From Callorhinchus milii (Eukaryota), in the NCBI RefSeq assembly GCF_018977255.1, contig NW_024704759.1, positions 13,516,001 through 13,580,000 of the forward strand: 64,000 nt of DNA. The letters run 5' to 3'. Under the pieces are notes generated by a model, which was not told the DNA's origin, ran no database searches, and was given only the letters and a program-made list of their open reading frames with translations. The position numbers and the translations under genes are program-made. Shown in pieces: positions 1 through 64,000 of the stretch. Each line of letters starts with the position of its first letter. Position 1 is the stretch's first letter.

Positions 1-139
1 AGGAGATGGAGATGGAGAGAGAGAGAGAGAGAGGGAGAGTTGGGGGGGAAAAAAAAAAGCAAAAAAAAAACCCACCATTAAAAACAAATTAACACCGAAC
101 GACTCCCGGCCCCGGCCCCAGGCCCCGACCCCGCACTGT

Positions 140-290
140 CCCGCGCTCCCATTGGTCCGGCCTCCCATCCTGCCAGTAACGGCCCACCTGATTGGTCCCC
201 GAGCCCCGACCAATCAGCAAAGGGCACTAGCTCGCGTGACGTCATTGACCCCCCCCCCCCCCACCCACCCCATCTGTTGGGCATTGGCTT
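140..290. promoter_or_regulatory. CpG-rich promoter of a gene lying mostly outside the window (probably transcribed leftwards)
   Basis: CCAAT boxes at 151, 191, 210 and 282; perfect CRE palindrome TGACGTCA at 237-244; GC-rich context. Confidence 0.6.
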
Positions 291-361
291 GACCTTCCTC
301 CTGACACACTGTACCACACTGTATTAGAGCATTATTATGGGGAGGGTTTGGACCCGAGCTA

Positions 362-545
362 AGGGGGGGGTTGGTGATGGGGGGGTTGGTGATGGGGGGT
401 TGGTGATGGGGGGTTGGTGATGGGGAGGGGTTGGTGATGGGGAGGGGTTGGTGATGGGGGGGGGTTGGTGATGGGGGGGTTGGTGATGGGGGGGTTGGTG
501 ATGGGTTGGTGCGGGGGGGGGGGGGGGGGGGGGTGGGGGGGGGCG
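362..545. repeat. G-rich tandem repeat, unit ~GGGGGGTTGGTGAT, ending in poly-G
   Basis: About ten imperfect 14-16 nt units at 362-510, followed by G runs. Confidence 0.9.
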
Positions 546-1507
546 GGGGTGGAGGTCAGCGTTGGGATCCGGAGCAGCGATGGGAAGGGTAGGGGAGCTG
601 CCAGAGGCGCGGTCGAAAGAGGATGGTCTCGAGGTGTGCCTTGAACAAGGCTCGGGAGGGAGCGGGGTGGCTGTGGGAATATTCGTGGAGCGAGGTGAAT
701 GCGTGGGATGGGAATGTGCTGAAAAGCCATTGATTCTCTTATTTTCCCCCCTCTCCCCCACCCCTCCTAATAGTCCCCATATTATAACAATCCTTGCCTT
801 TGACATAGCACTTCATCTATCGCGAAACACGGCAGCCCCCCCCCCCCCCGCCATTCCACACACTGTCCCACAGTCAGATTGAGTGACCAATTTTTTTTCA
901 TAATATTATGGGGATGTTTACTGTTAACGTCTTACAACGTACACGAGCTACCGTAGTTTCAAATTAATTGTACATTATAGTCAAAACGTGAGGACTGTGA
1001 CTGAGTACTTTGTGGAATAACAGGGCAGCCAATTTGCACACAGTGTCCCACCTCCAACAACGTAGCACTCCCTCCTTAGCAAACGTAGGCCTCCCTGTAG
1101 AATACAAATTGAATTGAAGTCCTGATTTGTAGCTTGACCCCACTACCTCCTCAATCGGAAGTTAAAGTCAGGACCTGGATGCAATAAAACATTAAAAAAA
1201 AATTGTAGAGTGCTATCAAGTGAGCCAAGAGAACACTACTTTTCCAAAGGCAGTGAAAATTGATTTTGGTTCTATCCATTCCCCACACAGATAATAAGAT
1301 AGGAAATCTTTCAAAATAAACTGAAAATAATAGTAAATTGAAATCCCTATTTTCTCTATAATTCTTAATGCCCTCTATGATTCTTAAGTGAAAAAATAAT
1401 TTAGAGCTTTCAATTTCTGGTCAAGCTTCTCATTGACAAGGCAGTAACCATGAAGATTCCATCTTAGTTATTAACAAAAACTTTGCATAAAATATACACA
1501 TTCCAGT

Positions 1508-1530
1508 TTTATTCAACAAGGTACTTTATT
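1508..1530 (-). terminator. Candidate tandem polyadenylation signals of GGT7 (about 2.3 kb 3'UTR)
   Basis: Two AATAAA on the - strand (1508-1513, 1525-1530) at the end of an AT-rich tract downstream of the GGT7 stop codon. Confidence 0.45.
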
Positions 1531-3855
1531 TACAGAGCAAACTGTACCATAACAGCAACTGAATAAGTAAGACATTGTATGTATGGAAACCCTTGGCATT
1601 GGTTTGAACTCTTAAGCACTTAAATTAAGCAGTCACATCATTCACCAGTAACAATACAGAGTAATGTATTACTGCATTTTCAGTGACAATCGTTACAATA
1701 TGATCCAAAATATTCACACTTCACATGTTTTTTTTCATCACCCAACATCAAACAATTATACAGAACACTAATCAAAGTCTATCAACTAAAGTGCAAATAA
1801 AATGTACCTTCCAGTGAATGTTTGGTTAATAATTTAGTAAGGGCAGAACCCAAGACTTCCCAAGTAAACCGACAGAAACTAGCCAATCGGACAGGATAAT
1901 TTCTCTGTGGTTTGACACCAGCTTTCATCAATCGTGTAGCATAAAAGATGGAACCAGCCTTTTGGTGGCCTATTTACCTATAAATTTCCGTCGTTTCCTG
2001 GCCACTCTTCCGATTTACACTCCCCCAATCTACTGAAGTTGTTGAATTCTGGTGAAGCAACATCAACAATCTCTGATAACTGACTTTCCTCAAGTTCTTT
2101 TCCCAAGTAACCATCCTTTGTGCATAAGGCTAGTTAGTTGAGTGTGGGCTGTCTATTCAACCATTGACCCACAGTTCATCCTCAGAAGCTTCCAGCAGGA
2201 ATCATTAAATAACAATTGGGACCCTTGGCAGATGTTTTATCTCGCTCACGGTGCTAAGATAATTCAAAACTGCTGCCCTGTTTAAATTGAGCTTATTCAG
2301 CAAACATCAGGAAGTAACTCAAGGAATAGCTTTGTCAAAGGGCCAGCATTTATAATGCTGAGTTGACTTCCGATGCATTAAATAATGCACAAGAGATGAG
2401 AAATTATTTTTAAGATGCTACTTTTTGAAAGATTAGATGAATCGTATATATTGTATCAGATTTTAATTTGAAGTGTTAAAAGAAATCATCTAAATTATTC
2501 AAGGAGGTTTATTATTTGGGGAAGAGTACGAGACGCTGCAAACAATTGTTTTAAAGATTGTAGATTCTCTAGGTGCATCCACTGATGCATTTACATTTAC
2601 CAGCCATAGACGTAGGGAAATAGCAGGAGGAGGCCATGCAGCCCATTGAGCCTGTTCCGTCGCTTTACGAGATCATGACAGATTTTTTAATCCCATTTTC
2701 CTACCTTTTCTCCATATCCTTCTTAATATCCCAAGTACAGTGTCCATCTACCTCTTTTAAACATCTATCACTCTGAATTCCTCTCCGTAAATTTGTGCAC
2801 CAGTGAGGTGTACAACAGGTTAACACAACATTCGCCCACAAAATACAGTCAATTCATTTTACAGTATAATCTGTGAAGCGCTTTGAGACGTGTAGAAGAC
2901 GTGATAAGGCGCCATATCAAATACAAGGATTATTATTATTATCTTCAGTTCATTTTTAATAAAATATATGTTTTGGAATAATTAATTTCCAAAGAGCTCA
3001 GGAAAACCATTACTTAGAGCTTCATTCTTCTTGGAGGCCAGCCAAAAAGTTCATTAGCCCCCAGTAAGAATTAAAATATTAGGTGTGACTAATTCAATAC
3101 TATATTTAAGATGGATTTCACCTTAAAGAAGAAAACTAGAGCAATAAAATTCATAATATAAGACAGTTTTGTTGTCACTAGTTATTTACCCAAAATGGGA
3201 ATATCTAGCTAGTTTGGGTGTGGAGGGTAAGTGGCCACAGGAATGGCATTTTTTAATGTTTATTAACATTTCTTTCTAACTAACTGGGCACAGACTATCT
3301 CAAAACAAGCAACCCTACACATACATTGGATAGCCTGGGGTGATATAAGTTTCAACCTTCATTGGCTATCCAAAGATTGGATTCACATGATCCAGGGATA
3401 CAGACAAGAGAGCCCAAATGAGAATGGAGCAGGGAATCCTCTTGAATGAGAATTGAGAAAATATATCAATGTGGCAAAATGGCTCTGCCTTTATCCAATA
3501 GAAGGAATGACTATCTTTAGTCTTTGGCTGCGGTGGGGATACCACTAAGCAAATCTGCAGCAAGCTTTGGCTCTAAGACAATGACCCACAGCGTGCATTT
3601 CACAGTTTATCTCCTCTAAAATTCCAGTTACGAAATATTAACAAGCGGTATAAGTCAGGCCATTTTCATTTATAAGCATCAATGAAAACCAGGCTGGGGA
3701 AGGAGGGAGGGAGAGTTTCCCCATAGATCGCTCCAGAATTCTACTTCTCCCAATACTGTCACACAACAGTCTTCTCTTTCCCTGCTTATGCCTTTTTCTC
3801 CCTTTCATGATTTCATGCTGAACTGAAAAACAAATCGATCTGAAAGAACGTTTGG

Positions 3856-6800
3856 CTATGAAATCACGGATGCAGCCGCGTCACTGCTTCGTGGGTCCTT
3901 TGCACCGGTGATGATATCGTTCACCCTTTTGGCTATGTGAACCGAGGAAAGGATCTCTTCTCTCACCACAACGTGACCTCGATCCTCGAGGAATTCTACA
4001 TCTTCCTCCAGGAATTCATCTGAAAAATAAAAGGTAGTTTTGATCATTATTGCAGAGTGACAGCTGAGGAATGTTATTCTCCCAAAAAAGGGAATTTCTC
4101 CTGCTGTCCTTGCCAGCATTCTCCCAGATAGAATTGGTCATTCGCTTCGTGGCTGTTTGTGGGACATTGCTGTGCACAAATCTGCTGTCGTGTTCGCTTA
4201 CAAAATAAACAACCCCTACAGTTTACAGTAAATCCTGTGAAGCGCTTTGATATAGACAGTCCTCCCGACATAAAATGCATTGTACCACGTGCAAGGAACA
4301 CTGATAATATCATTGTATTGTCGGTATAAACATAAAAATTGAAAAACATAAAATCACAAACACAGTCAGAGCGAGTTGTTATACCGTGGAGCCGGGGCAG
4401 TATTGTGGCAGCACTGCTGTGCGCAATTGGCTGCCGCGTTTCGCCCACACGATATACAGTCAATTTGCTTTACAGTATATTCTGTGAAGCGCTTTGAGAC
4501 GCCTTGAAGACGTGATAAGGCGCTGTATCAAATGCAAGGATTATTATTATATTAATGTAAAACGTTTGTTTCAGTTTTTTAAAAGAATAAAAAAAACTTA
4601 CTGTCGACCTGCAGATTATTTGGATGAAGCTGTGGAGCGAGCCGGCCGAGTGTAAGGCTTTCATTCAAATTCTTCCGGAAGGAAAATATATTCAACAGGA
4701 CCTGTTCAAACAGAAAAGTGATACGAGTCCCCATTTGCATTGTTATTACTGTACTGCAGATTAAATCAGAAACCGCAATTGCTTTATATCTAATGTTAAA
4801 AAACACAGCAAATACACAGCTGGTCGCCAAGAATCTCAAAGAGAAAGCTATTTTGTGAGTGAAACATTTCTTCAAGTTTAACAAGAAGCTTACTATCTCT
4901 TTCAACAACAACACAAATTACATTTACACAGAGCCTTTCACGTTGGGAGGATGTCCCAAAGCACTGGACAGTCAGGATTTGGACCCAAGATGGGGGGGGA
5001 GGGGGTTGGGATCAGGGAGGGTGGAGGGCAGGGGTAGGAGGATGGAGGATGGCCGAATGGCAGCGTCTTGAAGGAGGCAAGGGAGGGAGTGAAGCAAGGG
5101 GACTGTGGGTTGGAGTTCCAAATAGTAGGGCAGAGAAGCTGAAGGAAGCGATGGTGGGCTGGGCCGGGCAGGGGACGTGGAACAGGCCAGAGCCTGCTGA
5201 GCAGAGGAAGTGGACAAGTTGATATGGGGATTAACAGATGATTGAGATTAAATTTTGAAGCAAATTACAACTGACCTCTGTGATGCTGCTAAGAGATTTG
5301 ATTCCACTGGAAGCTCCAAGGGAGAGATATGTCCCACACATGCCTCGCAAGGGTCGGGCGATGGTAGGGAGCAGAAAGGACATAGGCCTTTTACCGGGTT
5401 GAATGTTATTTCTCTGAAAGAAAGCAAAGAACACAAGGATGTATGCAATGACCATTTTCACAGACGATGAGGAGAAGAGAGGTAATCCTCTGGTTGCTGT
5501 TACGAGTTGGCTTAGAGTTCAATAGCAGCAACAACACCAACTTGCATTTATATACCGCCCTTCACGCAGGGCAGTGTCTCAGAGCACTTAGCGGTGGCAG
5601 AAGCCTAGAGCAGAATATTTCATCTGTGAACATGGTCTAAGAGCATGAGGAATTTTAGGCCCTTTGATGCATTCAATAACATATCCTTTAGATTTAATGT
5701 GTGTAATGTTTCCTTACAAGGTTCATTGTGGAACTGTCTTGTGTTTTATTCCAGGAGAAATCCAACATCTGGCTGTTCAGCAGGATACCGGAGGTGGTCA
5801 TAATCCCACTGCCAAACGGACGGTTCAGGGAGCTGCAAAAAAAAAGAAAAATATTTTTATGTTGGATTCCTGCCCTGGGAAGGAGAGTGTTATTTATTTA
5901 ACAAAATATTATACCCAAAGCCTAAAATTTACTGAACAAAATCACTCGCCTCGAGAAAACAGTGGTGCTACAACCTTGAGAAGAACAAATGCCTTACCTC
6001 AAAGGCTGGTATTACTTAAAGCATTCTTTAAATAAGTCAAGTAGTGCTTTAAGGAATTGTACCCCTAGATCTCCAATAGCTCTGCAGTAAAATTCCACTA
6101 AATGGGAGCACGCTCACAAAGCATTATGCAGCTATTCACTTAGCAAAGATCAGATCAAAGCAGAACAATAACTTGCATTTACATAGCGTCCTTCACACAG
6201 GTTAGTGTCTCAGAGCTCTTATAATATACAATAATCCTTGCATTTGATATAGCGCCTTAGCAGATCTTTAAGACGTCTCAAAGCACTTCACAGAATATAC
6301 TGTAAAGTGAATTGACTGGATATTTTGTGGGTGAAATTATCAGATTATCTGATAATATGAGAATTTAGGAATAAATGTTATTTGCATTTGATAAAATGAT
6401 GGGTTGCACTTTTCTGAAGAGTACCTCACAACAGAAACAATGAGGTCATCTGGTCCTATGACATGTACTTGGCTCACTGGATGACCAGCCTCCAGGGAAT
6501 TGAACTGCATGTAGTGTCCTGGAGGATTAGCCACACTGTCATTGATAAGCTGACGTAGAACATTGGCTTCCGATTTACTGGACACAAGAAGGGAGATGGA
6601 GAAACAAATTTCATTAAACATGAATGCAAAACTAAATTAAGAGTTATATTTTTTCACAATTTTTGCAACGATCGTTAAAAATATTACTTTTATGAAAGGA
6701 TAATGATTTTTGTTTTGCTCCCAACAAAATGTTGGAACAAAATTCTACTTTTTAGAGCTCGGCACATACGAGGGGATTGTGAGCAGTTGCATTTCTCTAG

Positions 6801-9800
6801 CATTTTTTGTTTCTCAAGCAAATCAGGACTTTGTCTCTAACCTGAGCATTTGCTCTGATGTGTGAGCCACGGAGGAATCGAAGAAGGGGTCGGAGAGGGT
6901 GCTCGCCTGAGCTAAAGCGATTTTCAATGACTAAAGGCAACAAGGAGAAACGTTAAGTACAGCAATGATAATGTAACACAGAACACATCACTGACACACT
7001 ACTCAACAGAAGGATGTAAGTTCACCATTGACATTCACCTGCACTCAATGAATCTTTATTCTTAGCTGGGGTTGAGAAGGTGCTGAGCACAGAGAGCGAG
7101 GGTTTCCCTTACATAAAGGGGAACATCACAGAGAATGAATTGACACCCTCTTTGGAGCTCCATCCCACAGTCCCTCCACCTTGCTACCTCCCCTGCCTCC
7201 TTCAAGGCAAGTCTCAAGAACCTTCCTCTTCAACTGAGCCTTCGAACACCCTCCTACCTCTACCCTCCATGCCCTCCCTTGATCCCAACCCCTGCTCAGT
7301 TCCAAATCCCTGACTGTCCAGCACCTTGGACGTCCTCCCAATGTGAAAGGCACTATACAATTGTAATTTGTTGTGGTTGTTGGATGGAGGGGAAATTCAT
7401 TTCTGAAAGGGAATGCTCAAGTGCTTTGTACATTTTAATAACTCAGAAATCTCTCCTACCTCCGCGAGTAGATGGAAGGTGAGATTCCTGGCTGCCTGTG
7501 TTGTTATGTTGAAACCCTCCATGATGTTGAGAGCAGAGATGAGAGCGGGGCCCACGTGTGGAGGTGGAGCTGTCAGCACGAGGTGACCTGAAAAATGACA
7601 GATGAGTTCAGCCTCTGAACGTTATACTTGGCTTCAATGCCCCCTAAGCATAAGAGAAAGGATAGCCAATATTTCCCCTCGACTTGCCCACATTTTCCCT
7701 ACTGTAAATGTGTAAAGATGGACATCAGGTACTGGCAGGATTGGGCTGAAAAGTAATTCCTTGCATTTGATATTGCGCCCTTATCACATCTTCGAGACGT
7801 CTCAAAGCGCTTCACAGAATATGCAGGTAATCATTCAAGAGTTCACCCACCTCCAAAATATACAGTCACCACACATCACAGAAAATCTGTGAAGAGCTTT
7901 AAGACCCTATCAACACGATAGGATCTATGTCAAATGCGAGGATCGCTATTATTTATGAAGACCCCAAATCTCAGATCTACATCTGAAAGGTTAAGAGTTC
8001 TGACCTAGTAACGTCATGTACCTTGATAAGATCCTTCAACAGGCTTCTCCACAATGACAGTATAATTAGCAAAATCCTCCTCAGACATTACTCCTCCTTT
8101 ACTCCGAACCTGTAGCAAAACATAGGTCAGGGAGTTGGCGTGTATTATCAAACAGCTCTTATGTCACAATTTTGGCTTTTCTGAGAAAACATCTCGAAAA
8201 AGAGCAACTGCAAAATAAAACACATTCCTAATCCACATGGAACGGCAATGCATAAAATCCCTTCCCTCCGCTATTCGCTCCCAAAGCAAGCAATTCCTGG
8301 GAAAGATAAAACATAGCCGGAGGTTCAGGAGGTTGAAATAAGTAGCATATCTCAACTAGAATCCTCCTAGTAGGAGAGGTAAGATGATTGATTCTCACTG
8401 ATTTGTTTGTCTTGCACATCCAAGGCAGACAAATGAGTATTCTCAGTTTGAAACTGATGACTGGCAAAGTCTGTGTTTATGTCAGTTTGACTAAGCCACT
8501 GGAGCTCCAATCCTCCAATCCGGTCTTCCAGATTGCTAGACCATATGCTAGACCATATGCAATTACTGCATGTAATTCCCATGCAGTGAAATTAAATCTG
8601 TAGAAAATGCTCGCGATAGGAATCTCCCCATCACAATGATGCTCAGATGCGTTACACGGTAATGTGGAGTCAACTGTACCTCGACTGTTAAAGAGATTCA
8701 AAGTCAGGGTTGTTGCCGGAGTATGAGCATTTTTAAAACAGGATGATTTTGACAAGCTTGTCGTCTCTTTACCTCAGAAACCATCTCCTCTGTAACGTTT
8801 GTGTTGTAAAATGCCGACGTTCCCTCCACGCCGACTGCGTTCAAAACAGCCGCCAAGTCAGAGCGTTTCATGAAGGCTCCTGGCTGTAACGGCTGCCCGT
8901 ACGGCAGGAAGGTCTCACGGAAATTGTCGGACAGGTTTTTATCTTTCACTTGGTTGATAGCTTTGGCTGGAACAGAGCAGACGTGGGTAAGGTTAAATCA
9001 GTGGAAGAGTGAAGTTGTTGAGTTTTTGCAAGGAACAGTCATTTACTCCTATCCCCCCTCATCCCGAAACACATTTTGATGATATAAAATTCTGTACAGA
9101 TACTAAAAGACTGTTATAACAATATAACTCTTCATATGGATAGCTGCAAGTTTTAAGCTAACTGAAGCTTTCTTGGTGGTTTCCATACAGAACTAGAAAA
9201 GAACTTCCAGGGCAGAATGCCAGATTCTTCCTTCTACTCTTTCTTTTGAGACCCTCACCCACACACAGTCTCTCTCTCTCACACACACACACACGCGCTC
9301 TTTTGCTTCGACTCTCTCACAAGAATTACAATGGAAGACATGAACATAATGTCGTTTTGACGGCATGCACAATGCCATCTCTTCCCCTGCTTCCACTTTC
9401 CCCCATTTCAGCACAGTGAGCTTTCTGAGATCCCTCTCCTCCTCATCCCTGTGCACACATTTATTTCGGCTCCAAGATTATTTCTGAATCGCAGATCGGG
9501 GGAGTGGGGACTAATTGGGTAGCTCTTTCAAAGAGGCGGCTTAGGCACGATGGGCCAAATGGTCTCCTTCTGTGCTGTAGGATTCTATAATTCTATGAAT
9601 ACATAATTGTACCATTTGTTCCAAAATCTCTCCACCTGCCAGTGCTTGCAAACTTCTTATCTTCAGTGAGTCCACCTTAACTGGCTCAACATGTTCTGTC
9701 TCTCTAGGATTTGCTTGTTTCTATCAATTAGATTCTTTTCATAAACCAGTAACTACATGCAAGCCATTTTAGGTTACATGGCACAGCAACTTGCACTAAT

Positions 9801-12800
9801 TATTTGCCACCAGAAAAAACGTGACCTATCCAACCTACCAAGTTCCTGGGTGATGTTGAAACCTTCTTTTGCAACATCTGCTGCAGCAGCCATGAGCTTG
9901 GACCAGGAGATTCTGAGGAACGAAAGAAAAATAGGAACCGTTGGTGGAATGGTACAGATGCTGCTCTACACAGAAAATAGCGAGTGTTTATGTCAGTGTG
10001 ACTGGACCCACTGGAGCTCCAGTCCACGGTCCTCCAGATTGCTGGACCATATGTTCATGCCTGTAATTCCCATGCAGTGTATTTCTGACCTTGGCAATGC
10101 CAACATGGGATACTGCCAGTTACTGATATCAACACTACAGTTCCTGATGTCAAAATCATCTTAAAGTGAATGGTCACAGATCTGCTCAACTCCCTCTCAT
10201 TACAGTTCTAATTCTCCTTGCTGTATCACATGTAAAACATCAAAAGATAATACAGTGAACTCTAGGGGCAGAAATTGAGGCTGCAGCATTACAATAAAGT
10301 GAGATGCTTTGCATTGATCCTTTGAACTCTTTGGAATCCAGAACTAACATTAATGGAGCACTGCCCTCCCTTCTCAACACCTCCCCTACACACACCACAT
10401 TTCCAAAAATCCTCTCCAACCTTGGAATTAGCAAAGCTGTCCACCTGTACAATTCAGAAATGGTTTCTGAGGAAAATGCTACAGCACATATACGATAAAA
10501 CTCTATGGAATTACCACTTCAACTTTGAATGCCACCATTCTAAATGCCTAGTGAGAAACTACAGTATATAAGAATCACTCCATAATAAAGAAAACTCAAA
10601 TACGGTTTCAATCACTTCAAAATCATACATTGTGTGTGGAAAATGAGAAGAAATCTATATTGACCACGCTGATAACAATCATCTAAAGAGGAATAGCACA
10701 CATGGTGTTTACCTGCCATAGAGCTGATGAGCTTGGTACAATCCTTTTAGCATACCTGGGATAGCCACCAAGAGACCAGGCTGCATGAACAAGGAAAATA
10801 AGACATTTGTTAGAAACCATGAAGCTCTGTAACTACCATCACCTACTGACAAAACCTACTGTAACTCCAGTTCTGATGACAGACTATCCACCTGTCGCCA
10901 GAACTGGAGGGTTTTGAAAATGAAGACCAGGATCTTGAACGGTATCCTCTGTGTGATGGGAAGCCAGTGGAGTCGGGCGAGGATGGGGATGATAGTGTCG
11001 TGGAGCCTGGTGCGGGAGAGAACACGGGCTGCAGAGTTCTGGATGATCTGCAGCCTGTGGAGGGAGGAGTTGGGGAAGGGAGGAGTTGGGGAGGCCGACA
11101 AGCAGTAAGTTTGTATAGTAGAGCCTCAATGTTATGAATGTGTGTAGGAGTGTCTCAGCGGCCTGGGGTGTGAGACAGTGGCGGAGCTGAGTGATGTTGC
11201 GGAGGTGGGAAAAGGTGAAGTGGGTCATGGCACGGATGTGGGGTTTGAAGGACAGTTGAGGGTCGAACAGGATGCTGAGGTTCATATTAGCTCCATGAAA
11301 TGTGGAGTGCATCCATGGAGGGAGATGCTGTCAGTGCCCGAAGTATGGAGGGGCTGGCGGGAGCCAAGTAGGAGGGCCTCGGTCTTGTTGGCATTCAACT
11401 GAAGGAAGTTAGCTCTCATCCAGGATAATGACTAAGCCCCAGCTCAGTGTAGGATAAAGAAAAGTGAATAAACTGGTTATCATCATTATTTCTGCAATCA
11501 AACTGGGCATCGTACAAAAGATTCAATATCTTAAGCAGAAATTATTGTACTAAACAGGAAACCATTAAGTTGCTGTAAATAAATCTGGGATTGGTATTAT
11601 AAGGATCATAATTAACAATGGTTTCAAGTTCTTCTGAGTCAATGGCATCTTTACAAACAAACTGGTGGTACCTGATAATCCACAGCAGTGATTAAGAATA
11701 ACCTGGGAGTTTAGAAGTGACGCTAGTATTAAGTGCCATTTTGAATGCATTGTGAAACAGTAATCATTACTAACCTTAAAAGGTATAAACCTTGGCAACC
11801 ATTCTAGTATAGAAATGCTATATGTTGTCAATTAACCATCAAAGCGCAGGTGCTATAAACACTCCCTTTAATTTTAAAACCGGTGTGTTACAGAACACCC
11901 TCTGTAGATCTCCTGCGGGATTAATTGTTATAAGGTCAAGTGACATTATTAATGTTTGCCAGTCGGAATGACTCTCCAGCACCTGGTTTGGGGATTTTTT
12001 TTGTGTTCCCTTGCTGAGGAACCTCAGTTGTAATGTAAGGTAGCCTGAACAATTTAAATTCAATTCTCAATTGACCACCACAAAAAACATAGCTTTTTCC
12101 CATCATTTGAACTGTTCCTTTACACAGCTTTGGTTAGATACACCTCCTTATTTGGGGAAAAAGAATTATTGAAAGACAAGATCTTGTACAATTTAATCTT
12201 CAAGTCATCTTTCACCCCCAAAATATACAGTCAATTCACTTTGCAGTCTATTCTATGAAGCGCTTTGAGACATCTCGAAGACGTGATGAGGCGCTATATC
12301 GAATGCAAGGATTATTATTATCATTTTGTTGGGGTACTGGGAATGTAGAAGTAGCTATATGCCCTCATAACACATTTAAAAGCTATTGATAACAACAGCA
12401 AGTAGCACACACGCACCTTGTCCTCCCCATTATGACTGAACATCTGCTCTTCAACCTCTGCTGGGGCCGTCTCTCTGAAGTCCAAGATGAAACTTTCATT
12501 CTTCCTGATATCATGAACCAACATCACTCCACCCCTGCAGGAAAATGTCATCGTCAATCAGAAGGGATACACAAGTCAGTTTGTTATGGATCAGCTAGGT
12601 GTGTCTGGCATGTGCATTAATCCCTCACCAGATTTGTTCCACAGATATAACCTACCCACACGTGTAAATGGCCTAGTGTCTTGAATGGAATGCGCACTCT
12701 CCACTGGAGGAATGCAACCTGCTTACCTAATTCCTAAAAGGTGAGGCCCAAGGTTTGGGGACCCAGAATGCACATTTAGCTGGATTTTAACCCACTATAG

Positions 12801-15800
12801 CCACACAGCTCTGTCTTGAAGAGTTAACAGGGGTCAATTGCCTCCTTCAAGGTCTATTTCAAGACCCTCCTCTTTGATCGTGCTTTCAGTTGTCCTCCAC
12901 CTCTCTGCCTTCCCCCACACCTACCCCACCCCTCTCCCATGATCGGTTCCCTGGCCCATGACTGTCCAGCACCTCGGGATGTCCTCCCGACGTGAAAGGC
13001 ATTCTCTAAGTGTAATTTTGTGGTTAAGTTGCTACGAGGAGTACCTACCCTCCAATTCCCGAGCTGTGGGGGTGGATTATTCCTGAGCACAATGCAGACA
13101 CTATAGCTGCATCGACCGAAGAGCCATCACGGTTCAGTATCTCAGTGCCGAGAGCGGAACATCGAGCCACATCTGTGACCACTGTGCCCTGGTGAAAAAT
13201 CTATAGCGAAAACAAGAAGGGAACGCGGAGTCATGACTCAAAGATATCTTTGAGACTGCAGAGACATGCAACGAATTCCTGAGCATGTTACATCCACCTG
13301 TGGGATTTATATATTACAGCACTGTCTATTCCGATCAATTATACACAAAGAATATATGAAAGAAGCAGTCATCGGTTCACATTTGACTTGCGATTAAACC
13401 ACCTAGAATTTTTGTAAATACTGGTAAATATATGTTTTGTGGTCAACGATTTCTTAACACCTGCTAAGACACAACTCTGATAGTGTCCTCCCGACGTAAA
13501 AGGCTTTATACAGACATAATTTATTGTTCTAGTTAATGTACGCTACACTTGGAAATGAACCAATCTACCAAAATATTCATTTTATCATTCAAGGCACGGT
13601 TAGATTTAACCTGCAGTTGAAGGATTGCGTTTAAAATAGAGTTGGATAAATCTTGGAAACTAAATAATATTGAAGGATCTGGGGAAAGACAGGGAAATGG
13701 GATTAGGGTAAATTAGTGCCAAATTCGCCAACATAATATACAGTCAATTCACTTTACAGTATATTCTGTGAAGCGCTTTGCGACGTCTCGAAGACGTGAT
13801 AAGGCACTGTATCAAATGCAAGGATTATTATTAGAAGTATTAATATCCGGCTGCAGCACAGACATAATGGACTGAATGGGATTTCTGTGCTCTCATCCTG
13901 CTTATTCCTATCCTCTTACCTGTGGATCTCCAAAGTATATTTGCATCACCAGCGCCACAGTCACGCCAGTCGCGAATGTCAAGCAGGCAGTGATGATGAC
14001 AGTCAAGCCATCCTGGCGGCAGGTGCAGTCGCCTGAGAAAGGATCCTTACTCGTGACTCGCAGCGGCGACATCTCCTGGCTGCCCATTTCAGAGGAAGAG
14101 GACGGCAGGCGCCGGAGTCGAGCGGATTTCAGGAAAAGATCTGGATCTGCACGAGGAAATTAAAAAAATCATATCGTATCCGCTGTAGGGTAATTACTGA
14201 ACTCCTTACACACAAAAAAAATCAGAGCTAGGAGGAGATGGGATGGAGAAGGAGAGAAATGTAGATAGGATCATAGGAACAGAAGTAGGCCATTCAGCCC
14301 CTTGACCTTGTTCCGCCATTCTATAAGAACATGGCTGATCTGTACCTCAACTCCAATTTCTCGCCTTTATCCCATATCCCTCGATACCCACAGCTAACCG
14401 ATATCTATCCAACTCAGCCTCAAAAAAAATGTTTTTTAAAAAAAAGGGGTCAATTTCTAACTTCAATCAATGTTGCAATTGTACTGAACACTCAATGGCA
14501 AATCACTGCAATTTGGGCAAATGATATAGGTCTTAATAAATAGAGGGATTAGGAATTGAATTAATAAAACAAGGGTTTAGGAAGAATGCCTTAGCCGATT
14601 AAACCATTGCCTGGAGTGAAACAGGCATTCAGACTCATAAATCCTGGCTCCTGAGTCCATGATGAGTTAGCTGGTTTCAGGAAGTAAAGCAGGAAATACA
14701 CTTCAATTGTCCTCAGTGCTTTTGGGGGGGAAAAAAGGGTTGTACTGCTCTGGTTGCTATTCAGCGACTCCCTGTTAAAAAGAATATATGTTTGTGTTGC
14801 ATCTAGATGTTGGGTAAGGATAGGACTGGTCTCATTTTGTCAGTCCTCCTCTCCCAAACACACACTCACAGCGCATTTCAATGCATATCAGTATCTGTGC
14901 CAAATGACAACATCGTGATAAAGAAATGAATGTGCAAACGGTTATCCAAATTATCCATCTGTCCAAAGCAGGAATCATCTCTAATCTGTTCACTGTCTTG
15001 TTGATATAATCACTGTAGCTTTACTGTAATGTGTGTGCAATTGGATATTAAAAATTAATCCAGTTAGTAGTTTTATATATATATTTATACACATATATAC
15101 CCATTCTCCAGTATATGTATACATACCCAAATCGTAATTGACAACTTGCATTTACTGTAGATTTTTAATTAAATGTGTAATACAAACCAAATCAAGAAGA
15201 TAAAATTTGGAATCCAGTGTAATCTTTCGTATTTATATTGAATTACCAATATCCAAACATGCTGCTGACTTCCAGAGCCATTTTAACCTCGGATCCTAAA
15301 TGCACCTGCGGGGCCCCCTCCCCAAAACATCCAAATGTGGTGGGTATCAGCAAACAGCTCTTGGCTAATTAACCAGGACAGTAAATCGGAATGGATCCAG
15401 TTCAATGCATATGCAATGGGTTTGGAGTCTCGAGTCCCATTCGAAGGCGCAGTGAACGAACCCTCGTGTGATTGAACGAATATCGCGGATATGTCCCTGA
15501 TGTTCGTGAACACTTGGGACTGTGTGCACTCACACACCATCGCACACCGCCGTCATGTCAGCTCAGAACCCGGACCAGCTTCCAACTCTTGAAGAGTCAA
15601 TTTCAACAGCTGTTGAACTCTCCATATTTACAGCTAACATCGCAAGNNNNNNNNNNNNNNNNNNNNNNNNNNNNNNNNNNNNNNNNNNNNNNNNNNNNNN
15701 NNNNNNNNNNNNNNNNNNNNNNNNNNNNNNNNNNNNNNNNNNNNNNNNNNNNNNNNNNNNNNNNNNNNNNNNNNNNNNNNNNCCCACCCATTCACACACT

Positions 15801-16424
15801 CACCCACCCATTCACCCACCCACCCACCCACCCATTCACCCACCCACCCACCCATTCACCCACCACCCACCCACTCACCCACCCATTAACCCACCCATTA
15901 ACCCCCCCACCCAACCGCCCACCCACTAACCCACCCACCCACCCATTAACCCCCCCGTGCCTGTGGGCTAGTGCCACCTCGGCTCATATTAATGATATGA
16001 ACCCGAATTCCCAATGATGTCTCACTCCACTCACAAAAATAAGTAACTTTGGGGGCAACAGCAACAGCAGAGATCACACCTGTACGTGGGGTAAAAAATT
16101 ATATACATTATATCTGAGTGGTGATATCTGCCCTATTACCTGAAAATAAAAAAAAGCGTCATTCCTGTAAGACTTATGAAGACACTGTAATGGCATCGAG
16201 ACAGTGGTCGCCCTGTGTGACTGTGTTGGGTGTTAAACCCCTTTACCTGCGGGGTCCGGGTCGCCCAGAGAGCAGTCGTCCTCCTTGCGGAATCGCAGTA
16301 CGTTTTCCGTGGATCCCGCATCGTCTTCTGGCAGCCGTGGGAAGCTGGTGATGCTCATGTAGTCCACAGGAGAATAGGCCCCGAGGTTTGTGTCCTGTCC
16401 GGGCTCTGTCCTGTCATCCGCCAT
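3856..16424 (-). CDS. GGT7: Gamma-glutamyltransferase 7 (glutathione hydrolase 7), 15 coding exons, ~661 aa
   Basis: Exons (- strand): 16247-16424, 13920-14146, 13049-13200, 12417-12534, 10713-10780, 9839-9912, 8773-8966, 8022-8109, 7460-7587, 6842-6930, 6425-6577, 5718-5832, 5276-5413, 4602-4701, 3856-4019. All are GT-AG and phase-consistent (1986 nt). Peptides [43 protein letters not shown] segment [49 protein letters not shown] and KDPRSSDAA match GGT7. Confidence 0.96.
4905..5220 (-). mobile_element. L2 3'-end fragment (similar pieces at 7140-7375+, 12835-13025+, 36225-36520-, 38935-39120-)
   Basis: Shared tail CCAGxGCxTTGGGACGTCCTCCCxACGTGAAAGGC and WNS/LKTFLF-type remnants. Confidence 0.75.
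8473..8588 (-). repeat. Copy A of a duplicated structured intronic element (GGT7 intron 7)
   Basis: Aligns with 9984-10079 (gtgtttatgtcagt..ccactggagctcca..ccagattgct.gaccatatg..gtaattcccatgcagtg). Confidence 0.75.
9495..9598 (+). mobile_element. CR1-type 3' tail (related pieces at 2605-2790-, 13610-13915+, 14265-14420-, 19545-19775-, 41045-41185-)
   Basis: GGCACGATGGGCCAAATGGTCTCCTTCTGTGCTGTAGGATTCTAT tail typical of CR1 and CR1-mobilised SINEs. Confidence 0.7.
9984..10079 (-). repeat. Copy B of the duplicated structured intronic element (GGT7 intron 5)
   Basis: Aligns with 8473-8588 in the same orientation. Confidence 0.75.
10910..11425 (-). mobile_element. L2-clade LINE fragment (ORF2 C-terminal region, frameshifted)
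   Basis: Translations [71 protein letters not shown]. Confidence 0.9.
15647..15782. other. Assembly gap (N run)
   Basis: Run of n. Confidence 0.99.
15783..15957. repeat. (CCAC/CCATT)-rich simple repeat next to an assembly gap
   Basis: CACCCACCCATT-type units. Confidence 0.85.
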
Positions 16425-16519
16425 AATCCCTTCCCGGTCACTTGCAAAACATCGGGGGCGTAAGATTCGTGCAGAGCGAATGCGATTCGAGTCAGAAAAA
16501 ACCTTCCTTTCTCTGTGTC

Positions 16520-17345
16520 GGTGTCTCTCTCTCTCTCTTTCTCTATCAGTGTGTGTCTCTCTCTCTTGTGTGTGTGTCTTGCTCTGTGTGTTGCTCTGGG
16601 TGTGTGTGTGTTGCTCTGGGTGTGTGTTGCTCTGTGTGTTGCTCTGGGTGTGTGTGTGTTGCTCTGGGTGTGTGTTGCTCTGTGTGTTGCTCTGGGTGTG
16701 TGTGTGTTGCTCTGGGTGTGTGTGTGTTGCTCTGGGTGTGTGTGTTGCTCTGGGTGTGTGTTGCTCTGGGTGTGTGTGTGTGTGTGTGTTGCTCTGGGTG
16801 TGTGTCTTGCTCTTGTGTGTGTGTTGCTCTGGGTGTGTGTGTGTGTGTCTTGCTCTGTGTGTGTNNNNNNNNNNNNNNNNNNNNNNNNNNNNNNNNNNNN
16901 NNNNNNNNNNNNNNNNNNNNNNNNNNNNNNNNNNNNNNNNNNNNNNNNNNNNNNNNNNNNNNNNNNNNNNNNNNNNNNNNNNNNNNNNNNNNNNNNNNNN
17001 NNNNNNNNNNNNNNNNNNNNNNNNNNNNNNNNNNNNNNNNNNNNNNNNNNNNNNNNNNNNNNNNNNNNNNNNNNNNNNNNNNNNNNNNNNNNNNNNNNNN
17101 NNNNNNNNNNNNNNNNNNNNNNNNNNNNNNNNNNNNNNNNNNNNNNNNNNNNNNNNNNNNNNNNNNNNNNNNNNNNNNNNNNNNNNNNNNNNNNNNNNNT
17201 GTTGCTCTAGGTGTGTGTCTTGCTCTTGTGTGTGTGTTGCTCTGTGTGTGTGTTGCTCTGTGTGTGTGTTGCTCTGGGTGTGTGTGTGTGTTGCTCTGGG
17301 TGTGTGTGTGTGTGTGTTGCTCTGGGAGTGAGTGAGTGAGTGTGT
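16520..17345. repeat. TG-rich minisatellite, unit GTTGCTCTGGG(TG)n, containing an assembly gap
   Basis: Repeated GTTGCTCTGGGTGTGTGT units on both sides of the N-run. Confidence 0.9.
16865..17199. other. Assembly gap (N run)
   Basis: Run of n inside the minisatellite. Confidence 0.99.
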
Positions 17346-17801
17346 CACACAGGTGCGGGGACTGAAAGGGTTCCCCAATGAAATGTATGTAATGGTTCGG
17401 TTCGGTTCGGTCGGTGTACACAGGCGGTGTACACAGGAGGAAACTGACCCGTGAGGCGGAGCGCGCAATGCACTGTGCGGGAGGAGGAGGATGGAAACCG
17501 ACCCCACAACAAACAGCTGATGGATGAGGTCGATCTCCTGATCCCTCGAAAACACCAGAGAACAGACCCCCCCCCACCCCACCCCACCCCCAGCAAAGGA
17601 AGGCGGGTGTCGGCAGTCTGCACACAGTGAAGTGGGTTTGAAATCAAACCGCATCGACCATCACCAAACTCACAGCGACACCGCTCACGGTTTGGGCACC
17701 GAAACACAACGCAGCCCCAGGACTGCGGATTGTGATGCGCTGCGTTGTGTTGAGCGACGCGGATTAAAGCTGTGTCCCACATAATTTTTTTTCCCTTTCT
17801 G

Positions 17802-18120
17802 CCCCCCACACCCCCCCACCCCTCCCCCCCCCCACCCCCCCCCCCCCCCCACACCCCCCACCCCTCCCCCCCCCACACCCCCCACACCCCTCCCACACCC
17901 CCCCTCCCCCCCCCACACCCCCACACCCCTCCCCCCCCACCCCCCCCACCCCTCCCCCCCCCACACCCCCCCACCCCTCCCCCCCCCCCACACCCCACCC
18001 CACACCCCCCCCACCCCCCCCACCCCCCCACCCCTCCCCCCCCCCCACACCCCCCCCCACCCCTCCCACCCCCCCCCCCACCCCTCCCTCCCCACACCCC
18101 CCCCACCCCTCCTCCTCCTC
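17802..18120. repeat. C-rich low-complexity tract
   Basis: Poly-C runs interrupted by A/T. Confidence 0.9.
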
Positions 18121-19424
18121 CAAACAAATGCTCACCATCACTACAGCTCAAGGGGAGGGAAGGGAGGAAAACACTGGCGTAATCTTCCTACTGCACTGCA
18201 GAGGATTGACTGACTGACTGACTGACTGAGCTGCCAGTGAAGCAGATAACTAACAGCTGTTATACAATTCCTCCTCCTCTGCGTTTGCCACAACATTTTT
18301 TTTTAAAAATATGTATTTTAGGATTGTAAAGCGGCAGCGGTTTGCACGGCTGTGTGGTGGAGGGGGAGAGGGTGCATTAACCCTGCGCTTTCCGGGACCA
18401 TTTTAAAAATCGAGGGCACCAGTGAAAGCGGATGAAAGCTGCTCAGGACAACACGGAAGTCTGACGGCTGCTCTCGGAAAATGTGTCAGGAAAGACGTGC
18501 AGCGCCGGGGATGCAGCAGAGTGGGGGCTATTCGTGCCCCTGTCTGAGTGCACCTCCTGCACACCCGTGCATGCATCTGCTTCAGATAATAATACAGGAC
18601 CGAAACACGACTGTAATCGTTAACACATCATTAGAGATATAGATACTGTGTATAAAATGACTCACCGGCCGGTTACAATCGATCGATCAATCAATCAATC
18701 AATCAGTGGGGAATATTTCTTCCTAATGTGCTGAGGATTGTGAACCAGATTGCTCACTGCGCAATGCAACGATGTGGGGCTCGGATTCCACCCAACAACG
18801 TCTGCAGATTCTCACATCTTCACACCCCTCTGCGGGTGGCTGGAATGGGACTGCTGTGGGTCCGCAATTGCGATTGAAACAATCGCCAATTGATCGATCG
18901 ATTTCTCAGACGTGATGTCTGCTATGTGGATTCTTGGCTTTCCCACGTACAGGAAAGCCACACCTACAAAATGTCTGTTATGTTTCCCTTGTTCCCTCCC
19001 CACCTCCCCTCCCCTCCCCCCAACACACACACAGACACACACACTTACACTTGGAATTGCAGACACATTTAGCTGTTTCTCCTGTGTTCACATCAACAAA
19101 CGGAGACGTTTAACTTAACATGACTGGAAACCGAGAAAGTGGTACGTATTGCATCTCCGATTCTTTAAAATATATACAGTCAATTCACTTTACAGTAAAT
19201 TCTGTGAAGCGCTTTGAAATATCTTGAAGATGTGATAAGGCGCTATATCAACTGCAAGGATTATTATTATTAAAGATCTGGTTTTGAGAATGAAGGATAT
19301 TATCATTTTTTTCCTCCTTGAACCTTATGACAGCATTTCATGATAATAATCATTGACATCAGTTAATTGGCTTTCTCTGGGACTCTGTATGTGAAATATA
19401 AAATAAGTACATTATTGGTGGCTG

Positions 19425-19922
19425 GTTTTTGTGACTTCTGCAAGAAATAGTAGCATCATCTCGACACTCCACCAGTAATTGGAAATGAATAGCTCTCCTT
19501 CAGTTAGAATGGTAAAATGTGGTCCCATCTGCTGGTTCTTATGTAAGAACATAAGAAATGCTAGACAAAAGAAGAACAAGGTCTATCTAGTTCACCTCCG
19601 CCTTCCTGGCGGTTGCATGCACATATGTCCCGAGCTACCTATGTACTATAACCCATAATGTTATTTCCTAAAAGAAAACGACCTAACCTGTGTTTGAAAG
19701 AATCAACACTTGCTGTTTCAACCATTTCCCTAGGGAACTTGTTGCACAGGTTCCCTATTCGCTCACTGAAATAATGTTTGTGTGTTTTTTGTGACTTATG
19801 CAAGAAATAGCATCATCTAGACACTCCATCTGTAATTGAAAATGAATAGCTCTCCTTCAGGTGGAATGATAAAACATGGTCCCATCTGCTGGTTATATAA
19901 GAACATAAGAAATGCTGGACAA
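19425..19922. repeat. Local direct duplication (~140 bp units at 19425-19568 and 19785-19922)
   Basis: Both copies read ttttgtgactt.tgcaagaaatag...gtaattg.aaatgaatagctctccttcag...ggtcccatctgctggtt...taagaacataagaaatgct.gacaa. Confidence 0.85.
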
Positions 19923-20659
19923 CTGGTGAAGTAGTGTTTTCTTCATTCTCATGACACTCTTGAAAAAAAAGTGATTTTTTTCTCAGTGTCCCACTTCACA
20001 TTCACATCCTCAAGATAAAATATTTATTCATCTCATGACTGTTTGTGGAATCTAGTTGTGTGGAAAATTGCGGAGTGGGGTGGGGGGGAGGGGCGACAGT
20101 TGTGTTTGTCTATAGCAGTCATTGCTCTTATAATACTAATCCTTGCATTTTATAAAGCATCTTATCACGCCGTCAAGACGTTTCAAAGTGCTTCACCAGC
20201 AATTATTCAGGACCTCAACTGGAAAGTACACATTGATATGTGTGATTGTCAGATGAAGCCAAGATTAGGCTTGACTGTAATGATCAAATAGTTTCCCAAC
20301 ATCAGTGTCTATGTGGGCTCAAAATATCAATGAACAACAAATAATTTGTCGTTTTATCATGCTGAAACTTTCCAAAACATTTCAGAGTAATTGCTCTGGA
20401 GAGTAATATCTGATTTTGTATGCAGGTGAAGAAAGGTCACTTCAATCAACTCCTCTTCAGAACCACCTTCCAGTTTGGGGTCTCATTGTGTCTTTATAAA
20501 GCGCTTTGAGAGGTACCGTACTCCCTATGTGAGAGCTCCTTTATAAATGCAAATTGTTACAGATACTACCATTTCTAGAATAAGACTTAAAAAACTAGGT
20601 TATATTATTAAGACAAAATGCATGGAGTCCAAGAAGGGATTAGGGTGGATAACATCAAC

Positions 20660-21177
20660 AACAACAAGATTACATTTGTGTAGCGCCTTTCATATCGGGA
20701 GGACGTCCCGAGGCGCTGGACAGAGTACAGCATTTCAGGGGTCGGGGGGGGGGAAGGGAGGGGAAGGGGGGTGGCCGATGGCATGGTCGAAGAGGAAGGT
20801 CTTGAGGCGGGACTTGAAGAAGGCTAAGGAGGGGGCGAGGTGGAGTGATTGGGGGATGGAATTCCAGAAGTTAGGGGCAGAGTGGTTGAAGGCTCTCCCG
20901 CCAATGGTGGGGCGGGTGGATCGGGGGGACATGGAGCAGCCAGAGCCGGCTGAGCGGAGGGAGCGGGCGGGTTGGTAGGGGGTTAGGAGGTGGCAGAGGT
21001 AGGGTGGGTCGAGGCCATGGAGGGCTTTGTATGTGAGGACCAGGATCTTGAACTGGATCCTCTGAAGGATAGGGAGGCAGTGGAGTCGGGCGAGAGTGGG
21101 GGAGATGGGGTCACGGAGTTTGGTGCGGGAGAGGACACGGGCTGCAGAGATCTGGATTATCTGCAGTCTGTGGAGGA
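20660..21177 (-). mobile_element. L2 LINE 3' end
   Basis: LQIIQ-like segment, IGGRAFNHSAPNFWNSIP..FKSRLKTFLF, and 3' tail GGGACGTCCTCCCGA..AAAGGCGCT...(TTG)n. Confidence 0.9.
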
Positions 21178-21589
21178 TAATGATATTATAGGAGGAGCGA
21201 ACATTGACACTAATACAATGAGGTGAATGGATTCTTACCGCTCATTCAAAGTAAATACAACAACCCAAACAAATTACATTTGTTACCCTACAGTACTCAA
21301 GTGGTTTGTTTGTTTGATAATAATAATAACACTAATAACAATAACAATAATAATCCTTGCATTTGATACAGCGCCTCTTGGAGACGTCTCAAAGCGCTTC
21401 ACAGGATATACCGTAAAGTGGATCAACCGTACATTTCGTGGGCGATAACTTGTTTGGGGTGGGTGGGGGGGGGGGGGTGGGCATGTGTGTGTGTGTGTAT
21501 GTGTGTGTGTGTGTCATGTTCCCATTCAGTATGTGTGTGTGTGTGTGTGTCATGTTCCCATTCACAAAAAAAAACACGCGGGAGGGGGA

Positions 21590-21920
21590 GGGGCCTGACC
21601 AGGGCGTGGGAAAAAAAAACTGGATCTCGCGAGATTTAGCAAAGGGGCGGGGCAACGCTCTCGCTCCGATCTGCGCAGGCGCGGGTCGCTAGGCAACGGG
21701 CGGGAGGGAGGGAGGGCGGTGAGGCCTCAGCGGGAACCTCGGGTTGATTTCGTGGCCTGGAGTCCAACCGCCGGACACGGGCTCGGTGGGCGGCGCGGCA
21801 CCGACAGCGACGCCGAGGTGGGTTGGGTTGTGTCGTGTTTGCGAGGCCGGTCGCTCGGTCCCAGTCCAGTCCAGTCCGCCACCGGGCGGGGAAACCTCCG
21901 GCGGGGGGGCGGGGTTTGAG
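21590..21920 (+). promoter_or_regulatory. CpG-island promoter and non-coding first exon of the CYLD-like gene
   Basis: TCTCGCGAGA palindrome (BANP/ZBTB33-type) at 21625-21634, GC box ~21644-21652, NRF1-like TGCGCAGGCGC ~21672-21682, RFX X-box-like GTCGCTAGGCAAC at 21685-21697, donor GCG|GTGAGG at 21718/21719, acceptor before 22736. Confidence 0.7.
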
Positions 21921-22741
21921 TCGCCACCAACTAGGCCGCTGGGACCTCAGGGCGACTTGAACAGCTACTGATCGATCCCCTCATCCTCCCCCTCACTGCA
22001 TGTGGGCCTCATATTTGCTTCAACCGGTTGGTCTGTATATCCAGTGTGTGTGTGTGTGTGTGTGTGTAAAAGAATTTTCCCGATTTGTTGCTGTGCACCA
22101 CCTACCTGTTCGCTCGCCTCTATATAAAAGAGAATGCGTGTGTGTGTGTGTGTGTGGAAGAAGCTGAGCAGCTCCACGGAATAGCGTACTTACCGTCCGA
22201 GGTCCTGGCACACTCGCCAGAATCTGACCCTAATAATGATAATAATAATAATACCGATAATCCTCGCGTTTGATATAGTGCTTTTCACGCCTCCGAGGCG
22301 TCTCGAAGCGCTTCACAGAATGTGCTGTAAAGTGAACTAACCGTATGTTTGCGGGTGAAAGGCGGCAGCCGATTGCGCGCAGCAGCCTCCCCGCAAACAG
22401 TCGTGGATTAAGACTCGAGGGTCGGTACAGAGCCTTTGCCTCTGCTGAAGAGTTCAGGACATGCCCCTTCCTGTCTGTAACGCTCAATCCACCCGGTTGC
22501 TGCCTTCCGGGGGTATTTTGTAAACTTCAGTGAATTAGATAAAAGTAATCGCACTACATTTGATGCATTTTTTTAAATACACCAACACCGTATTAAAGCC
22601 ACAGACTTTTTACAAACCGTGAGTTTCCTGCTGCTTATTTTGAGATGCCAGCGGGTTAAATTCACACACGTTAGCGACTTTTTTTCAAAAAAAAATGTTT
22701 GGATGCTCCCTTCATCAATATGTTCTTATTTTCAGAACCAG

Positions 22742-25700
22742 ATGAATGAAGCATTGGTACCCAACTGCAGTATGGGTGGAACTGGAAAAGATGGACAATA
22801 TTTTGTGGTGCTAAAGGAATTCTTGGCTGACAAAAAGAAGATTCCTAAAGGTTCAGTGGTCCGAAAGATTAAAGAACATTATGTGGTTCTGGATCTAAAT
22901 AAGCCACTAATGAATCTATCACATGAGAAGGCAAAATATTTGAAAGAAATCAGCAAAGATGATGCGGAAATGCTTTTTGAAATTTCAGAACCTTTTCAAC
23001 GATATGAGCTCTTTCAAAATGAAAAACTCTTTAAATCTATTGCCCGAATAAAAATTCATGACATAGTTCAATTAAAACCCCCCAAAGGTCCACTCATGGG
23101 AATTGTGAAAAATGTTAAAGGTTCTGAAAAATCACATGAACTGCTGACTGGATTGCTTTTTGAAGTGGAGATCCTGGTAAGCAGCAAATATTGGAGAATA
23201 TTAATGGGGGTGGAAAATATCAGAAATGTGCAAGAAGTGGCACATTTTCTCAGTGTTATTACAATTTAAACAATTCAAGAAACTTCAGAAGTTGTACTTG
23301 AGGATTATCGGGATTATTGGGAATTATTTTCTTTTGTTTTCTTCCAGTCTTAAGTTCCCATTTACAGTTGTATTCTCGTATTCTCCCCCCAAAAAGATGA
23401 TGGAAATGAAATCTTCTCAGGCCTCTGGCACTAATGCTCTGCTTGCTGTGTTTGTTGTTTGTCTCATCAGCATCTGGAGCTCCACTCTGCCCTCCTCTAC
23501 AGTGGGTTAACTGAGAATGGGAAACCCAAGGTGCAGAGAATTGTCAATGGGTTCTGTGTGTGTGTGTGTGTTGGAGATTCACCTCACTGTGACATTGACA
23601 ATGGAAGCTTAAAAATGTAAAGAATGTGTTTCATTCAGAAGATTCAGTGGTGGTGCCCAACTTGACAAAACACTTTTTTTTAAACTTACTATGCCACTGT
23701 TCTCCACCTTTCTCTAAATGTCTGATATCGTCGAACCACATTTTTCACTTCATTAATTTTCACACTAATTGATTTTTTTAAAAATCCAGCCTGAAGACCG
23801 TAAAACAAGGCAAAAGGGTAAAGTCATCAATGTTGATGCGGGAGATATTCTAATTGCACATAATGCTGATGAAGGAGAATCAGAAAGTATGAATGAAAAT
23901 TATACCAAACTACACTGTGATGGTAAGTGTAAGCAATGTGTAATCTAATGTTTTATTGGAAACTTAGTGACATTTGAGTAGACTTTTTTTTACACTTTGG
24001 ACTCACAATTTTGACTTAGAACAATAACATCCGTTTGGCCTATTTGAGTGGCCTTTTCACCTACATAATACTTAGTTGCTACACTTTCCAGTATATTGTG
24101 TAAAGTGCTTTGAGATGTCCACCTGACATGAAAAGTACTATATGATATGTAAGGACTATTATCATTTTTGTCTTGTTTGGGAAGACTAATAGCAGGACAA
24201 ATTGCATCCCAGCAAACCAGAATAGAGCAATGAGAAGAGAAAAGGCAAGATATTTTTTGTTTCTAAATCCGAGCATTCCAAGGAGCACTACACATCTACA
24301 TTTGTTGTTCCAGGGAAATCAGGTCCATTTCTTACTGAGAATGAGGAACTTGATCTAGAAGTTGGCTCGATGGTGCAAGTAAAATGGTTGAATGGTGCTA
24401 CAGTCTATGGCGTTATTAGATGGATTGGGGTTCCCAAAGGTTTGAAATGTGATTTTGCGGGAATTGAAATGGTGAGTATGGAAGTAATGGAAACGTTTTA
24501 TAACTGAAAAAGTGTCTGTACAATTGTTGTTATATTATTTTGGGTGGAAATAGTGGACCATAATAGTGACTTCATTTGAGAGTCCACTTTGACTCCTGGC
24601 ATTAATTTCCTCACTCTCCCACACACCAATATGGAAAACAAAATAGGATTTAACTTATCCTGTCGTATCATTCTGAAGCAACTTTCCCAGTTTTCTGGAT
24701 TTTGTGATGTGTTATTACAATATCGTTATTGGAATGTCAATATACATCCTAAATGACTATTAATAATATTTCTTAATGTGCATGGAATGGGCTTCCATTG
24801 CTAATTTATTGACTTTTGGAAATTTGAATATTTCAAGAATATTTCAAGAATTATTTTTTTTGGGGGAAAAAATGTTTTTCTTTAGGACTATGGATTAAAC
24901 GAAGGTACTGATGGAACTCTTCATAAAGAGCGTTACTTTAGTTGTGATCAATACAAAGCCATTTTTGTGGAGCTAACCAACTGTAAACCCGATGCGCGCT
25001 TTTTAACCAGGACACCAACCAAAAAGCCAACCACTCCGCAACACGTACCACCAGGTGAATGTCTTTGCTTTTTTAAGCAAAATTCTTTGTGTTTCTTTGG
25101 GTCTTGCTTCCATGTTGGACAGAATTAACGAAATTGCTGTGTTTGTGTAGAAGCTAGGATATTTGGTGAAGAAATGACCATAAATGAGGATGTCCCACCA
25201 GTCCGAGAAGACGAAGCACTACGTCTGATGAAAGGGAGAATGAAGGGGATTCAGGGGCATTATAACTCTTGTTATTTGGACGCCACAATTTTCAGGTGCA
25301 GTCAGTTGCCCTAGTTTTGAGATATTTGTGTGTCTGTCGCTGTGTTGGTCTTGGTTTTGAGTTTGAACCTGAGTTTAAATCCAGTGATGAATGATGGAAT
25401 GGGACTCTCCTGTATCTAATGGCTGTAAAGAGGTTTGTGAAGTTGGAGGTAGTTCTGAGGAGAAAAGCCTGACAAAAGCCCGACAGGTTCCAGGCTAGTC
25501 AGCCAGTCTGCCTTACCCGAGGGATTTGTATGTGTAAATGTGCCCGAAGACCAAGATTCCAAATCCCAGTGGGTAGTGCAGTCCTATCTATATGGTTGCC
25601 ATGAGTTCAGGAGGGTTAAATCATCTGGGTTATTCTGCCAGGTTGGTGTAGAGAATGAAAAGAATAATACATTTTAACTTGTTTTCTTAAAAAAAAGCAA

Positions 25701-28700
25701 AAACATTCTGTTAAAAGAATCCCCCCTCTCCCCAGCCTCCAGCTGTTTGAGGGAGGCAGAAGCCAAGTGGAAATGTTCTATTTCTCATAAAGATAACTAA
25801 ATGACTTGTGTACAAATATTTTTTAAAGCAATGCTGTCTAGAATAAATGAAAAATGCATTTATATTGTATAAGATCAGAACTGTTGCCTTCCTATTGAAA
25901 CAAAACTTTTGATTTTCACATTTTTCTTCTAGCTTGTTCACATTCACGCCAGTGTTGGATAGCATACTTCATATGCCCCTAAAACAAGAACATGAGGTGA
26001 ACATTCAGCGTACACTGAGGGAAGGCATAATTAACCCATTGCGAAAGTGAGTGAAGAGCATATTTTCTATGCTTGTGCTATAATATATCTGTCTTTTGTA
26101 TGCAAAAAGAATAAGCGTGAAGAATTCTGTGTTTTTGGGGTTGGGCTATGGTTCCAGTTTTATCAGCTTGCAGAATTTAACTAATGCTATTTACCTGTAT
26201 TAAATAGTCCTAACAGATAAGTCTTGGACCTCCTTAAAAGTACACTCTTGTAACTTCACAAGATATGATTTTGAATTGTAACTTTCTGAGTTGCCCCTTG
26301 CTGTGGTTTAAATTCGGAAATCCTATATTCCCAGGGATTAACAGGGTGATCTTTCTGATTTTAGGACTGGAGTTGTGAATTCAGACAAAGTGATGAAGCT
26401 GAGAATGTTGCTAGGAAATCATACATTCACTTCAGACGAGAAAGGTCCCTTTTAACTTAAGCTTTTAGTTTTAATAGTAATAATAATCCTTGCATGTGAT
26501 ATAACACCTTATACCATTGAGACGTCTCAAAGCGCTTCACAAAATATATTATAAAGTGGATTGACTGAATTTCGTGGGCGAAACGTGGCAGCCAATTTTT
26601 CAATAAGTCAAATTCTAGTAGCTATTGTTACTGATTGAGACCTTTATTTAAACCTTGAATATTGTGTATACTTTAATAAAACACTTGGTTTAAAATTTAT
26701 GGTAGAATTATTTCTTAATTTGTTTTGTTTGCCTCATTAGTTGCTTCTGGCATTTGCCCTTACATAATTTATGTTTACCATCAGAATGTTGATGCAATCT
26801 TAATCATCTGCTTTATTTCAGAATTTTGTTGAAACTCAATAACTATATTAAACTATATCAATCTCATATTGTCTTTTAAATGTGAATGCTCTTCTTGACT
26901 TTGAAATCTTTCATTTAGATCCAGAAGAATTTATCAGTGTCCTACTGCATGAAATTCTGGCAATTGATCCATTGCTAAAAATAAGGTACTTTTTACAAAT
27001 AACTGTTTGACCAGGTGGTTGCTAAATAGTGGTTACTTTAGCAGGTTTGACTGTATATAGTAACACCTCCAGTTTTCAGTTTCCAGCAGTTGAATAGGTT
27101 TATTTACTCTTGTTTGATTATTCCCTTGCATAACTCAGGTCAGACCAGAAGGTTCAGGAGAGCAACTGCTATCAGATAATCCTAGAGAAAGATGAAGAAT
27201 TGAAAGTACCATCAGTACAGCTGCTGTTGGAGCGGTCTTTCATCTCTTGTGGCTTGAAGTTTGAAGAAGTAAGTTCAAGTTCTTCACTAAACTTATCAGT
27301 TTGTGTAATTTACTGTTAGAAGCCTGAGTGTACACACTATTCCTGCCTCAGCATGGGTTCTAATTGCTCTGTGATGACTCCTGTGCTTTTGGGAATGTCA
27401 GACCAGATCAGGGAGGACTGCATTGATCATCATCAAACTAACGGCAACACCAACATCACTCACAGCCTGTGCACAACTGTGATACTCTCTGTCAAAGTCA
27501 TGGAGTAAAAGCTTTTGCTGTCTCTTTAAAGAGGGAAAATCTGGGGCCATCAGCAGCCTCTTGTACCTCAGTAGACAGTTGATTTTGACAAAGACAAATT
27601 GTGCACGGCACTAACAAGTAGAAAGATGAACCAAGTTGTTTTGTAATCTACATTAATAAACCTAGCGTTTGATATAGCGCCTTTCACAGCTGGAGGCCAT
27701 CTCAAAATGCTTCCCCATATTTTACTGTAAAATGCAGTGACTGTATGTTGTAGGCAAATGTTTTTTTAGTCTGATTCTGAAACTATTTCTGATGACTGCT
27801 TTTGTTTCAGATCCCATCATGTCTTTTAATTCAGATGCCAAGATTTGGGAAGGAATTCAAAATGTTCCCCAAAATCAGGCCATCCCTGGAGCTAGATATC
27901 ACTGATTTGCTTTCAAACAGTAAGTACAATCTTTGCCATGAGACAGCAAGGCCACAACTTGGCGTTACACTTGGCGACTTGTGAATGTGTAGTCAGATTG
28001 GTAGTGAGCACTAGAATATCACAATAATTAACTGACAGATATTGATGTAACAAATTTTGCAGGACAGTAAAATGGAAAATTGTGTTTTCCAAGTAATCTA
28101 GACAGTCACTACGCTTCACAGGATATTCTGTAAAGCACTTTGGGACGGTCTCCTGACGTGAAAGGCACTATAAGGAATGTAAGGATCATTATTTGAAAAG
28201 ACTTGTGTTGCAGTGGGCCTGAATAAGTTTTCTCCATATATCAGAACCGATTAGCGAACTTACTCTAGCTGTGTTTACATCCCTCCTTAATTTGATTATG
28301 CCCATGGACCACCCTGAGTTGATAATTGGATACAGATGGATTTAGGATAAAGATGTTGTAAAGTTGACCCAATTTGCAAAGGCACACCCAATCTCTGCAA
28401 TTAGCTGCTACTACTGTTGCTCAGATTAGAAACCATGGCAGTCTGTGTACAAGTAACTCACCACATCTGGTTGTTTGCAGCCCTGAGACATTGTTTCATT
28501 TGTGGAGGATTAGCAGAATATGAATGTGATCAATGCCTTCTGGACCCTATTTTTAAACAAGGACTAATAAAACAGTACTGCAACATTTGCAATATGCAGG
28601 TAAGAATTTTCTTTAAAAATTAGATAACAGTTAGTTATGTAGAGACTGGAAGCCATGATTTAGAGCACATTTCATCATTGAGAAGTGGGCTTTAGGATGA

Positions 28701-30070
28701 GGGGGTGAAATTCTCTTTGCTTGTTCTGTATTATTATAACTGCCTTAATCCACTTTCTAGTTTTGCTGGCCCATTGTTCATATAGACCATGATGTGATCC
28801 TAAAGATTTCTATCGCTCGTGTACACATTCGCAGCATCACACTTTCACAGCGCTTTATTTCTGAGGCTTGGTATTGAGGCACATTATTTGGGTACATCTG
28901 ACTGACTTGTGCTGTGCATGGATTGATATTAGTAGTGTGTGCAAGAAATAGAAAAAAAATCTTTGATCCCAACATAATAGATATTACTTACCTATTTGCA
29001 CAAATTAACTAACCAATGTTGCACACACATTACATCAAACGACAGATGTAAATGTATTTGCATTTTAGATTGTAATACCTATAGAACGCTTTTGTAATAT
29101 CTTGCCCTGAAGCTTCAGTATAAAATCAATCCACATGTGCCTCTCCAACAGGTTCATTCTCACATAAAGCGGAAGGAGCACCAGATCAGAAAGTTCCCAA
29201 GTCCAAATAACTTCTCGGTCAAGCCTCCTTTTCCACGACACAAGATGGAACTGTTTGCAGTACTTTGCATCGAAACCAGCCACTATGTTTCATTTGTGAA
29301 ATATGGGCCAGGGAAACGATCGTGGGTTTTCTTTGACAGCATGGCCGACCGAATTGGTAATTTTTTTTACATTTCTTTTCAATGAGAATTTTGAAAAGGC
29401 CTTTTTCAGCACACAACTCTACCAGCTCCCTGCTTCTCCCTTCTCTTCCTCCTCCTCTCCATTCATCTACATCTGGGAGATTATCTGTCTATAATAGGGA
29501 ATAAATAGGTAGTCATCTGTTACACTAATTTTCACCTCTAAACCTTGGTTATCAAGTCTTGTATAAGGGATTTTCTTCCCCTCTCTATTCCATTTCCCCA
29601 AAGGGCCAGTTCTAAGTACAACTGAAGAGTTTCAACTCCCATTTCTTTTGGGTGTGTGTTTATGACAGACAACGCCCCATAAATTGTACTAAATTGGCAG
29701 CTTCACTCAGATGAGAGGAGCACAAGACAAACATGGTATATACACTAGTGTAATGTGGATAATTTTCTACGGTTGAGTAGGAGTAGAGGGACCAACTAAT
29801 CTAACCCCACTTCCACATGCTCCAAAGCTCTCTGTCTGTGAACTGTTTGATGTAATGTTTTGCATTAGTGAAACTCCAATGTTCTTTATTTTAGATAATG
29901 AGAATATTCCAGAAATAACAGATTGTCCACAAGTCGGTGATTATTTAATGATACCAGAGGACGAGCTGCTTCATACAGACCTAAAGCAGCTTGATGGATT
30001 GGCCAAAAGACTCTTCTGCGATGCCTATATGTGCATGTATCAGAGCCCCAAGATGTGCTTGTATAACTAA
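22742..30070 (+). CDS. CYLD: CYLD-family ubiquitin carboxyl-terminal hydrolase (short CYLD paralog: degenerate CAP-Gly, one intact CAP-Gly, USP domain with B-box), 13 coding exons, ~679 aa
   Basis: Exons (+): 22742-23176, 23790-23922, 24314-24471, 24886-25054, 25151-25295, 25933-26046, 26365-26444, 26919-26985, 27139-27268, 27811-27919, 28481-28599, 29152-29356, 29895-30070 (2040 nt, in phase). Motifs: CAP-Gly [32 protein letters not shown]; Cys box [12 protein letters not shown] (Cys codon 25270-25272); EKDPEEF; IQMPRFGK; B-box CFIC..CDQC..CNIC..H; His box TSHYV; FFDSMADR; C-terminus [11 protein letters not shown]. Probably a paralog rather than the ortholog of mammalian CYLD. Confidence 0.93.
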
Positions 30071-33000
30071 TGTGCAACAGAAACTAACCTGATGGTAAAC
30101 CAGCAGCTTATAAGAAGTAAATGGCAATGTGTTTTCAGAGTTTTATATTTTTGTGGAGCGTTGCATTTAAAGAAAAATTACACAGGAGTTCAAAGCTATA
30201 TAGCCTTTCAGTTTTCACTTGAAAATGAAATTCATGGTTTTCACTAAATGTGTAGAAAATAGAATGTAATGTGCAAACATTAGAATGTGCAGCATAATTC
30301 TGCCATGTTCAATACGCAAAAGCAGATGCACTTAGCCATGGCAGTGTTGACTGTTTAAGCAACAGAACGACTTGGGTAACCGCTCAACTATATTTGGAAA
30401 GCTATATTCTGTCAGAAGTGCAGTAATTTGAGTTGAACTATACATAAATATTATAATTACACCTACACAGGCACGTGTTTGTTTGTGTGCACTCAATGTA
30501 CTATTGTCACATTCCCATAAATGTACTTTTACTAGGAATAATAGATGTAAGTTGGACTATGGAATTTGGCACCAACTAAAATATTAATGAAAACTAACCT
30601 TAACCTGACTTGCTGTAAATCAGCAAATTAATTTAATCACTTAAATAATGCTTTATATTAATTAAATTAATAAGGTTAAATATGGTTTGTGGTAGTTCAG
30701 GTTTGATGTTCATGGTTCCTTTGCGGTGAACCATCTTATTGCACTTTCATCAATCGTAAGTTCTACAAGACAGGTTTATGTTGTAAGAGTATAAAGGAAA
30801 TTAATGTTATATCAGCAGTTCTTAAGCAAAAACAATGTGTGTGTGTACTTTTACCTAATTTGTAAATTATATTATTGAATTTATATTACTTATGCTACAC
30901 AAACTATTGCACTAAGGTTTGTATTATTTCATGTTATTTCATATTTCATTCAGGCAGATTTGCATTTCTGATTAGCTGCTGGACAGCTTGTTCATGCTTT
31001 TGCCTTCAGATTGATTGCTTGTAAAAAAAAAAAAAATCATGTCCTCCTGGGTAAGATTCCAATAATTATACTGTGCTATTTGAAATGTAAATTCTTTTAT
31101 AAAAATATAATCTGGGTATAAAATGACACTTGCTTTATTCAAGTGATACAACAGCCTTTGTAGATTATCTTTGCACGCTGTAATTCGTCACGTTTGGTAG
31201 TATTTCAAGGCAGGTGGATTCCAGATGTCTTGTACAACTCAGAGCAATGTATTCTTAAGGATCAGCAAAATATTTTCTGATACTTACACCTGGATTATTG
31301 AGCACTCTGCCTAATACATTGATATAGTGGGAGTTGGGGGTTGAGAATGTAAGCAACAAATTGAAACTTCCCTTATTGTTTTTGTAATGCATAATGGTGG
31401 GGGTATGAGTTACTGAGCGAAAATGAAACACTTTACGGGCTTGTTGCTTTTCTTTAGAGGAATTTAATTGTCACTTGGTCTTTTTAAGATGCTGTTTTCT
31501 TCCGCTAAAGCAATTACAATTGTGTATATAAATACTGTTATCCTGTAATTTTACAGTGAGATTTTATTTTGGTGATACATATGTACATATGGTGTATCTT
31601 GATCTTTATATTCTAGATTATACTTGTATTAAAATGCTTTACCCAGATCAGCCTATTCAGTCATTTTGAAATCTTGTGATCTCACATGTACTAGCAGATG
31701 ATCTTTTAATCCTGTCAAATCTATAAATTTCTTTTAAATGCTTCTCAAGAGTGGGAGAATGGAACATTTCCCATTAGGTAGCCTAATTAGCATGTTTTAG
31801 CCATAAAATCCTGTCCCTTTATTTGTATGGTTCAATGCCACCTCCTCAGTGCAGTTACTCTGAACAATTATAGATAATGTGTTTTATTAAAAAAACTGCA
31901 GTCTTTTATCATTCACATCCATATGCAACACATATTTGCTGGACCCTCAGCCTAAAACTTGCATTTCAAAGGAAGAAATTTATGGAAGCAGCTTATATAC
32001 GACAACTTTCTCCCATATTCATTTAACAAAATATGTGCTATTTAAATTGATGGAAATTTGCCCATTTGGATAATTGCCTGTTTTACTGAGCAGTACACCG
32101 CTGTAGTTATCCCAGAGTGTACTTAGAAATCACGAGTTCTGATTGTGGAGAGCAAAGAAAAGTCTTTGCAAACACAACTGTATGGCACAAAATTTATGCA
32201 GTGAAGTGTTCAAATCATTGCCAGAAACCTACCTCATTATCTGCAGCCTAACGTTTATAAAAAAGGCTTCTTTTGCACACTGGACCCAGCAGTACACTGC
32301 ACACCATGCTAATTGATCAGTGACAAAATGGATAAATGTCATAACACAATTGCAAAGTTTTCCATTTTAAATACCGTCTCAATTTTTCTCATATGCTCAA
32401 GAGCACACACATATACACACACTGATGCTGAGTTGATGAACTTGATTACTGATCAATGCCTCAATCCTTTACCAATCAAAACAATCTCTAGGTAATTCCA
32501 AAAATATGTTAGAGGTATGCCATGAAATTTATTTTAAAAATTATCAAGACAAGTTTGTTTAACAACTGCTAACAAACCCAGAAATCAAGCAATTTTGAAA
32601 TGCAGCAAACACTCACTTATAAAATGAAGCCTACATAGTTCAATGCTAGAAAAACCTGCAATTTTGAAGTAGAGCAGTAAAATATATAAGCAGACTTTTA
32701 AATCAAGAATACTGGTTATTCAAAAATAGATGTTTAAGCATTGGGAAACTTAAAATACTAGAGTTATAGGATAAAGTTAAATGTTAGTACTAATTTCTGT
32801 ATTCATTTGCAGTATTTGTTGTACTGGTTTTGTCGAGCTTAAAGGATACAACAATGACCAGCGAATTGTGTTTCTACTGGTCCTGTATCTCAAACGTTGC
32901 TTTTTGAGAGCATGCGAGTTCTCAAAGCTTTGAAAACATTGCACAACAAAGCTTGAACTTGTGACACGAACCGAGGAAGACAGGAGCTCGAGCCTGATCT

Positions 33001-33551
33001 GAGCATCAAAGTTAAATCACGAGAAGCTGAAACTTTGTATTTAAATCAGTTACGAAACTTTGCTGGATTTTAATTTTAATACCACCAAGATGCAATCATT
33101 TTCTGTTAGAAAGTTTGAAATACAAACTCTTGAAAGACATTCACATCAAAAATTAATAAATGTTTCACATCCAATTTTAAAGGTATTTTACATTAGTTAA
33201 ATTAAAACACACGTTAAGAGTACCAACATTACAGGGCATGATACAGGGAATCTCCTTATTGATATGGTTGGCATCACACTTCAGCATGACTGGAGCTCTC
33301 AAAACTGTTGTTGCAGAAGAAGTCCATGTCTTGTAAAATTCCTGCGATATTCCATACATTAGTACGGTCATTAAAATGGCCTTGAAGGGAATTCTGCTTC
33401 CTGCAAGGTATCCCATGTTTCTTTGTGGTTCCCGTGATTTTTGTGGTACAAAAGATTTCAAACAATTGCAAAAATCAGTACATTGTTTTTGATTTTCTTT
33501 TCTCTCCCTGTAATTTAAAACCTGACAGGAATAGACGGCAGTTTTCAGTCT

Positions 33552-36500
33552 TCAATCAAAATGTATCGCGGTGTAAAAGATTATCCAAACAACCTGGAGG
33601 GTGAGGAAAAACATAGCAGGTGAGAATTTCACCCTAACATAAGTTCTGTTCCTAAAAATGGCCAGTTCTGTCATCCATGAAAACCTATAAGAAGTCTAGT
33701 TAAAAGAAATAATTGAGAAAAGCACAATTATTAATTTTAACAATATTTAGGCAACTAAGTATTATAGACTTTGACAACGTTCAGCAAATTCATGCATACT
33801 TGCAATGATTCTCAATAAATGTTAAACATTGATACACATTTTCTATTGTAATTTACCCAAACTTCTGGAAGAAGTCTGTCTTGTCTTTTCTCTCCACTCC
33901 ACACACCATTTTCAAGCTAAACAGCACAAGCACCTGACTCATTCTCATGTCTCTACTGATGCCTATCCTTTAGTTGGCAAGTAATGGGTGTATTTATACT
34001 GAACATGTAGGAATCAAAGAATTACCAAAAATAATGCAAACGATGTCATGAACCCCTCTTTTGTTAGTTCCCATGTTCCTCCATATTCCTCTTCATCTAC
34101 TTGCTGGAAGCTGTTGAAGTAGAGATATAGGACTCCGGCATTGATCAAACAAAATCTACAAAAGGCAACAAACAAAGCATTTAACCAGACATTGCACTGG
34201 AAACTTGAACATTTAATCACAAGTTGACTCTCACTGTCACTAACTGAACTGCAGGTATAAACTTTCTAAAACACAAGCTTTTAACTGGAGAAACAATATC
34301 AAGCAGAACACATTAACGTTTTGCTGCACTCCCTTTTTTTTTGCCTTACAGGAGAACTGAACGTTATTAAAAGTGTTCAAAACCCTCCATTATTCAAAAG
34401 GGTAAGAAGCATTTTTCCTTAAAAAGCTGGCATGTTTTGTTCATAACCTAACAATAACCTTTGACTGGTATTATACAAAGATGAGACAGAGGGCTAGGAA
34501 CAAATTATTTGCCTCTTGGTCTAAGAATGGTGGATAGGAGAGGACTTGAGAGAAAATTAGAAAAATAATTAAAATACTGTGGGCGAGTGGAGGTGGGTTA
34601 AACCTGCTCAGGCCACTAATTGGTTTCCAGGATCATCACAGCCTCAGAGTAATTTATTTCCCGGCTTACCCATTTATAACAACAACAATCTTTGCATTTG
34701 CTATATCGTCTTGTCATGTCTTCGAGACATCTCAAGGCACTTCACAGAATATACTGTAAAGTGAATCGACTGTGTATTTTGTGGGTGAAAAATAGTAGAG
34801 GAATGTCACATGCATTGTACATGTTCATGGGGTGGTGAAGGGAAAGAATGAATAATGAAAACAATTGTACTGTATTTCCTCAAATTGTACAACGCACATG
34901 TAATAAGCACACTGAGTTTAACATCAAATATTTTACTCCCGTTATTTCTAATAAAGGAATACTAATTTTGTTCACTACAATGAGACTTACATTGCTATTC
35001 CCAAGAATCCTTGAAGTGGAACAATTCCCCAGATAACACCTAAAATAACTGCAATTATTTGGCGAAACCAGTAGATGACATCTAGAAATTCATCCTGTAA
35101 AGCAGAGGATAAAAAATAAATCAAATTAATATTTGTAGACACTCGAGCACACTCTTTGCTGCCCTAGCTTCAAACTTGCAATACAGATAGAATGCTGGAT
35201 CAATTAGAATTACTTTAGCACAAATTAATTTCTGAGTTATGATTTTTTTTCCAAAAATCCTCCGTCCAGAAATCTGCAACAGATTAAGAAATGCTGGTCA
35301 TGGGATCACATCTGACTATACAATATTCACTGGTTAGAGGGTATAAAAAGGGAACCCCTGCACTGTGCACCAAAGTTTTGAATGAACATTTTGGATCCTA
35401 TCCAATCGCTGCGCTTGTAACAGTAATCCTTGAACTGTTTTACAATCTCATACAAGATACAATTGCTAGTTTTACTGCCCATATTCATTTTTCTGGATTG
35501 AATTATATTTGCCAGTGATCACAGGTTTTTTTTAGGAAGATATTGGTTTGCTCCCTCCTTTCTCTGCCTCAGCCCCTCCCTATGAATCCATGTGTTTATA
35601 AATATCAGAAATCAGAAACTGGAGGGGTTTCAGGATAGAGCTTTGAAGCACCTGCCTCAATAAATTCCCGCATTTCAAACTTGCTGTCCTGACCATTACC
35701 ATCTGCTTCCTTCCTTCCTTTTAGCCAGCGGGTTTACACTTACCTGTGCCAAATCATACTTGCTGAGAATACAGGAATCCTGTGCACACACATAGCTGAG
35801 CACATACGCTCCATTAATGAGTGCAAAACACAGTTAACATTTTAATACTGCATTAAACTAGTGGATCACATTGTGTTTAAAAAAATCGTTTGAAACCAGT
35901 TACTGGTTTTCACCCAATGACATCAATTCCATTCCGAGACTCCAGTAACAGGGCTCAGAATTGGACCAAATGCCTTAAATTGAGATTTATAGTATTTTCA
36001 ATAGAAACTGCATTGAATCAACATAAAAGAGGTCCTGGAAGTCCAGTCTTGCTCATATAAAACTCCTACCAAACAATTCACCATGCAAAATCATTACACA
36101 GTACTCAAAATACATTTCTAAAATAAATACTGCAGCACATTTATATCCTATATAATTGGCAGACAACCATAACATTGATTCTACCATATGGTTTTGATGA
36201 GGTGAGTTCAGTTAAATACAATACAAATTGACATTTATGTAGCACCTTTCACGTTGGGAGGATGTGCCAAGGTGCTTGACAGCCCAGTCTTAGCACCTAA
36301 ATCGAGGAAGGTGGGCAGAGGAAAGATGACCAAAGGTGCAATCTGAGGGGAAGATCTTGAGACGCACCTTGAAAAAGGTGAGGTAGAGTGCGAGCCAGAG
36401 GGACTCCAGGATGGAGTTCCAGAGAGTGGGGATAGATCGGCTGACAGCGCAACTGCCAATGGTGGGGCAGGGGGCATGAAGCAGGCTGATGCTTGCTGAG

Positions 36501-37660
36501 TGAAGGGACCAGCTGGGTTGCTATGGTAAATATTTTAAAGGGAGATTCGAGCTAATATTTTTGTCACCCTTTCCAGGCGGTGTAATATTACAGACGGGCC
36601 AATATTAACTTCTCCGAGATTCACCGATAATTGAAAAGGTGGCACATTTCGCAGTATAATCCGCACAACAGTATAGCTTGCATTTAAAATAATTGCAGCT
36701 AAGTTTTATCACGTCAATTATTTACCTAGCAGTGGTTTGAAAATACACCAAGAGAAGAGAAGCCACAGGATTCAATTATATATTTTTTAAAAAACTTTCA
36801 GGCAGATAAGCTTCCTTATATGACCCGATGACAATTACAGACCTGGAATACTCCACACTATAAAAAACTGAACTTTTTCCAAAAAAAAGGCATCCCTAAC
36901 ATTGATTTACATTTCAAATTTCCAATCCCCCGAACTAGATGGACCTCGGTCTTTTTAAATCTAGCAATTCCTATTAATAACTGAGCTGGCTCTCTAAACT
37001 GTCAGCCTGTAGTAGTAATAATAATCCTTGCATTTGATGTAGTGCCTTATCATGTCAGAATCAAGTCTCAAAGCGCTTCACAGGATTCACCGTGAAGTGG
37101 AGTGACTGTGTGCAGTATTTGCGCACACAATTTAATAATAATTTGGTCACTCAATCCACGACTGTCTGTGGGACTGCTGTGTGCAATTGGCTGGCGCAAT
37201 TGTTTCGCCCACAAAACACACAGTCAGTACACTTTACGGTATGTCCTCCGAAGCGGTTTGAGACTCCTGGAAGACGTGATAAGACGCTGTATCAAATACA
37301 CTTGGGCTACTGTTTATTTTACAGCAACACCGTTCCACGAGCCGCCACGAAGTGAGCGAAAGACCAATGTTACTGTGGTGGGGGAGAAGGGGAGGGTGGC
37401 GGGTGAGGGGAGATGGACCGTCAGGACCAAGGGGACGCCGGGAGAGAACAGAAACCCCCCCCCCCCCAAACACACGGTTTCCACCCCCTCCCCCCAAGCG
37501 CTCGCGACGGTATACGCCGCAAAGCGCTCGGGGGTCGGGTGGGGGAGAGGGGGGGGGCTGTGTGTGTGTGTGGGAGAGACGTCTTGGAAGACGGGATGAG
37601 GGGCTCCCAAATGGGAGCATTATTATTGCACGTCAATTATGAGGATTAATATCACGGTTG

Positions 37661-37701
<41 letters not shown>

Positions 37702-37985
37702 GAACTGCCTTTCCTTTCCCTTTTCCAAACAGTGCTCCGTCCGTCCACCTGTGGGGTCAGTCAGTCAGTCGGTCGGTCGGTCGGTCAGGTCAGGTCAGTT
37801 AAATCAAGTCAAGTCAAGTCAGTCCAGTCGGAGCCTGGCGCCGGCTCGGGCCTGGTCCCCTCCCTGAGCCGTTGGCTCCTCACCTTATCCTCCCAGGCCG
37901 CGTTACTCTTCAGCACTTTAATCCAGACGGAGATCTTCAAACCGCCGTTGGCCACGACGTGCTCTTTGGATTTCCCTCCGCTCAT
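33552..37985 (-). CDS. RAB5IF: RAB5-interacting factor / C20orf24 (OPTI, GEL-complex subunit), 4 exons, 125 aa
   Basis: Exons 37884-37985, 34991-35094, 34026-34155, 33552-33593. Translation: MSGGKSKEHVVANGGLKISVWIKVLKSNAAWEDK|DEFLDVIYWFRQIIAVILGVIWG...|...QVDEEEYGGTWELTKEGFMTSFALFL|VVWIIFYTAIHFD*. Confidence 0.96.
37660..37825. repeat. Compound microsatellite: (GAT)n, then GTCA/GGTC/GTCAA units, in RAB5IF intron 1
   Basis: (GAT)x13 at ~37662-37700; tetra- and pentanucleotide runs at 37745-37825. Confidence 0.85.
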
Positions 37986-37989
37986 TCTC

Positions 37990-38290
37990 CCTCTTTCTCT
38001 CTCTCTCTCTGCTCTCCTCTCCTCGCTGACAAACCGCCAACCCACCACCCGGCGCCGCCCCTCACACGCACAGCCCGACCGACCGCCGCCAACCCGCCCG
38101 CCCGCCACGGACACCCGCAATCTGAGCATGCGCGACTCCCACCACCCGCCGACCGAGCGCCCCGCACCAGTCACCAGCGCCGGCCGGTCCTCCAGTAGAC
38201 CAGAGGCCTGTGCGACGTAACGATGCCCGCGTGAGCGCCGCCATCTGCCCGCCCCGCGTTCATTGGTGACCCTGACCACGTGATACATTT
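37990..38290 (-). promoter_or_regulatory. RAB5IF CpG-island promoter/5'UTR
   Basis: CpG-rich; YY1-like CCGCCATCT at 38238-38246, ATTGG at 38262-38266, CACGTG at 38277-38282, NRF1-like GCATGCGC ~38126-38133. Confidence 0.65.
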
Positions 38291-38404
38291 AATCTTCCCC
38301 ACCCCCTTTTTTTAAAAGGGAGAGAATATTGTATGTGCCACAGTTCAAAGTTGACCATTCATTTGTATTGTCGGTAGGACCTTGCTGGCCTGTGGTAGTC
38401 ATAA

Positions 38405-38795
38405 TGACAACAAGATTCCATTAATAGAGCGCCTTTCACGTCGGGAGGACGTCCCTAGGCGCTGGACAGTTGGGTCAGGACCCGAGCATTGGGGGGAAAT
38501 GGTCAGGGTGAGGGGAGGGAAGGGAGGGAGCGAGGAGGGGGGGAAATGGTCAGGGTGAGGGGAGGGAGCGAGGAGGGGGTAGAGAGTCGAGAGCGGAGCT
38601 GAAGGCTGAAGGTCAAAGAGAAAGGTCTTGAGACCGGCCTTGAAGGAGGAAAGGGAGGAAGCGGCGAAGGCACTGGGGGATGGAGTTCCAGAGCCTCGGG
38701 GCTGAGAGGCTGAAGGTCCGGCCACCGATGGTAGGGCGGTTGGAGCGGGGGATGTGGAGCAGACCAGAGCCGGAGGAACGGAGGATACGGGCATT
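38405..38795 (-). mobile_element. L2 LINE 3' end, near-identical inverted partner of 42045-42375
   Basis: Reverse complement matches 42045-42375, including the unusual short CCCCAGTGCCTTCGCCGCTTCCTCC segment; internal tandem duplication at ~38490-38580. Confidence 0.88.
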
Positions 38796-38895
38796 TAAGT
38801 AAATAATAATCCTTGCATTTGATATAGCGCCTTATCACGTTGTTGAGACGTCTCAAAGCCCTTCACGGGATATACATTCAATTTCTAATAACAAA

Positions 38896-38934
38896 TTGAG
38901 GCAGTGAGATCTCCGTGAATAACATCCTGATCAT
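38896..38934 (-). pseudogene. Short degenerate duplicate of the TP53RK catalytic-loop sequence
   Basis: ttgaggcagtgagatctccgtgaataacatcctgatcat aligns with TP53RK 39865-39903 ttgaggtagtgaggtctccgtgaatgacattctgatcat. It encodes DQDVIHGDLTAS versus [12 protein letters not shown]. Confidence 0.75.
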
Positions 38935-39601
38935 TTACATTTGTAAAGCGCCTTTCAAATCGGGAAGATGTCACAAGGCACTGGACAGTCAGGGAATTGG
39001 ACCCGAGCTGGGGGTTGGGATCGGGGGAGTGCCCGAAGGTCAGAGAGTATTGAGACTGCCTTGAAGCAGCAAGGGAGAGAGCAAGACGAAGGGACTGCGG
39101 GATGGAGTTCCACCAGAGTAGTATTGAGTTACACCAATCTGTTGTGTCAGAGTGGCAGGACAGGGGTACTCTCCTGTGATCCCCTCTAAACAGTGGATCC
39201 CAATCATGTAAAAGCCTTTTTTTGTAGCAAGAAAAAAGCTTTTTTTGTGGCAAGAAGCAGGGAATAATTAACACTGATCTGCAACACTCTGATGTCCCTT
39301 GAAATGGTTGGGCAAAGAGTAGCAAACAGATTATTATCTTACAGCAATTGAGCAAAGGAAAAGGCGAAATATACATTCCAAAGATAAAGTAAATATAAAG
39401 TGAAACACCTTCTCTAGGTAATATTAATGTCTAACCATTGTAACAAAATAGAAAGTTAAAAATATAGAAAGTTTATCCGTCACAAAATAATCACACAAGT
39501 TCAAACAAAAGTATCTTTTTATTTGTATATTACAGATTTGATGAAGGTCTTCAAGATAAAGGACAAAATGAAGCTAAGCTTTAACCAAATAAAAATATTA
39601 G

Positions 39602-40710
39602 TTATCCAACCATTGACCTCTTTCTCCCCCTCTGCCTGACTTCATCAAGTTTTTTGATCACAGGTCCCGATGTCTTAGAAGATGCTGAGTAGCTCTTCAG
39701 AATGACTTCAAACACACTCTCTGTGTTGGGATGAGTGCTTAGGAAAGCTTTCTCCAAAACATAAAGGTCAACCCCTTTATCCTCTGGCAGAGCAGAGATA
39801 AAACTCAACCCAAAATCTATCATTACCAAGCTCTGCTCATCCTCTGGTTTCTGCAGTAGGATGTTTGAGGTAGTGAGGTCTCCGTGAATGACATTCTGAT
39901 CATGCATTTTTGCCAAGATCTGCCCAATTTTCTCAGCCAAAGGATAGAGGCTCACCGTTTCCTTTTTTTCCTGCCAAGTTGATGTTATATAATCACGGAC
40001 ACTTACAGAGCCAACTAAATCTTCAAGGTAGATAGAGTTTGAATTGTAATCCACAAAATACACCACAGGAGTTGAAATACCTAAAAGTAAAAATGAAAAA
40101 AAGATAACTTCTAAAATTTAAAACAACTATTCAAAATAATAGTCAAAGTGGGATGGGCTTTAGAGAATTTTGTGAGCTTTTCCCTGACTAAAACATTTAA
40201 AAATGAATCTCAGTTCAATTCTTTCTGCCATTCTGCTGTCTTTCATCAGTACAAAACATCCTGAGGTAATTTTAATCGTTCCCTTAATAACAATCCTTAT
40301 ATTTGGCCTTGCAGTGTCAAGGAGGCACAGGGAGCCCTAGTCGCAGAGTGAAAGTGCACGGTTTGTGGCTTGGATGAGAGCTTCTCAGTATTGTGAGTAG
40401 GATAGGGACCAGACTGAATGTAATTCGAGCAACTACTGAATTGCTACAGACACTTACCAGCTTTCCTGCACCTAAGTATTGATCGTACTTCCTGAGCTGT
40501 CCTGCGATGTGTAAGTTTCTTGTCTAAAGCAGGGTGTCGGTAAGATTTTGAGAATCTTGCCTTCACAATGGTGGGCCTCCCCAGGAAAGTGACTCTGTAG
40601 ATTTTGGCTTCTGCTCCCTGTTTGATGATCTGAAAACCTTGAAGGAAATCTTGGACTGAAGGTTTCCCAAATCCGTCCAGCTCATCTTCCTGCTGCAGAG
40701 CTTCGGCCAT
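39602..40710 (-). CDS. TP53RK: TP53-regulating kinase (PRPK/Bud32, KEOPS complex), 2 coding exons, 243 aa
   Basis: Exons 40458-40710 and 39602-40080. Motifs [47 protein letters not shown] and C-terminal RGRKRSMVG. An acceptor at 40731 implies an upstream non-coding exon. AATAAA on - strand at 39518-39523. Confidence 0.96.
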
Positions 40711-41249
40711 TGTAGCTTAGGAAAGGTGTGACTGAAAATAACCGAAAGGGAGAACTGTAACCCAAATAGAATACTGAATTACAACAACAACTTGCATTTA
40801 TATAGGGTCCTTCACGGAGCATAACATCTCAGGAGTGATTGACGGAGACGGGGCTGGATGCCGAACAAGTGAAAATCAGTCTTAACAAAGATGCCACACA
40901 AGACAGGAAGGATTGGGCAAATCCCATTTCATGCAATACAATTTACAATTATTTAGCAGCTTTCAAGACAGGAACCAGGTCTCAAAGCGCTTCTTCACGC
41001 AGCCCAAGCCGGGGTGACGGCGGTGGTGAGGGTTGAGGAAGAAGCATAAGATCGTACAGCACAGAAGGAGGCCATTCGGCCCATCGTGTCCGTGCCGGCA
41101 CTTTGGAAAGAGCTTTTCCAAATCAATCCTACTCTCTCCTCCCCCCCCCCCCCCCCCATAGCCCTGCAAACCTGTCCTCCCCTCAGTATCGAGCCAGGTG
41201 GGGGAGATGACACAAAATTGCAGTCAAAAAGGTGCTTTCAGACTGCTTT

Positions 41250-41570
41250 GGAACTCACAGAGTAAACCTCCTCAACAGAGAGGGAGAGACAGTCCTTCCC
41301 CGAAGGCCGCCATCTTGGATCTGGCACCGCATTTGCGCATGCTCGTTAATCGAGGCGGGGGGGGGGGAGAGGGCGTCCGCGCGCGCATGCGCGCCTCACC
41401 TCGCCTCGCCTCCACTCGGGTCAACCAACTCCATCGCCAGCGTCGGAGGAACGCCTGGGCCGCCTGAGAGTGGTCCTCCACGATCCCGGCACACCCCGCG
41501 CGCCGCAGTGAAGCCGACCCGGGCGCCGCCATGATTCGCACTCGCTCTCCCGCCCGCCCTCATGATGGCA
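41250..41570 (-). promoter_or_regulatory. TP53RK CpG-island promoter / non-coding first exon(s)
   Basis: YY1 AAGATGGCGGCC (- strand, 41305-41316), NRF1 palindrome GCGCATGCGC at 41383-41392, candidate donors GTGAGT (41257-58) and GTGAGG (41398-99). Confidence 0.65.
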
Positions 41571-41724
41571 GGTTTTGGGAGGTTTTTGTTGAGCTTTTGG
41601 GCGTAAACTCCTCGGGTGACTCATTTTTAAAAAAAAAACATAATAATATTGGGACTGTCTGTGGTCTGAGCTGTCCTTTCTCCCTCATATCCGCGCCACA
41701 ACTGGGACCGCCTTCCATCACCTC

Positions 41725-42375
41725 CGGAACATGGCCGGACTACGGCACTACCTCACCCCTCACGCGGCTGAAACTCTGGTCCACACCTTTATCACCTCAA
41801 GGCCGGACTATGGGAACTCTCTCCTCGTCGGCCTTCCCGGCCCTCCCTCCACACTGCAGGTCATCCAGAACTCTGCAGCTCGTGTACTGTCCCGCACCAG
41901 TGACCACATCACTCCCACCCTCACCCTCGCTCCCCTCCACTGGCTCCCCATCCCCCAGAGGATCGAATTCAAGATCCTCATCCTCACCTACAAGGCCATT
42001 CATGGCCTCGCTCCCTCCTACCTCTCTGACCTACTATCCCCTACCTACCTGCCCGTACCCTCCGTTCCTCCGGCTCCGGTCTGCTCCACGTCCCCCGCCC
42101 CAACCGCCCTACCATCGGTGGCCTTCAGCCTCTCAGCCCCGAGGCTCTGGAACTCCATCCCCAGTGCCTTCGCCGCTTCCTCCCTTTCCTCCTTCAAGGC
42201 CGGTCTCAAGACCTTTCTCTTTGACCGTGCCTTCAGCTCCCCTCTCGACTCTCTACCCCTCCTCGCTCCCTCCCCTCCCCCTGACCATTTCCCCCCAATG
42301 CTCGGGTCCTGACCCAACTGTCCAGTGCCTTGGGACGTCCTCCCGACATGAAAGGCGCTCTATAAATGGAATCTT
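41725..42375 (+). mobile_element. L2 LINE 3' end
   Basis: ORF 41731-42312: [79 protein letters not shown], plus L2 tail. A second short L2 tail follows at ~42430-42700. Confidence 0.92.
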
Positions 42376-43731
42376 CTTCTTGTTTGATCCCCCCCCCCCC
42401 CATTTTGCTAGTCAGTTTTTATTGGAAGGTGAAGCTCTCCGGCCTGCCTCACGCACCCCACCCCCACCCCGCCTCGCTCCCCTCACTATCAGCGGGCCTT
42501 CCGCCGCTCTGTCTCTGGAACTCCATCCTGCACTCCCTCCGTCCCACCCACCTCAAGACCCTCTGCTTCGACCGTGCTTTCGATCTCCCTGCTCTGACCC
42601 CCCCCCTGACTCCCAGCTCGGGTCCGTAACTGTCTGTCCAGCGCCTTGGGACGTCCTCCCGACGTGAAAAGCCCTTTACACATGTAACTTTGTAGTTGTT
42701 GTAGTCAGGAGTGCTCAATTTATTGGCATTCCTGTTCCCTAAATCAGAAGAGACTTTGAGCTTACAGGCTAGGCCAGTAATCCAGTGCATTGCTAGGGAG
42801 AGTGCTGCGTTGTCAGAGGTCACACGGTTGAGCAGAAGGCTCTTCAGCCCATCTGATCTCATCCTTGGAAAAACACCCTCCTCTTTCTCTTTCTTCATGC
42901 CAGTATCAAATGAATCCAGTGTCCTGGACTCAGCTGCCATTACTGGAAACCTGTTAATTACCCACTAAATGAACAAAAACTTCCTAGTACCTGCACTGGA
43001 TTGGGTGAGAAAATGGGAGTCTAATGGACTTGAAAAATTAAGTTTTATTTGAAAGTGAAAGTCAGTGCTAAGGAAAAGAGGGAATGGGAATAATGGTTTG
43101 CATTTCATCCAAGAATTCTTGCTTTGAAAGGGAAAAAAGTCTTGAGAGAATGGAGCAAAATTGGTCCAGGACAGTTACGATACAGATTGAGACAAGCTGT
43201 AAATGCAGATTAGAGTGAAAACACTGTTTATTTATGAAGTAAATTAGAATAGGATGAAGTACAATATAGTTTCTATAAAGCACAATTTAGGTTTAGCTAA
43301 AAATAATAAAAAGTACTTTGTCCTGGAAACATGTTTTGCCTTTGATTGAGAGCCTGTACGAGAATTGAGGGGGTAATTTTGCCAGTGGTTAGTTAAATTC
43401 CTGTTACAGATTATATAATAATCCTTATATTTGATAAAAACCCTGATTACATTGTCTAAACATGTCAATTATGGAACACTCCCATAGAACTGAATTGAGT
43501 GTCAGCCTAGAGTTATGGGTCTTGAACCCACAACCTTCTGACCCAGAGGGGAGAGTGTTTGGTGGATACTAGCTGCAGTGTTCACCCACAAAACTCATAG
43601 TCACTACACTTTGCAATATATTCCTGTGAAGCATTTTGAATCATGTACCCTACATGAAGGGCGCTCTATCAAATGTAAGAATTATTATTATCGTTATTTG
43701 AAATGATTCACCAGTGGGAAGTTTATATACT

Positions 43732-46700
43732 TCACTCTTTTTCTAAGGTTACACAGTGCATTGACTCGACACTGTGAAAGTGTTGTTTTTCTGAATTTGT
43801 TTTGATCTTCTGATAGAGGTAATTGATCCTTTCTTCTTCCCGTTGTTCAAAGAAAGTTGAGGAAATTTTTCTTTGTGCTCTTAATGCATAGGTCTCTATA
43901 AACACTGTTATATAAGCAACAAAGTACAGAAGAGAGATGATGTAGACTATATTGATGTTTGGGGGGGATGTTGGCAACATACAGATATCGGACACAAAGG
44001 TGAAATTCTGATGGAATTCGTTTTGTCTTCTAATTATCTCTTCATTTGGAAGGAATGGAAAAATTTTAGACCAGAAATGCGACGCATCCACCTGGAAAAG
44101 ATTAAATAATATTTAAGCTTGTTTCAGAAAACCGTATCTAAATGTGAAGATATTTAAAAATTCTGAAAATACTACAAAGGGGGGTTGTTTGTAGGAGTAA
44201 GCTTTTCATCTTAAATTTCTAAAAATGGAATATTACATTCAAACATTGTTTATAAAGATGTTTGCAGTTAAAACTAAAAATAATAATAAATTGGTCATTT
44301 CAATCCACGACTGTTTGTGGGACGCTGCTGTGCGCAATTGGCTGCCGCGTTTCGCCCATAAATATACAGTCAATTCATTTTAGTCTATTCTGTGAAGCGC
44401 TTTGAGGCGTCGAGAAGATGTGAAAAGCGCTATATCAAATGCGAGGATTATTATTAAAACATAGGTGATAACTCCAAATGTTTAAGGTAAATGGAGGCTT
44501 TAATAACTCCCTGTAATCATGAATGTCCACTCAGCAGATTATATGTTTCAGTTGTCATAATAGTATGTTGTGGTCAGTCTGTCTGCCCAGAATATAAAAA
44601 CTCCAAGTTTATTCTTTCTTTACATAAAATTGAATTGATAAAATTGAAGGGCAGGACAACACATGATGGTCTCATGCATTCTTTTTCCCTACGAAAAATT
44701 TAAAAGCACAAGAGGTGGCAAGGACTGGAACAAGTTATCCATCCTCAGTCTGGCTTTGGTAGGGAGGTGATGGGGTGGATATCTACAAACAACGCAGGTG
44801 AAACAAAATCATGTTGGGTTTTTTACCTTGTACGAAAACTCCAGAGTGAGAGGAACATTCGGCACCTCATTCATCCAACTCAAGAAATATGAGGCAAGGT
44901 TGAAGAAGACTAAATCTGTTACTATGATAATTATGGACAGCACCATATATGCAGTAATAATCACTATTTTATATGCACATCTAGCAATTTCTTCTGTGGA
45001 CATTTTCAATCCCGTGGATTTGATTAGCTTTTTAGAAGAGATCCTGTGAGGTATGATTCTTTGATTGTTTGTCTCTACCAGGTGTGACAGCTTACTGGTT
45101 ATATATACGTTGTCAAATTGTAAATTGGTCAGATAGTTGTTCAGATACCAGGCTGATCTTATAACAAGATAAAAGCAAATACAGGCAGCAAGGGCTCTGT
45201 TGGTCCACAAAATGATTGCACTGAATACTTTATCATACATAGAAAACTCACTTTGGATCTGTTTGACAAAAGCTTGTATACTTTCCATGATCACTGACTG
45301 ATTGATGTCTGGATTGAATGTGAAGCTTGATTTTGATGACAAAAGCTGACGTTCTGCAGATTTCTTGATCACAGTTTTTACATCGTGGCCCAATACCTCT
45401 ATAGCCGCGTTCAATAATTCGGATGAATTCACAAAGCTCTCGGATGAGGAACGAGTGATGCACTCAAGGACTTTAAGCATCATCTTGATGTTGTCCACAA
45501 TGTTGGGGATTATGTTTACCGCTACGAGCATGAAGCAGGAAGAAAGGAGAAGATGGCGGCCCTGTTTGGTGCCTAGTGTGGGGACCGCCAGAGTGAACAA
45601 GCACCGTACTGGATGGACCAATAACAGAAGCAGGAACGCCACAGCAACAAACACACCCGATATAGCACCAGAAACGTGCGCTTCATATTCCAAAGAAGAA
45701 AACATCCAGTTGTACAGCAGGCCGCCATTTATCATTGCGATACCCAAACATAACGCAAAGAGAGTCAGTAGTTCTCTTAAGCAGGCTGGTGTGGGCTTGC
45801 AGTAAGCATTCCATGAGAATTGTACCACTCTCTTCACTTTCTCAATCAAACAAAGCAGGAAAGTCTGCAAATCGTAGCTTCTGTTCCTGTGTGGGAGGGG
45901 GGGGAGGGGGGAAATAAATAAGATTGCTTGTAGCTCAGATATATCCAAAAGGGACCTGCAGTAAAAATTGTCTTTAAAGCAGTTTCCAGAATGTGACTGG
46001 AGTTGTTTAATTTTTAAAGTTCTTGTTAATTTCTATTAATCCCTAAATATCAACTTGCACAGAATCACACTCCTTACGTGTGTATTTGTTCAAAAATATT
46101 ATTTTAAGTGCGAGAACCATGGAATTAAACTAAAGTTAAAAAGGTTTGCTTGGTACCCAGTCAGCTTTAGAAATATTTGTATTTTAGATCAGTCAAGTGG
46201 GAACTTATCTCCTGTTTTTCATTCACTATGTTTAAAAGTATCTTGCATGAACTTTTAAGAAAACATGATACTAAAGACCAAAATATTGGCAAGCAGTCAG
46301 AGGCATGTATATATAATGTTGGTTGCGACAGCCTTTCCTGAGAGGAACCTCCCAACTGTGCTGATTTAAACAGATTTGATATATTTCCCTTTTTAAAAAT
46401 GTCCATCCCTATATACTCACATTCACCTTAAATGGTGCAACTGGCATAATTTTTTAATCTAGTAACTACCATTACTGCAAAAAATCTGGCTGAAAACAGG
46501 GCTTTTTCACAATCAATAACACATGCTGTATGTAACTTTCTAAAAGGAGATGGTGGATGTTTTCTTAGTTGGATGTATTGTTTTATAATATTGTTATACT
46601 GTAGTAACACAGTATTACTATAGTAAATAGTAATGCATTGGTAGTTATTTAACCTCAGAAGTAGTTACTTATTTTTTATTGTTGTGTTTAAGAAATGAGA

Positions 46701-47208
46701 AATAAACATGTCTGTCTAGTATATTTCTCATCAATGATTACTCCTGTGTCAGATATACTGTACTATAACAGGACACAGAATAAAGCTTCTCCTACTCTTC
46801 CCAAATAAGCCTCAGCACCAGTGTCAGAAAAGTGCTCCCTATTGTATCAGCCAGAATTGTTTATGTTCCACTAATAAAATGTGTGTAAATAAATATGTGA
46901 ACAGATTTTATCTCTACAATGCTTTCAAAATGTTGTTTACAATTCTCACTTGAAAGTATTTGATGTCTGACGAGCCACTAATTCCACCAGATGGTGATTT
47001 AACCAAAGCTCTGGGAAAGTTCTGAAAGTCTGTTTTATAAATGGTGGAAATAAATAATAACAGGTCCCGACTTCTTGGTGTTCAAACTGGGTCACATTTA
47101 CTGTTTGTCTTTAACACAGAATTAATCAAAAAAAAAGGTAAATACTTACTTGCTTGGGTCATAGGCAGGATGACGAGGCAAAGTCTCTTTCATATCCTGT
47201 GTCATCAT
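43732..47208 (-). CDS. OCSTAMP: Osteoclast stimulatory transmembrane protein (DC-STAMP family), 3 exons, ~490 aa
   Basis: Exons 47150-47208 (or start at the in-frame ATG ending 47193), 44827-45886, 43732-44091, all in phase. Motifs WNAYCKPTP, VHPVRCLFTLAVPTLGTKQGR, YLTNLQFDNVYIT, ETYALR..RKISSTFF..EEERINYL. Adjacent to SLC13A3, as in human. Confidence 0.9.
44281..44456 (+). mobile_element. Deu-domain SINE 3' half with L2-type tail (representative of ~30 copies in the window)
   Basis: TGTTTGTGGGACGCTGCTGTGCGCAATTGGCTGCCGCGTTTCGCCC..GTGAAGCGCTTTGAG..GGCGCTATATCAAATGCAAGG(ATT)n. The core resembles AmnSINE1/SacSINE1. Other copies at approx. 2800, 4135, 4410, 6230, 7755, 7855, 12215, 13720, 19170, 21340, 22255, 26480, 27655, 34675, 37015, 37135, 38800, 43575, 53435, 54570, 55395, 57012, 60085, 60715, 61335, 62488. 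Confidence 0.85.
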
Positions 47209-47529
47209 TCTTAGATAATACAAATTATTATCCCTGACACCTTCAGTGTAGCAAATGAATTCAAAAAAAAATTAAGGGTAAAATTATAACCAAAAAGAGA
47301 GTATAACAACAACTTCTCACGATTGAACTTCTCACGACTGAAAGCTAATCGTCACTGTGGGCAGTTACTGTGATCAGACAAACTTCCTCAATATTTAATA
47401 TTTGAGTCATTTTGAACTTCCTATTTTGGAAGTTTGGGAAACTTATTTTTACCATATATGAGCTTAAGTGAAGACCACAAAATATTCCGATCTATCTTGA
47501 CTTAATGTATATTTAAGAAAAGTACTCAA

Positions 47530-47790
47530 CAAGGTGCTCGCCTGGCTCAGCACCCATGCCTCTGAGTCAGGAAGTTGTGAGTTCAAGTTCCATAATCAGG
47601 ATTTGAATTCACAGTCTAGGCTGACACTCCAGTGCAGTACTGGGGGTGTGCTGTAATGTTGGAGGTGCTGTTCTTTGGATGAGACGTTAAACCAAGGTCC
47701 CGATTGCTTGACCAGGTGGATGTTAAAGATCCCATGACATTATTCAAAAAGAGAACACGTTCCTCCTTTCGTGTCCTGGCTAGCAATCCC
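47530..47790 (+). mobile_element. DeuSINE 5' half (tRNA-like head plus Deu domain)
   Basis: TGGCTCAG..GAGTTCAAGTTCC (A/B-box-like), followed by AGGCTGACACTCCAGTGCAGTACTG..GGATGAGACGTTAAACC..AGGTGGATGTTAAAGATCCCATG. A reverse partial copy lies at ~43475-43560. Confidence 0.7.
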
Positions 47791-48504
47791 CCCACCCCCA
47801 GCCATTTGTATCGCATTTCGGAGCAATAAAGTACTATTAATTATGGATTTGTATTTAAGTATGGTCAGTTTCAACTGTCCCCAAGTGCTGGGATCCCGGA
47901 GAAAAGCATTAAGATGGAATTCAACTTCTGCTTCCAAATTTGAAGGGTCAGAAATTGTCTGGCACAACTAACTTTTGCTCTTTTTTATTTCAGATTTGCA
48001 GTATTTTTATTTAACCTCTTTTTGATCACCTCCTCAGCTGAGGTGTATGGTGTATGTCCTGAAGAAATCTAGACAGGGGAAATGGAGAGTAAGTAAAACA
48101 TTCTGTAAAAATAAGTGATCAAGTCGTCAATAATTCCCCCATCCTTCAGGTTTGCTTTCGGTCACTTCTGTTCTCCTTGGGTTTAATGATTTTCCAGTAC
48201 CTTCACTTTTTGGTATTTTAGAGTTTAGATTTCTTACTTTTCCAGGGACCACATGCATTATATGTCTTGCTTTTTTCATGTGGCTGATCAATTGTGGCAA
48301 TGCAAACGGTTTCAAATAAATTATTTCAAAACTGGCCTCAATGTGTTGGCTGGAGATGGATCAATAGGAATAAGAGTTGTGGAAAGGGTAAGTTGCCGTT
48401 TTGCTAAATAAGTCCATGAATCCTTTCATTTTACTAAATGAAGTAGACATTGTTTTCCAAAGGGGCTACAATTACGGTTTTGTGTTATTGTGTGGATTCT
48501 TTGC

Positions 48505-51500
48505 CTAGTCAGGATAAGTTGACAATTGGAATATAGGCTGACCCCATGTGTTGATTGCTAGGAAAAGTAGGATGTTTCCCCAAACATTCAGGACGATCCC
48601 TCCTTTGACCTGGTGAGACAAAAGCAATGTCAGCAACTCTTTGGCTTGTACTGGTTTGGCTAAAAAACGTCATTCACCAAAAATAACTATTGTAAGACAC
48701 TTTGAGACATTTCAAAGCGAGACACTATAAAAATGCTAATTCTTTTGATCAGTTTTTTTTAGTTTTGTAATATCATCTTTGAAAGTATTCTAAAACTTAA
48801 AGGTTAAAATTGATGTAATCACCGCCCCTCCCAAAATAATGTGAAGAGTGTTCAACTGAATGCTTTATGAGGTTAAGTGTGTTAAATCCACAATGATATA
48901 AATTCATACCCCTGTAGTAAAGAATAATTGAATGTCACGTACCATATCTTTGACATGGAGCTGTCTTGAACTAAAGGCAATGGTATTTTCAGGGGTTCCG
49001 CTTGGCAATGTAAAGGCAAAGGAGGAGCTCACTGTTGCAGGCACCATCAGGTAAAGGGGATGTACCTTCATACGTACGGACTAGAGAAAAGAGCACAGAT
49101 TACAGCAGGATTCTGTCTAAATGATTATTGTTGAAATCAAATGACAAGATTTTGAAAATAGAGCCTTCAGTGCACCTTTAGCTCACGCTTAACTCTTGAC
49201 TGAAAAAAACATTTTTTTAAAAATTCCAACCCCTCCTTCTCTTTTGTTTTCCCATTCTCACCAAAAAAAAGGCAATGAATGCTGACTGATGCAAGCATAA
49301 GCACTGCTTGGATATTGTGGATCGAATGCAATTGTAAAGTGAGAGTGGGTCGGAAGCTCACCAGTTTAGCCAAAACGGGCAACAGGACTGCACTTGTGAC
49401 ACTACTGTTGAGAAACTCCGTAACCACAGATACCGTCAAGCTAATAAGCAAGACAGCTGCACTTGCTGAGATCTTTTCCAGCGGTTGAAAGAGATCCCCG
49501 ATCCATACGGACAGCTCTGATTCCTGGCAAGAAAACGCAAAAATACATTCTGTAGGAAATTGTATTAGTTTATTTCTAAAATGGCATAATATGAAAAAGA
49601 ATTATGGACTAAAAACTGAGGGTGAAATTTTCTTTCTCTTTCTCCCCCCTACCACTCCCAATATGATAACGGGGAATAAACAATAATATTATATTATAAA
49701 CAATTTAATCACCAAATCATCTTTGCAGAATATGCTAGAGGTTCTTTTCTAAGTAAACAAGTTCCTTTTTTAAGTAAACAAAAGATTCTGGGAGGCTTTA
49801 TTTTATTTGTTATGTATTAGGTTGCTAGGGAGATGGGTATACATTGACATTTACATTTTCCATTGAAAAAAATGCATGAATGGCAGTTATTCCCATTCAA
49901 GGATTAAGATACCTTTTATCACGCCTCTATTGTCGACCAAACACAGATTTTACAATTATTTTGCCTATCTTATCTCATAGTCTCATAGTTGCTTATTGAT
50001 ACATTATTATACAAAGGGAATTTTATTGTTGTGTATTGACTATCCTACTTTGTTGAATGAATTGACCTTCATATGTTTTTTTTAATGTCACTCAATATTG
50101 CAGTAGTTACATTTTTTTTCGCCTTTGTTGGCTGTTTAAACAAATTTGGCACATCTTTCAATAGTACAGCAATTACCTCGGTTCCTTTTGCTAATGCAAA
50201 ACCTCCTCCTAATAATATTAACACATTCCAGGGAACTTTCTTTTGGACTGTTTTCCAGGATAGCAGTGGCACCACTGGTTCATACTCAATGTTTTTGTCT
50301 GAATAACAAAGCCAAGAGAAAACTTCAGGTATACAACACTTCTCGTGCCTTGTTCATTCAAGTTATTATGCTTTTTCAACAAGAAACAAGTTGATGTTTA
50401 CTTATAGTATCATAGCAGTTAGCAGTAACTGGGAGTTAGAGAACGATAAAATAATCAAAGGTGTTCACATCAGTTTTCTGCTCAAGCTGTTGTGATTTAT
50501 CAATAACATCCTCACTCAAGCGAGACTTGACCTGGTGAGTTGCCTCCAACCATGAACATTTATTGTTAAAGGTTTAAGTGAATAAACTATTAAGTATTGG
50601 AAGAGTGGCTCAAAACAAGTTTATTCAATACGCATATACGCTACCCAATAAAGGACTGTACATACCCGAAGGATCAATTTTCCATTTGTAAGTTGGTTTT
50701 TGTGAGGGAAAGATGAACAATAAAATAATGATCAAAGTAGAAGCTGCGGCATCTGAGACGTACCTGGGAACCAAAAGACAACTAATTTTGCCTTATACTG
50801 TAGTTTCACATAGTTAAGATTTTACAGAAGAAATGCAAGACTTTAATCTTATATTTTCTTGCATGATAAGTTGATCAGTGAGTAATCATCACAGGTGTGC
50901 TGCACTTGGCAATAAATTAAAATGCACATTTTTCTTAAAATAATTGCTTAAATAGTCTAAATTTGCTAGAATATGAAAACGTGGAGAGTGTTTTTTCAAC
51001 ACAAAATGAATGCAGAAAAGTGCCTTGCTTTCGCTCATTGCTTCCTCATGATAATGAGGCTTAGACTGGCAACTTTACTGAAGTGGAGGAAGCTCAGAGA
51101 TTAAACTACTTACTTGGGCTGGAAGATTTTCTCCCACCCCAACATATATTTGGGACTTCTTGTGAAGAGAATAATTACGAACAGAAGGAAAACAAATCCA
51201 ACAGCCTTCTCAGCAAACCTGCAAGACAAGACACAACAATCTGATCCAGTAAGCACTGTATTGAGGTACGGGGTGACAGCAACTAGAACAACAACATGCA
51301 TTTATATAGCGCCCTTCACGTGGGGTAGCGTCTCGGAGAACAGACCAGAAGCAGAAAACAATATACAAAAGATGTGACCCATGACTTAAAATAATAACAA
51401 ATTGGGGTTATATAGTGCCTTTCACATTGGGAGATGCTACAATGGATTCCCACTAGTTTTGAAATGACAGGACTGCCTATTACTTTGAATTAAACAACTC

Positions 51501-54500
51501 CTAAAGCAGACTGATATGGTTCCACAAATCCTTGCCATGGAATTTGGTTTCATGATTCTAGATCTAAATACGCGACAGACAGGGAGTCACAAAGGACTCC
51601 AAAGTTTGATAGATGTAGGATGACCACTAATCTGTTTGCATTAGAATACACAATTAGAGCCCATCCTCCCGACGTGAAAGGCGCTCTATAAATGTAATTT
51701 TGTTGTTGTTGTTGTTGTAGAGCCAATACGAAAACATGTCCTTCAATCTAAAGTAAACCCAATCATACATACTTTATTGGCCCCAATTTTTTGTATTCAT
51801 TATGTATAATAGCCTGCAGTTTGGCTGCTGTTTCAGACTTTTTCTTCTGAATCCAAAACCTAGCGATGGAAATAGAAACAATAAAAAACACTGGTACAGT
51901 GGTAAAAATCTTCCACTGTATACTCCTTCCCTCCCTCACTTTCACATAAGCTACAATCACTCTTATTTATAAAAATAGATCCTAATGCCCAGACATCGTG
52001 CGGCTGATATTCCTTCTCAATTGTGATTATACAACACTAACAAAGAACCTGGCATTCAAAATCCTCCCATCTCATGAAGGCATTATTCATGCCGAGACAT
52101 GATTCCACATTAAACCAACCATCAGTGTCTCGCCCAAGCAATCGCTCCTCAAGTGTAAGACACAAATACTAGTCTAGGCACAGTGAACCATTAGCTTTTT
52201 ACCTGGTATTTAACATATACCCTCACCACCCCCATACTCATACTCAATTTCAAATCTAGTGGCCCCACCCATACCTTCCTTGGAGTCCTCCATAAAGTAT
52301 TGAGATCCACAGCCAAGCTGACAGTAGTAATAGCAACATGAAAGGTAAGGCAAACAGCAGCCAGGACCCAAAGGTCAATGTGTGAGAGTTTGGGAAAGTT
52401 CTAAAAGGAAATCAAATCACAAACATTAGAATCAGGCTCCAGAGTTGTTTACCATTAACAAGGAAGTAACTTCTAGAAAGNTTTTTTTCTAAAAGTTGGG
52501 AGAGATTTAGATAGGCAGAATGGATTTGGAAGAGAGTTCCAGAGAACAGGCATAGTGGCTAAAGGCTCCGTCACCGCGAGTAGCATGAAGGATTGGGGAG
52601 AGAACCATAGATTAGCCAGGAGAACACAGGGTGCAAACGGGAATGTAGGGTTGGAGAAAGTTGCATCGGTAAGGTGGGTAGAGTTCATGGAGGGATTTGA
52701 CGACCAGGGTAAGGATCGTCAAACTCAACCCTCCAGTTACTGGGAGCCAGCGTCCTGGAATACTTTGTGAGATAGGGATAATGGGTGCGCAGAATCTTTG
52801 TTTTAGATTCTTTTGTTTTAGATATGATTATCAGGGCTCTGAAGAATATTATATGCGAGGAAAATATTATATTATAAATGATCTAGTAACATTGAGAGAA
52901 AAAGGATAGGTGGAGGCAGAGGTAATGCATGCAGCCACCCCCCCCCACCCACCCCCACCATATAGTGACATAAAACATTACCTTTTCACCTGACCATCAA
53001 GGATGAGGTTTGGTACCGACCCTGTTAGAGTGGCAATGCCTCCGATACTGGCAGAGTAGGGAATGGAAAGAAGTATACCCTTCACTATGTGTTTGTTTTC
53101 TTTTCTCACCATTTTTCCAATCGTTTCCTCATCTATTTCCAAACTGAAAATGTAAATGCAAGATTAATCTGGTAACATTTTCCTGATCAGGTCAATGGGT
53201 TTCATCAAAGCAGTCTTTGCTAATGCGTTTAATCGGGAATTTCCTTTGAATCTACACATCTGAGAGGTCAGTCAAACAAATCTTGGAATGTGTTAATATT
53301 TTAGTCATTTATTAAACATGTTTTCCACAGCACTCACTTACTCTGTTAGTATAGTTGAAGAAGAATGGCCAATTATGTCACTATATTCTTTGAAAGCGCA
53401 GAGGAAATAATTATCTGAGGGATCTCAATGATAATGTGTGCAATTGGCTATTGCGTTTTGCCCACAAAATACATAGTCAATTCGCTTTACAGTATATTCT
53501 GTGAAGCGCTTTGAGACGTCTCAAGAACCTGATAAGGAGCTATAGCAAAAGCAAAGATTATTTAACGACAATTGACATTTATATAGCACCTATCTTATTG
53601 GGAGGACATCTTAAACCATTTCATAAAACTGACTGAGGCTTTAGCAAAGGGGTAAAGGTAGCTAAATCAAGTCAGAAAACCGAACGGGCCAAGGTGCTTA
53701 ACTAGTACATGGCTAGGACTATATTTTTCATTAGTTAACTCCCTACTTTTCTTGTGTCTCAGTTTGAGTTGACAAGCGGTCCTTCTGTTGAAATACTGAA
53801 AAACACATCACAAGATCACAAGATTAGTCTGGATGAAGGCAAGAGAGGGAGCGAGGCAAAGGGATTGTGGGATGGAGTTCCAAAGAGTGGGGGCAGAGAG
53901 GCTCAAGCCTGGCCACCGATGGTAGGGCGAGTCGGGTGGGAAACCTGGAGCAGGCCGGAGCGTGCTGAGTGGAGGGAGCTGACAGGTTGATAGAGGGTCA
54001 GCAGGTCGGAGATGTAGTAGGCAACAAGGCTGTGGAGGGCCTTGAAAGTGAGGACAAGGGGATTTTGAATTCTATCCACTGAGGGATGGGGAGCCATTGG
54101 AGCCGGGCAAGGGCGGGGGTGATGGGGTCATGGTGACAAACCAGAGCAGCACGGAAACCCAATTGGAGGGGCTCGTGAAGAGAGTGGTAGGAGAGGAATG
54201 AACGAAGCTGAGAAGCAATGACTCTTTCAAGGACCTTCGAAAGAAAAGATAACAGGCTCTCCAGCCAGCAAAGCTCCTCTGCACAGGATTTGCAATTAGG
54301 TTTTCACGGGTACCTGCATTAATGTGGCTGACTGACATATCCGTTGATTCCTCGTCACCATACAGCGTCTTAAGAATTGCATTGGCTATAGGCATCATGG
54401 TTACTGTTGTGGCAGAATTATTCATCCACATCGACAGAATACTGGTGGTCAACATCAATCCCAAAAGGAGCCTAAAGAACCGGGACCAAGAGCAGGAATA

Positions 54501-55726
54501 AGCAATATTAAGGTATGCTTTCAAACTGCTGTTGTTGGCAAACAACAGAGTATGAGTTTTTTTCTTTAGCCATAATAATCCTTGCATTTGACATAGTGCC
54601 TTATCGCGTCTTCAAGACGTCTCAAAGCACTTCACAGAATATACTGTAAAGTGTATTTTACGGGCGATGGATCTGAATCCACCCCAAAATATAAAATCCT
54701 AATTTCTCTGCACTGGTGGAAACTTGATGGTAATGTTCAGAATATAACTTGGATAGTTCACGTGATCCGTCAGACATTGCCTGCAGTCACTGTCAATTGA
54801 ACTCTTTAGAGCTTGTGCCAATTCCACCCACTCAGGACTACTCATCCAATTATTAAATGTAATTATTAAATTTAAGGTACATAGATGCGGATGTGTAGGG
54901 AGGGGAAGGAGGGTTACGATTACTTCAGGAGGAAGTGACTGTGTCTTCACGGTACAGTACAGTACTTACATAGTTGGTTTAACTCCCACATACATGAGGA
55001 TATGAAGTGCTACTCTACGGTGAAGATTCCAATTCTCCATGGCCACGGCTAATATCACACCACCCATGAAGAGGATGATGGTGTCAGCAAAGTACTGAGG
55101 GCACACCTTGCTGGAGGCCATGATCCCGAATGTAGGGAAGATGACGATGGGGATCAATGAGGTCACTGCAACTGGCAATGCTTCCGTGCACCAGTAGGTG
55201 ACCATCACAAGGAATACGTAGAGACATTTTGCCTGCTAATGATGTGGTGGAGAGAGAGAAAGAGAGATGGAGAGAGGGAAAAAAATACATCTGGTAAAGT
55301 CGTTGAAAATGGCACTTCTCTTACAATCCCATCTCTTGTCACAGCCTAGTTCTTATCACTAAAAGGACAGTAGGATCGTCTTCTAAGTGACAGTAATTGC
55401 ATTTGATACAGCGCCTTATCCCGTCGTGGAGACGTCTCAAAGCGCTTCACAAAATACACTGTAAAGTGAGTCGAGGTTTAGTTTCGTGGGCGAAACGCGG
55501 CAGTCAATTGCGCACAGCAGCGTCCCCACAACAGCGGTGGACTGAGTCACCAAATCATCATCATCATCATCATCATTATTATTATTATTTTAAACGAAAG
55601 AGATTAGATGCTTACCTTCAAAGGAATGCTGTATAAAACTGGTAGAAGTATTAACGGGGTTAGTACCAACACTAATTCACGCTTGAAGCGAATGACCCTT
55701 TTGCTTATCACTTTGATCTTGTCCAT
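48505..55726 (-). CDS. Divergent SLC13 (Na+/dicarboxylate cotransporter family) tandem paralog, SLC13A3-like, 13 exons, ~561 aa
   Basis: Exons 55616-55726, 54970-55235, 54314-54471, 53342-53387, 52982-53143, 52275-52400, 51773-51859, 51114-51218, 50666-50763, 50177-50298, 49362-49523, 48943-49080, 48505-48609, all in phase. Motifs [64 protein letters not shown]. Exons 11 and 12 (162 and 138 nt) equal those of the neighbouring SLC13A3. Exon 4 uses a weaker AAG acceptor. Confidence 0.9.
53825..54170 (-). mobile_element. L2 LINE fragment in an intron of the SLC13 paralog
   Basis: Translation [32 protein letters not shown]. An older L2-like piece lies at ~52480-52760. Confidence 0.8.
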
Positions 55727-56149
55727 TGTGTGCTCGAGTCCGACCACAGCTGTGTGTGTGTATGTGTGTGTGGGAGTGCTGTGCTGTGCTGTGCACCAAC
55801 CAGGCGAGGGTTCTACAGGAGCAGCTACAGGTGAGTCAACACCTGGTTGGCATCAAACACCTGCTCTCCCACCCACTGCCCTCCCCACCCCGTACAGCAC
55901 ACACCACCACCCCACAGCACACACAGACACAGGCACTTCACACCCAAGAGTAAAACACGTGGAGCCGAGAAATGAGCTGGTGATCTGCTGACCCCTCTCT
56001 CTCTCTCTCTCTCTCTGTTGAGTTGCCACCAACATTGGTCACAAAGCGTTTGAGGCGTGAGTCAAGGCTTGTGGTCAGACGTCACCACAACATGTCCCAC
56101 CTTTACGTTACAGCCTTTTACTACAGCTTTTTAATAGTAATATATATAT

Positions 56150-56182
<33 letters not shown>

Positions 56183-59100
56183 CAATGATGTACTCTTCAC
56201 CTGTTATGTTCGACTCTGGTGTTCATGTTCAGTACACACAGCGGTTGGTGTGGAGGTGAGGATATCTGACGAGGATTTACACCTTCCAAATCGTGATGAA
56301 TAATGTTGTTTTCCCAGGGGTGGGGGGGGGGGGGACAACACAGAACTCTCTGAACCTATGGAACCCCCCCCCCCCGTGAGTTCTCTCTGTGTATGTTTTG
56401 TGGTATAGTCATTACAAAGATGATGCTTGAGGATTGAAAACACAGTCATCATGATCTGTGATGGACAGTTGGCCAAGGCTGTGATTACTCCAGTCTCCCC
56501 TTCATTGCCGTTTTACTTTGAACTTCAGGCACAATCTAAACGATTGTCCTATAGTGTTTTTTTGGTACACGAAAAATCCTCTTCCTCTCAATTTAACTTA
56601 CATCCCCACCCCCCCCCCCCCAAACCCCCCCAAAAAATGCATTGGTTTCATAACTGATGCTGGAAAAGTGATCAGTCAGTATCTGCAGACTGTTAAGTCA
56701 ATGTTTGGATTGTAATCAAGGTGGGATTTAACTCCTACGATGCAAAAATGGAAGCACATTCACACTACATAAAAGAATCTGTGTAACATTCCCTATGTCC
56801 AGTGCCACCATGTGGCCTCTCTGTACCTAACCTGTAGATATTTCGTTTGGGCCAACATTACCTGTGTGTACTCCTCTACTGTACATCACAAGACATTCGA
56901 CTGGAACAGTTTCACTCTCATAGAGCTCACTGAGTAGACTAATAAACCTCTGCTGATGAGGGAAAGCTGCAGCCATTAAAGGCACACACTTCAAAATGGG
57001 GAAATTCTACAATTAATAATAATAATAATCCTTGCATTTGATAAGCGTTTTTCACGTCGGGAGGACGTCCCAAAGCGCTTCACAGAACACACTGTAAAGT
57101 GAATTGACTGTATATTGTGGGCGAACGCGGCAGCCAATTGCGCACAGCAATGTCCCACAAACAGTCGTAAATTGAAAATGACCAATTTATTATTGGTTTT
57201 GGTTTTGGAGGGATTATTAGTTATGTTAGGGCCGCAGAATCCCAGGGCACTGCTGACTACACCACAGCCAGCCTGGCAGGGAGTCATCCCACTCAGCTCC
57301 TGTTAACCCTACCAGAGAAAGCCCTAACGGGTAGGGTGGTTGTAGCTGGAACAAGCAGTGGGAAAGCTTACCGGACAGATTGGATCTTTACTCAATTTAA
57401 CATGTAACTGGCAGTGCGAGTGCATATAAGTGTGGACACATAGATTTAGAGAGCTCTACTCAGTGAACGAATAATACAAAGCCATAACTTTGTGGTTGGT
57501 GCTTGTATTGCAACAGGCTATTAAAGCTAACTTATTGACTGCCAGCTGCCACAGTGAAAATGGACTCTATAAAAATACCCAGATTCATGATTTGCAATTC
57601 TCTTACACTTTCATTTTCCTTACAAATGATTGAACTTCTCTTAATCTTTTTAAAAACTTTTTCAAATAAGCATTGCAAAATTGTTTGGATTTAAAGGATC
57701 ACTTGTTCAGGAGCTCTGAGACGCCATCCGGCATGGAGGGGGCTATATAAATCCAAGTTGTTGTTGTCTGTTTAAAAAATAAACACTTCCCTCTGTATAA
57801 TAAAACATTATAAATAGATTGAACTTTGTTTAAAGTTAGTTATTACTGGAATTAACCTTGAAACTTATTTTACTAAGCTCCAGGTAAACAATGATTTCAA
57901 CAACTTTTGCTATTGACATGAATCATAGATGAAATATGTTCCCCAACTTTGTGGTGTGCGGAATTAAAAGAGTCAATATTTATTGAGTAAGTACAATCAA
58001 ATTACTAATTTAAAAATAACCAGAAGTCTTCTCATTACAAGTCTGTGAGAAGCAGTAAGATAGTTCTTTTTGGGGCGGGGGGGGGGGGGGGGGGCTGTCT
58101 ATCTCGGATGTTAATGCAGCACTTGTAGCAACACAAAATAACAGTCGTTTCAAAAGGCTTTTACCTCTTCAATAAAACAAATTCTTCATGTGTCTACTAG
58201 TGCTCAATTAACAGGCGCTTTTCATTGCCAGGAACAATATACCTGTACATAATATTAACAATGTGACTGTTCTTAGGGGAACATTACTCGTGTGCAAATG
58301 ACTTGCTATCACATATTTCAGTAACATCAAGAATTACACCAAGCAGCCTTAACCCCATTAACCACAGAGCCAACAACTATGTGGAGCAGACGACCTCGAG
58401 AGCCTATTTGTACGTGGTTTGCAATAGCTGGGGGGACACTCAACATCTCATGAGATGTCAGGCTAATATTCCCAAATCATGAGGAATTCCTTTGTTTGAT
58501 GTGTTGGGACTGCAATGGAAGGACACTGGTATTCTGCTGATAATTGCAGGAGAAAGGGATTGAAAGTAACGCAGTAATATTAAATTAATTGTTTTTTTTT
58601 AAAAAAGAAGACCGGAGCATTACAGGAAATATCAAATAGACTATAGGAAGGCAGGTGTTATCAAAGCAGTAACTCCTTAATTTCCTTTCTCATCCTCTGA
58701 AGCCATTGAATCATGTTGGGGTTTGGTTCCATTGGCACAGCAGCTCCCCATAGCGCTGCTCATTGCTGAATCTCCGTAGTGAGCGATGGGAGGTTAGTTG
58801 GTGAAAAGGAAAGGAGGGTCAGAGTTGGAGAGTGGAATTTTATAGCCAGACCCAATTATATCTTCATCTGACATATACTGTATTCCGCTTCCAGATCAGA
58901 TACAGGACAAAGCCGGGCTGATGGGACAACTTACTCGTAAACAGAAGAAAGAATGACACCAGACAGATAACTGTGGGATAACTGTCAGAAGGGAGTTTGT
59001 GATGCTGAGGTCCTTGTCTTCTGGTGTTTAACAATAAATGGTAAGTGAAGAGATGAGCTCTTCTGAATCCTGAATTTATTGAAATAATTCATTTTAATAC

Positions 59101-59869
59101 ACTGCCTATGAATACTTCAAGACCTCCAAGCTGATTTACCAATGAATGCCTAATAATGTAAAGCATATTATATCTGTTCACCTTTATTGCTTTCAGTCAG
59201 CAATGTGTCTGTGCTAAAATCAAGGGCTCAGGCACAGTGGAATGGTTTAAGGGTTTATTGACTTGGAGAAACCTTGTTTGTGAGCATATTAATGGAGCAA
59301 GACCAAGGCTGCCTTTGTATTTGCACAGTGATTGTTGCATATCTGAGGCTACCAGCCCCTTGGGACGTCCTCCAGACGTGAAAGGCACTTTACAACTGGA
59401 ATTTTGTATTGTATTGTACCTTCTCTCCCTCTAAGCTCCCTCCCTCCCTCCCCCTCTCTCTCTCACACTCTTCGAACCCCCTGATCTTTTTAACTTAATT
59501 TCATTTTCGAAAGTACAACCTGATAAATACTTCTTACGAATGAGAGTTAAATCAACATTTGAAAATAAAACATGCACACGCACACATCTGAGATATCTTT
59601 AAATCACCTTTGTGGGCTTACCATCACCATAAACATAATTACTATTTAAACAGCACATTTAAACTTTTCAAATAGAATTAAGTTTTGATTCTTCAGGGTG
59701 TATCTCTCGCAGAGACTCTTCCTGCAGAGTCGTGTCAGTCCATGGCATTGGGTCAGGAATCTTTCTTAAGCAGTTTGAGTAGTTCAATGGTGGTGTATCA
59801 ACGATGATGGGAAGGTTTGGAACGAGTTGTGTAACTTGAATGGTGGTCTGGATATCAATACGCTTTATA

Positions 59870-62800
59870 TTACAAAGTCCCATTCAGAGGCATCATAGTC
59901 CCATTCACGACATTCCCACTGTCCAGAGCTACTGTTATGACTTTAGCCCAGTCAGGGTAAGTATTGAGTTGGAACATGTACAGCCCCCATGTGTTCACAG
60001 CAATGAAGAGCACAATGATGCCCATAATGTTCATAACAACTCCAGTCTTCACCTGTAGAGATAATGATAATCTGTTATAATCTGTTATAATAATAATAAT
60101 CCTTGCATTTGATATAGCGCATTATCACATCTTCGAGACATCTCAAAGCGCCTCACAGAATATACTGTAAAGTGAATTGACTGTATTTTATGCATGAAGA
60201 TAATGGGAAAATGAATGAGTAAAAGGGGACTTTAGAAATCACCCACCCACTCAAATTTAGAATGAAAGACAGACCCACCCTTCTATATCCCTGGATAGGG
60301 TCTGAGGATTGGCCTTTGCTGACCTGGAATAAGTTCGGAGGTTTGGGGCTCGAAATAAATTAATAAAAAAATGGGTCGGAAAAAAAAGAATACAACACAT
60401 TAGAGACATGGGCGCTTCAGCCCACTGCCACAGTACTGTTCCTGGTCATAACATAAGGCTAAAGGAGCCTGATGTGAGATGCATTGTATTGGCCCCAACA
60501 ACCAACATAAATAATTTTCCAAACTATCTTCATTCCTTACATGGGAATAACAGACTCAATGATTAAACTCCAGCCAGGTCTTGCTTTTATTTATGGAAAC
60601 TCCTGCTTAACAATAAATCTTATGTTAGCAACGGGACCATAGTCAACTTGTTAATCAGCCTAACCACGGCTCTGATCAAGCCAGTAATCCAGCTAATCTC
60701 CATCAAAAAAGATTGTTTGTGGGTCACTGCTGTGCATAATTGGCTGCCGCGTTTCGCCCACAAAATACACAAATCACTACACTTTACAGTATATTGTGTG
60801 AAATGCTTTGAAACATCTCAATGACATGATAAGGCACTATATCAAATGCAAGGATTATTATTTGTAGTAGTAGTATTAAGACATGATATGAATTTTCAAC
60901 CTCTTGAGTTTTGCTAACTTTAATGGTGATTCGTAGCTCTTTAAAATATTTCTCTCACACATTGCTCTCACCCATGTTAACACGAGTCTGTTAATTGTTC
61001 ATCCACAGCTCAGTCAGTGTAGATATTGTTTACCAGGAGGGTTAAACACATTCATAATTGGCTGCCGCGTACACCTAAAGAATTTCCTCTGACAGCAATG
61101 TTCAATCTATTAACCCATCTTTCTCCACATTGCACAGCTAACCTAACCTATCATGGCCTTACATTTCCTATAGAGAAGTTCTGCATAGAGACCCCATAAA
61201 CGCCAATTCAACCAAGCGGAAACTCTATAATACAACACTAGCCTCACAGGTCCTCATTTCAGTTCAGACCGTCTTCTTTTATTGATTTCCCCAAGATTAA
61301 GTCCAAAGAGCACAGCAATCAAAAAAAAAAGCAATAAAATTGGTCACTTCAATCCACAACTGTTTGTGGGACGCTGCTGTGTGCAATTGGCTGCCGCGTT
61401 TCGTCCACAAATATACAGTCAACTCACTTTACAGTATACTCTGTGAAGCGCTTTGAGACGTTTAGAAGACGTGAAAAAGCGCTGTATCAAATGCAAGGAT
61501 TATTATTATTATTATTAAAGCATTCTCTCCCATGGAATATTTGTTCATGTCAGCCTGCAGCTATCCTTACATCTACCAAAACCGTTTTGAAGGCCCTTGT
61601 GCATGTTGAAAGCAGTTATCTTGTTTGTGGGCAGGTCAATAAATGATAGGTCTAACTGCATGGACTTTTTAGGATGATGTAACAGCATAAAATTACATCA
61701 GATGACCCACTTCTGTAACTAAGTGAAGAAAATTATACTTTTTTGTAAAGTCATTGGTTAAAAATAACACGATATGTATGTGAGGTCAAAGTATCTTTTT
61801 GCAGCACCTTGTGCAGCAAAGCAATCAGGGAAAATGTGCAATCAGGCTTGCCATAAGAAGGAAGAGAAATAGAGGATTAGTCAAATCGTCGCTATTTTTC
61901 AACACCTTTCAGATTACAGGACAGCATTATCAAGAACTGGTTTGTGGGTCTGAGGTTGTCGATTGAGGGGAAAGATCCAAAAACGTTTGTGGTTGCAGTG
62001 CCCTATACTTCCTAGCCAAGTCTGCGTTACCTTCATCCAAAACCCTGCCCTCATGCTTTACCCTCATCCAAAACCAATGCTTTAAAGTAACTTGGATGAA
62101 ACATGTCTAATCCGATCAGCACTGTGGATTTACATTCCAGTTTCTTCTGACTTAATTAAGAATTGTTATTGGCATAAAACTGATTATTTAAATGGAGATT
62201 AGGTCACCAAGAGAAGAATTCCAACTGTTTATTTGCGTCATGTTCCTTTGCTCACTGACCTCTTTCGTGGCCCCTGCACAGTTAGATGAACCCATACAAA
62301 CTAAGCCTAAATGCTTGCCACTACTGTAACAGAAATCAAATCATAAACCAAGCTCATCTTGGAAGTCTTGTGCTGTTCACTCTATTCACGATTTGGACAA
62401 GACTACCTCAATTAGGATAAAATGTGCCAATTAGGGTTAGGATTGTCACAAACTATGAAGATAGGTAGCTAATAAGGGGGTTAATATTTAATAATCCTTG
62501 CATTTGATATAACGCCTTATCATGTTGAGATATCTCAAGGGCGATTCATAGGGATATACTGTAGAGTGGATTGACTGTATTTTATGGACATTCCACTCAC
62601 ATGTCGGTTAGTATATAGTCTTAAGTGGGAGCAAATGTATTCCAGCTCAGGGTTTGTACTAGAAATTCAACGTACCATATCCGTGACCATTAGGTGGCCT
62701 GTAGAAAAGGCGATAGAGTTTGGAGGAGTCGCGACTGGGAGCATGAAGGCAAAAGAGCACCCTACAGTTCCGGGAATCATCAGGTAGAGAGGATTCACCT

Positions 62801-64000
62801 TCAAATGAATGGCCTGTAGACAACAATAAGAGGGAGCAGTTGCATTTCTTATGATGAAAGCTACGCACCCGGTGGATATCAAATACAATTCTATCAGCCA
62901 AAGAAATTCCATACTGCCCTCAGAGGGTGCTATACAAATGTAATTTGTGGTTGTTGGTGACTATCCACTCTACAGACACATAATGCGCTGTGCTCAAGAA
63001 ACTCACCAGTTGGGTAACAATCGGTAGGAATATTATAATTGTAGCAGTGTTGCTGGCAAATTCCGTGAAAAATGCTAGCGTTATGGCAATGACCAGGACA
63101 GCTAGACTTGGCGGCAGGTCCTCAAGTGGATGGAGCTGCTTGCCTATCCAGCGTGACAGCCCTGATTCCTGAAAAGTAAAACATTGCAGGTGTTCAAACA
63201 CTGGGTTAAAGAGTTTAAAACCTGTTCAGACTAACTTAAAATTACTATTGCCGAGGAGCAAGGCCATAGTTCTGCCTTGTTTTCTACCCAATGCAGCAGG
63301 AAAGTGATTTATGCAATGAACCCAGTGGAACAATGTTTTTCTTATAAGGTTGTGGGTTCAAACTCCAAGTCAGGGTTTTGAGTTTATTGTCCATGCAATG
63401 TCATGTGCCAGCAGACAGGGAAAAAAAAGGGAGTTCATAGACTTTCAGGAGAGGAAGAGCTGGACAAGGGATGAAAAATGGAGAAGAAAGATTTAAGGTG
63501 TGTGTTTATGCGGGTGGGGGTAAGCGCAGCTACATTTTTATGGAAACTTACAATTAACTTTCTTTTAGCTACAAAAATACTAAGATTTCAGTAGGGAGTC
63601 ATTGTCATTGTGGAAAAGTCAAAATACTGCAGGTGCTGAAAATCTGAAATAAGAACCAAAGTGGCTGGGAACACTCAGCAGGTCGGGCAGCATCTATGAA
63701 GAGAGGAAAGTGAGTTAACTAATTGAGTTCTGATGAAAGGACATCGACCTGAAAGGTCAACTCACTTTCCTCTCTCCATAGATGCTGCCCGGCCTGCTGA
63801 GTGTTCCCAGCCACCTCTGTTCTTATTGTCATCGTAGACTTAGGTTAATTACATATCAGGATTGAGCTGTCGTCAGTTTTTGAGGCAAACAACAAATAAC
63901 AAATAAAATAATGCATGTACCTCACACCCTTTTGCCATTGCAAAACCTCCTCCTAAAAGCAGGACCACATTCCAGGGTAGGTTTGCTTGAACTTTTTTCC
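59870..64000 (-). CDS. SLC13A3: Na+/dicarboxylate cotransporter NaDC3, last four exons (gene continues beyond the window)
   Basis: Exons 63921->64000, 63007-63168, 62676-62813, 59870-60052. Motifs LPWNVVLLLGGGFAMAKGCE, ESGLSRWIG, FTEFASNTATIIIFLP, HLKVNPLYLMIPGTVGCSFAFMLPVATPPNSIAF, NTWG..FQLNTYPDWA. Candidate AATAAA (-) at 57979-57984. Confidence 0.93.
63620..63827. mobile_element. Palindromic Penelope-derived non-autonomous element (long inverted repeat)
   Basis: Arms 63648-63716 and 63759-63827 are near-perfect reverse complements (GGGAACACTCAGCAGG..GGGCAGCATCTATG / CATAGATGCTGCCC..CCTGCTGAGTGTTCCC) around a hammerhead core. Assignment to the Penelope-like family is from recall. Confidence 0.7.
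63724..63764 (+). ncRNA. Minimal type I hammerhead ribozyme-like motif (Penelope-element type), probably degenerate
   Basis: Stem I TGAGTT (63724-29)/AACTCA (63759-64); core CTGATGA (63730-36); stem II AGG.C/G.CCT (63738-50); GAAA (63751-54); GTC cleavage triplet ending 63758. Confidence 0.6.

Follow-up and report, generated by a model that had tools for sequence, protein, structure and literature searches.

A transcribed SLC13A3 paralogue of Callorhinchus milii without the second sodium-site asparagine: a candidate transporter of altered specificity

We describe a 13-exon SLC13 gene of Callorhinchus milii, here called Z, whose changes cluster at the substrate and sodium binding site. Z lies on the minus strand at 48505..55726 of the window, by which we mean the whole 64,000-nucleotide stretch analysed, beside two canonical SLC13A3 genes, Y and X. 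The gene is transcribed. With a pairwise dN/dS near 0.27 and few coding polymorphisms, Z appears to be under constraint; these signs, together with an excess of changes in the binding site, make altered transport seem likelier than decay. We give an even chance to the reading that Z is a working elevator-type anion carrier with a remodelled Na2/second-carboxylate half-site, moving a different or less-charged anion with fewer Na+ than NaDC3.

Results

Structure and ends of Z

The open reading frame of Z encodes 563 amino acids, and all 12 introns are bounded by GT-AG (Table 1). A database entry already labels the gene 'SLC13A3-like' (Callorhinchus milii). Exon 6 is absent from both RefSeq models (P0001 and P0151), and no RNA junction of exon 4 was seen in the run contigs. 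The first-pass annotation had described Z as intact. Its open frame and splice sites bear this out, but the gene is not fully intact, given that a TAG stands in place of a family-conserved C-terminal tryptophan: this stop removes the tryptophan, the tail and a glycosylation sequon.

Table 1. Exons of Z and neighbouring features (positions in the window unless a contig is named).
Feature	Position	Strand	Remarks
Exon 1 of Z	55616..55726	-	ATG at 55726; run X1 contig stops at donor 55616
Exon 2 of Z	54970..55235	-	266 nt; agrees with RefSeq model P0001
Exon 3 of Z	54314..54471	-	hairpin 1 (HPin), NNS 54422-54414 for canonical SNT; Na1 Asn N144 kept
Exon 4 of Z	53747..53795	-	49 nt, cytoplasmic loop; present in RefSeq model P0001
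Exon 5 of Z	52982..53143	-	loop L5 TGSVPN at 53025-53008 (T237S, A/P238V)
Exon 6 of Z	52275..52400	-	TM6 region; joined to exon 5 in run X1
Exon 7 of Z	51773..51859	-	present in P0001
Exon 8 of Z	51114..51218	-	exon reconstruction
Exon 9 of Z	50666..50763	-	join to exon 10 inferred from run X1
Exon 10 of Z	50177..50298	-	site of the sole coding polymorphism seen (50194)
Exon 11 of Z	49362..49523	-	hairpin 2 (HPout), NSS 49409-49401; N468S, also G431E; spliced in X1, 0 mismatches
Exon 12 of Z	48943..49080	-	loop L10 LPSGTPEN at 49008-48985; spliced in X1
Exon 13 of Z, coding part	48505..48609	-	ends in TAG (48507-48505) where the family has a conserved Trp
Tail behind Z stop	48472..48504	-	10 in-frame codons; N-N-T glycosylation sequon in register with shark orthologues
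3' exons of Y (SLC13A3, P0122)	59872..64000	-	Y continues to G000:C18:13586260
X, third copy	about C18:13589333-13602499		beyond the window

Four further DNA runs from one study (X3-X6) gave contigs whose cover extends over the whole of Z, introns included. These contigs hold no alternative letter at any of the four motifs of the binding site or at the stop. Listed pieces lie over the first motif (NNS) in three of the four runs and over the TGSVPN loop in at least three; those of all four runs reach the third and fourth motifs as well as the stop. The four rewritten motifs first noted in the window are thus real, at the positions of Table 1, and an assembly error is ruled out as their source by the independent contigs of runs X1 and X3-X6. 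The late stop shows no variation among these runs.

Z groups with a shark paralogue

An SLC13 phylogeny with chondrichthyan orthologues, as had been proposed, placed Z within the clade of SLC13A3 and 3-like proteins (support 99), as sister to the shark 3-like proteins. In the careful tree (16 of 30 rows, LG+G4, no outgroup) the grouping of Z with the shark proteins had support of 100/99, and an AU test rejected the grouping of Z with X and Y (p=0.000275); the quick tree, rooted and with all 30 rows, gave an SH-aLRT of 93 for Z with the shark 3-like proteins. Twelve derived residues are common to Z and the shark paralogue, and none is common to Z and X/Y alone. The first-pass annotation had read Z as a product of tandem duplication of the SLC13A3 next to it; the tree, the AU test and the derived residues rule out a recent duplicate of the neighbour. 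Z is instead the chimaera orthologue of an old SLC13A3 paralogue common to sharks and chimaeras.

The shark set comprised Heterodontus (P0005), Heptranchias (P0011), Stegostoma (P0008), Hemiscyllium (P0026), Cetorhinus (P0024), Carcharodon (P0027) and Scyliorhinus (P0047/P0121), all automatic annotations named 'Na(+)/dicarboxylate cotransporter 3-like', and our searches found no paper on this paralogue. The same tandem layout is suggested for Hemiscyllium and Chiloscyllium plagiosum, where the RefSeq numbers of paralogue and SLC13A3 are consecutive and their contigs equally long. Compared with Z, the shark proteins drift mildly (hairpin 2 T>S in 1/8, first L10 P>A in 4/8), and all eight keep both serines and both asparagines in the S-N pairs of the two hairpins. 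Since every shark copy keeps both site asparagines, the rewriting of Z probably happened on the chimaera (holocephalan) branch. Searches found no other holocephalan orthologue, and one of them gave no match between 52% and 84% identity; no ray or skate orthologue was among the matches listed (8000 candidates scored).

Z is predicted to adopt the SLC13 fold

The database model of Z, P0002, gives a full-length match to Pfam PF00939 (residues 18-539) that scores 239 bits, where the cut-off is 27. We also carried out the structural comparison with NaDC3 that had been suggested: the predicted model of P0002, itself an imperfect model of the gene (pLDDT 72.8), fits NaDC3 8uve with 493 residues aligned (structural Z 36.1, rmsd 3.5). 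The product is predicted to have the elevator fold of SLC13/DASS carriers, made up of a scaffold, a transport domain and two hairpins. Human NaDC3 (8UVC, 8UVE) is its closest solved relative both by sequence (E 8e-169) and by fold. The two share about 50% identity; NaDC3 and Y have the same Na1 ligands as Z, and Y also the 13-exon layout, whereas Z has changed in the HPout asparagine, both hairpin serines, three threonines and the second L10 proline, and has lost the C-terminal tryptophan and tail.

The binding-site changes are clustered and unequal

We compared Z with 147 other aligned rows and scored 15 site positions. Hairpin 1 reads SMWM-NNS-AT, with asparagine for serine at position 1 (serine in 147/147 others) and serine for threonine at position 3 (threonine in 145/147). 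Hairpin 2, TEFL-NSS-VT, is altered in parallel, with S467N (serine in 147/147) and T>S at its third position (threonine in 144/147), and the residues remain polar; both S-N-T/V signature motifs are thereby absent. In hairpin 2 the Na2 asparagine, present in every one of the 147 other rows, is replaced as well (N468S), and the alignment has no gap that would admit a one-residue register shift. Loop L5 (TGSVPN) carries T237S where all 147 others have threonine. Loop L10 (LPSGTPEN) carries V509S, A/S510G and P513E, the last where proline is otherwise found in 147/147 rows; M506T and G521R lie nearby. Against rows so uniform, these departures of Z go beyond chance. At the same places Y has TEFASNTAT, as was originally noted for the adjacent SLC13A3, and LPVATPPN. 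Retained in Z are T463, T511 and the Na1 ligands (S139 and N144 of HPin, G236 of L5).

The conserved positions changed in Z comprise 7/12 at the site and 35/190 elsewhere (Fisher p=0.004), and in a stricter conserved set 5/10 and 17/126 (p=0.010). The changes therefore cluster at the binding site. Those off the pocket include G431E, M506T, G521R and M150T. Since 35 conserved sites off the pocket have changed and the late stop is invariant among the runs examined, general relaxation accounts for part of the signal.

That both SNT motifs are rewritten, as the first-pass annotation held, is true of their letters, but the two halves are not altered equally: the first keeps its Na1 asparagine, whereas the second has lost the Na2/carboxylate asparagine, the one change at a residue known to be essential, and has gained a glutamate. 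In the rows compared of a mutational scan of human NaCT (up to about residue 412), S140N, T142S, T227S and I139M, which correspond to changes in Z, are each classed as neutral, with large standard errors for two of them (S140N 0.57, T142S 0.74); M147T and G228V, likewise equivalents of changes in Z, score as deleterious (PMC12204159).

A search with exon 11 (145 candidates) found the motifs of Z only in three C. milii models, and a HMMER search with the full protein gave 23 matches, 21 with S-N-T/V and two without any such motif. Yeast Pho90, which has histidine at the HP2 asparagine position, carries phosphate. Residues of L5 and L10 (Ser260, Asn533) set the specificity of NaS1 apart from that of the NaDCs; NaS1 and NaS2 (SLC13A1/A4) resemble Z in differing from the NaDCs in these loops, but they keep both asparagines. 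The sulfate-carrier signature is absent from Z, which has Val238 and Thr511 in place of the Ser and Asn found in the C5 A4-type gene. The H+/citrate carrier INDY of Drosophila, unlike Z, also keeps both asparagines. LaINDY has Arg/His in its sodium sites; none of the 15 site positions scored in Z holds a basic residue.

Z is transcribed and appears constrained

A 528-nt contig of run X1, whose RNA status is a guess, joins exons 10-12 of Z with 0 mismatches, and bin depths of the same run match exons 9 and 13 and the exon 5-6 join exactly. Transcript contig depth is low, about 4-5, in one of four RNA-guess runs; runs X7 and X8 give repeat cover only and X2 mostly unspliced pieces, which is no evidence on expression either way. 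Z is thus transcribed, with splicing demonstrated for part of the message.

Between Z and Y, dN/dS is 0.25-0.33 (NG86 0.27, bootstrap 0.20-0.36), a pairwise value that averages both lineages; across comparisons it ranges from 0.17 to 0.33, with dS of 1.1-1.3, near saturation. Coding DNA accounts for 24% of the bases covered but holds only 1/20 SNP rows (binomial p=0.028); this sole coding polymorphism, at 50194 in run X6, is non-synonymous (Leu>Val). At normally invariant sites Z differs from Heterodontus by 30%, against 11% for Y and shark A3. The pattern that the first-pass annotation had named as speaking against its proposal, absent expression with dN/dS near 1, is not what we found. Its preference for neofunctionalisation over decay gains from the pocket clustering, the transcript and the constraint, while the off-pocket changes and the late stop point to partial relaxation.

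Discussion

NaDC3 cycles with 3 Na+ per dicarboxylate. A different cargo or fewer Na+ would be likely for Z because the asparagine that holds Na2 is lost. We propose that the Na1 half-site (S139, N144, G236) still holds Na+ and one acidic group, and that the Na2 site and the second anchor for a carboxylate have been abolished or rebuilt by N468S in company with S467N and P513E; substrate binding in VcINDY seems to require both anchors. Remodelled in this way, Z would transport another anion, or one of lower charge, on fewer Na+ than the 3:1 cycle uses. The remodelling would have taken place on the holocephalan branch while canonical X and Y retained the NaDC3 job. LaINDY, Drosophila INDY, Pho90 and the H+ antiporter ArsB, none of them a vertebrate SLC13, are precedents for this fold changing what it carries, or the ion it couples to, by way of residues in the hairpins and loops. 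A stronger form of the proposal is more doubtful: Z may have given up Na2 and run on one or two Na+, or else employ Glu513 for a proton, and so carry an anion that is monovalent or otherwise not a dicarboxylate, which would be a new transport mode for a vertebrate SLC13.

Mutations at the two site asparagines of SLC13 carriers cause loss of function in human proteins. It seems rather unlikely to us that Z has remained a Na+/dicarboxylate carrier, possibly with low affinity, in which N467 and Glu513 replace the Na2 and carboxylate contacts. In favour of this reading, three T>S and two S>N replacements make most of the changes conservative, those of the first half score as neutral in the compared part of the NaCT scan, Drosophila INDY tolerates alanine at its hairpin serines, T463, T511 and the Na1 ligands persist, and Na2 is coordinated mostly by backbone carbonyls. 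Such a carrier would nevertheless have to do without an asparagine invariant at exactly position 468, with no gap to shift the register. The HPout asparagine is sensitive elsewhere: N476A reduces the current of NaDC1 and N465H leaves NaCT without uptake, and for VcINDY, NaCT and NaDC3 a complete loss of transport is reported when Na1 or Na2 sites are mutated to alanine.

Slow decay under relaxed constraint, with Z made redundant once X and Y arose and its frame surviving by chance, is in our judgement unlikely, even with a long branch (0.73 vs 0.12 for Y in the careful tree), changes at 15/85 conserved scaffold positions, low expression and no ray or skate orthologue among the matches listed. 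The late stop fits such decay and, to judge from the preserved register of the tail that follows, seems recent; it lies 10 codons early and is the only pseudogene mark. Set against this, 42 conserved positions have changed without a frameshift or broken splice site, when an intact neutral gene of this size would survive with a probability of at most 0.29 after 1% divergence and below 0.09 beyond about 2%. Coding polymorphism is depleted, the transcript is spliced (X1), 114/136 deeply invariant residues are kept, and changes are enriched six-fold in the pocket. A non-transporting regulatory partner or sensor, which folds and dimerises under a fold selection that outlasted selection on the pocket, predicts exactly a changed pocket in a kept fold, and two canonical paralogues adjoin Z. 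We regard this role as quite unlikely: parallel, still-polar hairpin changes look more like a site that was retuned than one set free, conservation of the scaffold does not exceed that of the first transport half (18% vs 18% changed), and we know of no vertebrate SLC13 with a role of this kind.

Vertebrate SLC13 carriers are commonly divided into a carboxylate and a sulfate type, each having two asparagines at the site. Z is a natural, transcribed and apparently constrained copy without the Na2 asparagine, and offers a ready test of whether a carrier can exchange its Na2 site for a different substrate or mode of coupling. If Na2 has indeed been given up, Z would be a natural experiment on the role of the second sodium site in the elevator cycle. 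Z likewise draws attention to a tandem paralogue of SLC13A3 that sharks and chimaeras have in common. Because slc13a3, which may be one or the other paralogue, is abundant and salinity-regulated in the stingray kidney (PMC9396271), the finding may have a bearing on anion handling in the kidney of cartilaginous fishes.

Structure and transcript of the SLC13A3-like gene

The first-pass annotation had described the SLC13A3-like gene, here called Z, as intact. Z has an open frame of 563 codons from 13 exons joined across 12 GT-AG introns, and re-reading of the window sequence bore out both the positions of its four altered motifs (NNS, TGSVPN, NSS and LPSGTPEN) and the canonical forms in the neighbouring SLC13A3 gene (Y). 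Intactness does not extend to the C-terminus: Z carries a TAG where the family has Trp. Behind this stop lie 10 in-frame codons that include an N-N-T sequon, with the same sequon-to-Trp spacing as in shark orthologues; because the sequon is still in register, the truncation is probably recent.

Z as spliced from 13 exons matches none of the four database models of it that we saw: exon 6, a transmembrane exon, is absent from both RefSeq models, and the two UniRef models differ in loops and ends. In sequencing run X1, which we guess to be RNA, exon 6 is spliced to exon 5, so the public RefSeq models are probably incomplete. The same run yields a 528-nt contig of exons 10, 11 and 12 with 0 mismatches; its bin depths (about 4-5 over Z) fit exactly an extension into exons 9 and 13 and another contig joining exons 5 and 6. 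No spliced pieces of Z were among the pieces listed in three of the four runs guessed to be RNA.

Locus

Z lies in an array of three tandem copies, of which X and Y have canonical hairpins. Exon 2 is near-identical in X and Y and encodes the same peptide while the remaining exons differ (dS ~0.36), which suggests gene conversion. The DC-STAMP-family ORF fits the human arrangement, with OCSTAMP neighbouring SLC13A3. The kinase exon is presumably TP53RK-like; in human, TP53RK lies on the other side of SLC13A3. The 230-codon exon may resemble a CYLD-type N-terminal region. Elsewhere in the genome, an SLC13A2/A5-type array, which extends beyond the stretch examined, has canonical motifs and three near-identical members, which may stem from a recent expansion, from gene conversion or from duplication in the assembly.

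Coordinates of the SLC13 genes and neighbouring features
Feature	Position	Strand	Remark
Gene Z	window 55726-48505	-	13 exons
Exon 6 of Z	window 52275-52400	-	absent from RefSeq models
Stop codon (TAG) of Z	window 48507-48505	-	Trp in family
DC-STAMP-family ORF (OCSTAMP-like)	window 44809-46032	-	follows Z, 3' of SLC13A3 array
Kinase exon	window 39602-40117	-	3' of SLC13A3 array
Open exon, 230 codons	window 22577-23269	+	no Pfam match
Third SLC13A3 copy (X; L007-L009)	G000:C18:13589333-13602499		upstream of Y
SLC13A2/A5-type array (L013-L016)	G000:C10:8403000-8440000		at least 4 tandem genes

Age and orthology

Z had been read as a duplicate of the adjacent SLC13A3. The tandem arrangement stands, but a tree forced to unite Z with X and Y fails the AU test (p-AU 0.000275). 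Eight shark "NaDC3-like" proteins separate from ordinary SLC13A3, and SLC13 trees with chondrichthyan orthologues place Z as their sister, with SH-aLRT 93 in a quick tree (30 rows, outgroups included) and 100/99 in a careful tree (16 rows), although the Z branch is long (0.73-1.02) and some long-branch pull is possible. Z shares 12 derived residues with these shark proteins and 0 with X and Y alone. It follows that the duplication predates the chimaera-shark split; the node bearing on a pre-jawed-vertebrate origin has support 82 in the 30-row tree. Accession order in two sharks suggests that the paralogue is likewise tandem to SLC13A3. Since all eight shark copies retain S-N in both hairpins, the rewrite is, on the sequences available, confined to the branch leading to C. 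milii; homology searches found no second holocephalan sequence.

The ion and substrate site

In the alignment, Z was compared with 147 rows: 134 of SLC13A3, 8 of the shark paralogue, X, Y and three outgroup sequences from C. milii; models of Z (P0001-P0003), a second model of Y (P0052) and the over-long P0004, P0007 and P0136 were excluded. S143, T237, S467, N468, P513, M506, G431 and G521 occur in 147/147 rows, and all are replaced in Z. Z is changed at 7/12 conserved site positions versus 35/190 elsewhere (p=0.004), and in a stricter conserved set at 5/10 versus 17/126 (p=0.010). The list of 15 site positions, taken from NaDC1 and NaCT structure papers, was compiled with the motifs already known, which makes the p-values only indicative. 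By region, conserved-site changes are highest in the second transport half (15/52; scaffold, 15/85).

Two over-long NaCT-like models from Conger, P0004 and P0007, have altered loops (ATGAN, TPVN/PVN), and P0007 an altered first hairpin as well. They may represent a further variant of fish SLC13 or errors in the models, and indicate variation in other fish SLC13 copies.

NaDC1 binds Na1 through backbone carbonyls and Asn141 and Na2 through backbone carbonyls and Asn476, contacts citrate through Ser140, Thr142 and Thr240, and has reduced current upon Ala substitution at S140, N141, T142 or N476 (PMC10980263); Ala at the Na sites of VcINDY, NaCT and NaDC3 is reported to abolish transport (PMC13394699), and NaCT contact residues are listed in PMC13370374. 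In a NaCT deep scan, I139M, S140N, T142S and T227S were neutral, M147T and G228V deleterious, and N465H lacked uptake (PMC12204159). In VcINDY, Ser and Asn of the second hairpin anchor the second carboxylate, and both carboxylate anchors are apparently required (PMC8652582). Z retains the Na1 residue set. Together with the NaCT scan and the VcINDY anchors, this makes it probable that the first half-site still works; the second is non-canonical. The rewrite is real, and its first-pass interpretation holds in part. The DASS fold is retained in a predicted model, which was computed from P0002 and aligned canonical relatives and is therefore uninformative on the pocket.

Selection and alternative readings

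Compared pairwise with Y, Z gives a dN/dS of 0.25-0.33, and with X one of 0.17-0.22; these values average both lineages at near-saturated dS. Across 48400-55800, four whole-gene DNA runs from one study gave 20 substitution and 5 indel rows, none in a motif or the stop. Only 1/20 substitution rows is coding (Leu>Val; 24% expected from length, p=0.028; p=0.017 over 22 events with indels), in contigs, which lose rare variants. For a copy evolving neutrally, the probability of remaining intact would be 0.29 at 1% divergence and 0.08 at 2% (substitutions alone), so the 42 conserved-site changes arose with the frame under selection. At normally invariant sites, Z differs by 30% over the same species split versus 11% for Y; constraint on Z is therefore weaker.

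We give roughly even odds to an altered substrate or coupling. The two hairpins have undergone the same S>N and T>S substitutions and loop L10 has gained a Glu, a pattern that resembles retuning of the site. As precedents, Pho90 has His at the position of the lost second-hairpin Asn (PMC13381914), and INDY and LaINDY use other coupling (PMC11782487). That Z is still a dicarboxylate transporter seems unlikely; decay is about as unlikely, and a non-transport role slightly more so.

Z is already annotated in databases and belongs to SLC13 and the NaDC3 clade though, unlike NaDC, it lacks two defining NaDC features; a literature search, with most subscription journals outside its coverage, found no description of Z or its paralogue. 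Milder drift affects the same elements in the shark paralogues (P0024, P0027, P0047, P0121 and P0008), with TAPN for TPPN in 4/8 and SNS for SNT in Stegostoma. The paralogue's pocket may thus already have been loosening before Z was rewritten in the chimaera.
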